Below are positions 1 to 64,000 of a stretch of 64,000 bases of DNA, piece by piece. Under the pieces are notes generated by a model. It ran no database searches. It was not told the origin of the DNA and saw only the letters and a list, made by a program, of their open reading frames with translations. Every line of letters starts with the position of its first letter. Position 1 is the first letter of the stretch. The stretch is from NCBI RefSeq assembly GCF_004010195.1, contig NC_057740.1, positions 7,478,894 to 7,542,893 on the forward strand, read 5' to 3'. This stretch comes from Chiloscyllium plagiosum. Taxonomy: Eukaryota. The translations under genes and the position numbers were made by a program.

Positions 1-249
1 CCCCACCCCACTCCGGCCTATCACCCTCACCTTGACCTCCCTCCACCTATCGCATTTCCAACGCCCCTCCCCCAAGTCCTTCCTCCCTACCTTTTATCTT
101 AGCCTGCTGGACACACTTTCCTCATTCTTGAAGGGCTCATGCCTGAAACGTCGATTCTCCTGCTCCTTGGATGCTGCCTGACCTGCTGCGCTTTTCCAGC
201 AACACATTTTCAGCTCTGATCTCCAGTATCTGCGGTCCTCACTTTCTCC
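1..249 (+). mobile_element. 3' end (pLTR plus tail) of a Penelope-like element, family A, with degenerate hammerhead core
   Basis: Closely similar to 15745-16006; core remnant cttgaagggctcatgcctgaaacgtc at 127-152. Confidence 0.75.
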
Positions 250-1416
250 TCGATGGCTCTGATCATCCATAATTTTGAGCCTGTGATATTGATGTGTGGA
301 TCTAATTCGCATAAAACTGTGGGAAGAGGGAATATATTCAAATTGACGTAGTTAACGATCAAAACTTTGTCATTCACTCATGGTGCCATTCTGTTTTTGA
401 TGCAGTGATTTCTCCAGAAAGATTGCTTTCTGTCATGTGTTAATTTAGAAATGGAATAGCTCAAGTGTCTTTGCTTGTTTTAAGTTGGATGCTTTTGTCA
501 AGTAGTTTTACCATGCGCTGACCTTTAAATGTTGAAGAGGATCTGAAAATTGTAAGAAAAAAAGTTTGTCTTGGGATGAGGCCTTGAGGATGTAATAGTA
601 GCTCCGAGGTACTAAGATGTTAGAGAATTGAGAGTTTGAGCCCCAGGAACATGGGTGTCAAAGGTGACTTGTGTGGGTCCCTGGCTTTTCACTGACCAAA
701 ATGGGAAAGGCACCAAACATAGTGAGAGACTTGTCAAGAAAATGCTGAGGGAAGCTTAGATTGCACAAACTTCCAAATAACCTGTCTGCAAGCAATTCAC
801 CAAGCAAAACTGTCCTATGTGGCAGATTCCTCCGATTGAAACGTGCAATGCAGTCATTTTAGAATTCGTTGACTGGAATGGGAGAAAGTCATCCTTGGTC
901 CTGAGGAACTGCTCAAGAAAAAGAATCCAAACAAAAAGTTTTGTATACTTTGCTTTTCGAGGAGCCAACCCTAGTTTCACAAGTTGTCTCTGCTATCTGC
1001 TGTAGGTGATGGAAGATAGAATTAACGGAACAAATACTGGGAGCTTGGCAGTCTGACTCCTAGAATTCAAATAATATTTTACAAAGGGCAATAGTATGCT
1101 TCAACACTACATCTGTGTTATAGTGTAATCCATGCCCACCTTACAACTATGGTTGATGCAGTAGTGATGCCAATGTACTAATCACTCCAGTCAAGCTTAG
1201 GTTTCTGTAGTCACTGGATTGATATAGACAAACAAATTTATTGATTGCATCTCTCAAAACGCTCTTGTTACATTTAGATGTCATTGCAATTCAGTAACTG
1301 AACTATTCATAATATTCTGCAAGGTATTTGCTGAACTTACAGGCAATTATCCTTTTTAGACAGCCTCTTTGTCTCATGAGCCAATCTTGATCTCATTTTC
1401 ATCCAGTACCATTATT

Positions 1417-2200
1417 CACACCCAGTCAACGTTTGAAAGTTCTTGCCTAATACGGTCAAAATTAGCCTTCCTCACATTTAGATCTTCAACTTTAATATCT
1501 GGTCTATCCATTTCCACAAATATTTTTAAAACTAATAGAATTTTGATCATTTGCCCCCAAGATTCTCCCTCACTGAACCTCAGTCACTTACACGGCCTTA
1601 TTTCCTAAGGCGTGGTCAAGTTTTCCTCCTCTAATAGGTGCATTCACATATTGAATAAGATGTTTCTTTTTTCAGAACGCTTAACAAATTCTTCTCTGTC
1701 CAAGCCCTTCACGCTATGGTAGTCCCAGTCTTTGGAAAGTTAAAATCCCCCACCATTACTCCCCTATTATTCTTGCAGATAACTGAGATCTCCTTACAAA
1801 CTTGATTTCTCAATTTCCTGCTGACCGTTGAGGTTCTATAATGCAATCCCAATAAGGTGATCATCCCTTTCGTATTTCTCAATTCCACCCCAATAAATTC
1901 ACTGTATGTACTCTCTGAAATATCCTACCCAGGTACAGCCGTAATGTTCGCACCAACCACCCCCCCCCCAAGTCCTTCCTTTCGCATCTATACCCTGGGG
2001 CATTAAGCTGTCAGTCCTGTCCATCCCTGAGCCATGTCTACATAATAACTGTCATATCCCAGATTCTTGGTTCCAGCCAAGCCCAGAGTTCATTTACCTA
2101 ACCTGTCAGGCCTCTTACATTGAAATAAATATATTTCAATTAATTAGTCCTACTTTGTTTTCTGCTTTGCTCCTGCTTGCCTTGACTGAGCTTGAAAACG
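1417..2200 (-). mobile_element. CR1/HER1-like LINE fragment, APE endonuclease region
   Basis: Colinear with 48880-49640, which translates to GGGVAILI...YYRPPN...VGDFNFPNIDW. Confidence 0.8.
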
Positions 2201-3915
2201 ACCTTTCCCTACTGCTTCCTCTTAGTTAGCTAATGCTTGATCCATGCCAATTGATTATCCAATATCTCTGCAAATGAAGCTACTTGCGCATGGCAAAAGC
2301 CTGTCTGTAGAGTCTTTTAACAGAGAAGGCTGTTGTGCTTCATCTGTATATAATTCTGGCTGACCAGGAAGCTGTCCTGCTCTTACCATGTGCCCATGGT
2401 TCACTCGAGCTTTTAGTTTGTATGGTAATGTTTTGTGTGACACTTTGTTGAATGTGTTTTGAAACTCCAAATTCCATATTAATTGAATCTCTTTATACGC
2501 TCACCCTGCTTGTTGCAACCCTAAAGAAGTTTAATAAATTTGTCAATGGCGTCTTTTTCAGAAAATGGTGTTGACTTTGCTGGATTGTGTTGTGACTTTT
2601 AAAAAGTCCTGTTTGCTTTTGCCAAAATTGTGTGGTATTTGTCTCTGTAATGGCTGTTAATGCACTTTGCAAATCATAACATTTAAATACTGATGTGATA
2701 AAGTACTTGTATAAATTGAACCATTTCAGCAATATCTGTGTACAATGAAAACCAATATTTTTGGACTTCTGTATACTGTTCTGCAAAAGCTGTACACCTT
2801 GGCTGTTCTCCTTTTTTAAAAGACCTGTGTTTGTTCTTATTTTTACTGTTTACTGAATGATTTTAACTACCATGCATCTTGTATCTTCCCACAAATACTT
2901 TGCGGGGTGGTGGAGAAATGTTTCTGTTTCCCATCCTGTAGAAACTTGTTTTGAATTTGTTCCTTACCTACAGGGAGCCACATCAGTGTCACAAGGGTTA
3001 ACAGCCCTATGGGGAATGTGGCAAGTCAGCTGCAGTAGCCAGTTGGGAATATTTAACTGAGGCAGTCATCACCAGCTGAGTATACAGGGCAAGGGAATAT
3101 TTGTGAATTTTTTTTTAAAAATGCTAATATGGTGTGTGTGATTCATTTATTTGAAACTAACTTACCAGTCTGTCTAAAGAGTAGCCTTTTTTTTTTAAGC
3201 TGATAAATATTTTTAACCTGATCCTAAATTTGAAGATTTTATATTTCTTTAATTAAATTGCAGTTCAGCTATATAACATTTTATCATTCCTGTCTTCAGG
3301 AAGCTCACCTGTTACAGCTGCATGTTTTTGAATTATTGCTTTATTTCTATCTTTGTACGGTTGTCTTAAATACTTAGCACTTCTCCATCACGCATTATTG
3401 GCAATCCTTTGATCTGTTTCTGTCTCACCCAGAACACTAATAACGGTCACTAATTATATATTACATGATCTTGATTTTCTGCTATTCTTCATTCTCCTAA
3501 ATGTTTCAGTATCCTCCAGCAGGATTTACTATTTCATTCTTCTCCCCATCTTTCTTCAATGTACCACCTGAGAGGCATTTCTATCCTAATTCTGGTCGTA
3601 CCTACTGGAGTGTACGTACATGCTTTCTTCAGTGGCATATCTGTGAGATTTATCATTCAACTAAATAAGGATGTAGCTTGGAACTTTATACGTTCAAACG
3701 TTCAACTGCACACTGTGCTTTTGTCACACTTGTTCCATCATCAGGATCTCAATTTCTTCTCTCACAAACATGGTTCATCTTTGCCCACCACCACCTTCAT
3801 ATGAACCTCACCCTTACTTTCATGCACCCTCTACTATCTTCACTTATCAGAAGTTGTAACCCCTGTTACCTTTATTTTGACATTTGAGTTCTTCAATCCA
3901 CATAAGACACAACTT

Positions 3916-4260
3916 GGCGGCAAGGTGACGCAGTGGTTAGCACTGCTGCCTCTCATCACCAGGGACCTGGGTTCGATTCGCTCTTGCTAATTTAATTTCC
4001 ACGACATGGAGTTTGCACATTCTCCCTGTGTCTGTGTGGGGGTGCTCTGGTTTCCTCCCACAGTCCAAAGATGTGCAGGTTGGGTGAATTGGCCAAGCTA
4101 AATTGCCCAGTGTTCAGAGATGTGTAGGTTAAGTGCATTAGTCTGGGGTAAATAGGGTAGCGGGATGAGTCTTGGTGGGTTACTTTTTGGAAGGTTGGTG
4201 TGGACTTGTTGGGCCGAAGGGCCTGTTTCCATACTGCAGGGATTCTAAGTTCTATTCTAA
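3916..4260 (+). mobile_element. tRNA-derived V-SINE (HE1-like)
   Basis: A box (cagtggttag), B box (gggttcgattc), V-domain (ggagtttgcacattctccc...tcccacagtccaaagatgtgcaggtt), CR1-like 3' tail. Confidence 0.85.
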
Positions 4261-4769
4261 AATGCAACAACATTTATTAGCTGCTGAATTCCTCTGATCT
4301 CAGAATTTGCACGCTTTATACTTCCACACTGTCCTTGGTCTTTAAGCCAATAGCATGAATGACATTGGATATTCAAGTTACTTTGTTTTTTTGCTTTACT
4401 GCCCATCAGCATTTTCCCCCTCAATCCAAGACCATATACAGTTTTTGACCTAGTTTTTGAAAAGTATGATTATTAAGCCTTTTTTATGTAATCGACCCCT
4501 GCACTCCGCACAAAAGTCACTCCATTGTAATCTCTTACTTTCACAATATGTTTTCTCATCATCAATTCATTAACCAGAGGAAGTGATCTTTCACTCATTT
4601 CCTACTCGACCTCTGGTAGAATCTCCTTTAGTATTTTTTTTGCTTGAGTAATTGCTGTTCTTTGCAGTACTTTTTAAACATTTTGACCAAATCAAATAAC
4701 TTTTTTAATAAAAACTGAATCTTTGCTGTTTAGTGTATCTATGCCCCAAATGATTTTAAAAAGCTCCAT

Positions 4770-7065
4770 CATCTCTCAACCTCCGATGGACCAGTGAAAA
4801 AAGTCCCAGTTTCTCTAGCTTCTCATCATAAGTCAAACCCTCCAGTACAGGCAGCATTCTTATAAATCTTTTCTATACCCTCTCCTATTTTGCAATTTCC
4901 TTCCTATAGCAGAGTGACTAGAATTGTATACAGTATTCTAGGTTTGGCCTCATTGACTTGTCGTGTACAACCTCAACATGATGTCCCAACTCCTATACTC
5001 AAATATCTGACCAATAAAGGCAAAACTCGATCAAGTTCATGAGACATGATTTCCCACGAATAAAGTCATGTTGACTATTGCTAATCAGTCCTTGTCTTTC
5101 CAAATACATGTAAATCCTGTCCCTCCGAGTTCCCTCCAGCAACTTGCCCACTCCACCCATGTCAGGCTCACCAGTCTATAGTTCTCTCGTGTTTCTTTAC
5201 CACCTTAAATAGTGACACCACTTTAACCAACCTCCTGTCTTCTGGTATCTGGCTTGTTACTATCAGTGGACCCAGCAATGACTTCCAATAGCTTCCCACA
5301 GAATTCTGGGATACACCTGATCAGGTCCTGGGGATTTATCCACCTTTACGTGTTTTAAAACATCCAGCACCACCATCTCTGTAATATGGACATTTTTCAA
5401 GATGTCACCATCTATTTCCACGCATTCCGCATCTTCCATCGCCACCTCCATGGTAAAGACTGATGCAAAACACTTATTTTGAATCTTCCTCATCTAATGA
5501 AGAAGATTGATCAGGGAAGAGTAGTTGATGTGATCTATATTGACTTAAGTAAAACGTTCAAGGTTTGTCGTGGTAGACTGGTTAGCAAAGTTAGATCACA
5601 TTGGAATACTGGGAGAACGAGCCGATTGGATACAGAACTGATTCGAAGATAGAGGATGGTGGTAGAGGGTAGCTTTTCAGACTAGAGGTCTGTGATTAGT
5701 TGTGTGCCACAAGGATCAGTGCTGTGTTCACTGCTTTTTGTCATTTATGTAAATGTTTTGGATGTGAACATAGGAGGTATGGTTAGAAAGTTTGTTGATA
5801 ACACCAAAGTTAGAGATGTGGTAGACAGTGAAGGGCACTTCAGTGCAGCAGGATCTTGAACAGATGAACCAATGGGATGAGGAGTGGCAGATGGAGTTTA
5901 ATTTAGATAAATTTGAGGTACTGCATTTTGGAAAGGCAAATGAGGGCAGGACTTAGACTTCATGGTACGTTCCTAGGGAGTGTTGCTGAACAAAGAAACC
6001 TTGGAATGCAGGTTCATTGTTCCTTGAAAATGGAGTACAGGTAGAAAGGGTAGTTAAGGTGGTGTTTGGTATGTTTCCTTTATTGGTCAGAGCATTGAGT
6101 ATTGGAGTTGGGAGGTCATGTTGCGGTTGAACAGGACATTGGTTAGGCCACTTTTGGAATATTGTGTGCAATTCTGGTTTCCCTTCTATAGGAAGGATGT
6201 TGTGAAACTTGAAAGGATTCAGAAAAGATTTACAAAGATATTACCAGCGTTGGAGGGTTTGAGATGTAGGGAGAGGCTGAATAGGTCCGGGTTATTTTCC
6301 CTGGAGCACCGAAGGCTGACAGATAACCTTGTAGAGGTTTGTAAAATCATGAGGGACATGGATAGGGGAAATAGACAAGGCCTTTTCCCTGGGGTGGGAG
6401 AGTCCAGAACTAGAGGGCATAGATTTAAGGTGAGAGGAATGATTTTTTTCACGCAAAGGGTGGTATGCATATGGAATGAATTGCTAGAGGAAGTGGTGGA
6501 GGCTGGTACAATTACAGCACTTAAAAGGCATCTGGATGGGTACATGAATAGGAAGGGTTGAGAGGGATATGTGCCAAGTGCTGGCAAATGGGACTATATT
6601 AATTCAGGATATCTGGTTGGCATGGGCTATTTCCCTGCTGTACATCTGTCTCTTAAGTGTGCTAAATGCCGCATTAACAATTCTGTCTCCCTGTATTGCA
6701 ACTATGTACCTGAACCTGTAGGTCTGTTAGTTTGACAACACTCCCCAGGGCCCTACTATTAACTGTTAACTGTGCAAGTTCTGCCTTTTTTTCTGTCTTA
6801 CTAAAATGTAACACCTCTTATTTATATAAATTAAATTCCACCTGCCACTCCTTGGCGTATTGGCCCATCTGATCAAGGTCCAGTTGTACTCCTGAGATAA
6901 CCTTCACTGTCCAGTGCATCATCACCTATGTCTGTCATTCTAAAAACTTACTAACCATGTTTACTGTATTTTCATCCAAATCATTTATATAAATGTCAAA
7001 CAACAGTGAGCCCAGCACCAATCCCTGCAGAATACTGTTGGTCACGGACCTCCAGTCTGAAAAAA
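4770..7065 (-). mobile_element. Older CR1 fragment (4770-5024 and about 6653-7065) split by a younger CR1 insertion
   Basis: The minus-strand CR1 sequence ...ccaataaaggcaa breaks at about 5024 and resumes as agtgtgctaaatgcc at about 6656. Confidence 0.65.
5025..6652 (+). mobile_element. CR1/HER1 LINE with 5' inversion (5025-5495 on minus, 5497-6652 on plus)
   Basis: Minus part encodes FASVFT...KSPGPDQVYPRILWE...KSCLMNL. Plus part starts at KKIDQGRVVDVIY and runs through LVRPLLEYCVQFW to the 3' UTR. Confidence 0.85.
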
Positions 7066-8659
7066 TGTCTATTAACTGTTAAAGTACCCCTAACCAAATA
7101 AACATTTGTACTGGTTCTGTTACTTCTTTTGAGCATTTCCCCATTCAATTCTCATTTAAACATCAAGTATGCTTTTTTTAAACTAAAATAACACAGTTAA
7201 GTCAGATCTTTTACTTGCCCTTTTCCCTGGCATTTTGTTTCTGTTGTCTGTATGGTCTGGCTGTAAATTACACCCAAATACTGCGTTCTTACAATTGAAT
7301 CTATATTGATGCACTGAGCTAAAGGTTAGATGTCGAGTAGTGTGACCTTTTTTAAAAGTGGTTCAATTTGATAACTTTTTTTAGACCATTTGACAATAAA
7401 ACACAAATGTTGTTTAAAATATTCTTATTATGTATCTTATTTCTTCAAAGTTTATTAAATTCTACACCATATGGATCAATTAATCATGGGATCAATTCCA
7501 GGCTTCATTTGGTTATTTTTTTGGAAGCTTGATTCTATCGGGCCAGAATGTACAAATTGAATGAAAATGGCACCTCACTGCCTGGCTCCTCATTCAAATA
7601 GTGTACGTTGAAGAGCATGACTTTCGTGTGCTTTGCATACTCATTACAGATTTGGTTATACCACGGCAAGTTATTGTTTCTGCAATTTAGTGAAAAAACC
7701 TTTTTAAACAGCTTGATAAATTTGATTTGTTGTTCTCACAGGTTCCATATGTTCAGTAGCAGTCAGTGCACTGTTTTGTATCTCAAGTTACAGCAAGTCC
7801 CCGTAACCAAAATGGGCGATGTTAAGTCTAATGAATTGCAGTTACTGTTTATTCACCAGATTATGACAGATTTATTTTTCCTAACATTATTTTAAATTTG
7901 ATCAATTTCTTATCATGAAATAGACAAACTACATTCTAGATTTTGAAAGTTAGGATTTCTGAGCCAAATAGGTTATTCACCATGTAAAACAGAGCATCAT
8001 GTTAAAAATTCCGAGAGCCCCAAGTTTAATGGTTTTTAACAGTGTGAATGGGATGTTAAAATGTTCAATTTTATGTCAAATGTTTATTGTACCATGTAAG
8101 TTGTATCTGCAAAGACTGCAGCAGACTGTACACTCTGGATGCACAAGCTATCTGTGGCAGTAACTTCTTGATTTCTGCTTTTAGCTGCGTGTGAATGCCC
8201 AAAGTTGCTGTCAGCTTTGCACAGCCATGCTGATCAATGCTAAACTTTGCTGTCAGTGGAACCACAAATTCCTTTTCATAGTGTTGATGCGATAAGTTGA
8301 AAATTTTTCTTAGTTGACAATTTTGCGCAATCTCTATTTGTGATTTAAAATAAAAACATCCTTTCTGGGCTTAATAAATTAACTCCAGATATGTGGTACT
8401 GAAGCTTTGAATTCCAGCTCCATTCTGACTGATGCAGTAGAAAACATGATTCAAATTAAAAATTTAGTTCAGGTCAGCAGTGGTGCATTTTTCTGTTAGC
8501 TGTAATATCTGCCACCAACTCACGTTCCTTTCCAGTAATGGAATCGATCGGGATTTTAAATGTGATTGAATGTTACGATTATGTGGCATTAAGTTGAAAG
8601 CCAACATTTTCTGTTGTTACTATGAGGGACATTGATGAACCAGATGTGAATGTTATTGT

Positions 8660-8859
8660 ACAAAAACCAAAAGAACTGATGCTGTAAATCACAAACAAAA
8701 CAAAAATTGCTGGAAAAGATCAGCATCTGTGGAGAGAAATCAGAGTTAACATTTCGGGTCAAGTGATCCTTCCTCAGAATTCCCCCTTCCTGAGTTCTGA
8801 GGAAGGGTCTCGTGCCACAAAATGCTAACTCTGAGCTTTTCTAGCAAATTCTGCCTGTC
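8660..8859. mobile_element. Miniature inverted PLE-terminus insertion (family C) with two opposed, decayed hammerhead cores
   Basis: TSD tgtgaatgttattgt (8645-8659) / tgtgaaaattattgt (8860-8874), 13/15 match. Minus core CTGAGGA-aggatcacttgaccc-GAAATGTT at 8748-8777; plus core starts at 8797. Confidence 0.65.
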
Positions 8860-9109
8860 TGTGAAAATTATTGTGTTTGATAATCTAGCATTTTAACTGA
8901 ACAGATAACTGTTATAAAACATGAGACAGGAGCAGGAGTACACAGTGTAGCCTGACATGCCTTTTTCCTCTTGTGAATGAGTGAGTACACATTGAGAAAA
9001 CAAAGAATGATTCTTAGCTGGTGTTGGTAGAGAAGATAGTGAATGGTGCCCCACCCCCCCACCAGTTAGAGTGATAAATATTGTCTTGGTAACAGTACTC
9101 ACCTGGGGT

Positions 9110-9960
9110 AGTGTGTACAATCTTAGCCTCCTTATCTAAGGAAGTACATGTAAACCATCGAGGGAATGCAATAGAGATTCACCAACCTGGATTGGTTGGA
9201 TTGTGTTCTGAGGAAAGATTGAGGAGACTGTCTGTATTCACTAGTCATGATTCGGAGATGCCGGTGTTGGACTGGGGTGTACCAAGTTTAAAAATCACAC
9301 GACACCAGGTTATAGTCCAACAGGTATAATTGGAAGCACACTAGCTTTCGGAGCGACGCTCCTTCATCATGTGATTGTGGAGGGCTCGATCGTAACAGAA
9401 TTTATAGCAAAAATTTGCAGTGTGATGTAACTGAAATTATACATTGAAGAAATTATACAATCAATTCTTCAGTGTATAATTTCAGTTACATCACACTGCA
9501 AATTTTTGCTATAAATTCTGTNAAAGCTAGTGTGCTTCCAATTAAACCTGTTGGACTATAACCTGGTGTTGTGATTTTTAACTCTGTATTCACTAGAGTC
9601 TCAAAGAATGAAGGGTGATGTCATTGATGCTGAAAACATATTTGCAGGGAGTGAAACAGTTGACGTAGAGGAGATATTTTCCCTGCTTCAAACTAAGAAA
9701 ACATGTCAAGGCAAGTAGACCATTTAAGATTCTGATGAAGGTATGGTGTATCTTTGGAGTTCTCTCTACCCCAGAGACCTGTCAACAATCAATCATTAAG
9801 CATGTTCAAGATGCACATCTATAGATTTGTGGAGACTACTGATACCATTGGATGTAGCAATAGTGTGGGAGAGTGGCACTGAGGTTGATGATCAACCATG
9901 ATGTAACTTAAGGGTAGAATAAGCTTGATAGGATGAATGGCCTACTCATGTTCTTCTGTT
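9110..9960 (+). mobile_element. Old CR1 3' fragment interrupted by the 9245-9582 insertion
   Basis: EERLRRL...SLE..RMKGDVI-like sequence on both sides of the TSD, plus a CR1-type tail (gaatggcctactc). Confidence 0.6.
9245..9582. mobile_element. Inverted PLE-terminus insertion (family B) with hammerhead core
   Basis: Perfect 14-bp TSD tctgtattcactag (9231-9244, 9583-9596); arms are reverse complements centred near 9460. Minus core aTGATGA-aggagc-gtc-gctcc-GAAAGCTA at 9342-9370. An N at 9522 replaces the matching core of the right arm. Confidence 0.8.
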
Positions 9961-10178
9961 TCTAATAACGTCAGGAGGAGGGGGAAAAACATTTGAGAGA
10001 AAGGAAGGAACATTGGCATTGTTGTATATTATTGCATCTGAGATGAAATAGCAGAATGCAAATGACTAGCCTTCAGAAAGAAAACTGATTATACTGGAGC
10101 TATGTAGTTAGATATTATAGTGTAATGAATTGGCAAAAATATGATCCATTCTTTTGTTTTTGTTTTTCTTTTTTGCAG

Positions 10179-10282
10179 GCTTCTTCCCAGGCAGTTCTCA
10201 AGGATGTGATGCATTTCTTCGGCACAAAATGACTCTTATATCGCCTTCCATACTGAAGAAGTACAGCATTCCCTTTGATAGG
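10179..10282 (+). CDS. KDM4B: KDM4-family (JMJD2) lysine demethylase internal exon, JmjC domain; (G)[34 protein letters not shown]
   Basis: Polypyrimidine tract plus ttttgcag| acceptor and AGG|gtaggt donor; 104 bp, phase 1 to 0. Translation matches the KDM4 JmjC segment containing the Zn-ligand Cys/His and the conserved Lys (KDM4A C234/H240/K241). [13 protein letters not shown] fits KDM4B best, from recall. Confidence 0.93.
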
Positions 10283-11614
10283 GTAGGTTATTTGTGGTGT
10301 TAGGCGAGACTTAGCATCCCAGGCAACTGTTGTTACTTCGATTATATCAGTATGCAGATACTGATGTATAACATATATGTTATATATGTAATATATAAGC
10401 AGAAAACAAATGCCATATTAATGTTTTTGTGAGATGTAGCACAATTGATGTCATTTAATATGGTTGAGTTACTGTATAAGAGAAGTACTTTGTTTCTGTG
10501 AAAGTTTGATTCGTAACATATTTAATAGATTTTTGTAAGTAGAACAATGTAATGAAGAAAATGATTCAGTTGTCAGAGACATTTCAATTTATAACCTTAA
10601 AATATATCAGGAAAGTGGATATATTTAGCTCCATTGTTAAAGTTAACAAGACAATATCCAAATATTTCTGCCATAGAAGCATCAGGCGACTAGGGGCTTG
10701 TTCATAAAAGACACATTAGCACAACCAGCAACGTAAATTCTGGTAAACCAAGGATCCCCAAATTGAATTTAGTCAATCTTTCATAGAATGTAGGAAAGCT
10801 CATGATGTATTATTTTGTAGAATGTCTGTCTGTTTTCTGAAAGTTGTCCAATTCAGTTAGGTCTCAAGTAATTAAAATATTTTGTTTTGTTAATTCCATC
10901 CAAGAACTCTAATAGAAGGCCTGAAGCTTTGTCATTGATGGCATTTAGCTCACAAATTACTTTCCTTATGAATTTACTTCTAGCAGGACACATCAACACC
11001 AAGGCCATATCTTGTTTTTTTTTTATTCATTCATTCATGAGATGGGTTTTATGGCTGGGCCAGCATTTACTGCCATTCCAGATTGACTTTGAGACAGTGC
11101 TGGTGAGCTGCCTTCTTGAGATACTGCAGTCTATCTGTGTAGATAGAGCCACCATGCAGTTTCAGGAGAAGTTCCAGAATTTTGCAGCACTGAAAAAGGT
11201 GATATCTTTCCAAATCAGGATGATTTGTGGCTTTGAGGGGAGCTTGCAGATGCTGGTTGTTCCCATGTATCTGCTGCCCTTGTTCTTCTAGATGGCAATG
11301 GTCATGGGTTTGGAAGCTGCTGTCTAAGGAGCAGTGTTTTGCCATTTTCCTCCCACTTTCTGACCTTACGATGCAAGAAAGCTCGTTGATGAAGCAGTTG
11401 AAGGTGTTTGGGCCTGAGGAACCCCTGCAGAGATGTCCCGGAGCTGAGATGACTGACCTCCAACAAATACAACCATCTTCCTTTGTGCCAGATATGACTC
11501 CATTCCACCTGCCCTGAATTCACATTGACTCTCTTTTGGCAGGGGCTCATTGAGCATTTGGTCAAGTCAAATGTGGCATTGATATCAAGGGCAGGCGCAC
11601 TAACCCCTCCTTCA

Positions 11615-11943
11615 GCTTTTTTTTTTTACTCATTCTTGGGATCGAGGGCGTTGTTGGATAACCAGCGTTTATTGCACATCCCAGCAGCCAGTTAAGAGTC
11701 TGCAATATTGCTGTGAAGTCACATGTAGGCCAGACCAGGTAAGGAAGGACATTAGTGAACCAGATGGGTCTTCCAACAATCGACAATGGATTCTTGGTCA
11801 TCACAGACTCTTGATTCAAGATATTTATTGAATTCAAATTCCACCATCTGCAGAAGCAGGATTCGAACCCAGGTCCCCAGAACATTACTTGGGTCTCTGG
11901 GTTAAGAGGCCAGCAAGAAAACCACTAAACCATTGCCTCCCCC
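11615..11943 (-). mobile_element. tRNA-headed SINE nested in the LINE, sharing its 3' tail
   Basis: Minus B box (gggttcgaatcc) and A-box-like head near 11940. The tail at 11625-11685 resembles the LINE tail at 11025-11080. Confidence 0.7.
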
Positions 11944-12250
11944 TAAGCTTCTTTTGAGGTCAGCAGTTGAATGGCCTGATGGAATCCAAACTGAACATCC
12001 TGAGCAGATAATTGCTGAGCAAGTACCGTTGATAGTTCTGCTAATGACATTTTTCGCCGTTTTACTGATGATTGAGTATAGACTGATAGGGCTGTAATCG
12101 ACCAGATTATATTTATACTGCATTTTATGCACAAGATTATTAGACAATTTTCCATGTCAAGTAGATGCTAATATTGCAGCTGAACTGGAGCACCTTGGCT
12201 TGGCGTACAGCAGATTCTGGAGCACAAGTGTTCAATACCAATACTGGAAT

Positions 12251-12342
12251 CTTGTCAGTGTCCATGGCCTTGTCAGTGTCCATGGCCTTGTCAGTGTCCA
12301 TGGCCTTGTCAGTGTCCATGGCCTTGTCAGTGTCCATGGCCT
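12251..12342. repeat. Perfect tandem repeat, 18-bp unit CTTGTCAGTGTCCATGGC x5
   Basis: Five identical units read directly from the sequence. Confidence 0.97.
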
Positions 12343-13643
12343 CCAAATGGTTTTTGGTAATGTATGGAGTGGTCTGAATTGGCTGAGGACTGGTATCTGT
12401 GATGCTGGGGATCGCTGGAGGACTCCAAGATGGATCATGTACTGGGCACTTCTAGCTGAAAACTGTTGCAAATACTTCATTAATGGAGAAATTTTTGTCT
12501 TTTGACCATGTCACTAAGCACTCAATCTCTTTCCTGTACTCTGTCTCATTGTTGTTTGAGACCAGACCTACAACGGTGGTGGTGTTAGCAAACTTGAAGT
12601 TGGGCTGGAATTTGGCCATCGCCGCGTGTGTATAAGGAATACAGTAGGGGGTTCAGCGTGCTATCTTGCAGGACACTGGTTTTTGAGGATTATGTGGAGG
12701 AGATGTTCTCGCCTTTTCTTACCAATAGTGGTCTGTGGGTCAAAATGATGAGGATCCATTTAGAGAAGGAGGAGAGAGACCTAGATCTGAGTTTGGAGAT
12801 GAGTTTGTTTGGAAATATGATGTTGGTGGGGGTATCTATAATTAATAAGTAGGAACTTGATGTAGGTATCCTTCTTATCCAGATGTTTCAGAGATTAGTT
12901 ACGGCCAGGGAGATGGCAGCTGCCGTGAACCTTTTGCATCATAAGACAAATTGCAAAGGAGTAAGGCAACCTAGATAGCTGGAGTTGATGTGAGCCATGA
13001 CTAACCTCTCGAATCACTCCATAATAATGGAAGTCAGAGCCATGGGGCAGTAGTCACTGAGGCATGCTGCATGTTTTTTCCTTTGCACTGGGATAATGGT
13101 GGCCATCTTGAAGCAGGTGGGGACTTCAGATTGAAGTGTGGAGAGATTAAAGATGTCAGTGAATATTGTTGCCAGCTGATCCGTACAGAATCTGAGTGCA
13201 CGGCTGGGTACTGAATCCAGGACAGAAGCTTTCTGTGGGTTCGCTTTCAAGTAGGCTGATCTGATGTCTGCAGCAGTGACTGTGGTTAGAAGTACATCTG
13301 AGAATTTTGGGACAGGTGATATCGTTTCACTGACTTTTTGTTTCATGCTAGTGTAGAATGCATTGAGCTCATTGAGTAGGGATGTATTGTTGCCTGTAAT
13401 TCTGTTTGACTTCATGTTGTAGCTGTTCTGTCATGTATGCTTTACCACAAGTGACAGGTGTCCGTGTGGTTAGTCTGGGTCTGAAACTTAGTTTGATATT
13501 GCCTTTTGGCACATCTGATGGCTGTGTGAAGGTTGTACCTGGATTTCCTGTGTAGGTCAGGGTTGCCTGACTTGAATGCCTCAGAGCTGGAAATGTGTTG
13601 CTGGAAAAGCGCAGCAGGTCAGGCAGCATCCAGGGAACAGGAG

Positions 13644-13679
13644 AATCAACGTTTCGGGCATAAGCCCTTCTTCAGGAAT
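13644..13679 (-). ncRNA. Minimal type-I hammerhead ribozyme motif
   Basis: CTGAAGA-a-GGGC-ttat-GCCC-GAAACGTT on the minus strand (core 13648-13675); GUU triplet. Confidence 0.65.
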
Positions 13680-14587
13680 GAGGAAGGTTTGTCCGTTCAC
13701 TTCCACTTATTGATTTCATTAATTAAGCCCTCAGCTTCTCTAAAGTTGATGCAGACAGCTCTCAACAGCATTCTTTTAGGTTAGATTGCAAGTCAGTATG
13801 GTGCTTATTACTGATAATGAGCATGGACTTGATGGAGACCACTGGTCTTGTTGGCCAAGTTCTTTTGATGTCAGATTTTAGCAAGCACACAAAATTATTG
13901 AATTGTACACCCTGGTCATAAATGAACATAATAATATCACTTCATGTTGCCAGATCATTAAGTTATGAATTGCCTAGTTTTACAAATTTGCAATATTCAT
14001 TAAAGCTGTATTTTCACTCCATAATATTATGATATATCTGTCACCATCTAGCCTTGAAGCATATTTTTTGTTGAACGTCAGTGAAATCTTCATTTGCCAC
14101 TCTCTCCCTTTCCATGCCACAATTTTAAGTATAACAAATGCATTTAAAGTAGAATTATTTTTACACAAAACAGAAGTAGATGAGATAGCAACAACCTATG
14201 TCCATGCACATTCAGAAAGGGTCAAAGACTCTTAAATGCATTCCGAAAGCCTATATTGTTGGATGCTAAGGACAAAAACTTCTTCAGAGTGTAATACTGC
14301 TTTCTAGAATCACTGTTTCTAGATCAAACTAATAACTGCCATATAGTACCCAAATAGATTCAGTAGTCTGGCACTTCCAGCTAAGCAGTCACTTTTCCTT
14401 CAAACAGACATATATACATACAAATGTTAAAGCAAGGAGTTTAAAGGAACAATGTATTTTCAATTGTCACTATTATTGATGAGAACCAAAAATGCTAGAA
14501 ACATTCAGCAAGTCAAGTAACAGCTATGGAATGAGGTAAATAGTAAATAAAGGATAATATGAGACAGGAGTTAAATGGGATAGGGTG

Positions 14588-15219
14588 TGTCACAAAGCTT
14601 GTCCTTTTTTTTCTAAAAGCTGTTCCTTGGCTCAAGGAAACTTTGTCCTTGACTTTTTTTCAGAGGGGCAATAAACCAGGCCAGGCTCTGATCAGTCTGG
14701 TTTGGTACAGAGGTGAAAAGGATTTTGAGAGGCCTTTTGTTTATAAGTAAATAGTTGAGACTTCAGGCCAAAGTGGTCATGTTTTAGAAGTGACCTGTAT
14801 AATAAAAGAGGAGTGGCCAGCTCTCTAGCTGAGCCGGGCACTTTTAGTTCAGCCTTGAATGATTTGGAAGTTCAACAAGGAGCTGTATGGAAACCCTCTT
14901 TCTCTTTTCTGCACTCCAACTTCAACCTGTATGAGTGTGTTCCGGTTGTACTGGTTTTTAAAGGGAGTTTGCTTATTGGGACTGTTGTGTTTATTCAGAA
15001 CAGCATGATTAAGTCTAGTTGGATAGGCTGAGTTCTGTTCTTTGTGGTTCTTCATGTAATTCTGTGAATAATTTTTTATCTGTTTTAAAATCTAGTAGTC
15101 AACCTAACTATCTTACTCCGGGTCATTTTCACTATACACTTACCAAAACAAATTGCAAAGTTATGGTCTGGGGCTGTCTGTTTAAGAATGTTTTGAGTTG
15201 TCTGGTCGAGTCCATAACA
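14588..15219 (+). mobile_element. Probable solo LTR (Gypsy-like) inside the cargo
   Basis: TGTCAC...ATAACA termini, imperfect 4-bp flanks GGTG/GATG; 3' end resembles 55240-55360. Confidence 0.55.
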
Positions 15220-15878
15220 GATGGAACAACAGTTTTATACATAATCCAATATTACATTCCATTTACTTCAGATTATTATCTCCCACAATATACCTAAACA
15301 TGAGATAGCTTTAGCAAAGGCTGCCAAGAATGTGGTCCATCTGGGACACTTAATGCCCTGGGAAAGGAATAAGGTTACAGAAGTATCCCAGCTGCTTGTC
15401 TTTCAATCTTGTTTTATTTAAGGTATTCATTGTCAGAAACGTATGAACAACCACTTTGTTGGTACAAAGGGTAGGCATGATGCTAAGAAAGTTATTAACA
15501 TGTTGGCTGGCCTTTTTGGCACATTTTGAAAGTTGGTGCCATGTAAGAAACATAAAATAATTAGAACAAGGCTTTCACTTCATCCTTGCTGATAGTGTAA
15601 TCCAATAAACCCTGTCCCTTGCTTTCCTCAAGGCCCTGAAAATGTTTCTGGACAAATATTTATCCAATGCCCTTATGAAAATTGTTGAACCTGCTCCCAT
15701 ACCTTTAACGTTTTCCATGTCACATTGATAAGCTGCTTAAAACCTTCCCCCACCCTCCTCCCTGACCTATCACCATCACCCTCACCTTGACCTCTTTCCA
15801 CCTATCACATTTCCGAGGCCCTTCCCCCAAGTCCCTCCTCCCTACCTTTTATCTTAGCCTGCTGGACAAACTTTCCTC

Positions 15879-15914
15879 ATTCCTGAAGAAGGGCTTATGC
15901 CCGAAACGTCGATT
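15879..15914 (+). ncRNA. Minimal type-I hammerhead ribozyme motif
   Basis: CTGAAGA (15883-15889), a, GGGC-ttat-GCCC, GAAA, CGTC. Palindromic ACGT stem III; predicted cleavage after C15910; weak stem I. Confidence 0.7.
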
Positions 15915-17033
15915 CTCCTGTTCCCTGGCTGCTGCCTGACCTGCTGCGCTTTTCCAGCAACACATTTTCAGCTTTGATCTCCAGCATCTGCAGACCTCAC
16001 TTTCTCCTTGAATGCCTCAGACCTGGACTTCAGTAAGGATAAGATCTCAGTTAATCCATGGTTTCCAGGGAACATTTGGATTAACTACTTTGGCGCCCAG
16101 TCTTCCACACATTTACTAATGAAGTCTGTAACAGTGGTGGCATACATTTTTAGGCTGTTTGCTAAGTTTTTGAATATTGACCAGTCAACCCACTCTAAGC
16201 AGTCCCATTGAAGCCCTTCCATTGAATCAGGCCAACACTGCACTACTTTCCGTATTGGGTCCTCACACTTCAATTTCTGTTTGTAAATAAGAAGGAGCAG
16301 TACAGCGTTGTGATCTGATTTTCAAAAATGTAGATAGGGGATGGAGCCAGAGGGTTCTTTGAACTTTGTAGCCTCATCTTTTGCTCTGATGTGTTGGGTT
16401 TCCCCAAAATTGAGGATTGGGATGTTTGTGAAGCTGCCACCTCCAGTGAGTTGTTTCATTGTCCTCCACTGTTTGTGATAAGATGTGGCAGGACTGCAGA
16501 ACTTAGAACTGATCTATTAGTGGTGGAAATGTTTACCTCTATCTTTCACTGCTTACTTTGGCAGACAAGTAATCCTGTATTGTGGCTTCATCTGGATATC
16601 CCTCATATTTAGATCATGCCTGATGCTACCCCTGGCATGCCAGCCTGCACTCTTCATTGAACCACGATTGATTTCCTGCCTTGATGGTCATGGTAGAGTG
16701 GGGCATATGCTACACCATGCGATTTGCATATTTTGCTGCTGATGACCCACATTATCTCATGGGTGCCTATTCTTGTTAGATCTTTTCAAAGTCTGGCTCA
16801 GTTGCTGTGGCGATAGTGCCATACAGCATAATGGGGGACATTCTCAATGTGAAGATGGGACTTTGCCTTTATAAGAACTGGGCGATGCAGTCTCACCAAT
16901 ACTGTAATTGACACATCTACCGTTGGCAGGCATATTGATGAAGATGAAGTCTAGTATGCCTTTCACTCTTTTTGGTTCTCTCAGGACCTGCCATATGCTC
17001 AGTCTAGCAGCAATGACCTTAAGAACTCAACCA

Positions 17034-17165
17034 GTTCTGAAGAATCACAATATCACACTTGAAACGTTAACCCTTGTTTCTCTCTCCACAGATGCTGTCA
17101 GATCTGCTGAGTTTTCCTTCCACTTTGTTTTTATTTCAGATTTCCAGTATCTGCAATTTTTCCCA
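17034..17165 (+). mobile_element. Decayed PLE terminus (family C-like) with hammerhead remnant
   Basis: ttCTGAAGA...ttGAAACGTTaac followed by tctctccacagatgctg...tttcagatttccag. Confidence 0.55.
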
Positions 17166-18602
17166 CTTATTGTTTAAATGCCTATAGATTACCATTAACC
17201 CTTTGTACCATGGACTGCATCAGAATAACTGTGGTGAGTGCAATGCAGTTCAAGGGATTGTTTCCCAGAAATCCTTTTCAGAAAATCTAGGAGCGAAAGA
17301 TGTTGAAGATATTCTATGTCAAATTAACAATAAAACAGGCATCTTTTAAAAAGTGCCACAGCATGTTGTGCACAAAACTAGAGAATTCTCTAGCATCGTT
17401 TGAATCTCAAGAAGTAGTCAGAGAATATTTATTCACAGTTCATCATTATTGCAATCTTTCTGGATAGAATAACAATTATGGCTCTGCACTCAAGAAACAT
17501 TCTTGTGTTAAACCACAAGAGAAACAAATTAGAAATGCATATTAGTACCACTGGTACCCCAGGCTGTTGTGCATCATCACCACAGGTGGAGGAATCACCC
17601 AACAGTACGGTATTTTCGGTTCATTTTTGGGACAATTGTATTGTTAGCAGAGCTTTCATTTACCATCCATCCTCTTGAATCCAGTTCAGATTCCACCATC
17701 TTCAGTAATTTGCTTCTATTTATTTATCTTTGCTGGCGTTCACTGCCTATTCCTCAAAAAGGCACTTTTATATATCTTTGAGAAATAGAATTGGTAACTT
17801 CAAAACGGTTAGATTTCTAACTTCTCCCAGATGAGATGATATTTGAAAATCAGTTTCTCCGTGATCAGATGACACCTGAATCGATACTGCACTTTTTGTT
17901 TTTATTTCAGACTTCCATATTTTTTGTATATTCCTTAAATGTGTTTGATGTGGTAGGCATGATGGGCCAAGTGATCTCCTTTTGCACCAAACAATTTTGT
18001 GACCCTGATCTTGAATTCAGGCATGAAATGATGCAACATAGAAAGAGGCCTTGAGGTCCACTTTTTTCTAATTCTTGAAAGAGCTGTCCTTTGTTGATTA
18101 ATTCCTGTTGTTCACCCCAATTGTTCTGCTTCTGCTCAATACTTCTGGGAATCCTTCTGAAAATTAGTGTTGCATCTGCTTCCATTGCTCTTTCCATTAG
18201 TGCTTTACAGTTAAAAACTGATTGCAAAGGGTCATTGTCATCCCAACTCCATTATTTTGCCAAAGTATGTATCTTGCGGTTTCATCACTTGTTTTGGGTA
18301 TAGTCCTTGTCATCTAGAAGTTCGTTCATTCACATTTTTTGTCCATTTGGTGCAAATCTTGGTAACCATCAGTCTCTCTCTGTCAGCTTCCCTCAACCAT
18401 CTCCTGTGGGTCCCAGAACCCCATTTGTTCTTGATTTGTTTCAGCTCAGTGATGCATTCCTGCTGGAATTCCTTTGTTAGACGTCAGCGCTGGTCCAGGA
18501 ATGAATAACATCTCAGTTCATTTTGCTAGCCTGTGCGCGGGGATGCTATTGGAAGGGATGTTTGTGTAGTTGCTAAGTGTAAAATTTGGGGCATTCCCCA
18601 CT

Positions 18603-19310
18603 TAGAGTCATAGAGATGTAGACTGTGGAAACAAACCCTTCGGTCCAACCCCTCCATGCCGACCAGATATCCCAACCCAATCTAGTCCCACCTGCCAGCA
18701 CCCAGCCCATATCCCTCCAAACCCTTCCTATTCATATACCCATCCAAATGCCTTTTAAATGTTGCAATTGTACCAGCCTTCACCCATCCTCTGGCAGCTC
18801 ATTCCATATACGTACCACCCTCTGCGTGAAAAAGTTGCCCTTTAGATCTCTTTTATATCTTTCCCCTCTCACCCTAACCTATGCCCTCTAGTTTTAGACT
18901 CCCTGACTCCAGGGAAAATACTTTGTCTATTTACCCTATCCATGCCCTTCATAATTTTGTAAATCTCTATAAGGTCACCCCTCAGCCTCTGACACTCCAG
19001 GGAAAACAGCCCCAGCCTGTTCAGCCTCTCCCCGTAGCTCAGATCCTCCAACCCTGGCAACATCCTTGTAAATCTTTTCTGAGCCCTTTCAAATTTCACA
19101 ACATCTTTCCGATAGGAAGGAGACCAGAATTGCACACAGTCTTCCAAAAGTGGCCTAACCAATGTCCTGTACAACAACATGACCTCCCAACTCCTATACT
19201 CAATACTCTGACCAATAAAAGAACGCATACCAAACGCCGCCTTCACTATCCTATCTACCTGCGACTCCACTTTAAAGGAGCTATGAACCTGCACTCCAAG
19301 GTCTCTTGTT
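18603..19310 (-). mobile_element. Young 5'-truncated CR1/HER1 LINE
   Basis: ORF 18869-19318 (RDLGVQVH...LVRPLLEDCVQFWSP...RLRGDLIE) plus 3' UTR ending ctatgactct. Confidence 0.9.
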
Positions 19311-19685
19311 AAGGACATTGTTGATGTGGGAACCTCTTGGAGTCCTGGTGATGTTCCAATTTTAGTAAGCTACCATGCTACAGTCAGTGCTGTGATGACT
19401 GTCTTTGCACCATTCCCTTCAATCAGCTCGATTTGGGGTAATTCATTGGTTTTGTTTCATGTTTCCACCAATGTCCTTTATTCACTGGACCATCTTTGGT
19501 ACTTTTCTCCTGAATTCAATTTCTTTGATTCTATTTCAGGTGATCACCTCCCTACTAATATCTCTCAGACTCTGGCACCTATCATGTTTTTCACCCAATG
19601 TCCATTCCTTTGTCCTGTTGACTCTACTGTCCATGCCAGTGCTTCAGAAATATTCTCAGCCCTGTCCTTGCACCCATCTCTTTGT

Positions 19686-20516
19686 TGGTAGAGTCGACAA
19701 AGTGAAGAAGATTATCTAAGATTACAAAACTAACTTGATCAAATGGGCTGAGGAGTGGCAGGTGGAGTTTATTACATCTTAGTAAAATAAAGCAGGGCAG
19801 GACTTATACTGTTAATGATAGGGCTCTGGTTGGTGTTGCTGAACAAAGACACCTAGGGATTCAGGTGCATAGTTCTTTGAAAGTTGTGTCACAGGTAGAC
19901 AGGATGGTTAAGAAGGTGTTTAGTATGCTTGCTTTCATTGCTGAGACCATCGAGTAGAAGAGTTGAGAGGTCATGTTGTGCAGGATGTTGGTGAGGCCAC
20001 TTTTTGAGTACTGTGTACAGTTCTTGTTGCCCTCCTGTGGGAAGAGTGTTATTAAATTGGAGAGGGTTCAGAAAAGATTAACTAGGGTGTTGCTGGAGTG
20101 AAAGTTATAAAAATAGACAGGATAGGCTGGGACCTTTTTTGGAGTGTAGGAGGTTGAGAGCTGACTTTATAGAGGTTTATAAAATCATGAGCGGCATCAA
20201 TAAGGTGAATAACCAAGGTCTTTTCCCTATGGTGGTGGAGTTCCAAACTAGTAAGCATATTTTTAAGGTGGGAAGAGAAAGATTTAAAAGGAAGCTGAGG
20301 GGTAGCTTTTTCACAAAGAGGGTAGTTTGTATGTAGAATGAACTGCCAAAGGAAGTGGTAGATGCAGGTACAGTTATAACACTTGAAGGACATTTGGACA
20401 GGTAGATGAATCTGAAAAGTTCAAAGGGATTTTGGATTAGTTTAGTTTGGGAAATCTGGTCGGCATAGACGAGTTGGACTGCAGGGTCTGATTGCATGCT
20501 GTATGACGCTATGACT
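19686..20516 (+). mobile_element. 5'-truncated CR1/HER1 LINE
   Basis: RRLRADFIEVYKIM...FFTKRVV and CR1 tail. Confidence 0.85.
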
Positions 20517-22422
20517 TTATTTGTTTTAAGATCATGGAAAGGAGTTTTACTGTGAACTAGGGCTGCTTCCAAAGATTGCTTTTCTTGCCCTCACTTACTG
20601 ATTTCTGTATAAAAGTCCAAGTTCATTCAACACTTGAATTCCAGTCCCAATATGAGGTTATTAACAGTTCATCAACTCATATGTGCCTGTTTCTCGTCAG
20701 CAACAGGTTTAACAAGGTCTTTGCTCAAAATAAGAGACGCTTCAGTGATTGACTAGTTGATTTTACTGTTGCTAAAGCCAGAAATCTGGGAACACTTCCT
20801 GCTTAATTTATAGTGTCCTGGAATCTTCAAAATCCACTTGGAACAAAAGCAATCAGGGTTCTGAATGGACATAATCACTTTTTTAAAATGGTATTTCTTG
20901 TAATGCAGTGCTCTGGAATATAAACCTGGATTTATAAATGTAGGGCTTGGATTGGAGGTTCAATCCAGAACTGCCTAGTGAGTGAGCTACCAACTCAGCC
21001 AAACTGACAGGTGAGGAGCAGAAAATGTTGCCGTTTTAAATATCACTCTCTCGCGAGTATTTTAGAAATGTAGATCTGAAAGAGTTTGTTGTTGAGTGCC
21101 ATAAGCACCACCCACTAAAATGGACATAAGGGCAGAACAGTTTAGGATTTTGGAGTGATACCTGCCATCTGGTACTCCTTTAGAGTCTCTGTAATAATGT
21201 CTGTCATTATCAATATAACATGTAGATGAGCAGTGAATTACAATAAACTGTATCTTCTTAAAGATAAGAGGCTCTTCTGTTAGACCTGGATGTAGTTTTC
21301 ATTTACCGCACCAGACCAAACAAGCCCTATAGGTTCCTATGCTGAAAGACAATACTTAGAGCAACCTTCACCATGAGCAGCAACTCACAACTCACCAGCC
21401 TGTAGAACAATGGACCAGAGCAGTAGCTAATAAAATTTTGTGTGGTATTGCTGCTGTGATGTCATCTTGGATGTAATTGCTTCTTTAGCCAGAGATCTGA
21501 CAAAGGATGGCACATGCATTCCTTTGCTAACATCCAAGTAAATATATTTTAAGTATTCTGTAATGACTTTGTTTTCTTTTAAAAGACCATATGTAATCTA
21601 AAATATTCCGGTCTACATTGTTCATGAAAGTACTTCTGTAACAAGGAAGGTCTTTCAAACATTCTACTGACTGTTCACAGAGGATTTTGGTTGGTTTTGT
21701 GGCTGGCAAATCTTGATGAATAAGTCACAAATGCAATCTTATAAGCTAGCAGAAGAGGGCAAAGGAAGTTTAACTCCTTTCTTTTTGCTTAAATGTTGTC
21801 TTGCTGCACTTGAATGATTCACAAAAATTTGTGAACAATTAAGTTGATTCTGTCATAATAAATTTATTTTGACATTGATGAGGCAAAGGAGGTGGGCTGC
21901 AGAATTCAGTGACATGTAACAGAAATTCAAGGACTCTTTGACACTAAAGTGTGACTTCCAGTTTGTCCAAATGGAATCAGCTGTGCAGCAGCGGAGCATT
22001 GGATCTCCCAGGAGCGCATAGGCAATAATTGGCTTTGAGTGTAACATTTTGTTTTAATTTAAAACAATGGCACTTTTTGGCGAAGTCATTAAGATTTGGA
22101 AGCTGTATCCATTCAGATGGAAAAAAACACATGAAGCAACATTTATGAATTGAGAAGTGATCTTGTAATAAATTTGCTTTAGACTAAGAGTTTGCTGAGG
22201 GTTTTAATACAGTAGGTGGAGGTGTATCCCCTGCAATAATTCATGTGAGAAAAAGATTATTTGTAATTCCAGCAAACTGAGATAATTACCTTTTCTTAAA
22301 AATGTCATTTATTAATACAATTTTTTTGTTTTGCTAGGGCTGGTATTGGCTGCCTGATAATTATGATAGTAATACACAGTGAACAATCGGTATTGATTGA
22401 ATAAAACAAGAAACCCTGAGTC

Positions 22423-22746
22423 CAGAGGTGGGGAACCTTTTTCATGTTGGACGGCCGCATTATGTTTGTTGTAATCTAATAAGGCCGCATCCAAGAAACT
22501 TCAATTGTATATTCTTCAAAATTCACATTTTTTTTCAAATTGTGGCGGTCAGTCTGTGAGGATTATTTTGTTGAATTTTCTTTTGTTCTCAGGTATTTTA
22601 AATACATTCATTTTAAGATTAAAATAAAAACAATAAAGGACGAAAACAACATATTAATAATAAATAAAAGATTTGTTCTGCAAAATTTGGATTCATTCAA
22701 AAGGCCACACACAATGGCCTAGAAGGCCGCAGGTTCCCCACCCCTG
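22423..22746. mobile_element. Non-autonomous hAT (Charlie-like) DNA transposon, 324 bp
   Basis: TIRs CAGAGGTGGGGAACCT / AGGTTCCCCACCCCTG; 8-bp TSD cctgagtc (22415-22422) / ccttagtc (22747-22754). Confidence 0.85.
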
Positions 22747-23819
22747 CCTTAGTCTATTTTAGGAAAGAATTGTGTAGGTGAGGGCAAGTTACTTTTGCCA
22801 GGACTGTGTGAAACTATAACCAGTAACCCAGCGATTAACTGCCAAGGTTGCAGTGCATCAAGTCTTGTTTTTTATCCAAGATTCTCATTGCAAAAATGTT
22901 ATTGATAATCACTATATGTTAGAAACTATATAATGGATGAGACACTACGGTGAGCATATAAGACTTTGGATGATGGTAATGTTATGATGTATGGTTGCAT
23001 TTCCCAACATACAGGTTGTATTGGATATTATCCAATTGTCTCTTTGCGAGCTGAAATCTCTTTGGAGGCTATTTTGTTTTCTTTCTTTCCCTTTCTACAC
23101 ATTTTTGTGTTACATGTTATTGTTAAACATGGAAATAAGTATATCAACTGCTTCCTGGGATTGTGCAAAATAGGCATCTTATACTAGCTGCTTCAGTTTT
23201 TAAAGTTATCACCTCAATGGTAGAATGCTGTGCAGTTGTGATGAGGGATTTTGTTTTTAGTAAGGTAAATAAAGTAACTGACAGAAGGGTTTTCTTTCCC
23301 AAAAGCTCAGTAACAAATGTAAAAGAACGGCTTCAAAATTGTCTACTTGTACTTTTTCCTGGTCATTTTCCACCTTCGTTTTCTTCTGATAAGTATGCTT
23401 GGTTGTTGCGTCGCACTTCCCATACTACTACAGCTGTAATTGGAGATAAGAAGTAGATAAGTTTGTGAGAACCAATATTTCTTCACTGTGGGCAAGTGAG
23501 ACCCAATCTCTTTCATGTGACACAATTTACATTGCTGAATTAATACAGATGACTTGCCATTGTTCTATAAAATGCAAGACTTATTGGCTATTGATGAACC
23601 AAATCTTCCTTCATTGTATTTGGGAGTGTGCCTCATTGTAAACGTGCTCTTGAAGTTCATTGCCTTAGATCTATTACTAGCTTATTTTGCATCACTGTGA
23701 TTGTAATTCTTATGTTTTTTTCCCTGCTGTGGTCTAATTGAGAGCTCTGAAGAACCATAATTGCTGAACAACACCAGACCATAAAGTACCAGGACTTTAG
23801 AAGGAAATATTTAGGAAAA

Positions 23820-24320
23820 TAAAATCATAACCCATAGACTAACATGTAGGACATTCGGCCCATCAAGTACATTTCACCAGCTAGATTATGACAGATCTGA
23901 TAATCCTCAACTCCATTTTCATACTTTATCCTCATAACTCTTGATTCCCTTATTGACTGTCTATCTTGGCCTTGAATATAGTTGATGACTGAGCCTTGTG
24001 TCAGCCCTTTCTGGTAACATATTCTACTGAATCACCACCCTCTGAAAGAAAACAAAGCCTCCTCGCTTGTATCTTAAATGGACAACTGCTTACTCCTGAG
24101 ATTACGTCTTCTGATTGTAGATTCTCCCACAAAGGGAAGCAACCTCTCTGCATTGATGCTGTCAAGCTACTTAAGAATCATTTATATGTTTCCGTAATGT
24201 GTCCTCTCATTCACCTAAACGCTGATGAATACAAGCTCAACCTCTCACCTCATAAGAAAAGTCCTCCGTGCCTCAGGCCAACCTAATGAACCTTATGTGG
24301 ACTGTCTCTAATACAGGCAG
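23820..24320 (-). mobile_element. Old CR1-like 3' fragment
   Basis: cattcggcccatc tail and decayed CR1 C-terminal sequence. Confidence 0.55.
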
Positions 24321-24879
24321 CCTTTGGACCAAGAGATGCAAGAAAATTCCTAGTAACATTTCTTTCTCCACTAAAAAAGACCCTGCTCTGACAAATAGGA
24401 AATCTAAATCCGACTTGAGTTGGTCGTGTTACATAACTATCTTCTACACTCTTTCTTGGACTGTTGATTCGCCAAGGTGAAATTTCAACCTAATTGGCCT
24501 ATTGGTAAATTCACAGGATTAGTGAACCATTAGTTTTGCACTCTGCCTTCAATCGAGAGTAATATTGGACAATAGAGAGAGATTTTGGATGTGAAACCGA
24601 CAATCACCCCAATCCTGTATGATTCATGGCCAGTCAGTGAAGTTGAAATTGCCCTTTGTGATATCCAACGCTGATGCTGTTCTCCGAGGATTGGAGTTAA
24701 TTATAGCACCTCAATTGTTGCTATGGCAAAAGAGCAACAGAAGGCAGATCTGGGAGCTGGAACCTTCACAGTAATTCTGAAAGTTCCCTTCTCACACCAT
24801 CAAAATTGGCCTTGCCCCAATTTAAAAATTTTAACGTGTGGACCAGACCTATCTTTTTCCTAATTATTTTAAATAGTTA

Positions 24880-25190
24880 CGGCATGGTGGCTCAGTGGTT
24901 AGCACTGCTGCCTCACAGTACCAGGGATCCGGATTCAGTTCCCACCTCGGGCAACTGTCTGTGTGGAGTTTGCACATTCTCCCTGTGTCTGCGGGATGCT
25001 CTGGTTTCCTCCCATAGTCCAAAGATGTACAGGTTAGGTGAATTGGCCATGCTAAATCGCCTGTAGTGGCGATTAGGTGGATTAGTCAGAGGCAAATATA
25101 GTGGGGTGGGTTTCTCTTCAGAGAGTCGGTGTGGACTTGTTGGGCTGTCAGGCCTGTTTCCACACTGTAGGTAATCTAATCTAAATCTAA
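24880..25190 (+). mobile_element. HE1-like V-SINE inserted in a CR1 endonuclease fragment (about 24800-25245)
   Basis: A/B boxes, V-domain, (aatct)n tail; flanks are colinear with 48905-49030. Confidence 0.85.
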
Positions 25191-25297
25191 GTATATGGAA
25201 GTAATAACCCCTGATCCCAAAGTGCTCTTCCACTCACACCTCATTATATCCTAAGACTATGATCTCTCATCTTAGAATGCCCCACAAGATGAGCCCA

Positions 25298-25426
25298 TTT
25301 CTGATTAAGGGCTTACGCCTGAAATATCGTTTCTCTTGCTCCTCGGTTGCTGCCTGACCTGCTGTGCTTTTCCAGCACCACACTCTCTACTCTGATCTCC
25401 AGCATTTGCAGTCCTCACTTTCTCTC
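25298..25426 (+). mobile_element. Decayed PLE family A-like terminus starting at the hammerhead core
   Basis: ctgattaagggcttacgcctgaaatatcg...ctccagcatttgcagtcctcactttctc. Confidence 0.65.
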
Positions 25427-25454
25427 TTTCTGGTATCAATCAAGTGAACCTTCT

Positions 25455-26230
25455 AGCGTTGCATTTTGATAAGGCAAACTGGGGCAGGATGTGCACACTT
25501 GATGGTAGGGCCCTGGGGAAAGTTGTCTGAGAGAGAGAGACCTAGGGGTACAGATCCATAGTTCCTTGAAAGAGTGTTGCAGGTAGACAGGGTGAAGAAA
25601 TTATTTGGCAAGCTTGCCTGCATCAATCAGAGCCTTGAGTACAGGAAGTGGCCTATCATGTTATGGCTCTACAAGACAATGGTAAGGCCACATTTGAAGT
25701 ACTGAATATAGTCCTGTTCACCATGCTATAGGAAGGATATTATTAATTTGCAAAGGGTGCAAAAATGTTTTCCAAGGATGTTACTAAGACTGGAAGATTT
25801 GAGTCATCAGGAGAGGGTGGTTAGACTCAGAAGTTTTTTACCCGAGCGTAGGAGGCTGAGGGGTGATCTTATGGAGGTTAATAAAATCAAAGGGGTGTTG
25901 AGGATGGGAAAAGGCGAGGTCTTTTCCCCATAGTAGGGGAGCCCAAAATTAGACCGCGTAGGTTTAAGGTAAGAGGGGAAACATTTAAAAAGGAACCTGA
26001 GGGTCACCTTTTTCATATAGTGGGTGGTGCATGTATTGAATGGGCTGCCAGACTAAGTGATAGAGATGTGTTCAGTTAGAACCTTCAAAAGACATTTGGA
26101 CAGGTACGTGGATAGGAAAGGTTTACATAAATGTGGGCCAAGCACCAGCAAAGGAGGCTAATTCAGTCTAGGAAACCTAGTTAGCTTGAATGAGTTGGAC
26201 CAAAGGGTCTGTTTGACTCCATGACTCTCT
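25455..26230 (+). mobile_element. CR1 3' fragment
   Basis: QRVQKCFPRML...RRLRGDLMEV. Confidence 0.8.
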
Positions 26231-27070
26231 AATCTCAAACCATGCAACTTGGATGCAGTTCATGGTGATTACTGACAAAAAAAAAGGTGATTGGTGTGTG
26301 TGTAAGTGTGTACTATATTTGTGGATTAGAAGAATTGGAAAATGGAAGACTTGGGCATTTTTTGGGGTACAAAAGATTTACCATGTGACTTTTTCTATTG
26401 AAAACATCAGTAGAACTGGGGGTTAACTGCTACTTAGAAAAAGTCAAGTTATTTGGGAGAAAAACTTTTAATAGGTTAGAAAATGATGAATGGAATGTAA
26501 TTGCTAGACAAGCGGACGGTTTTGGAAGGGTTCTAGTGCTGAAGGTTGCCTAATAATAACAGGATCCAGATTTTTGGGTTCTGATTTAGCACAGCTGTTA
26601 GAGTTGTTTGGTTGTGGAGAGCCTTGTAAGGCGGGGATATGTGTGTGTGTGTGTGTTTCTGTCTCTGGATTGATGATGAAGAAGAGGCTTCCGCCTCTGT
26701 GAGTGATGATATGGAGCAGCCCAAGAGTCATTTTTACGTTTTTACTGAAATTACCCATTTCTAAAAGTGTTTTTTTTTTGCAACTTAATGTTGCATTAAA
26801 TTGGCAATCCTGCTCAGAGGTTAGCTAGTGTTGTAATATAGATGCCATTTTGGTATAGTATGGTGTTGTGAGCTTTTGATTGAAGCATGTCATTGAGCAT
26901 TGAGTAAGTGGAGTGAAGTTGGTCTGCCTCAATGGAATTCAATAGTCTCATGGAGAAGCAACAGCCTTCAAAATACTGCGTCATATTTCTTTCCATTAAC
27001 TTGTAAAATGTTAAGATTTATTATTTCTCACCAAATGTGTAACTTACTACATAATACATAACAAATATCT

Positions 27071-28180
27071 TAGAATCATAGAATTCGTAAAGTGTGGAAA
27101 TAGGCCATTTGGCCCCACAAGTCCACACCGACTCTCTGAACAGTAACCCAGCCAGACCCATTCCCCTACCCTATTACTCTACATTTCCCCTGACTCATGC
27201 AACTAATCGACACATCCCTGATGTTATGACACAGTGGTGAACCCTTCTGTTAATTAAACCAAACCTACAGAAAAGCTGACCTCGCCTGGTAATCTGTTAA
27301 AATAAGTGACAGAGAACTCCAACTTCCACTATTTAAAGAAAATAACATCAATTTTTTAAAAACTCTAACAGTGAATATTAAACAACAAGTATTCACAACT
27401 CTAAGCCCCCCCCCCCCCCTTTCTCTTAACTGCTTATTATCTGCCTCCAACTCTATAACAATATGTTGTTCCAATAAAACACTCCTTAAAATTACAGCAA
27501 CTTGATTTCAAAACCACACAGCTGCTGTTGACTTTGGCTTTTTTCTTCCAGTTGAAGATCCCCCAGGTCGTATATTACTGCAAATATGTTTCATGTGAAA
27601 AGGTACCTTTTTAGTAGAGAGTGTTTACTAATTTCTTGGGTCTGTCTTGATGGCAGTTGCTCTCTTTGCAATTTTCAAAATGTTCACAATTTTATATCCC
27701 CAATATTGGGTTGTCTCATTGGTTCGATGTTGGCAAAACAATAAATTCAAACTCTATTGGGTTTTGTTATCCTGGGGCATAACTTAAACTCATTAAATTC
27801 GAGTTGTTGTCAAAACAGTAACCAACTCAGGTATCCATTTCACAGCCAAATGTTACATATTTTCAATTTTCCACTACACTCTGGGACTGCCATCTAGTCA
27901 AAAATACAGGTGTTTGTAAGCTCTCAGTTCAGAATAGCGTTCATTCTCTCTCCAAGGTACTTGCCTTCAACTTCATAACACTGAACACTGTGTGGGCAAT
28001 TTAGCATGGCCAATTCACCTAACCTGCACATCTTTGGACTGTGGGAGGAAACCAGAGCACCCAGAGGAAACCCATGCAGATACAGGGAGAATGTGCAAAC
28101 TCCACACAGAGTTTGGAAGCTGGAACGAACCCGGGTCCCTGTCGCTGTGAGGTTGCAGTGTTAATCAGTGTGCCACCACA
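27071..28180 (-). mobile_element. HE1-like V-SINE interrupted by a solo LTR
   Basis: Tail at 27071-27221; V-domain and tRNA head at 27981-28180. Confidence 0.8.
27222..27980. mobile_element. Solo LTR (Gypsy-type), 759 bp
   Basis: TGTTATGA...TCATAACA termini with perfect 4-bp TSD CTGA (27218-27221, 27981-27984). Confidence 0.8.
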
Positions 28181-30582
28181 AATATATGTGAAACAAATCT
28201 CCAACAATAGTTTTAACTGTCATTCCATGAACTACAGTGGAATAAAAGTACTCTGGTATGGAAGAACCAGCTGCCAGTTCAATATGAGCCCAGTTTTGCA
28301 TCATTAATTTAGATTTGTTGTGTTCCCTAGCACCAAGACTGAAATTCTTTTGGACATCATGGTTATATCTATTCAGCAGATAATCTTAGCCATAGATAAC
28401 AGCAAGGTCCGCTAAACATTTAAAATCCTGAGCCAAACATTTCTTTTTAGAGCTTGCCGATTAAACTCTTGAAAATAAAATTAATGCTAAGGTGACAGTT
28501 GAGAGAAACTAATGCCACAAAACACACATGCAAAGCTAACAGTTTCAGAATCTTGAGTATAACCTGTCTTCAATTTGCGTTTGCACATATTTTTTGCTTT
28601 CTGTCCATCCTTATCCTTTTTCTGGCTCTTTGCATTCACTCAGTACCCCTAGTGATTCACTGGCTCTCCCTTTCACTGACCTACCTTGTTTTCTGGTGAC
28701 ATCTTTCACTCCTCTTTCGCACGCACCAACTCTGGCTACAAATACCCCCTCTAATCCCCTCCCTCATATGCCCTTTCTCCTGTTGTTTGTGCTCTGCCTG
28801 TCCTTTTATCTCCCCCTCCCACCCCCCTCCTCCCATCCACTCAGTAGTGGTAGATCTTTGCTGTCTCTTCATTATAGATCACTTTGCTATGGCAGCAACT
28901 TGGCAAAGTGTGACCTTTGGGGCAAAATACTAATGTAAGCCTTTCGGACAATGCTGGGCCAAACTAGAGTCCTAGACTAACCACGTGAGCACACATATCT
29001 ACTGTGGCAAGGCTTGCATTATATAATGAGCTACAAAGTGAAGTCGACCAGAATTGCTGACGACAATGCATCTCTTGCTGATGAGTTCTTTTTGCTCATA
29101 GTGAGTCTTATGCTCGTTTTGAATAGAAGGTTAGTGAAATGATGCCACTTGGCCCGTTGGCCTTGAGTGCACCTGTGCCCACAGTCACTATTGCAGATGT
29201 TAGATGGACTTTCTTGTGGGTGCACCCATAAAAATTGGCTCAGATGGGGTTCCCGGCCATACGCTCACATCCTGTATGGACCAGCTGGTAGGAGTATTCA
29301 CAGGTGTCTTTAACCTCTCTTTACACTGATATGAGGTTCCCACCTGTTTCAAGAAGACCACTATCATCCCAGTGGGAAAGAAAAATCAACCAACGTGTTG
29401 TTCTGACATCCATTATTATGAAATGCTTTAAGAGATTAGTAATGCCATACAGCAGCTCCAGCTCTCAGATTGCCTTGATCATTACAATTTCCCTACCATT
29501 GCAATAAGTCCATGGCAAATGCCCATCTCCCTGGTTCTATACTTATCCCAGGAATCTCTGGATAACAAGGACACCTATTAACTCCCGTAAACTCCTGTTT
29601 ATTGGTTTTAGCTCCACCGTAAACACCATAATCCCCAACCTAATTCCGAGCTAGTACTCTGCTTCTTCCCCCTTCCCAACAACTGGATTCTTGACTTCCT
29701 GAACCACAGGCATCAATCAGTAAGGGTAAGTGACAACACCTACTCCACAATAATTCTCAACACTGATGCCTGCAAGGCTGCGAACGCAGCCCTTTACTAT
29801 ACTTATGATTGTGTGGCCAAATTCCACCTTAATGGGTTGGATCTCAAACAGCGATAAGACAGAGTACAGGAAGGAGATAGAGAGCTTAGCGGTATGGTGT
29901 AAAGACAACAATTGCTCCTCCATTATCCGCAAAAGGAAGGAGCTGGTCATTGACTTCAGGAAGCAGAGGGGAGAACACACCCTTTTGTGTATCAATGGTG
30001 TTGAAATGGAGGTGTTTAAGAGCTTCCAGTTCCTAGGAGTAAATATCAACAACTGTCTATCCTGGTCCATCTACCTTGATGCTACAGTGAAGAAAGCTCA
30101 CAGAGGCCTCTCCTTCCTCCAGTAGGCTTAAAAAAAAAAATTGGCTTGTCCACAATGACACTTACCCATTTTTATAGATGCACCATAGAGTACATTCTAC
30201 CCAGATGAATCACAGCTTGATATGGCAACTGCTCTTCCCCAGACAGCAAGAAATTAGAGTTGTGAACGCAGTCCAATCCATTACGAAAACCAGCCTTCCT
30301 TCCATTTACTGCATCTGCACCTCCTGCTCTCTTACGAAAGCCACCAACATAATCAAAGACCCCTGGGTAGAAGATATAAAAGTTTGAAATCACATAACAA
30401 AAGATTCCCCCTCCATTATCAGACATGTGAATAGACCTCTCATATTAGAGTTGATCTTTATGTGCATCTTCTCTATAGCTGTAACACTACATTTTGCATT
30501 CTGTTCTATTCCTTTGATGTACTCTGTAAAGAATCATTTGTCTGTTGTTGTGGTTCTGTTCGCTGAGCTGGGAATTTGTGTT

Positions 30583-30622
30583 GCAGACATTTCGTCCCCT
30601 GTCTAGGTGACATCCTCAGTGC
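30583..30622 (-). ncRNA. Hammerhead ribozyme motif in the inverted PLE arm
   Basis: gca-CTGAGGA-t-GTCaCCT-agac-AGGgGAC-GAAATGTC-tgc on the minus strand. Confidence 0.6.
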
Positions 30623-31208
30623 TTGGGAGCCTCCTGTGAAGCGCTTCTGTGATGTTTCCTCCGGCATTTATAGTGGTTTGTCTCTGCCGCTTCCGGTTGT
30701 CAGTTCCAGCTGTCCGTTGCAGTGGTCGGTATATTGGGTCCAGGTCGATGTGATTATTGATAGAATCTGTGGATGAGTGCCATGCCTCTAGGAATTCCCT
30801 GGCTGTTTTCAGCAAAACTAATGTAGTGTACAAAATCCCATGCAAGGACTGCACAAAACACTACATAGGACAAACAGGAAGACAGCTAACGATCCGAATC
30901 CATGAACACCAACTAGCCACGAAACGACCTGACCAGCTATCCTTCGTCGCCACACACGCAGATGACAAGCAACATGAATTCGACTGGGGCAACGCTACTG
31001 TTATAGGAGAAGCCAAGCAGAGAACAGCCAGGGAATTCCTAGAGGCATGGCATTCATCCACAGATTCAATCAATAAGCACATCGACCTGGACCCAATATA
31101 CCGACCACTGCAACGGACAGCTAGAACTGACAACTGGAAGCGGCAGGTACACATCACTTATAAATGTCGGAGGAAACATCACAGAAGCACTTCACAGGAG
31201 GCTCCCAA

Positions 31209-31246
31209 GCACTGAGGATGTCACCTAGACGGGACGAAACGTCTGC
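31209..31246 (+). ncRNA. Minimal type-I hammerhead ribozyme motif
   Basis: Stem I GCA/TGC; CTGAGGA 31212-31218; stem II GTC...GAC; GAAA-CGTC; predicted cleavage after C31243. Confidence 0.7.
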
Positions 31247-31744
31247 AACACAAATTCCCGGTTTGGCGAACAGAACCACAACCACGAGCATCCGAGCTAC
31301 AAATCTTCTCACAAACTTTGAATCATTTTGTCTGGTTAGCGTGGAAAGCAATACTTTTCACTGTCTCTTGGTACATGGGATGAATCAAATCAGCTAACTG
31401 ATTAAGTTATGACTAACATCATATCAGTGGCACTCAAAATTACTACAAGGAAATCTACTATACTGTAATTAGAAAATCCTGGAACAACTAGGGTCAGGTG
31501 GCCTGTGGAGGGAGAAACAATGTTGAATACCTTTCGTCAGAATTGGAAGAAACTAGAGAGAGAAGATTAACATCTGCAGAGATAAGAAAAGCGTGGATAA
31601 GTCTGAGATAGAGTTGAAGGAGGGAGATTAAAAACGAAGTGAATATTAGTGCAAGGTAAAAGATACTGGGACAAGTAGAGAAATAAAATATCTGCAGATT
31701 TTAAGGTACAATAGCACCTCTTCTACCTCAGGAGGCTAAGGAAT

Positions 31745-32260
31745 TTTAGCATGCCCATAAGGATCCTCACCAACGTTTACAGATATGACAGTGAAAGCAT
31801 TCTTTCTGGGTGCATCATGGCTTGGTACAGCAACTGCTCTGCCCAAGACTGTAAGAAATCACAAAGTTGTGAACACAGGCCAGACCATCACACATGCTAA
31901 TCTTCCATCTTTGACTCCATCTACATTTCTTGTGGAAATGTAGCCAACGTTGTCACAGATCCCTCCCACCCTGATCCAACCTCTCAGGCAGAAGATGCAA
32001 AAACTTAAACACACACACACCAACCGATTCAAGAACCGCTTTCTCCCCTATGTTAGACTACTGAATGGACTCCTCAAATTTCAAATCTAATGTTAATCTT
32101 GCGTTTGTACACCACCTGTGCAACTGTAACTTTATATGTCTCATTCTGTTCTATCACCCTGTGATCTGTATGCCTTCATATTTTATGATTTGCCTGTAAT
32201 GCATACAAAACAAAACTGTTCACTGTATTTGGGTGCACGTCACAATAATAAACCAAATCA
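31745..32260 (+). mobile_element. Rex1-like LINE 3' fragment
   Basis: ESILSGCIMAWYSNCSAQD; tail similar to 30170-30530. Confidence 0.65.
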
Positions 32261-33849
32261 CGACTGAAATACCTTTTCAGCCTGCTTAATGTAGGCTTAA
32301 CATTTGGCTGAAGACAAAAGTTTTATGACAATCATTTATAATAGTTTTAGTATCGAATTACCACGGAAAGATTTAATCTCCTACTCCTTTGGGTGACATG
32401 TAGCTATAATGCATGAATTGAATAAAAAAAATTCCAAAGTTCCAAACAAGAAGCATACTGGAATTGAAATGTTAACACTGTTTCTCTCTTCATGGATGCT
32501 GCCAAACCTGCTGAGCCCAGCACTTTTTAAAAAGTGTTGGCTGTGTTGGTGAATTTAGTTTAAACCCTCTGATTTCTTAAAGACTGAAACTTCATGGCCA
32601 GAGTTTCTTTGTAATTTAAACCTGACTGGTTTGGCTGGTGGAAAGAGAAGGAATTATGGCAGTGCATGTATTTTAATGCCTCCAGATTTAGCTGCAAACT
32701 AAAGTTATAGTTTGGGTTTGTAAATCGATTAAATTTTGATTTGTTAGTATAAAGGATAAAAACAAATTTATGGACAGACAAATCAAGTGAAACCAGTGTT
32801 GCATATTTGATCCATGAGGACTGTACAGATTCACATCTTAAAACACTAGCTTCTATCAATCTAAGAGGTAATAATATTGGTCCTGGCTCCCTATAATGTT
32901 CCATAAAAGCAGTTTTTATTTCTAATGAACAGACTAGACCTGTAATGTGGCGGAATCATTCTATTTGAATGATGGTAGTTCACCTTTAATTTAAGTTCGA
33001 TGCAGTCTTAAAATGGGGGGGGTGTGGTGGTTTATATTAATAAATCTCTCATAGTATTTACTTTTTGCTGGAATTGAATCAATACCAGGCATTTAATTAT
33101 TAAAACATGTATTTCTGTAATTCAGTTATTGATTTGCTCTCTCATTTGTAGGAAACAGCCTAAGTTAGTAAATTCTAAGCTCTCTGCTTAGTTCTACTTG
33201 GCAGTCATTGCTTTTCAGTTTATTATCCATCACACACAGAATTTCCTCACTCAATATTTGTGCCCATTGGCAGTGACAGCATACAAGATATATACTTGAG
33301 GCAAAAGCAAACCGCATAGAAACCTGGAGTTGCTGATGCAGAATAATTCATTGACTTTCTAAGTACTGCATTAAAGATGAGTGCAATGATGTTAAAGTTT
33401 TGTTAACAACAACAGTTTATATTTATGTAGTGCCCTTAATGTAACAAAATTTCCCAAAGTGCTTCGCAATGACATTGTTAGCAAAATATGAAGCTAAGCC
33501 GGTTAAGGTCAGATGAGCAAAACCTTGGTCAAAGATGTTTGCTTTAAATGGGGAAAAGGATCTTAATAGGGGAAAAGCAAAGTAGGGACATGGAGAGGAA
33601 TAATGACCTGAATTCCAGAGCTTGGGACTTGGGCACCTAAAGAAATGGGCACTCCGTAGAACAGTTATAATTGGGATTCACAAAAAGTCAGAACTAAAGG
33701 AGTGCAAATATCTGAAGGTGTGTCAACCTAGAAGAGACTGCAGAGACACCATTTACACTTCCTTTGATGGAATTTGAGAATAAGGATGAAAATTTGAAAA
33801 TTAATGTTATTTTGCTCTCCAAATATGGATGATGTTCCCAAGGTCATAT

Positions 33850-34350
33850 TCATTGCCAAATGTTTTTTGGAACCATATAGGATTCTTAAGGAGCTTGACA
33901 GGATAAATTTGGAGTGGAGAGGGCATAGTTTTAGAATAACCAGGTGCCAATTTAAGACACAGACGTGGAGGAATTTCTTGAGGGTTGAGTATCTTTGGAG
34001 CTGCTTTGGAGTACTGTGTGGGTCGAGTCCTTATGTACAGAGGAACCTTGATTATCTGACTAATGCGGGTGGGGAGTATTTTGTGGGATAATCGAATGCC
34101 AGATAATAGTTTAGCCAAGCATGGGGACTTTGCGATCTTGCCGGATAATCTGAAATTTGGATAATCAAATGCGCTGGATAATCCAGGTTCCTCTGTATAT
34201 AGCAAGGCTGAGATAGGTTCTTGATCAGTCGAGAAGTTGAGGTTTACAGGGAAAAGGGCAGGAATGCCAGAGCAGCCATGATCCTGTTTAGTGACTGAGC
34301 AGGGTTGAGAGGCCAAGTGGTCTACTCCTGTTCCAATTCCTCATGTTCTT
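33850..34350 (+). mobile_element. Old CR1 3' end containing a MITE
   Basis: RGHSFRI...RNF; tail gagcagggttgagaggccaagtggtctactcctgttcc. Confidence 0.6.
34038..34195. mobile_element. Tc1/mariner (pogo/Tigger-like) MITE, 158 bp
   Basis: TA TSD on both sides; TIR CAGAGGAACCTtGATTATC / GATAATCcAGGTTCCTCTG; internal GATAATC repeats. Confidence 0.88.
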
Positions 34351-34559
34351 GAAAGGGCAGGACTTGATATTAAATATTTCAGCATACAGTATGTTCAAGA
34401 AAGATGAGAGAGGAATGAAAGGAGAGAGGATGGTCTAGAGAGGTGAATGACAGCATTTATTTGATTTAGAACTAAGAACTAATAAAAACATAATTGTACT
34501 CCTGGTTATATTCTATATGTTAACTCGTAGACAAACTATAGAGGAATACATGGAAATTT

Positions 34560-35960
34560 GAGTGTGATTTAGAAACCTGCGATCACAGCATCATTAGGTA
34601 TATTTTGGCCATGGGAAAAGAGTAATCCACAGTTTTCAAATAAAAGAAATTCAACTTCAATAATGTGAGAACCGATCTGGCTTAGGTAAATTGGAATCAA
34701 AGATTAGAAGGCAAAGTAGAATTGAAGGTAGTCAGGTATGTTGTCACCACAGGAAAAATAATATGGCAAGCAATCCCAGACTGCCTAGGTAATATAAGTA
34801 ATAGAGAGCAAGATCAAGCAGATGCACTAAAAACAAAATACTTGGATGCTGGCCAGAACAGAATGAAATGCATCCAAAGATACAGAGAGTAGAAGTATGG
34901 AGACTCTAGTCATAATGATGCCACCCTTCTTCGATGTGAGGCTGGTGCGAGGAGACTGAAGCATTGCAAGCTCTTGTTCAAAACATACAAGATTAAACCC
35001 AGCAACTACAAGTTGGTCAGTTTAACCTCTGTGAGGGAAAGCTCTTAAAAATGATCATCAAGTGGACAAATGTGAATTAATGAAGGAAAGTCGACATGGA
35101 TTTGTTAACTGCATATCACATTTGACTTGTTTGAGTCTTTAGTTAAGTTAACATTGGGTTGATAAGTGTAATTGGTTGTCGCTTGCATGGAGTTACAGCA
35201 GGCTTGACAGCAGAGTTAAATATGTGGAATAGGGCTAGTAAATGGATATGTAATTTGCTGAGTTCCATGAAACAGTGATGAACAGTTATTTTCACAACTG
35301 GAGGAAGGTATGTAGCAGGGTTCCCAGAGGCTAGGGTTCAGCCACCAGCCTTTCCCAAATAACCTTAGCTTGGTTGTACCGTTACAATTTAAAAATTTGC
35401 AGATGAGACAAATCTTAGAATTATTATGAACTGCAATAAATTTTCAATGAACATCCAGGTTTGTGGAATGGATGGGCAAACAGCTGATTAAAGTTAATAT
35501 AGGGAGGTATAAAATGATCATCTTGGTCCAAAGAACAAAATAAAACGTGCAAGACTGAAGGCTCTGCCAGAACTGAGGTATCTGGGGTTATCTACACACA
35601 AATCACTGAAGAACTGATTGAGAAAATAGTTAATCCTTCATAAATAGGTGTGTAAAGTAGAAAAGTATGGTAGTTATGATAGGCCTGTATAAAACATTGC
35701 CATCTCATCTCGAGTATTATTTTGAGTGCTGGGCAGCACACTTTAGAAATAATGTAAAGACATTAAAGTGACAGAAAAGGTTTTCAAGAATGACTCCAGG
35801 GCTGCGTTACCTGGATAACACACTGGAGAAGAAAAGATTGAGACATGTAGGAATATTGAGGAATGCTAATGGGGTAGATAGAGAAACGTTTCCCTTTGGC
35901 AGAAAAATTGGGAAACACAGGCCACAGATTTAAAATAATGGCAAAAGAAGCAGTGGTGAC
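34560..35960 (+). mobile_element. Highly decayed CR1 (tether and RT region)
   Basis: Remnants NYKLVSLTS, SRHGFV, GVP, KFADETNL. Confidence 0.55.
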
Positions 35961-36505
35961 ATTTATTATAATCTCAGCCAATGGTAATATTGGACAAGTC
36001 AGCATGACATTGGCTTGATTGATCCTCTATTTTTTATTTGGTTACCGTGGTAGGGTTCGTCACTGAAGCATTCAAATGAGGCTGCATTTGAACAGTAGAA
36101 AGTAAGGTTAATATACAAGAGAAAAAAAAACAAAGTTACATATCAAAAGATCTTAACACAAGCTGCAAAATACATTTTTAACCAGGTCTTCAATGTTATC
36201 ATTTTACAGATACTCTATTTCAAATAAATCCTAAAATAGAACATATAATACACTTTTACATTACACAAGGAGAAAATCATCTATGTAGCGACTGGTAAGG
36301 ATCTGAAAAACACTGTCTAAGGAGTATGGTGGTAGCAAGGATAACTTGAACCTTCAAAACCGATTTGAATAATTTTTTGAGATGGAAAGGTTTGCAGGTC
36401 TTCAGAGAAAAAGGAGGGATGGTGGGCCGAAGTGTCTTTTCACTGGAGATATTAGAGTGGATGACCATACAGAATGTAACCATTTGTGAGGGGCCTAAGC
36501 CTGTA

Positions 36506-36665
36506 AAGAGGAACCTTGATTATCCAAAGGACACGGGCGGGGAGTATTTTGTTCTGTTAAATCAAATGCCGGATAACATAGTTAGCCAAGCATCGGGAAC
36601 TTGCGAGCTTGTTCGGATAATCTGAAATTCGGTTAATCAGATGCTGGATATTCGTGGTTCCTCTG
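36506..36665. mobile_element. Second copy of the same MITE
   Basis: Colinear with 34038-34195; ends ggttcctctg. Confidence 0.85.
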
Positions 36666-37180
36666 TTCTACTTGTTATAGAATGCCCAAGCCTGACCTAG
36701 CCACTGTATATTAGGTCCGGGTCTGTTTCTGATGGGTGTCACTGTCAAGATGTTAGATCATCTTGGAAGGTCAAGAAAAGGTGGCTGAATATTTGGTGTT
36801 TCAGATAATCATGATTTGATTATTTATTTGCTGTGTATTGCCCTAAGGCTTCATGTCTACAAGGTCCCTTTATTTCTCTGACTTCGAAACTGTCAAGCTA
36901 ATTGTTAATAGAGCTGCACAATAGAATTGTTTGTGAATAGCTCCACTTCTAGGTGCATGACAGAGAAGGTCATTGATGAAGCTGCTGCACGTGGTAAAGA
37001 TATCTTTTCTAAGGAACATCTGCAGTGAAGATCCATCTAAGAACATCAGCCGTTGCTCTTTACACCAGGAATCACTTCAGGCACTGGAGGATTTTGTTTG
37101 ATCCCAGTTAACCTAATTTGCTAATGATCCTTTGCAGCTGTATAAGCTGAATGCTGATTCTTAATATTAGTAATATCAAC

Positions 37181-37562
37181 CTGTATTGAGGAGCTCTTGT
37201 GCAGTGGTAGTGTCCCTACCTCTGGACCATGAGACCTGGGTTCAAATCCCAGATGCTCCAGCAGTGAACCATAACATCTCTGAACAGGAGGTTTTAGGTT
37301 TATTTTTATTAACTTGTATTGAGGAGCTCTTGTGAGGTGTTGGTAGTGTTCTTCCTTCTAAGCCAGGAGTCCTGGGTTCAAGTCTTATCTGACCCTATGG
37401 TGTGTCATGACATCTCTGAACAGTTTGATTAGAAAATATCTCTATTTGTATTGAGCTCATGTGGTGCGGTAGTAGTAGTCTGCCAACCTCTGAACCAGGA
37501 GACTCCGCTTCAAGTCCTGCCTACAGCAGAGCTGTGTCATAACCAGGCCTGGACGGGTTGAG
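37181..37562 (+). repeat. Three diverged tandem units of about 132 bp, each with tRNA-like A and B boxes
   Basis: Units start at about 37181, 37314 and 37446 (tgtattgag...tggtagtg...gggttcaa.tc...catctctgaacag). Confidence 0.75.
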
Positions 37563-39870
37563 TTTTTTAAAAAAAAAAGCAAAGTTATTGTATAAATGCA
37601 AGTTGACATGTTCCATTTGTGTAGTAATTTTATTAAGATAAAATCTCTGAAGGTACGTCATGGATGTGTTATAAAACAATAGTCACATGAGATAATAGAG
37701 TGGATGACCATACATTTGGTCAAAGTAGTAGATTTTAATTTGCATCTTAAAGAAGGAAAAGGATGCAAAGAGATTTGGGAGGGAATTTTGGAGTTTGGAG
37801 CTAGGGAAATGCAAGCAATTCTTTAATTAGTAAAATAATTAAAATTGGGAGCCAAGAGCTCAAAATTACAGGAGCATAGAGACTAATGTGCTGTAGTGTG
37901 GAGGGCAGTGTAGAGGTTAGGAAGGGCCCGGGCTTTACAGGAATCTGAATACAGAATGCAAATGTTAAAAGGTGCAGTATTGTATAACTGCACACAGGTG
38001 TTTGTCAGTGATCATGAGAAGAGCAGTAAGAATTATGGACTATAATAGATCAGTCTGAGGGTAATGGCTCAGTGGTATTTGTTCAGCAATAGCCTGCGAA
38101 CTGATACTCCGTTTAATTTCCTCCAGGATCATTTATCTCGTAGCCTTATAACCATGTTCCAAAATTGGTAAAAAAGCTGAACTTAAGAGGTGAGGTGAGA
38201 GTGACTGCCTTTGACATTAAGGCAGTATTTGAATGAGTGTGGCATCAAGGACCCCATACAAAGTCATTGGGGATCAATTTGGAAAACACAGATTGGAGTC
38301 TCACCTAGTTGTTGGAATCCATTACAACTACAATATGCAGCATATGCTGGAAACCAGCATTCAGAAAATGTAACTTTCTGAATACGATCTGTTCAAAGGG
38401 AGCTACATTTGAGTATTGGTTATGTGCAGTCTGTCCAGCACCGAGAGGGATTGATGCCAGACTTTGGGCACTCAGGATAATTTGGGGGTCACTGAAGAGG
38501 TGTTCAAATCAGTGTGTGTGTGAGTGTGTGTAAGATGTAGGTAGACTGACGTGACTTTTTGTGATCTATAACTTGTGGTGTAATACCTGTGTTAGCTGCT
38601 GTAGCATATGAATGAGACATGGGTCAGATATTATTGAAAAGCTCGATTAATTTTAAACATGGCTTCTAAAATGGAAACTACAATCACAGGCACTTATTAA
38701 GCAGTTCTGACGTTCTGTAGCAAGCTTCCTTCAGTGTGCCATGCTGCAAAAGGATTCAGTAAGATGGAGTGTGAGATCATTTTATCATAAGGCCACATGC
38801 CATAATATGCTAATGACATCATTGGCATGTCCCTTGAAGGTATAACGGACATCTGTCTTGAAACATAACAAAAACAGTTAAGATGTATCAAAGAAAATTG
38901 ACATTGAGCTTGGATATATGATAGAGAACTAATATTTTAAATGAGAATCCATAGATGTGAAAACAGTTGAAATGCTAAAAAGAGAATTCTCCAAATTATC
39001 AGTCTTTTAGTTGAAAAGCACACCAGCTCCAGTTTGGGTAGTACATGAAGTTACAACTCAGTGAAGATTGGGGAAGATGTTGTCACCCCTAACAGGTTTC
39101 TGTCAAGATCTTGATATTGTCTACATTAAACTCTTGAATTTCACTGACTTTGCTTACAAATAAATCTTTCTTTAATGTGGCCCATTTTTAAACAGAGATG
39201 TGATTTCCCTGAGATATGGTATTGCCTGTAACTCAAATTTCCAAGATCACCTGATTTGTAGCATCTGTTTTAAAAGCCTATGCGTCTAGTTTTTAAAAAT
39301 ATCGACTGAAAATTCAAAATATGACTCTGTACTGGGGAATGACACAAGAATTTCACAGAAACTCAAACCTAAGCTGCAGTCAACCTTGAGGCTGGTTTGG
39401 TTGAGGTGAATGTGTAATTTTAAAATCCTCCTTTCACTCACTTCCCATACCTACTGGAGAATATAGACAAAGAAGCCAAATGATGACAGTATCAGCTGTA
39501 ATGACCCAAGGCCAATAGCTATAAGATGTTTTGTGATGTTTTATTATATTATAGCTATAAAGATAACTTACTAAATGGAAAGTGTATTATGGTGACCTGG
39601 ACATTTATTTGAAAAACGGTAAAGTAGCTTGCTTACCTTGTGGGCAAGTAGTTTGTCATACAGCCTTCCTGACTGGTTACTACATTGCTTTCCAATTTGA
39701 TATCCTCTTTTATTTATAGTCATTCAGAACCTCCTTGAGGTTCATTGCTGGATCCAGTTCTAGACATACCAACTTACTTTATATTGTGTAACAACTATAA
39801 GTAATGTATTACAATGAAATCTATGTAAAGCTAATTCAAGGTGTGTAGGCATTCCAGCACACACAGCACT

Positions 39871-40523
39871 TCAAAGTTTGTGAGAAGATTTGTAGCTCAG
39901 GTGCTCGTTGTTGTGGTTCTGTTCGCCAAACTGGGAATTTGTGTTGCAGATGTTTCGTCCCCTGTCTAGGCGACATCCTCAGTGCTTGGGAGCCTCCTGT
40001 GAAGCGCTTCTGTGATGTTTCCTCCGGCATTTATAGTGGTTTGTCTCTGCCGCTTCCGGTTGTCAGTTCCAGCTGTCCGTTGCAGTGGTCGGTATATTGG
40101 GTCCAGGTTGATGTGCTTATTGATAGAATCTGTGGATGAGTGCCATGCCTCTAGGAATTCCCTGGCTGTTCTGTTTGGCTTCTCCTATAATAGTAGTGTT
40201 GTTGACAAGCAACATGAGTTTGACTGGGACAACACTATTATTATAGGACAAGCCAAACAGAGAACAGCCAGGGAATTCCTAGAGGCATGACACTCATCCA
40301 CAGATTCAATCAATAAGCACATCAACCTGGACCCAATATACTGACAACTGCAGCGGACAGCTGGAACTGACAACCGGAAGCGGCAGAGACAAACCACTAT
40401 AAATGCTGGAGGAAACATCACAGAAGCGCTTCTCAGGAGGCTCCCAAGCACTGAGGATGTCACCTAGACAGGGGATGAAACGTCTGCAACACAAATTCCC
40501 AGCTTGGCGAACAGAACCACAAC
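39871..40523 (-). mobile_element. Second family D PLE, almost wholly an inverted repeat (39871-40202 minus, 40203-40523 plus)
   Basis: Same sequence as 30545-31319; hammerhead cores at 39949-39982 (minus) and 40451-40484 (plus); degenerate TSD acacacagcact / acatataccact. Confidence 0.9.
40448..40487 (+). ncRNA. Minimal type-I hammerhead ribozyme motif
   Basis: gca-CTGAGGA-t-GTCaCCT-agac-AGGgGAT-GAAACGTC-tgc. Confidence 0.65.
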
Positions 40524-41929
40524 ATATACCACTTTTTTTTTACAAAAATGGAATCAATAGTTTTAAGAAATAAATTGTTCCCGTTGGTGGAAAAAAACCC
40601 CATTATAATTTAAATCAGTTTTTTGTGATTAGAATGAATAGTTTTCTGTCTGTGCATCAAAAGATGGTTACACATAGTTGGATCATTTGGCCTGATCTGT
40701 TTGTACTGGCTCTTTGCAAAAGCAAATCACCTGATATCACTGCCTTGCCCTTTCCTAATGTCTGAAAATATTTCTCTGTCAATAATTATCCTTTTTTTTC
40801 AAAGGTTTCAGTTGAACTTGCTTTCACCACACTCACTCTCGGGCAGTATTTTATAGGTCCGAACCCTTCACTATGTAAAGAGTCTTCTTTCACTAATTAC
40901 CTTAAATTGACACCCTCTGATTCTCAATCCTTCTGAGAATGACTCAGGGAACAATGACTCTTTATCTACTTTGTTCACAGCACTCATGATTTTGAATGCC
41001 TTTAACAAATCTCCTCATGATCTTTTCTTAGGAGGCAAGCCCCAACTTTTTCAGTGCATTGATGTAACTGAATTTCCTAATCCCTAGGATGATTCTAATG
41101 AATCCTCGTTGCACCCTTCACACCCTTCCTAAAGTGTATTGCCCAGAACTAGACTTGATGCTCCAAATGAGCCTGACTCAATTTTTCATACAGATTTATT
41201 TTTATTTCCTGACTGTTTTTACTTCATTTGCTTGCTTATGAAGTCCATGATCTTGTAGTCTTTATTGACCACTTTGTTAAATTGTTCTGATGTCATCAAC
41301 TAGAATTTATACTTTGTTTTTTCTGCTCTGTACAGCATTCTGCTAATATAATGTAATATGATTGTTTTGCGCATTGTTACATGTCACTTGGGTAGTGTGC
41401 TAAAAATCAAAGTCAAATGTTCCCAGAGTTGATGTACTAGCTTAGAGCTCTCAGCCAACCAACCTCCTTCCCTCCCGCTGCAAAAAAAAACCCCAGTCTT
41501 GTGCATGCATACACTTGCACATGCGCACACATACCAAAAGAACAAGGGTGATACGGGCAAAGCGATTCCTGTTTTGAGAGCCACAGCTTACAGCAATAGC
41601 TGAGGAAATAAAAACTGTCTTTCTTCAGGCTTGAGATACTTCGTATTATAGAGCAAAACTAGTTGTTTCTGTAATAACAAAGTGAATGGGTAAGGCAGTA
41701 GTGAGTAGCATGGTGGTTAGGGCTGATGAGTATGTTGGGGAAACATGTTAAAAGTGTATTGATGGAGTAAAGATTTGGCAACCAGTTCATGCAGGATTAT
41801 TAAGAGTGGAGGGTGGGGGAATTTCGAGAGCGAGTGAAGGAAGGTATTGCATACAACAGGAGTGTTAATGCATGAGCTTTGTGGGAGGTGGCTGTGAAAG
41901 GAATAGAGTAAATGGAGGTAGCAGAGAAC

Positions 41930-42070
41930 AGAGTATGACACTTAGTCTTGCAAATATAGTCTGGTGGCATGTCCTCTGCTGTTGCTTCATTGGGAAGAGG
42001 ATTCCCCTCCTCTCTGAAGGGTCTTGAAGTCCATCTCTGAAAAGTGTGGTGCCAGTCTCCCCTTCTCTGA
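41930..42070 (-). mobile_element. Possible decayed Harbinger-type Myb/SANT-like coding remnant
   Basis: Frameshifted minus translation RLAPHFSEMDFK / ERRGILFP resembles, from recall, R.P.FS..EL...RR..LF motifs. Confidence 0.3.
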
Positions 42071-44867
42071 CATAATTTCTAACTCCTCCTATTTCTGAAC
42101 AGAACAGTTGCCTAATGCTAGTTTCCTGCAGCTGTGTAGTAGATTTGGAAAGATGGTATAGATACAAAAAGTACTGGACATAAGATGGATACTTGGTTGG
42201 TTCACGAAGGTGCATCGTGGGAAATTGGACACGTTGCTTGCCATAACAGTAATAACTAATGCGACATGTTTGGCAAGGTACAGTGAGGAAATGTGCTTAA
42301 CCTCAGTGACCATCTCTCCACTAAAATTTGGTCCAACTTGGCTCTTAGCTAAAAAGGATGTAAGATTCAGCCCATAGTTTCTATGTTTGGTCTTGCACAC
42401 TAGACAGACAGTGTTGATGGGATTTAATGGCAATGTGTTTTCAAAATTTCAATTCACCCACAATGGAGAAATTAGCTATCTTCTCCCTTTTTAAAGAGTA
42501 TCTTTCGTGCTTGAAATGTACAAATGACAAGCTGTAGTGACATGTCCTTGCTTTCAATGCTGTGAAGAAAGACAGCTGTACTCAAATTTAATTAAATGAT
42601 AATAGAATTTAATTATATCATTGTCCATGTTTTGCTGAAGGCAGCATGTTAAGTAATCTGAATCCCTTGGGTAACTGGATATAACTACACATCATTTGGT
42701 GCTACTTTCAGTCGAATAATTAGATTGCATCGATGGTACAACTATCTGTATGAGCACAGGGCTCAGTGCTAAGTTTGGTGCTGGAATTGGTGTGGTTTAG
42801 GTGTGTATCTTTAGTTCACTGAGAAACAGTTGTACTGAAGTTGTAATTTAAATTCAGAGTTGGGCCTGACCTAGCTCTGGATTGCAGTCTTGATTGGAGC
42901 AGACTTTTTTAACACCAAAAAAAAAATTTGCAATTTGGACAAACCATTTAGTTTGATTAACTGAGGGGAGGGGAAGTTGGAAGTGGAGATTCCTCCCTGA
43001 ATGGAAAATGTTAAAATGAGAGTATGAACAAAGAAACCTGGGACTATGGAACATAATTTTCTGAAATTGAATGGAGAATATCTTTCTTTAAAATAAGACG
43101 AGCTGTTGTATGAGAGATATTTTGATCAATTGTGCAGATGTGTATCTTTGGAACAGTGGGATTTGGACTGGACTTCTGGGTCAGTCTGCCGTAGGTCATC
43201 TACAGATGAATACAATATGGCCACAAGAGCCCTTTTTCAAAACATTTGACTGTGAATTGAAAGCTTTACTTGGACTGAAGGAAAGTTTTGGATGAAAGAT
43301 TAAAGCTCAGGATTTCCTGTTTATGGGTGGGCAGTATAACCTACTTAGCCACAATACCATGTAGTTTTTAAAGAGAAGATCTGTTGCTCAGTTTATCAGC
43401 CTGGTCGCTCAAGTTATTATTGTCGTACACCTCTGGCCCAGAAGTAAGAATATTATCATTTTACCTTTTCTGTTTTGTGTGATTTATCTCCTTTTCTGCA
43501 TTTGCTACATAAGGAAAAGAAGACCAATCAGCCCATCGACGCTGTTAATTGACAGCAGGACTGATTTACACCTTAATACCATTTATCCTTTGCACTATAT
43601 CCGTTGACACTGTTGCTGAACAAAGATTTAATCATCTCAGTCTTGATACTTGTAATTGATCTTCAACATCCAGGGCCTTTAGGGGAGCAAGATCCTAGCT
43701 TTCCATTATCTTTTGTATTGGGAAAAAGTTCTAAAACACTCCAGAACAACCTAGCTCTAATTTTGATTGTATCCATTTGTTCTGCTACCTTCAAAAAATT
43801 AACTTCTCTTTATCTGTTCAGTCAAATCTTTAATTATTTTAAAGATCTCTTTGTCCCTTTCTAGAAATAATGGGCAGCCTCGGAAACCCTTATTCCTTTG
43901 TATCTCTGAACCTAATCTAATACTTTCTTTGCCAGCCTCGGTTATTCTACACTGCTTGAGCTCATCCAAAGTTCTGCTGATATCCTAACTCTCATTAAGT
44001 CTCATTCACCCATCACTACATTGCTGAGCAGATTTCATTGGCTAACCAATGTCTCAATTTTTAAAAATCCTTATTTTCAAATTGCTTCCTGATTTCACTC
44101 CTCCTGTCTCTTTCACTCTCTTATTTTACAAACATCAGACCTTTTTATTCTTCAATATTGCCTCTTGTGAATCCCGATTTTAATCACTTCAGCAGGTAGC
44201 TTTGCTCCCTTATTCTATCTTCCTCTTAACTTGTTTCTTTCTCCTCTTGTAATATACTGCTTAAAGCCTCCTTTGACTAAGCCTTTGGTCACCTATCCTT
44301 TCTGGCTTTGTAAGATTTAGCTTGACAATGCTCATGTGAAGCTGTTTGACTGCTTACTACATGAAAGGTGCTATTTAAATGTAGTTTCTTGTGATCACTG
44401 AAAATCCATCTGATTGCCATCAACCTTACCAAGATCTCCCTTTTTTGAACATGTATACTATTGGCCAGCTGAATCAGATGGATTCTGGGTGTATTTCAGA
44501 GATGTTTGAAAATTCAAACTGTTTCCATGTCTTTGTGCTGAGTTCAACTCCAATTTAAAAGAGGACTTGAAAACTTTTGATACAACAAGTAAGGATGGCA
44601 TGGCGAAACGACAAGCTATATTAAGAAGCCAAAGAAGTGAAATAAGAATGAAATTAAGTCTTTACGTTGTGTGGTCTTCATTATCAGGCCCTATTTTTAG
44701 TGTCTGTGGCATGTGCTATAACTCAAGAATTGAACTTTTACAATTTTGCAGCATAGCACAGTAGCTAAATTGCTTTGTTTTGAGATGGGCGGCAAATTTT
44801 AAGAAGATAAGGCTGATAAAAGATGCATTATATTGCACGTAATATGAAGATGTCTTATCTAAAATAT

Positions 44868-44963
44868 GTCACACAACTATCTGATGAAGGAGCAGCGCTC
44901 CGAAAGCTCGTGCTTCCAAATAAACCTGTTGGACTTTAACCTGGTGGTGTGTGATTTTTAACT
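44868..44963 (+). mobile_element. 96-bp PLE family B insertion consisting largely of a hammerhead motif
   Basis: Perfect 13-bp TSD ttatctaaaatat (44855-44867, 44964-44976); the 3' part matches 9523-9582. Confidence 0.85.
44878..44912 (+). ncRNA. Minimal type-I hammerhead ribozyme motif
   Basis: CTGATGA (44881-44887), a, GGAGC-agc-GCTCC, GAAA, GCTC. Palindromic AGCT stem III; predicted cleavage after C44909. Confidence 0.72.
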
Positions 44964-45899
44964 TTATCTAAAATATTAACTCATAGTATCATCAACTGGA
45001 CACATGTCTTGGGAAAGAATAATTTTCAAGCCGAAGCACACTGGTCAGAGCAGCAGCAACATTGCATTTGAGGATAATGCAAATTGTTTAGATGGAGTCC
45101 CTGAGCTTGCAACTCTTTTTGCAAAGACCATTTGGCCCAGTTTGTGGATTTAAAAAAAAAATGATTTGTATACCAGGAACTTGCCACAGGGCCTTTGCCT
45201 CCTCTTTCTCTAAAACACCCTTCAATCTTTGACATTTGAAGGCACTCAAGAAGACCTCATTGCCCCAACTGGAATTTTGTTAAAGGAAATGTCTGAATTG
45301 ACCCTGCTGTCTCCAGAAAAGAACATTCAACCAGCTATAACTGGGAGAAATCGGAGTACTAATCACTAGTGGAATAATGACTTGGGCAGCAGACCAGCAT
45401 TTGGACAACATGTGAATAATTTTTCTGAACTTAACATTTTATTCAGAAATTCATTTTAAATAATACTCTACAGAATTTAGTTTATTTTTCCTGGCTTAAA
45501 TAGATTATTTGATGAAGGTTACAGCAAAGAAGTCATCCTATGCCAGATGTTTGAGCAATCTAAAATGAAATCCATTGGATCTTTCCATAATATGGTAATT
45601 TCTTCCAGTTTCAAGAGTTGCTCTACTCAATTCCCTTCATCTTCACTTGGGTTAGAACATCCTTATGTACTGCTTGCAGTTCAGGTTACCATATTATAAA
45701 AAGGATGCAGAGCCCTGGAGAGGGTGAAGGTAGGATTTGCAAGATGAAATCAGAAATATGTAGATATACAATTCAGAAGGAATTAGCAGCCATTTGGAGT
45801 AGAAGGAATTTGGGATTACAATGATGGATTTAGATGATGGAAGAAGGCTGAAGTGGAGCATTGGTGTGGACTGGTTTTGTTAAATGGCCTGTTTCTGCT

Positions 45900-46070
45900 G
45901 CAGATGTGCGGGTTAGGTGAATTGGCCATGCTAAATTACCTGTAGTGTTAGGTTCATTAGTCAGGGGTAAATGTAGGGGAATGGGTCTTGTTGGGTTGCT
46001 CTTCAGAGGGTTGGTGTGGACTTGTTGGGCTGAAGGGCCTGTTTCCACACTGCAGGGAATCTGATCTAAT
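45900..46070 (+). mobile_element. 5'-truncated HE1-like SINE
   Basis: gatgtgcgggttaggtgaattggccatgctaaatt...gcctgtttccacactg. Confidence 0.8.
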
Positions 46071-46986
46071 CATATCCTATGCAAATGCCTATATTGATAG
46101 GTATGGGAGTGCTAATTTATCTGTACATGTTCAATAGGACCTGATTCCTATGCTGGTGAGGTAGAAGGATACAATTAAACAACAATAGCATGCAACAATT
46201 AATTTTAATAAAATAATGTCAAAATTCCACACATTGTTTATTGGTTTTAGACTACTGGAATACAATATTGACTTTCTTGAACATCAGTAGCTTCAATATA
46301 ACACACAAAGAAGTGAGAGCTGATATGTGCTTAGAACTTATGTTTGTTCTTTTACACAGTGGCTGTCAATTCTGCAGTTGTCAGCCAACTCCCAGGTGCT
46401 GACACCATTTCTCTGTGTAGTTTTTGCTAATTTTAATTGCATTTCATGGGAATTTCACTCCTCTTCAGAGGCCCATCCTTGAGCTGGCTTGCAGACTAGA
46501 TTTTATGAAGGAAATAATTTTAAAATTGAAATAATTTGTGGATACAGCTTGTTTATTTTGAAGACTTCTGAATAAAAATGTTGTTTTGCTGTCTGGTATT
46601 CATGCAGCACGAGACTTGCTTGAGAATGCTATCTTTATGAATGTCTGAGTTAAAACAGTAGATGTTGATGAATGCCAGTATTATTATATCATATGAGCAA
46701 ATAAATTTTGTTTGATTCACCAATCCAGGGCTATCCAAAGTCTATTTTATCAGCAGCTTCTTTAGCTGCCCCTATTTTCTTCACTAACATAATTTGTACA
46801 ATCTAAATTGGGAATTTTGTTCTGCATGAGATTAATATTTCAAAGTAGGTGCTAGCATAATGGAAATACAGTTAATTGTTCTTAGTTTCTCTGTCATTTG
46901 ATAGAGGAAGCAGATAAAGCCATTCTGAGCAGCATTGGAAATTGTTGCTGATCATTTATTTTAAGGAATGGGAATGAGGTTATTAG

Positions 46987-47181
<195 letters not shown>

Positions 47182-47927
47182 TAAATTATTTGGATTGCCT
47201 TCTGGGCATTTAAAATTATTTTATAGCGTCCAGTTATTAAAATGTATCACATGGCAATGGAATGCAGGTGAGATGTTCAAATACATTCACTGTTTGTTCT
47301 CCCAATTGTTTTACTTGGTTATCAATGACACTTCCCTCCACAAGATTTCTCCTCTGTTGGTCTAGAGAAATAAAACTTCTCCATCTATCCCATGCAATCA
47401 ATGGGTGATTCTTGTTATGTAAGCAACTGATGTTACAACTAGACAAGCCATATCTCTGACAGAACCCTGGCTTGATAGATCATATTGTGATTTGTTTTTG
47501 TTTTCATGAAGTGGTTCATCACTGAAACATAAGGACATGATGCTGCAGATTTTACTTTAACGATGAGAAGAAGTTAATTAACAAAATAAATGATATTATA
47601 GAATAAACTAAACCACCTGTTGTAATGCCAATTCACAGATTTTTAAACGTAGAGTACAAGTGATAGGGGTAGATACAAATAATGGACATTCCTAGGGTTT
47701 GAACTAGTCTCCATTTACCTGCATTTTGGAGCAAATCATCAACTTGCCCGGGTGTGGAAACAACTTCCACAAAACCTTCCTGCTTCCAGGAGATTAACAT
47801 CAAGTGTGATACTAATTCCAATTCCAGTGTTCAGTTTAATCTGCTGTGCTGGATGGTGGACTCAGAGTAGCATGGATCTTGCAAGTGTCCCTGAGATTGC
47901 AGACTGACTTTGACACCCACTCATTCA

Positions 47928-49700
47928 CTTAGAGGCATAGAGCATGGTAACAGACCCTTCAGTCCAACCCGTCCATGCTGACCAGATATCCCAAACCGAT
48001 CTAGTCCCACCTGCCAGCACCCGGCCCATATCCCTCCAAACCCTTCCTATTCATATTCCCATCCAATTGCCTTTTAAATGTTGCAATTGTACCAGCCTCC
48101 ACACTTCCTCTGGCAGCTCATTCCATACACGTACCATCCTCTGTGTGAAAAAGTTGCCCCTTAGGTCTCTTTTATGTCTTTCCCTATATCTAAATCTATG
48201 CCCTCTAGTTCTGGACTCCCACCCCAGGGATAAGACTTAGGATTTTGTAAATCTCTATAAGGTCAGCCCTCAACCTTCGATGCTCCAAGGAAAACAGCCC
48301 CAGCCTGTTTAACCTCTCTCTATAGCTCAGATCCTCCAACCCTGGCAACATCCTTGTAAATCTTTTCTGAACCCTTTCAAGTTTCACAACATCTTTCTGA
48401 TAGAAGGAGACCAGAATTGCACAGAATATTCCAATAGTGTCCGAACCAATGTCCTGTACAGCCGCAACATGACCTCCCAACTCCTGTACTCAATACTCTG
48501 ACCAATAAAGGAAAGCATACCAAATGCCACCTTCACTATCCTATCCACCCGCGACGTCACTTTCAAGGAGCTATGAACCTGCACTCCAAGGTTTCTTTGT
48601 TCAGCAACACTCCCTAGGACCTTACCATTAAGTGGCTAAGTCCTGCTAAAACACAGCACCTGGCATTTACCTGAATTAAACTCCATCTGCCATTTCTGAG
48701 CCCATTGGCTCATCTGATCAAGATCCTGTTGTAATCTGAGGTAACCCTCAGATTACAACAGGATAAGTTAATGAGAATCCAGAGAAATATACTTTCTCTG
48801 GATTCTCATTAACTTATTCCTGAAGGCTTCCCATTTTCCAGCCATCCTTTTACCTGCGAACATCTGCCCCCAATCACCTTTTGAAAATTCTTACCTAATA
48901 CTGTCAAAATTGGCCTTTCTCCAATTTAGAACTTCAACTTTTAGATCTGGTCTATCCTTTTCCATCACTATTTTAAATCTAATGGAATTATGGTTGTGGC
49001 CCCAAAGTGCTCCCCCACTGACACCTCAGTCACCTGCCCTGCCTTATTTCCCAAGAGTAGGTCAAGTTTTGCACCTTCTCTAGTAGGTACATCCACATAC
49101 TTGATCAGAAAATTTTCTTGTACAAAACTTAACAAATTCCTCTCCATCTAAACTCTTTACACTATGGCAGTCCCAGTCTATGTTTGGAAAATTAAAATCC
49201 CCTACCATAGTCACCGTATTATTCTTACAGATAGCTGAGATCTCCTTCCAAGTTTGTTTCTCTCTTTCCCTCTGACTATTAGGGGGTCTATAATACAATC
49301 CCAATAAGGTGATCATGCCTTTCTTATTTCTCAGTTCTACCCAAATAACTTCCCTGGATGTATTTCCGGGAATATCCTCCCTCAGCACAGCTGTAATGGT
49401 ATCCCTTATCAAAATGGCCACTCCCCCTCCTCTCTTGCCTCCCTTTCTACCCTTCTGTAGCATTTGTATCCTGGAACATTAAGCTGCCAGTCCTGCCCAT
49501 CCCTGAGCCATGTTTCTGTAATTGCTATGATATCCCAATCCCATGTTCCTAACCATGCCCTGAGTTCATCTGTCTTCCCTGTTAGGCCCCTTCCATTGAA
49601 ATAAATGCAGTTTAATTTATTAGTCCTACCTTGTCCCTGCCTATCTGACTCTCTTCTGTTCTCAACTGTACAATCTGATTGATCTCTTTCCTCAGTATTT
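47928..49700 (-). mobile_element. CR1/HER1 LINE with intact-looking endonuclease and 3' end but deleted RT core
   Basis: ORF 49080-49463 (APE motifs) and 48205-48584 (C-terminus), joined at 48746-48787. Confidence 0.88.
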
Positions 49701-50012
49701 CCCTGGGTCCTCTACAAACACTGCCCCAGGTTAGATTAATAGTTATAGCTGATGTTTTAAGTTTAATCAAGTGACATATCTCAAAAAACATATAATCAAG
49801 AAAGAACCCACTCTACTCACTACTGCAGACGTTCTGCAGGCCACTTAAAATGATTAACTTATCTGATTGTGTGCTGTGAACTTCACCCAAACAGTTCCTC
49901 CAAGATCAGTTGTGAATTTCGCTGTTTGTTAATTTTCCCAGATGCACTGATGTCCAGTGGTACATGAATTCAAACAACAAAGGCAGTACTGTGCAGTTCA
50001 CTCTGGTTTCTT

Positions 50013-50686
50013 TCTCGCGCTCTCTCGCGCCCTCTCTCGCGCCCTCTCTCGCGCCCTTTCACTGTGTCTCACTGTCGCTCTCGCGTGCTCTCTCGCGCTC
50101 TTGCTGATTCGCTCGCGCTCTCTCTCGCGCTCTCTCTCGCGCGCGCTCTCTCTCGCTCTCTCTCTCTCGCGCTCTCTCGCGCTCTCTCGCGCTCTCTCGC
50201 GCTCTCTCGCGCTCTCTCGCGCTCTCTCGCGCTCTCTCGCGCTCTCTCGCGCTCTCTCGCGCTCTCTCGCGCTCTCTCGCGCTCTCTCGCGCTCTCTCGC
50301 GCTCTCTCGCGCTCTCTCGCGCTCTCTCGCGCTCTCTCGCGCTCTCTCGCGCTCTCTCGCGCTCTCTCGCGCTCTCTCGCGCTCTCTCGCGCTCTCTCGC
50401 GCTCTCTCGCGCTCTCTCGCGCTCTCTCGCGCTCTCTCGCGCTCTCTCGCGCTCTCTCGCGCTCTCTCGCGCTCTCTCGCGCTCTCTCGCGCTCTCTCGC
50501 GCTCTCTCGCGCTCTCTCGCGCTCTCTCGCGCTCTCTCGCGCTCTCTCGCGCTCTCTCGCGCTCTCTCGCGCTCTCTCGCGCTCTCTCGCGCTCTCTCGC
50601 GCTCTCTCGCGCTCTCTCGCGCTCTCTCGCGCTCTCTCGCGCTCTCTCGCGCTCTCTCGCGCTCTCTCGCGCTCTCTCGCGCTCTC
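50013..50686. repeat. (GCTCTCTCGC)n 10-bp tandem array, 51 perfect units 50171-50680, running into an assembly gap
   Basis: Read directly; degenerate units at 50013-50170. Confidence 0.95.
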
Positions 50687-50860
50687 NNNNNNNNNNNNNN
50701 NNNNNNNNNNNNNNNNNNNNNNNNNNNNNNNNNNNNNNNNNNNNNNNNNNNNNNNNNNNNNNNNNNNNNNNNNNNNNNNNNNNNNNNNNNNNNNNNNNNN
50801 NNNNNNNNNNNNNNNNNNNNNNNNNNNNNNNNNNNNNNNNNNNNNNNNNNNNNNNNNNNN
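50687..50860. other. Assembly gap (174 N)
   Basis: Run of N. Confidence 1.
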
Positions 50861-51873
50861 CATCTTGGATTAGACTTTGTTATTACAAGTATATGAATCA
50901 GAAATGTTTGGAAGGGTATGGGCCAAGGCAGGTGGGTCTAGTTTAGTTTGGGGTTATGATTAGCATGGACCAGTTGGACCAAAAGTTCTGTTTCTATGCT
51001 GTATGACTTTATGCTGGAAGATAAAAGAGCACCAGCTGCAGTAGCATGAGTAGGTAATGGACAAGTTTGCTGCCTGGCAGTTTACCCACAGAAATCCTTT
51101 GCTGATGTGAGGATGCAAATGTATGAGTAGAACTAGGGACGTTACCATATATCTGATGATAAAACTGAAGGATTGTTTATGCTTTATATCACAAAAATAT
51201 TCAGTGATCCCCTATGATTTTTAGCTTTAGCTATTTGATACTGAAATAAAACAATTCTGAAATTAAAACCTGCAAGTTTTAATGTTGCAGGTAATCTTAT
51301 TTCAGGACAAATCACAGAACACTTCATTGTACTGTGTAGTAAATCACACAGCAATCTTTAATTTATCCAAAATTTAGGATTTAACTTGCTGCATTAATGT
51401 GTGTTTCTTTTAAATTGAGACTAACTGCAAATAATTAATTCATGTGATAAAATGCAAGACCAACTGAAATGTGTCTTGCCACCAAATAAAGCACTAAGAA
51501 CAGGGAATGTTGATTTGCCAATTCAGAGATGTTCTGGATATAAGGGGTTCCACGAAGCATTTAATGCATGATTAAAGAACATCATGAAAATTCACTTTAT
51601 TGGTATTAGAACTGACTGACTGATCTAGCATTGCATTTGCTAACTCCTGAAAAACAAGATTGCAGTGAAAAATATGTAAAAGGCTTGCATAGAATAATTT
51701 TATGATGTTGTGACTTGTGTATATATAGGAAGGTAAATGCAGAGTAATGTCAAATCTCCAAGCAATGTTACTTTGCTAAACTGTTCAATAGCATGTGTTC
51801 AATCTCTGTTCCAGTTGAGGAGACTGTTTCTTCTACATGCCTGTTGTGATCTAATGGTGTTATTGAGCTATAA

Positions 51874-51924
51874 TGTGTGTGTGTGCGCGCGCGCGTGTGT
51901 GTGCGTGCGCGTGTGTGTGTGTGT
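51874..51924. repeat. (TG)/(CG) alternating purine-pyrimidine microsatellite
   Basis: tgtgtgtgtgtgcgcgcgcgcgtgtgtgtgcgtgcgcgtgtg... Confidence 0.9.
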
Positions 51925-53199
51925 TTAAGTGAGTGTACAAATGGATTTTACTTCTAAAGCTGCAGATTCTATATACACAGACTTAAATTAGTTAAGCCAC
52001 GAAACTAATTTAAGCTGGAGAATTGGGTAATTCAAGGTCTGGTCAAATTTTGAGTGTCAGGGCAGCATCAAACTAGATGAGTCGGGCCATTTTCTGATAG
52101 TGCAATAACTGAGACAAGTTATCTGTGATTTGATTTTAACTCATGGGTAGATTTCAAATTGATCTTCCAGAAAAGAGAGCATGTATTTTATAAGTACATC
52201 TTAGGGATGGCAATAAATGCTGGTCTTGCCAGCAATGCCCACATTCTCTAGAATAAATAATAACAAAAATTACTGTCATTTTCAGAATTCACTCCCACCA
52301 CCACTAGTGCAGTGTCAGTAGTCTGTACCATTTTAAAATATACTGCCGCAACTTACCAAGGCTCTTTTGACAGCACCTTTCTAACCTATAACCTCTGCTG
52401 CCGTTGTCCTTCAAGATAGTAGATCTATGGGAGCATCACTGACTGAAAGTTCCCTTCCAAACAACTCAGCATTCTGATTTGGCAATATATCACTACAGTT
52501 TCTTCACTGTCACTGGGCCAATGTCCAGGAACTACCTTCTGAATAACACTTTGGATGTCCCTATACCCCAAGGACTGGAGCAGGTGTAAGAAAACAGCTC
52601 GCTACCATCTCCTGTAAGGTAATTAGAGTTGGTCTTGGTAGTGATGCCCAAATCCAAGGAAGGAGTGTTTTTTCAAAAAAAAGCTGTCATTTCTGTAAAC
52701 TGCTCTGACTCCCAGATACAAAATTTGCTGGACAAAGAATTGACATCTATTTTGTGTCCTACATTCAGTAGTTGCACAGTATGATGTGACTACAATAGCA
52801 ATCAATTTCTAGAGTTAGTGTACAACAGACCCAGTCACCCCTTCCTTCCAAGAGTTCTACCATTGCTATTGCCCTCTCATGTTGCAAATTACACCGGTAT
52901 AGTATTGCAAAATTTTACTTTCTGGAAGAAATCGATTTAGTATTGTCTCCATTAATCAGAAAGTAACAAGAGTGTGTTGTCTGTGCATCCTGTTGTGCAT
53001 TCTGAATGCTCTGTCCTGTATTAATAGAACCTGATAGCTCTTGTTGTAAACAGTGGTAGAAAAGTCATTGAATGTGGAATGGACCAGTCTAGTTTAGTTT
53101 TGGATTTGTGACACATGTATTAACTGAATGTAAAATAATTCAATTAAATAAAAACATCTCTCTCTTCCCTTCTTGGATTATTTCTCATCTTTGGCATTT

Positions 53200-54060
53200 C
53201 CCTTCCCTTTAGTGACTGTACAGTCTTCATTTTTGAGTAAATGCTATTCACCAATATAACTGTTGACTCCTATACCTACCTAAAAATTGCCTGCTGCCAC
53301 ACTAAACATACTATACCATTTCAGTTTCAGTTGCAACTGTTCTGGCGATACCACCTTCCATTACAGTGTCTTTAGTATTTCACTCTTTCTCTCAATCAGT
53401 GACTCACCTCCATCGTGGTTGACTGGTGTCTGGTCATTTCCCACGATTCTCTCATCCCTTCTGCTCCTGCCCAGATCCATAATAGGATTCTGTTGGTCTT
53501 CACCTTTCATCCTGCCAGATTCTGTACTTAACTGATCAACTTCTGCCACTTCCACTGGCTCCATCATGATGCTACCATGAAGTATGTCTTCCCCTTGCCT
53601 TTTCGCATTCCAAAAGGGCTAATCCACAGCACTTGGAGCACTCCTCAATGAACCACAAATCCCACTTGCTTCCCATGACATCTTTCCATACAACACTTCT
53701 GCCTTTTCTGTTCCATTGTTTTAGGTACCAAACATTCCTTCCATTTAAAATAGTAATTTACTCCATACTTCAGTATAATATACTGGATTGATTACTCAAA
53801 CTGTGGCCCCCCCCAACATTATGGAAGCCTGTGTAGACTAGTCCATTGCCTTGTATAACATCTTTATCAGTCACATGTATGACTTAAACTTCTGGTTGTC
53901 TGTGATTTCAGTTTTGCTGCCATTCAGACATCTGTGTCCTTGGTTCCTGCATTATTCCAATTAAATGCTGTGTTAATTCAAAGTAAAGAACCTTGTCTTT
54001 CTATCGGGCATTTGGTAACTTTTGGCAGTTGACATGGAGTTCAACAATTTCACTACTCTG
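53200..54060 (+). mobile_element. Ancient decayed PLE ORF (RT thumb/linker to GIY-YIG)
   Basis: Remnants RILLVFTFHPA and CHFHWLHHDATMKYVFP, plus a decayed IYWI..S.CG segment resembling PLE PLVLTYHP and VIYCI.C..C motifs. Confidence 0.5.
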
Positions 54061-54171
54061 CAAGATGATAATACGAAAACATAGGGTAGATAAATAAAAA
54101 ATGCTTCAACTGTTAGGGGATCTTAGAACCAGAGGACATAATCTGAGAATAATAGCCAGACCATTCAGGAC

Positions 54172-54305
54172 AGTTCTGATGAACGGTCACTAGACCTGGA
54201 ATGGTAACCCTACTTTCTCTCCACCGATGCTGCCAAACCTGGCAAGTTTCTCTAGCAGTTTCTGTTTTTGTTTCAGATTTCCGGCATCAGCAGCTCTTGG
54301 CTTTA
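54172..54305 (+). mobile_element. PLE family C-like terminus with decayed hammerhead, nested in a CR1 3' fragment (about 54085-54550)
   Basis: ttCTGATGAacGGTCactaGACCtggaatggtaacc...tctctccaccgatgctgcc. Confidence 0.6.
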
Positions 54306-54699
54306 TTTATGTTTGGAAGACTTCTACGCACAAAGGGTGGTAGATGTTTGGAACTCTCTTTTCATAAATATCAGTGAATACTGGATCAGTTGTTGCTTTT
54401 AAACCTGAGATAGACATATTTTTGTTAAGCAAAGAGCTATTAAGAAATATGGACAAACGGTTGCTATATAGAATTAGGACACAGATCAGTCATGATCTAA
54501 TTGAGTAGTGAAATCAGCTGAAGAAGCTGAATGACCTACTCTTGTTCCAAAGACTCATTTGTTTGGATGCTAGTTTTGATGCTTCTGTTATTCTCATTTA
54601 ACTCAATCCTTTTATTTCTGTGAAGTGGCTGTTTCAAAATGGTGGCTATAGTTGTCTGCAATCTGCAAATGACTTATTTGCTAAAAGGAAAGCAGGAGT

Positions 54700-55360
54700 G
54701 AATTTGTTTGCTATTAGTTTAGGTCAGTTTAGATGCAATACTTCTGATGATACAATAGTTTTGAGGTGTATATTGTCCTTTTTATTTTGAGAGCTTTTAA
54801 GACATGTACAGAGCTGCCTATTTGAATCCAATAAAATAAACCATGTGAGGCCTTGGGGTTTTGTTTTAAAGTTGGAACAATAGAAGCAGACTGAACTGGT
54901 GGAGTCAAGCTCCCCAGAGCCAGGATGTTTAGGTTTAGTTTTTCAATAGCAGTTGCTGGCGCCTTGAAGCTGAGTTTGGAAGCTTCAGTGCATCTCACTG
55001 CTACACACTTTCTGTTTTGTTAATGTTTTTCTTCCTGGACTAGAGAATTACCTGAAACAGTTTATTTTACTAAATTTGTCTTTGCCAAGGGTTTGTTTAT
55101 GGGATGTTTCTATATTGGAACAGTTGCTGTTTAATAATTAAATAATCTATTAAATTTTCCAGTACAATTAAACTATTCCAATTTCTTTTTCCTTTTGTTG
55201 TTTTTTTAAATGTAGTTTAATAATAAAGTGCACTTTGTTTCAAGACTGGTAGTTTGACCAATTGAATTGCATCCAGAACACAACGCCTTTGAAATGAGAA
55301 GTTATGGTCTAGGCTGTCTCCGTAATATATTTTGAGGGGGTTTGGTCTGGTCCAGAACGT
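54700..55360 (+). mobile_element. LTR-like repeat related to 14588-15219
   Basis: Shared 3' segment aagttatggtct.ggctgtct...ttttgag...tctggtc; AATAAA near 55222. The 5' boundary is uncertain. Confidence 0.45.
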
Positions 55361-55442
55361 ACTATATAGGGTTTGTATTTGTGTTTCACCAACATTGCTG
55401 CCCATTCCAGGCAAATGTGCATCTGACTTAGATATATCCCTG

Positions 55443-55559
55443 GGAGAAAGTGAGGACTGCAGATGCTGGAGATCAGAGTCGAGTGTGTGGTGCTGGAAAA
55501 GCACAGTCGGTCAGGCAGCATCCGAACAGCAGGAGAATCAATGTTTTGAGCATAACAGC
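55443..55559 (-). mobile_element. PLE family A-like 3' tail truncated within hammerhead stem II
   Basis: Flanking direct repeat atatccctg (55434-55442, 55560-55568); reverse complement of the 15895-16006 type sequence. Confidence 0.7.
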
Positions 55560-57999
55560 ATATCCCTGTTTGCCTGTTATAATGCACTTATGTCACTTTA
55601 AACCAAAGAATGGGTGGTGGATATGTGTTGTCGTCTTTCACTTTAACGCTTGTGAGCAGGGGTAAACAATTGGATTAATCTAGGCAGACTGTCTATTCCA
55701 TTTTCATTGTCGTGATATTTGTGTGTGTGTGCGCGTGCGTTTGTGTGTGTGGTGTTCCACCTAGCAGTGATGCTGGCCACAAATGCAGCCTTATTTCTAA
55801 TCTCCCTCCTTTTGTCTTGCACCATCATCCCTTTAGTCATTTAATTGCTCCTCCTTCCCACCCTAAAACCTGATGCCTCTAACTTTTTACCTATTCTGAA
55901 CAAAAGCTATTGACCTGAAGTATTAACATTATTTCTGTCTTCACAGATGCTACATTTCCCATATTTTTTGTTTCCATTTTAGCTTAATGCTGCTTCTCCA
56001 ACTCTTCATTGTCAACAAATTGCAAGCAAAACAGGATTTTGAAGCTACTCTCAGCCTCATCAGCTAAAGTTTCTTCCTTTTGGAAAGTGAAACTTTAACT
56101 CGTGTGAGCGCAAAGAAGATATTTAGCTCACTGCACTTCATTCATTCCTTATGAGGTGGTCTATGAATTCAGTCCTTTAACAGCAGTGAGCTTTCCTCTT
56201 TATTGATGAATTCTCAGTCTTGATTTCCATTGTCACCAAAGTACACTTGGGGTGGTTTTTAACACTTACACTGAAAAGACTTGCAAATGACTAATATCTT
56301 GGAGCAGATGCGTACATTGTGCACTGTTTCAAATATATGTGAAGTTTAGCATTTTGTCAACTCTCAATAGAGCACTAATGGCCACTGCTGAATCTGTACA
56401 GGGTATGACATTAGTTGTGATTGTAATTTTAGCTGTCAGTGTTGCAAACAAATGTATAATCTGGGTTGAGTATTAGTCCCTGTTCACTAAAAAGAAGTTT
56501 CTCGTTTGGAGTGTTTGTTTGCGGAGGCATTGCTGTGCATGCTTTGCATTCTTTTCCATGCCAGAAATCTCATTTGTATTCTGTTGCTTTCTGTCCTTTT
56601 TCTCGCATTACAATGCTCGAGATGAAACTCTTATCTCGAAGAAAAGCACTTACAGACCCAATAAAGTTTTATTCAAGCAATTTGATGATGGGGCAGAGTA
56701 TTTCTCTAAATTGCTTAGGGACTTGCAAGAATATATGATTAATTGTGTAGGAGTAGCGCTGAACAGAATGAGAGCCAGCTGGCATCTCAATGATGATCAA
56801 CTGTGCTGACCCCTGCATGTTAAATTTGCTTTAGGAAGTGAGTGATTCAGTGATTTTCAAAATTTTTCTTCGATGTACGCAATTTCAATGTGGGCACTTT
56901 GGAGCTGAGTGAAAAATCTTGCTCAAGCCTCTGATTTTAACTGACAAATTTAAGTTAGTGTTGTCAGTTGGTACAGATGACCTGATCGTGATCTATTGGT
57001 GCTGTAAGAGTTCCTCCTCTCTTTTCCACCACCACCCCCCCCCCCCTACCAGGGTAGCAATGAGCATGTTGGAGACTTCCTTTTCAAGGTAGTACTAATA
57101 CAGTATATTGGTTTCCCCAGGCACAAGGTGACTTCTATTTGGTGCATAGTTTCATATATGAAACCTCGGATTTTAAAGCTTCACTATTATTTCTCAAATC
57201 TTTTAAGGTTCCAACCTGTACAGTTCTACAGCTGCTTGCCCTCCAACTTTAAATTTGTTGAATAATTATCAGCTTTTTAACTGTCATTATTTAAAGTGTG
57301 GGTCATTGTTTTTTTCAGGTTACAATCATGAGCCTTGAATAGCATTTCAGAACATTGCAACAGGTATATGTCAGTAAAATTGGACCACTTGACTGTATAG
57401 AGATTGAATGCATTACACAATGTTTTGATAACCTGGTCCTTTTTATTTCGTAATCATTTTAACCTCTTAAAAATCAAGAAAGGTGGCTTTCAAACATCAG
57501 TGACATATTAAATGTGATATCAGAGCTTTCATATTTGAGAAATCTCCTCAATATAGTTATCAAATCTTCCTGCTGCCTTACTGTTCATGTAAGGGAATTT
57601 TGCTCAAAGATCCACTTGGTTTCCTTGCACCAATTTACTCAATATGAGCTTTTATTTTCAATGGTTGATGTCTGATATTTAGAGAATGAATTTGTTTTAA
57701 AAGTTTAGTTGGTTTCTTATCTGGAATTTCAGAATTTTCTGAAGTTTCCAGCAGTTTTCATAGACTTTTATTTGTGGTTTTTGATACACTGTATATTTTC
57801 AGTAGGTTGACAAAGGTAAGGCCAAAGTAAGCTGGATATCCTTTTATGCAATTTATTTACACTTTATCCTTTTACAAGGATCAAGTCACCTTGTGAAACA
57901 CTATAATTGTACCTTGGAAAATTCACTGTTTGTGTTGTAAAATCCCTTGTGATTTGAAATAGCATTCAATACAAGGGCATTTACATGAATAATTACTTA

Positions 58000-58647
58000 A
58001 AGATGGTGAAGGAGGTATTTGGTATGCTTTCCTTTATTGGTCGAGTATTGAGTACAGGAGTTGGGAGGTCATGTTGCGGCTGTACAGGACATTGGTTAGG
58101 CCACTGTTGGAATATTGCATGCAATTCTGGTCTCCTTCCTATCTGAAAGATGTTGTGAAACTTGAAAGGGTTCAGAAAAGATTTACAAGGATGTTGCCAG
58201 GGTTGGAGGATTTGAGCTACAGGGAGAGGCTGAACAGGCTGGGGCTGTTTTCCCTGGAGCGTCAGAGGCTGAGGGGTGACCTTATAAAGGTTTACAAAAT
58301 TATGAGGGGCATGAATAGACAAAGTCTTTTCCCTGGGGTCGGGGAGTCCAGAACTAGAGGGCGTAGGTTTAGGGTGAGAGGGGAAAGATATAAAAGAGAC
58401 CAAAGGGGCAACCTTTTCACGCAGAGGGTGGTACGTGTATGGAATGAGCTGCCAGAGGATGTGGTGGAGGCTGGTACAATTGCAACATTTAAGAGGCATC
58501 TGGATGGGTATATGAAAAGGAAGGGTTTGGAAGGATATGGTCCGGGTGCTGGCAGGTGAGACTAGATTGGGTTGGGATATCTGGACGGCATGGACAGGTT
58601 GGACCAAAGGGTCTGTTTCCATGCTGTACATCTCTCTGACTCTGTGA
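58000..58647 (+). mobile_element. Young 5'-truncated CR1/HER1 LINE
   Basis: Uninterrupted ORF 58071-58559 (LVRPLLEYCMQFWSP...WNELPEDVVEAG) plus 3' UTR. Confidence 0.92.
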
Positions 58648-61600
58648 TTCCTGACTTAATTGAACAGATACACATGCTTTATTAATTTACTATATTGCAA
58701 TTCCAAAGTGTGGATTCATAAAAATAGTAAAAACATCATGAGCATATTGGGTGACTGGGTTGTGTGCATAACTTGTTGTCACTGGATGGCCAGTCATCTT
58801 TCACTGTCCTTCCCCAGAGAGGTTCTGGTAACCATTGTGCTAACTTTTCTCTGATAATTCATCTCCGAAAGTTTAATGTATTTTTATTTTAAGGCAAAGC
58901 GTAGGTTTCTGCTTTTGATGGATATTTGCATGTGTTTTAGGCCCATTGTTTCCAACATGGCAGATAAATTGGGACTTCTGTTAGAAAGCAATGTGGTATT
59001 TTTGGTGATATAGACAGATTGTTTTGAAATTGAAAACAGATTTATTTGGTCTCCCTATGGCTGATAAGTTAAATGCAGTGTGATGCTCAGTTGCACAGAG
59101 CAGGAACACTGTCAGTGTGTTGACTGAACTGATCTCAGTTGGGTAATTGCCCGAGGAACAGGAAGGGAAAACTGTCGAATGTCAGGTTCTGCTGATCACT
59201 GTCAAGTATGTCCTGCTGAAACATAGATGGCATGGGCTTCAGGTGACAACAGGATTAGATCTGGTAGACATTTCAACTGTGGAGGAGCATCATCACAGGC
59301 AATAGTTTCTGTTCATATTAATGATAATGAGTAACCATTCAGAGTTGCATCTGGTTGCAGCTACCCAAGGGAGCATGTTTTACCATGAATCAGCGTTCAG
59401 TTTGAGGAGGGAGGAGGTGGAAAAAGAGAAATAGACATTTTGTTGAGAGAATAATTAAATACCTGAAATTTTGAGGCCATATTTTTCAGTTTTTTGTGTC
59501 TGAAAATTAACATGTAAAAAATAAGTAAATTCAAAACAGGACCTATTGGTATTGAACATGAGTTGTTTGATATAACAGACTTGCTGTAGTTTTATCAATA
59601 CAACTCAATGGTTTTATCAGGAAGTTTAAACTCTATACATTTTTAATAATTTTCTAGGCCACTTCCTGTAAGTAATCCAATTTTAAATATCTGGAAATGA
59701 CTTTTTAATATCTTATATAGGTACATTTGCTAGTTTGTATTGAGGTACATTATTCTGTTTCTTAGTGAGTTGAAAGATTTTTAATGTGTCCATGTTTCCT
59801 TGCTTCCCAAAAAAAGTTTAATTTTGAGTCTCCTTCAAGGCCTGCAAATGACAAAGTTAGTTTTTTAAAAAAAGTCCATAGTAATTAATTCTGGGAACGT
59901 ACTTCGTTTGTTGTCTAGTGTCTGCTTCCAGTGTGATGCTTTGTTTTTAAAAAGTAGAGCAAAAAGAAAATCGCAGAAGCTCAGTTCATGCTTGGCACAA
60001 TTTTAGCTTGAAGTTCCACAATTGTTTAATCCACAATTCTTATTAACTTTGAACAGTGCCTCTTCTGTAGATTCTCTATGGTGGTATTGCCTTGACCACG
60101 AATTATTAGGTTCAAGACAAAAGAAGTTTGGTGCGACTAAATTCCTCAAGCAATTGTTACCCATATCATATACTGGTAGAGGTGTTAAATGCCCACAGGG
60201 TACCAAGAGTAGCCTGGGAAAATACAATAGTAATTTTGCCTCCAAGGGATCTCCTTTTCTCTTAGAAATCTGAAAAAATGTATGATGGTTCTTCCAGTGA
60301 TTTAAAAGGCTCTGTAATTACTGACTTGCATCTGTTTTTTGACCAGCTTTCCACAGATTGTAAGAATAGTTTATTTCATTTGAAGTTTCTAGATATGGAA
60401 TTATATAATATGATATCTAATATGCATTCTTGAAGTAATAGTTCACACGTGAATTGCCTATTCCATGAGCAGTGAAATTACAAGTCAGGACTTTCCTTTT
60501 CAGCAGTTAGCATGTTTCACTTTGTACTTGACTTTCCTTCATTGATCAGCTTATGACTGATTCCATTTTTTTTTTCCCCAGACTTTGAGGTATTTTCAAA
60601 ATTTGCGACTTGTGTCTTAGGATTTAGTGGTTGTCTCTTTCGTGTTTAAAGCAAGCTAGCAGAGCATAAAAAGCAGAAAAATATTTTTATCTTTAACTTG
60701 TACTGTTTCATTAGAGTTGTTGAAATATGAAAAAGACAAATTCCTTCTTTCTGCTCATCACTCCTCAAACATTTTCATTTCCATGAGAATTTTCTTTACA
60801 AAATCACAATACTTGGCTGGAAATTTTAAGTAACAAGGGTAGAGCCTAAAACTAACAGCACCTAGAAAAACAAGTTAATTTATCATAGTTGTGCGTGAAA
60901 ATGACTTCTGCCTTAAAATATTGGCCGGTGAAGACAGATGGTGTGTGGCTCCACGAGTATTTCTTGCCAAAGTATGGGGCTGGGAGGGTGAACTTTAGAG
61001 CTCTACATGTGCAATATCCACTTTACGGATTGCTCGTCTGTGGGCTGTCTGACTGCTGGTGTTGCATTTTATATTATCATCCCCCATGTTCTGGTTTTCA
61101 TTATTGACCAAGTTGTTTCTTCAGTTGTCTCGATTGAGTAATGTTGGAAAAGTTGTATTAATTGTCCAATAGATCTTCTGCGCAATGCACTTCCGCTGGT
61201 GTTAGGAAATTCCAAGTTCATTCTGAACACTGAAGGAATGGCAATGTGCAACTTAGAAATGAGGTTGCTACACCTCTCTCTTGTTGATAAATAGTCCCAA
61301 GTTGATGAAAAACTTTTTGCAGTTCATCTCATAGATCCTACAAAGTTGTGGCAGCACCTGTCCAGGTGAGTAGAAGATATTAAGTAAGGTTGAACAGGTG
61401 GCAAAAGTTTGAGCTATATCAAGTAATTATAGTTGATCTAGACATGGAATTTTTTTTAGCAAGTTTACATTGTAGGCTCATATTCTTATTTTTCTTGATA
61501 CACTAACTAAATTTGGGGTAAACGTCTACAGGTTATGTTGAAGGCACATAAGCTTCATGAATGAACTTTGACAGGAGAGATGAGGGCAGAAAAAGACCAG

Positions 61601-64000
61601 GTCAGACTGTTAAACCACAAGTGAACATGTAAATTTCAAGGACCCTGATGAATGACAAAACCTTTTATGCTATTAAATCTTGCTGGTGTTAAAACCTGGA
61701 CAATAATCAAATAATAATGGAGCATTTTGACCAGTTTTACCAGTACTTGAAATCTCTAAACACTATTGTTTCCTCTAAGAATAAGATTTGTACTAATTGA
61801 TAAAGAGATGTTAATTACTATTGATTGAAGAATGCTGCTCATGGAAGTCAAGCAATATCTTTATTGTCTATTTCCCCTTTCCTGATTTCCTTAATTTTGA
61901 ATCTTACATCAAATTGAGGAGTTTGTCAAGTGTCCAGCAACAGTCCAATAATATTCAAGCAAAGTTAGCAGTCAGTAACATTGAAGTATTCTCTCAGGCA
62001 GTAAATCAGGAAGCAAAGTGAGCTCAATTTAATTTGTTCTGCTTTTTTAATTTTTAAATTATTGGAATGTGCACATGGAATTAAAGCTGAAACTGAAATG
62101 CCAAAAATGTTAAACAAAACAGTAAAATGTAACTTGTTTTCATAGAGATATGTGACATTCCATACGTGTGAAGAGTTGCCTTTTTTAGGGTGAGGGAGGC
62201 TGTTTAATAATTGTGAACTTAAAATACCATTAAAACCCAGTTGTATCTCATCCAACAAGACCATTCAACAGCAGCAAGGCTTAATAGCATAAAAGTGCAT
62301 TTTTTTGTCAGATCGATGATTTCTAGTCTGGAGGGACTTCAATAATGTATCCATAGGTAACACTAGATTACCATGAGGAACTTCAAGATTTCTTTGTTTT
62401 AAATGTATGCATGCACAGTCCATGTGTTGCTCTCTGGTTTAGAAAAATAATGCTGGTACATGCTAGCACTTATATTGCTAACATGCTAGCATTGTTACTG
62501 CTGCAAAACTAGGCCAATATTTTCAGGAAAAAAATCAACCTGTTTGCTGTCTCTAATAGGTATTTTCATGTGGTTTCTGGTTTCAATCAAATTAGTTGAA
62601 TGTGGCAGTAATGTTATGTTGAGCAGTGGTCATTACTGGTCCTGAGGAAGCAATAACCTGAACAAAATGATACTGTTATTGTTGTTATCCATTTGGTTGA
62701 TGTTTTTCCAAGTTATACAAACTGCCCTGTAATTGCTTTTTACATTCTCTCCTCATTTGTTTGAGATTGTGTTTCTGATTGCCTGTGCTCTGATGTTGAT
62801 GGTTTGTTGCTGATCTGAGCAGTTACATCACTGGGAATTGCATATTGATTGAATTATTGCCTAATGTCATGGTTGTATGATTTATTGCTCCTCGAATCAA
62901 AAAACATTTTTGTTTTGCTACCAAATATACTGACAGTGCTATAGGCAGCTTTGCCACTTGTAATATTAAATGTATACCACTGTATCAAATGGTCAGTTTA
63001 ATGACAACAACAAAAAGAAAATCTTACAATGGAAGTTAAATGGGTAAGAAGCCATTAAATGCACTGTAAACAGTTCCAGCAAAAAATCTTCAGAATGAGT
63101 ATTGGCTGTGAAGGTTTACAACATGAGTGGAAATCATACACACTAGCCTTGGATAAAATTCCAGCATCTTGTTTTACTTATGTATGGCATATTCTGTTGA
63201 GGAACCTTTCCTTTTTTTTCTCTTATTTAAATATATTATGGAAATTTCTGATTTTGACAACTCCACAGCAGTGTTGGGAATGGTGTTTATGATGGACAAG
63301 ATTGTAAATCCATTTTAAGTATATGTAGTTGTTTGTTTTCATTTATTGTGACCTTGTGAAGAAACATGGTTTGGAATATTAGGTTTAAAATGTAATTTTC
63401 AGTAAAACCTAAGGCAAGCTGCATTTTTAGCAAATGACAAAACTAGTTAGCAAGCACATGGTCAGCTTCCTTCACAGTGCTGCAAAGTTACAGATAAGCG
63501 TTGCATACATCTTTTAAAAATGTAATGTCCTGGGATTGTTTTGATGTTGGCCCTAAATATACAATGCCAGCTCTGATATGCAGGACCTCCACTGGATAAA
63601 GGATATGTTTGGCTCCAGTCTTATTTTCTTGCTGGACTTGCTATCTTAACTGAACAGATTGACCAACATGACTGTTACTGAACTCTAAACTTTGAGAATA
63701 ATTTCAAAATCGCATTTTGTAGAAATTGAGTTATGAACCTTGTTAGAGTAAGTGCCTATTCTCACTTGATAGAGTATTACTATGGCTGATTATTATTGAT
63801 AAAATGACCATTTTCCATGCCAACTTTCAATTTTACCATTGCAGCCATTCATTACAAATATTTCAAACACAACTGAAATATTCAAATCTGCACCACCGTT
63901 CAATAAGATCATGGATGATCTGGTTGTAGTCTCAGTTCCCATTTCCTGGACGTATCCCATATCCCTTAACTCCCTTGTCTCTCAAAAATTTATCTAACTT

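Follow-up and report, generated by a model that had tools for sequence, protein, structure and literature searches.

A recent insertion into an old LINE copy

How ordinary host DNA came to lie between two inverted Penelope-like element (PLE) termini, inside a LINE reading frame, is the question raised by a 64,000-nt stretch of the Chiloscyllium plagiosum genome, the window of this analysis. Positions 13571-16021 of the window hold a recent insert bounded by an exact 15-nt direct repeat (13571-13585 and 16007-16021, plus strand) that cannot be extended on either side and would arise by chance at two fixed places with a probability of about 2e-9. The last 5 nt of the left copy also fit the end of the element family concerned, family A, whose target-site duplications (TSDs) measure 13-17 nt. 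The flanking parts of an old LINE copy (12485-13570 and 16022-16321, minus strand), delimited by frame and paralogs, rejoin into one minus-strand frame; of 19 paralogous LINE copies, 18 have both flanks contiguous across one single 15-mer. Together, these findings confirm, at the level of assembled sequence, an insertion with target-site duplication, as the first-pass annotation had concluded from the perfect 15-bp duplication splitting the LINE frame.

The target LINE is putatively Rex1-like, judged by its motifs; Pfam searches with its two pieces returned no match. The insert-bearing intron probably belongs to a KDM4-like gene, judging from consecutive plus-strand JmjC exons at 10181-10282 (weak, E 0.024) and 47008-47145 (E 2.5e-12). 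Among the matches listed in contigs of two other individuals, only the donor context described below was present; the empty joint was not among the listed joints, and neither was the insertion junction, which is neither confirmation of the insertion nor proof of its absence.

The cargo and its donor on another chromosome

Searching the interior against the genome, as had been proposed, located a single donor on another chromosome (G000:C20, from 26796448 downward) that matches 2,080 nt with one mismatch, at 14013. The cargo occupies 13695-15741 (plus strand) and meets the left arm bluntly. The mismatching base is polymorphic at the donor, with T on another individual's contig, and a donor orthologue is present in a second species (organism B; 29 differences and 2 gaps over 13695-14631), which fixes the direction of copying as donor to insert. 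Immediately 3' of the donor and oriented alike is a PLE end with a putative hammerhead; this end has its own TSD and belongs to a subfamily other than family A, contrary to the family-A terminus that had been predicted here. According to the donor alignment, the move took along the upstream one of the two 14-nt TSD copies that flank the donor element (15728-15741, plus strand).

Within the cargo, a high-copy repeat at 14588-15219 (no strand assigned) begins with TG, ends with CA and is identical in the donor, and we therefore regard it as solo-LTR-like, in line with the probable solo LTR noted there before. A decayed PLE tail near 14480 and a CR1 tail at about 15550-15740 are presumed from resemblance. 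No long ORF was found in the cargo (longest 92 aa, stop to stop), which agrees with the earlier reading of an interior lacking a PLE ORF and leaves no intron-containing gene; the cargo is non-coding and has no sign of function. We rejected a native intron on the strength of the C20 donor and its orthologue in organism B, and a normal PLE body since family-A bodies differ. The cargo is present at two places only, insert and donor, as a lower bound from genome searches, and with no sibling copies found we likewise discarded the amplified, cargo-carrying non-autonomous family that had been suggested. The 130 kb around the donor contain nine hammerhead-like cores, and no gene emerged there from the long-frame listing or from strict exon candidates (0 of 19, with 19 of 22 examined). 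One raw RNA run, of which about 2 in 100 were read, gave 0 reads on unique cargo, which says nothing on expression. With no spliced cargo and no gene around the donor, the template may have been either RNA or DNA.

Two arms from different family-A templates

The insert ends are inverted arms (13581-13694 and 15864-15977) of 96% identity. By arm comparison, the left one is an inverted 109-nt piece of a second family-A pLTR that ends at the no-tail site (13586-13694, minus strand); by family comparison, the right one is a family-A pLTR with tail (15775-16006, plus strand; tail 15973-16006). Lack of the 34-36-nt tail on the left is usual anatomy in family A, whose 3' ends fall in two clusters, one where the tail ends and the other some 30-40 nt short of it. 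The tailless-left, tailed-right geometry of the first-pass annotation therefore stands as typical of the family, but its right arm is not one unit, as 15742-15774 belongs to the donor's subfamily. Inverted arms are also present in an element near 30544-31285 of the window.

Variants common to both arms had been taken to favor a single event. They proved to be subfamily markers (found 71 and 109 times in the loci examined), and 4 of 109 sites distinguish the two arms, against 1 of 2,080 between cargo and donor; the common variants thus offer no argument for one template, and copying of both arms from a single template was rejected. Every left-arm variant is also present in other copies.

Reading by eye places a putative minimal hammerhead core in each arm, at 13648-13675 on the minus strand (cleavage triplet GTT) and at 15883-15910 on the plus strand (CTGAAGA, an extra A, a 4-bp stem II, GAAAC and GTC); stem II of the latter appears in the MFE fold (z 0.72), and the 13 Rfam matches included no hammerhead. 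The type I core, the unpaired base before stem II and the short palindromic helix III region are like those of metazoan PLE minimal hammerheads in the accessible text of PMC4209133, to which the 4-bp stem II of the putative core adds nothing new. A non-LTR retrozyme, described in the available part of its report as tandem hammerhead-bearing repeats (10.64898/2026.07.22.740005), was rejected, the two cores being inverted, non-tandem and 2.2 kb apart. A family-A reverse transcriptase (RT) piece matched RVT_1 at E 7.5e-7, just under the cut-off, and its relatives are 800-950 aa long with RVT_1, several also with GIY-YIG (PF01541); Pfam returned no match for family A's own GIY-YIG pieces.

Host DNA and mixed termini in other copies

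Host-DNA capture by this element is common. Of the 40 top-scoring family-A copies, 37 were examined, many with masked interiors; besides the present insert, 3 of 36 contain host DNA that matches other places at 99-100%. Among 30 copies chosen for a motif at the pLTR end, 8 contain multi-copy host DNA, again with matches of 99-100% elsewhere. The samples were chosen by markers and not at random, and L129 (about 140 nt of non-PLE DNA) is left out of the counts. Unlike the C20 cargo, other cargos exist as several dispersed copies with the same interior. In four other donors (L071, L061, L183 and L210), the moved flank is followed immediately on its 3' side by a family-A end that has a TSD of its own. 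This bears out, genome-wide, the earlier proposal that such ends may shuttle host DNA, and donors bearing a PLE end yield only the flank 5' of it. Two others (L064 and L176) have no PLE end beside the moved DNA, so homology is not required. In the L071 family, 34 of 43 matches are at 100% and the 13 longest progeny all end at the same base; nested 5' truncations and numerous copies flanked by TSDs occur in other cargo families, and L044 and L065 have the same left-arm/cargo junction with a different right side. L177 was not supported as donor of the last cargo bases of family F4, being another rearranged PLE copy.

When evaluating 26 L071 progeny, we observed no difference across 31,514 nt of cargo, but 127 columns that differ over 6,812 nt of pLTR, 15 of these being one gap. 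Over 27 progeny, the first 28 nt of the pLTR gave 0 differences in 756 positions, the next 42 nt 49 in 1,134, and the far end little variation (5 in 1,755); 26 of the 27 retain the donor type at -111, and to most the donor is as close as any of 64 sampled copies, so that short patches fit as well as a whole-end swap. The siblings L207, L208 and L209 combine identical cargo with differing pLTR haplotypes. Across 40 loci, r2 is 1.0 for both -321/-301 and -162/-111 and 0.00 for -321/-111, where all four marker combinations are present (13, 11, 7 and 6); linkage is lost between -301 and -247, and junctions range from about -360 to -232. The 5' ends of copies cluster at -121 to -128 and -220 to -252 with no clear cluster at -300, and give no support to a fixed strong-stop position. 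About half of the recurrent pLTR variants are CpG transitions, and methylation confined to the pLTR could still account for its CpG changes. Post-insertion CpG decay as sole cause of the mixed pLTRs was rejected, given that 14 CpG in 1,368 nt of cargo are unchanged and that non-CpG variants recur. We also rejected the idea that a poly-C variant is private to the L071 family, as it has 138 matches genome-wide.

Template switching as the probable origin of the insert

At 15774/15775 the insert leaves the donor's PLE end after its first 33 nt (15742-15774, plus strand, from the donor alignment) and enters the family-A end; followed from the tail site, the right end is family-A pLTR for 232 nt, after which the sequence changes and follows C20 for 2,080 nt. 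The junction contains a 6-nt doubling within a 13-nt stretch common to both subfamilies, a feature that speaks against a clean in-register crossover. Homology is limited to 13 nt here and is absent from the left junction. Identity between the element end and the donor copy's end extends over 33 nt only, unlike in a simple 5' transduction. Collectively, the first-pass interpretation is partly supported: ordinary DNA was moved by a single PLE event from a donor directly 5' of a PLE end, but simple read-through from end to end fails, and the right and left arms stem from differing family-A templates.

We consider it probable that the insert arose through homology-guided template switching during target-primed reverse transcription, as a very recent insertion of an EN+ PLE of family A that used at least three templates. 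A staggered cut at the target yielded the 15-nt TSD; RT would prime at the right nick on family-A RNA and jump via pLTR homology onto an unspliced transcript that reads through the C20 flank and on into the old PLE end, and the cDNA of the C20 cargo would then be joined bluntly to a cDNA begun at the opposite nick. A PLE has been shown in vitro to nick both strands and to extend them, with RT starting internally at the two tail boundaries (PMC11167929, accessible portion). Jumping between pLTR-bearing RNAs may be routine, mostly in a zone that lies some 230-300 nt 5' of the tail end, in which case any transcribed old PLE end could donate its 5' flank, and some captures would have been amplified afterwards. 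More tentatively, and short of favoring it, we suggest that the jump is built in, leading RT from the tail site of one pLTR-bearing RNA to any other in the nucleus within a defined pLTR zone. If so, pseudo-LTRs would be regenerated and termini recombined in each cycle, the unspliced cargo would be explained, the very many old PLE ends of the shark genome would be donors of 5' flanks, and PLEs would continually give rise to kilobase duplications (about one in four of the youngest long copies in the sample).

The alternative that survives best, although unlikely, dispenses with donor RNA: a family-A cDNA end, or a break-repair intermediate, would invade C20 through short homology and a host polymerase would copy 2 kb of DNA. 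This predicts an identical junction and suits an unspliced, non-coding cargo from a donor at which neither gene nor transcript was shown; however, the nested truncations and many TSD-flanked copies of other families are typical of RT copying, and the common end of the longest L071 progeny and the exclusive donation of 5' flanks by PLE-end donors also argue against it. Somewhat less likely again is plain 5' transduction from an unassembled donor allele, with a family-A end nested in the old PLE end and one read-through RNA. The insert did copy the T-at-14013 haplotype and not the assembled one, the four donors named above have family-A ends, and PLEs may target their own pLTR (PMC11167929, in the part available), but the nested copy would have to be truncated no more than 6 nt away from the homologous site, the donor in the assembly is intact, and siblings in other families switch pLTR haplotype with cargo fixed.

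We regard as improbable the copying of an antisense donor template from the left nick after a homology-free jump, with two cDNAs annealed at a common pLTR stretch. The junctions of L044 and L065 and the antisense templates proposed for PLEs (PMC3846280, accessible text) would agree with it, yet the jump would have to land by chance 2 kb away from a PLE end in the correct orientation, at the density of hammerhead-like cores given above, and cargo is fixed to the 3' pLTR in most families. Misassembly, with a C20 haplotype placed into C31, would account for the near-identity to the donor and for a junction missing among the matches listed in other individuals' contigs, but is very improbable given the exact TSD with contiguous paralogs, the family-typical arm geometry, the scant homology at the junctions and dozens of comparable TSD-flanked events.

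Relation to known systems

SVA and L1 elements undergo 5' transduction, and L1 template-switch chimeras such as U6-L1 join two RNAs via RT. Template switching by family A would likewise join two RNAs and place an upstream flank beside a retroelement 3' end, but the insert has no poly(A), its 3' end is not the donor's, and the switch lies in common terminal sequence. In retroviruses and LTR elements, minus-strand strong-stop transfer and copy-choice recombination move cDNA to another RNA via repeat homology. The PLE jump would work like this transfer, with mosaic termini and host capture, although it involves no tRNA primer, integrase or particle and is primed at the target nick.

The canonical EN+ PLE insertion unit, in the accessible parts of two reports, comprises an inverted 5' pLTR, a 30-40-nt tail and a TSD (PMC8557442, PMC11167929). 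Our insert is alike in arm geometry, one-end tail and two 3'-end classes, and both-strand priming would fit; it differs in having host DNA as its interior. Penelope-mediated trans mobilization of host DNA is known from Adineta vaga (Arkhipova et al. 2013, PMC3846280). The portions of that account available to us describe, as here, host DNA enclosed by pLTRs within a TSD, captured non-coding stretches with a solo pLTR on either side, and Pen1 copies in which a spacer of host origin precedes the 3' pLTR, as in family F4, and propose template jumps for the inserts; they report a small number of events, with no base-level tracing of donors, and take pLTRs as cis sequences of the moved RNA. In the shark, by contrast, donors are traced in a vertebrate, ends prove to derive from different templates, even across subfamilies, and captures are frequent, some amplified to dozens of copies. 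Capture in the rotifer is thus known; we did not find traced donors, capture frequency or the switch zone in print, and the openly accessible main texts searched held no account from sharks of PLE capture by template switching with a traced donor.

PLE terminal-repeat formation and copy completion after an internal RT start are stated as open in the accessible text of three reports (PMC2377424, PMC8557442, PMC11167929). The donor-progeny sets described here are young enough for each template change to be read at base level, which makes the switch model directly testable in the existing in vitro PLE system. The findings point to an active route that copies kilobases of host DNA between chromosomes in a vertebrate germ line, and repeat annotation would split such copies into unrelated pieces.

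Insertion anatomy and target site

The window insert is genuine and young: a Penelope-like element (PLE) captured host DNA, and the donor of that DNA has been traced. Positions 13586-16006 are bounded on both sides by an exact 15-nt direct repeat, as the first-pass annotation had claimed. Since the LINE flanks (Rex1-like) restore a single reading frame when rejoined, and the 15-mer occurs once between contiguous flanks in 18 of 19 paralogous LINE copies, this repeat is a true target-site duplication (TSD). The annotation was also right that the insert ends are inverted copies of one terminus, belonging to a young PLE family (family A), and that the left copy lacks the tail. Sampled family-A copies have 3' ends at the tail end or ~30-40 nt before it and TSDs of 13-17 nt, and the arm and tail geometry of the insert is normal family-A anatomy. 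Earlier reports already describe PLE arm-and-tail anatomy and the minimal hammerhead (PMC8557442, PMC4209133). In the sampled loci, the 5' ends of family-A arms form two clusters, one 121-128 nt upstream of the tail end (-121 to -128), immediately ahead of the hammerhead core, and the other at -220 to -252. For the family-A reverse transcriptase (RT), the best relatives among proteins come from a bamboo shark (87%). Profile matches place the insertion in an intron of a JmjC gene, with consecutive KDM4-like JmjC-domain exons at 10181-10282 and 47008-47145 (+ strand), ~37 kb apart.

Donor and junctions

When the 3.56-Gb genome was searched with the insert's interior, which includes a CR1-like repeat, two matches were observed: the insert itself, on contig C31, and C20:26796448-26794369, with 1 mismatch in 2,080 bases. 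In another individual, the insert's base is present at this site on a contig whose further sequence does not resemble the window, and the mismatch is thus most likely polymorphic at the donor. The donor context is also retained in a second species, which shows 29 differences plus 2 gaps across 13695-14631. Judged from this context and the donor-side polymorphism, C20 is the source of the cargo and the insertion is very recent. No insertion junctions were found among the contigs listed for two other individuals. The family-A terminus that the first-pass annotation predicted for the donor is absent from the assembly; the C20 flank leads instead into an older PLE terminus, which belongs to a different subfamily and has a separate 14-nt TSD.

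This older end is ~85% alike to family A in its hammerhead half and aligns poorly in its 5' half. The insert tracks it for 33 nt and then follows family A, switching within a 13-nt stretch common to both subfamilies, with 6 nt doubled. The junction of left arm and cargo has no homology, and comparison of the two arms shows 4 differences in 109 sites, every left-arm variant also being present in other copies. As read from these junctions, the insert is assembled from at least three templates.

Host-DNA capture at other loci

Among 37 examined of the 40 best-scoring right-arm copies, window insert included, at least 3 of the 36 others (a floor, as many interiors are masked) carry host DNA matched elsewhere at 100%. 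Multi-copy host DNA was observed in 8 of the first 30 of 138 loci chosen on a motif in the PLE terminal repeat (pLTR) alone, with 1 further candidate uncounted; both samples were marker-picked, and these fractions are not genome-wide rates. Six cargo sets were traced besides the window insert. At four donors (L071, L061, L183 and L210), the moved flank is followed directly on its 3' side by a family-A end that has a separate TSD, and two donors (L064 and L176) have no PLE end beside the moved DNA. The L064 cargo is joined on 7-nt microhomology, and L176, a PLE-free locus on C15, supplies 257 nt of a 289-nt spacer found in 26 copies.

L071 (G000:C29:40651152 region), with L037, L069-L074, L100-L119 and L131, forms an amplified cargo family with at least 34 matches at 100% (34 of 43), in which a CR1-like host flank of 1,369 nt is coupled to a family-A end. 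The 13 longest progeny share a stop at 1,369 nt from the pLTR, beyond which one continues into additional host DNA, and shorter progeny join varied cargo positions to varied places in the sense PLE ORF; the common stop would fit either a fixed start of the RNA or a chimeric master. L072 carries a double cargo, with a second CR1-like host stretch (~1.2 kb) 5' of the first.

The 26 spacer copies (L150-L176) hold their invariant host sequence between PLE body and 3' pLTR, resembling Pen1_Av spacers. Within L057-L062, L061 is a palindromic family-A donor; its upstream flank is also present at five further loci, and several progeny have inverted arms longer than the donor could provide. L063-L065 comprise two insertions with a common inverted-arm/cargo junction and different right sides; their C15 donor has no pLTR at the moved DNA, and the microhomology at one junction is to another PLE subfamily. 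Two further donor-progeny sets, L180-L184 and L207-L210, have flanks of at least 1,986 nt and ~1,035 nt, and in several cases progeny abandon the donor pLTR haplotype within ~50 nt.

Proposed routine template switching within pLTRs

Across 26 L071 progeny, the cargo shows 0 differences in 31,514 nt. In the pLTR, compared over 6,812 nt, 127 columns differ, of which a single gap accounts for 15, and no progeny copy matches the donor pLTR exactly. Successive pLTR segments of 27 progeny differ from the donor at 0/756 (first 28 nt), 49/1,134, 38/1,603, 18/1,619 and 5/1,755 positions. Many variants also occur in 64 unrelated copies, and three sibling copies with identical cargo have different pLTR haplotypes. 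In a linkage sample of 40 loci, with siblings removed and a single arm per locus, pLTR markers gave r2 of 0.69-1.0 inside each of two blocks and 0.00-0.04 between them; linkage is lost within the interval 301-247 nt upstream of the tail end. Replacement of the whole end is disfavoured by the little distal variation, by retention of the donor type at -111 in 26 of 27 progeny, by the fact that for most progeny no sampled copy is nearer than the donor, and by the many variants that are CpG transitions. Patches from other templates would fit the L071 variation too.

Proposed mechanism and alternatives

For the window insert and its relatives, we demonstrate the TSD and the arm geometry, the donor and the direction of copying, the junction between subfamilies, and the mixed termini. 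A study of purified lizard PLE reports that it nicks and extends both strands and initiates RT internally at both tail boundaries, and that ribozyme cleavage is not needed (PMC11167929). In the favoured reading, which is probably correct, RT would prime at the right nick on family-A RNA, jump via pLTR homology onto a putative unspliced C20 transcript, and copy 2 kb of C20 flank before the product is joined to cDNA from the other nick. DNA-templated copying of the cargo is unlikely; in its favour, 19 strict exon candidates examined around the C20 donor revealed no gene. Plain transduction from a donor allele carrying a nested family-A end is quite doubtful, given that the assembled donor lacks that end. 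Antisense copying primed from the left nick appears improbable, and misassembly highly improbable.

In Adineta vaga, PLE captures likewise have pLTRs and a TSD around host DNA, and host-derived spacers have also been described there, with template jumps suggested (PMC3846280; restated in PMC6431247). In the openly accessible literature, we found no base-level tracing of a PLE capture to its donors and no cross-subfamily PLE switch or pLTR linkage break. The importance lies less in the non-coding cargo than in the surrounding event set, which makes a proposed template-jump step of PLE replication testable.

Additional repeat features

One insertion, L141 (400-1466), contains ~15 inverted tandem copies of a 72-nt PLE 3'-region piece, which suggests repeated re-priming. 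A second young PLE family occurs in the window as palindromic or inverted-arm insertions at 39870-40524 and 30544-31322 (95-97% alike). A 127-nt near-perfect hairpin at 9395-9521 matches miRNA models far under the gathering score. The window also holds an 18-nt tandem repeat within the LINE (12251-12342) and a long 10-nt tandem array (~49930-50750).
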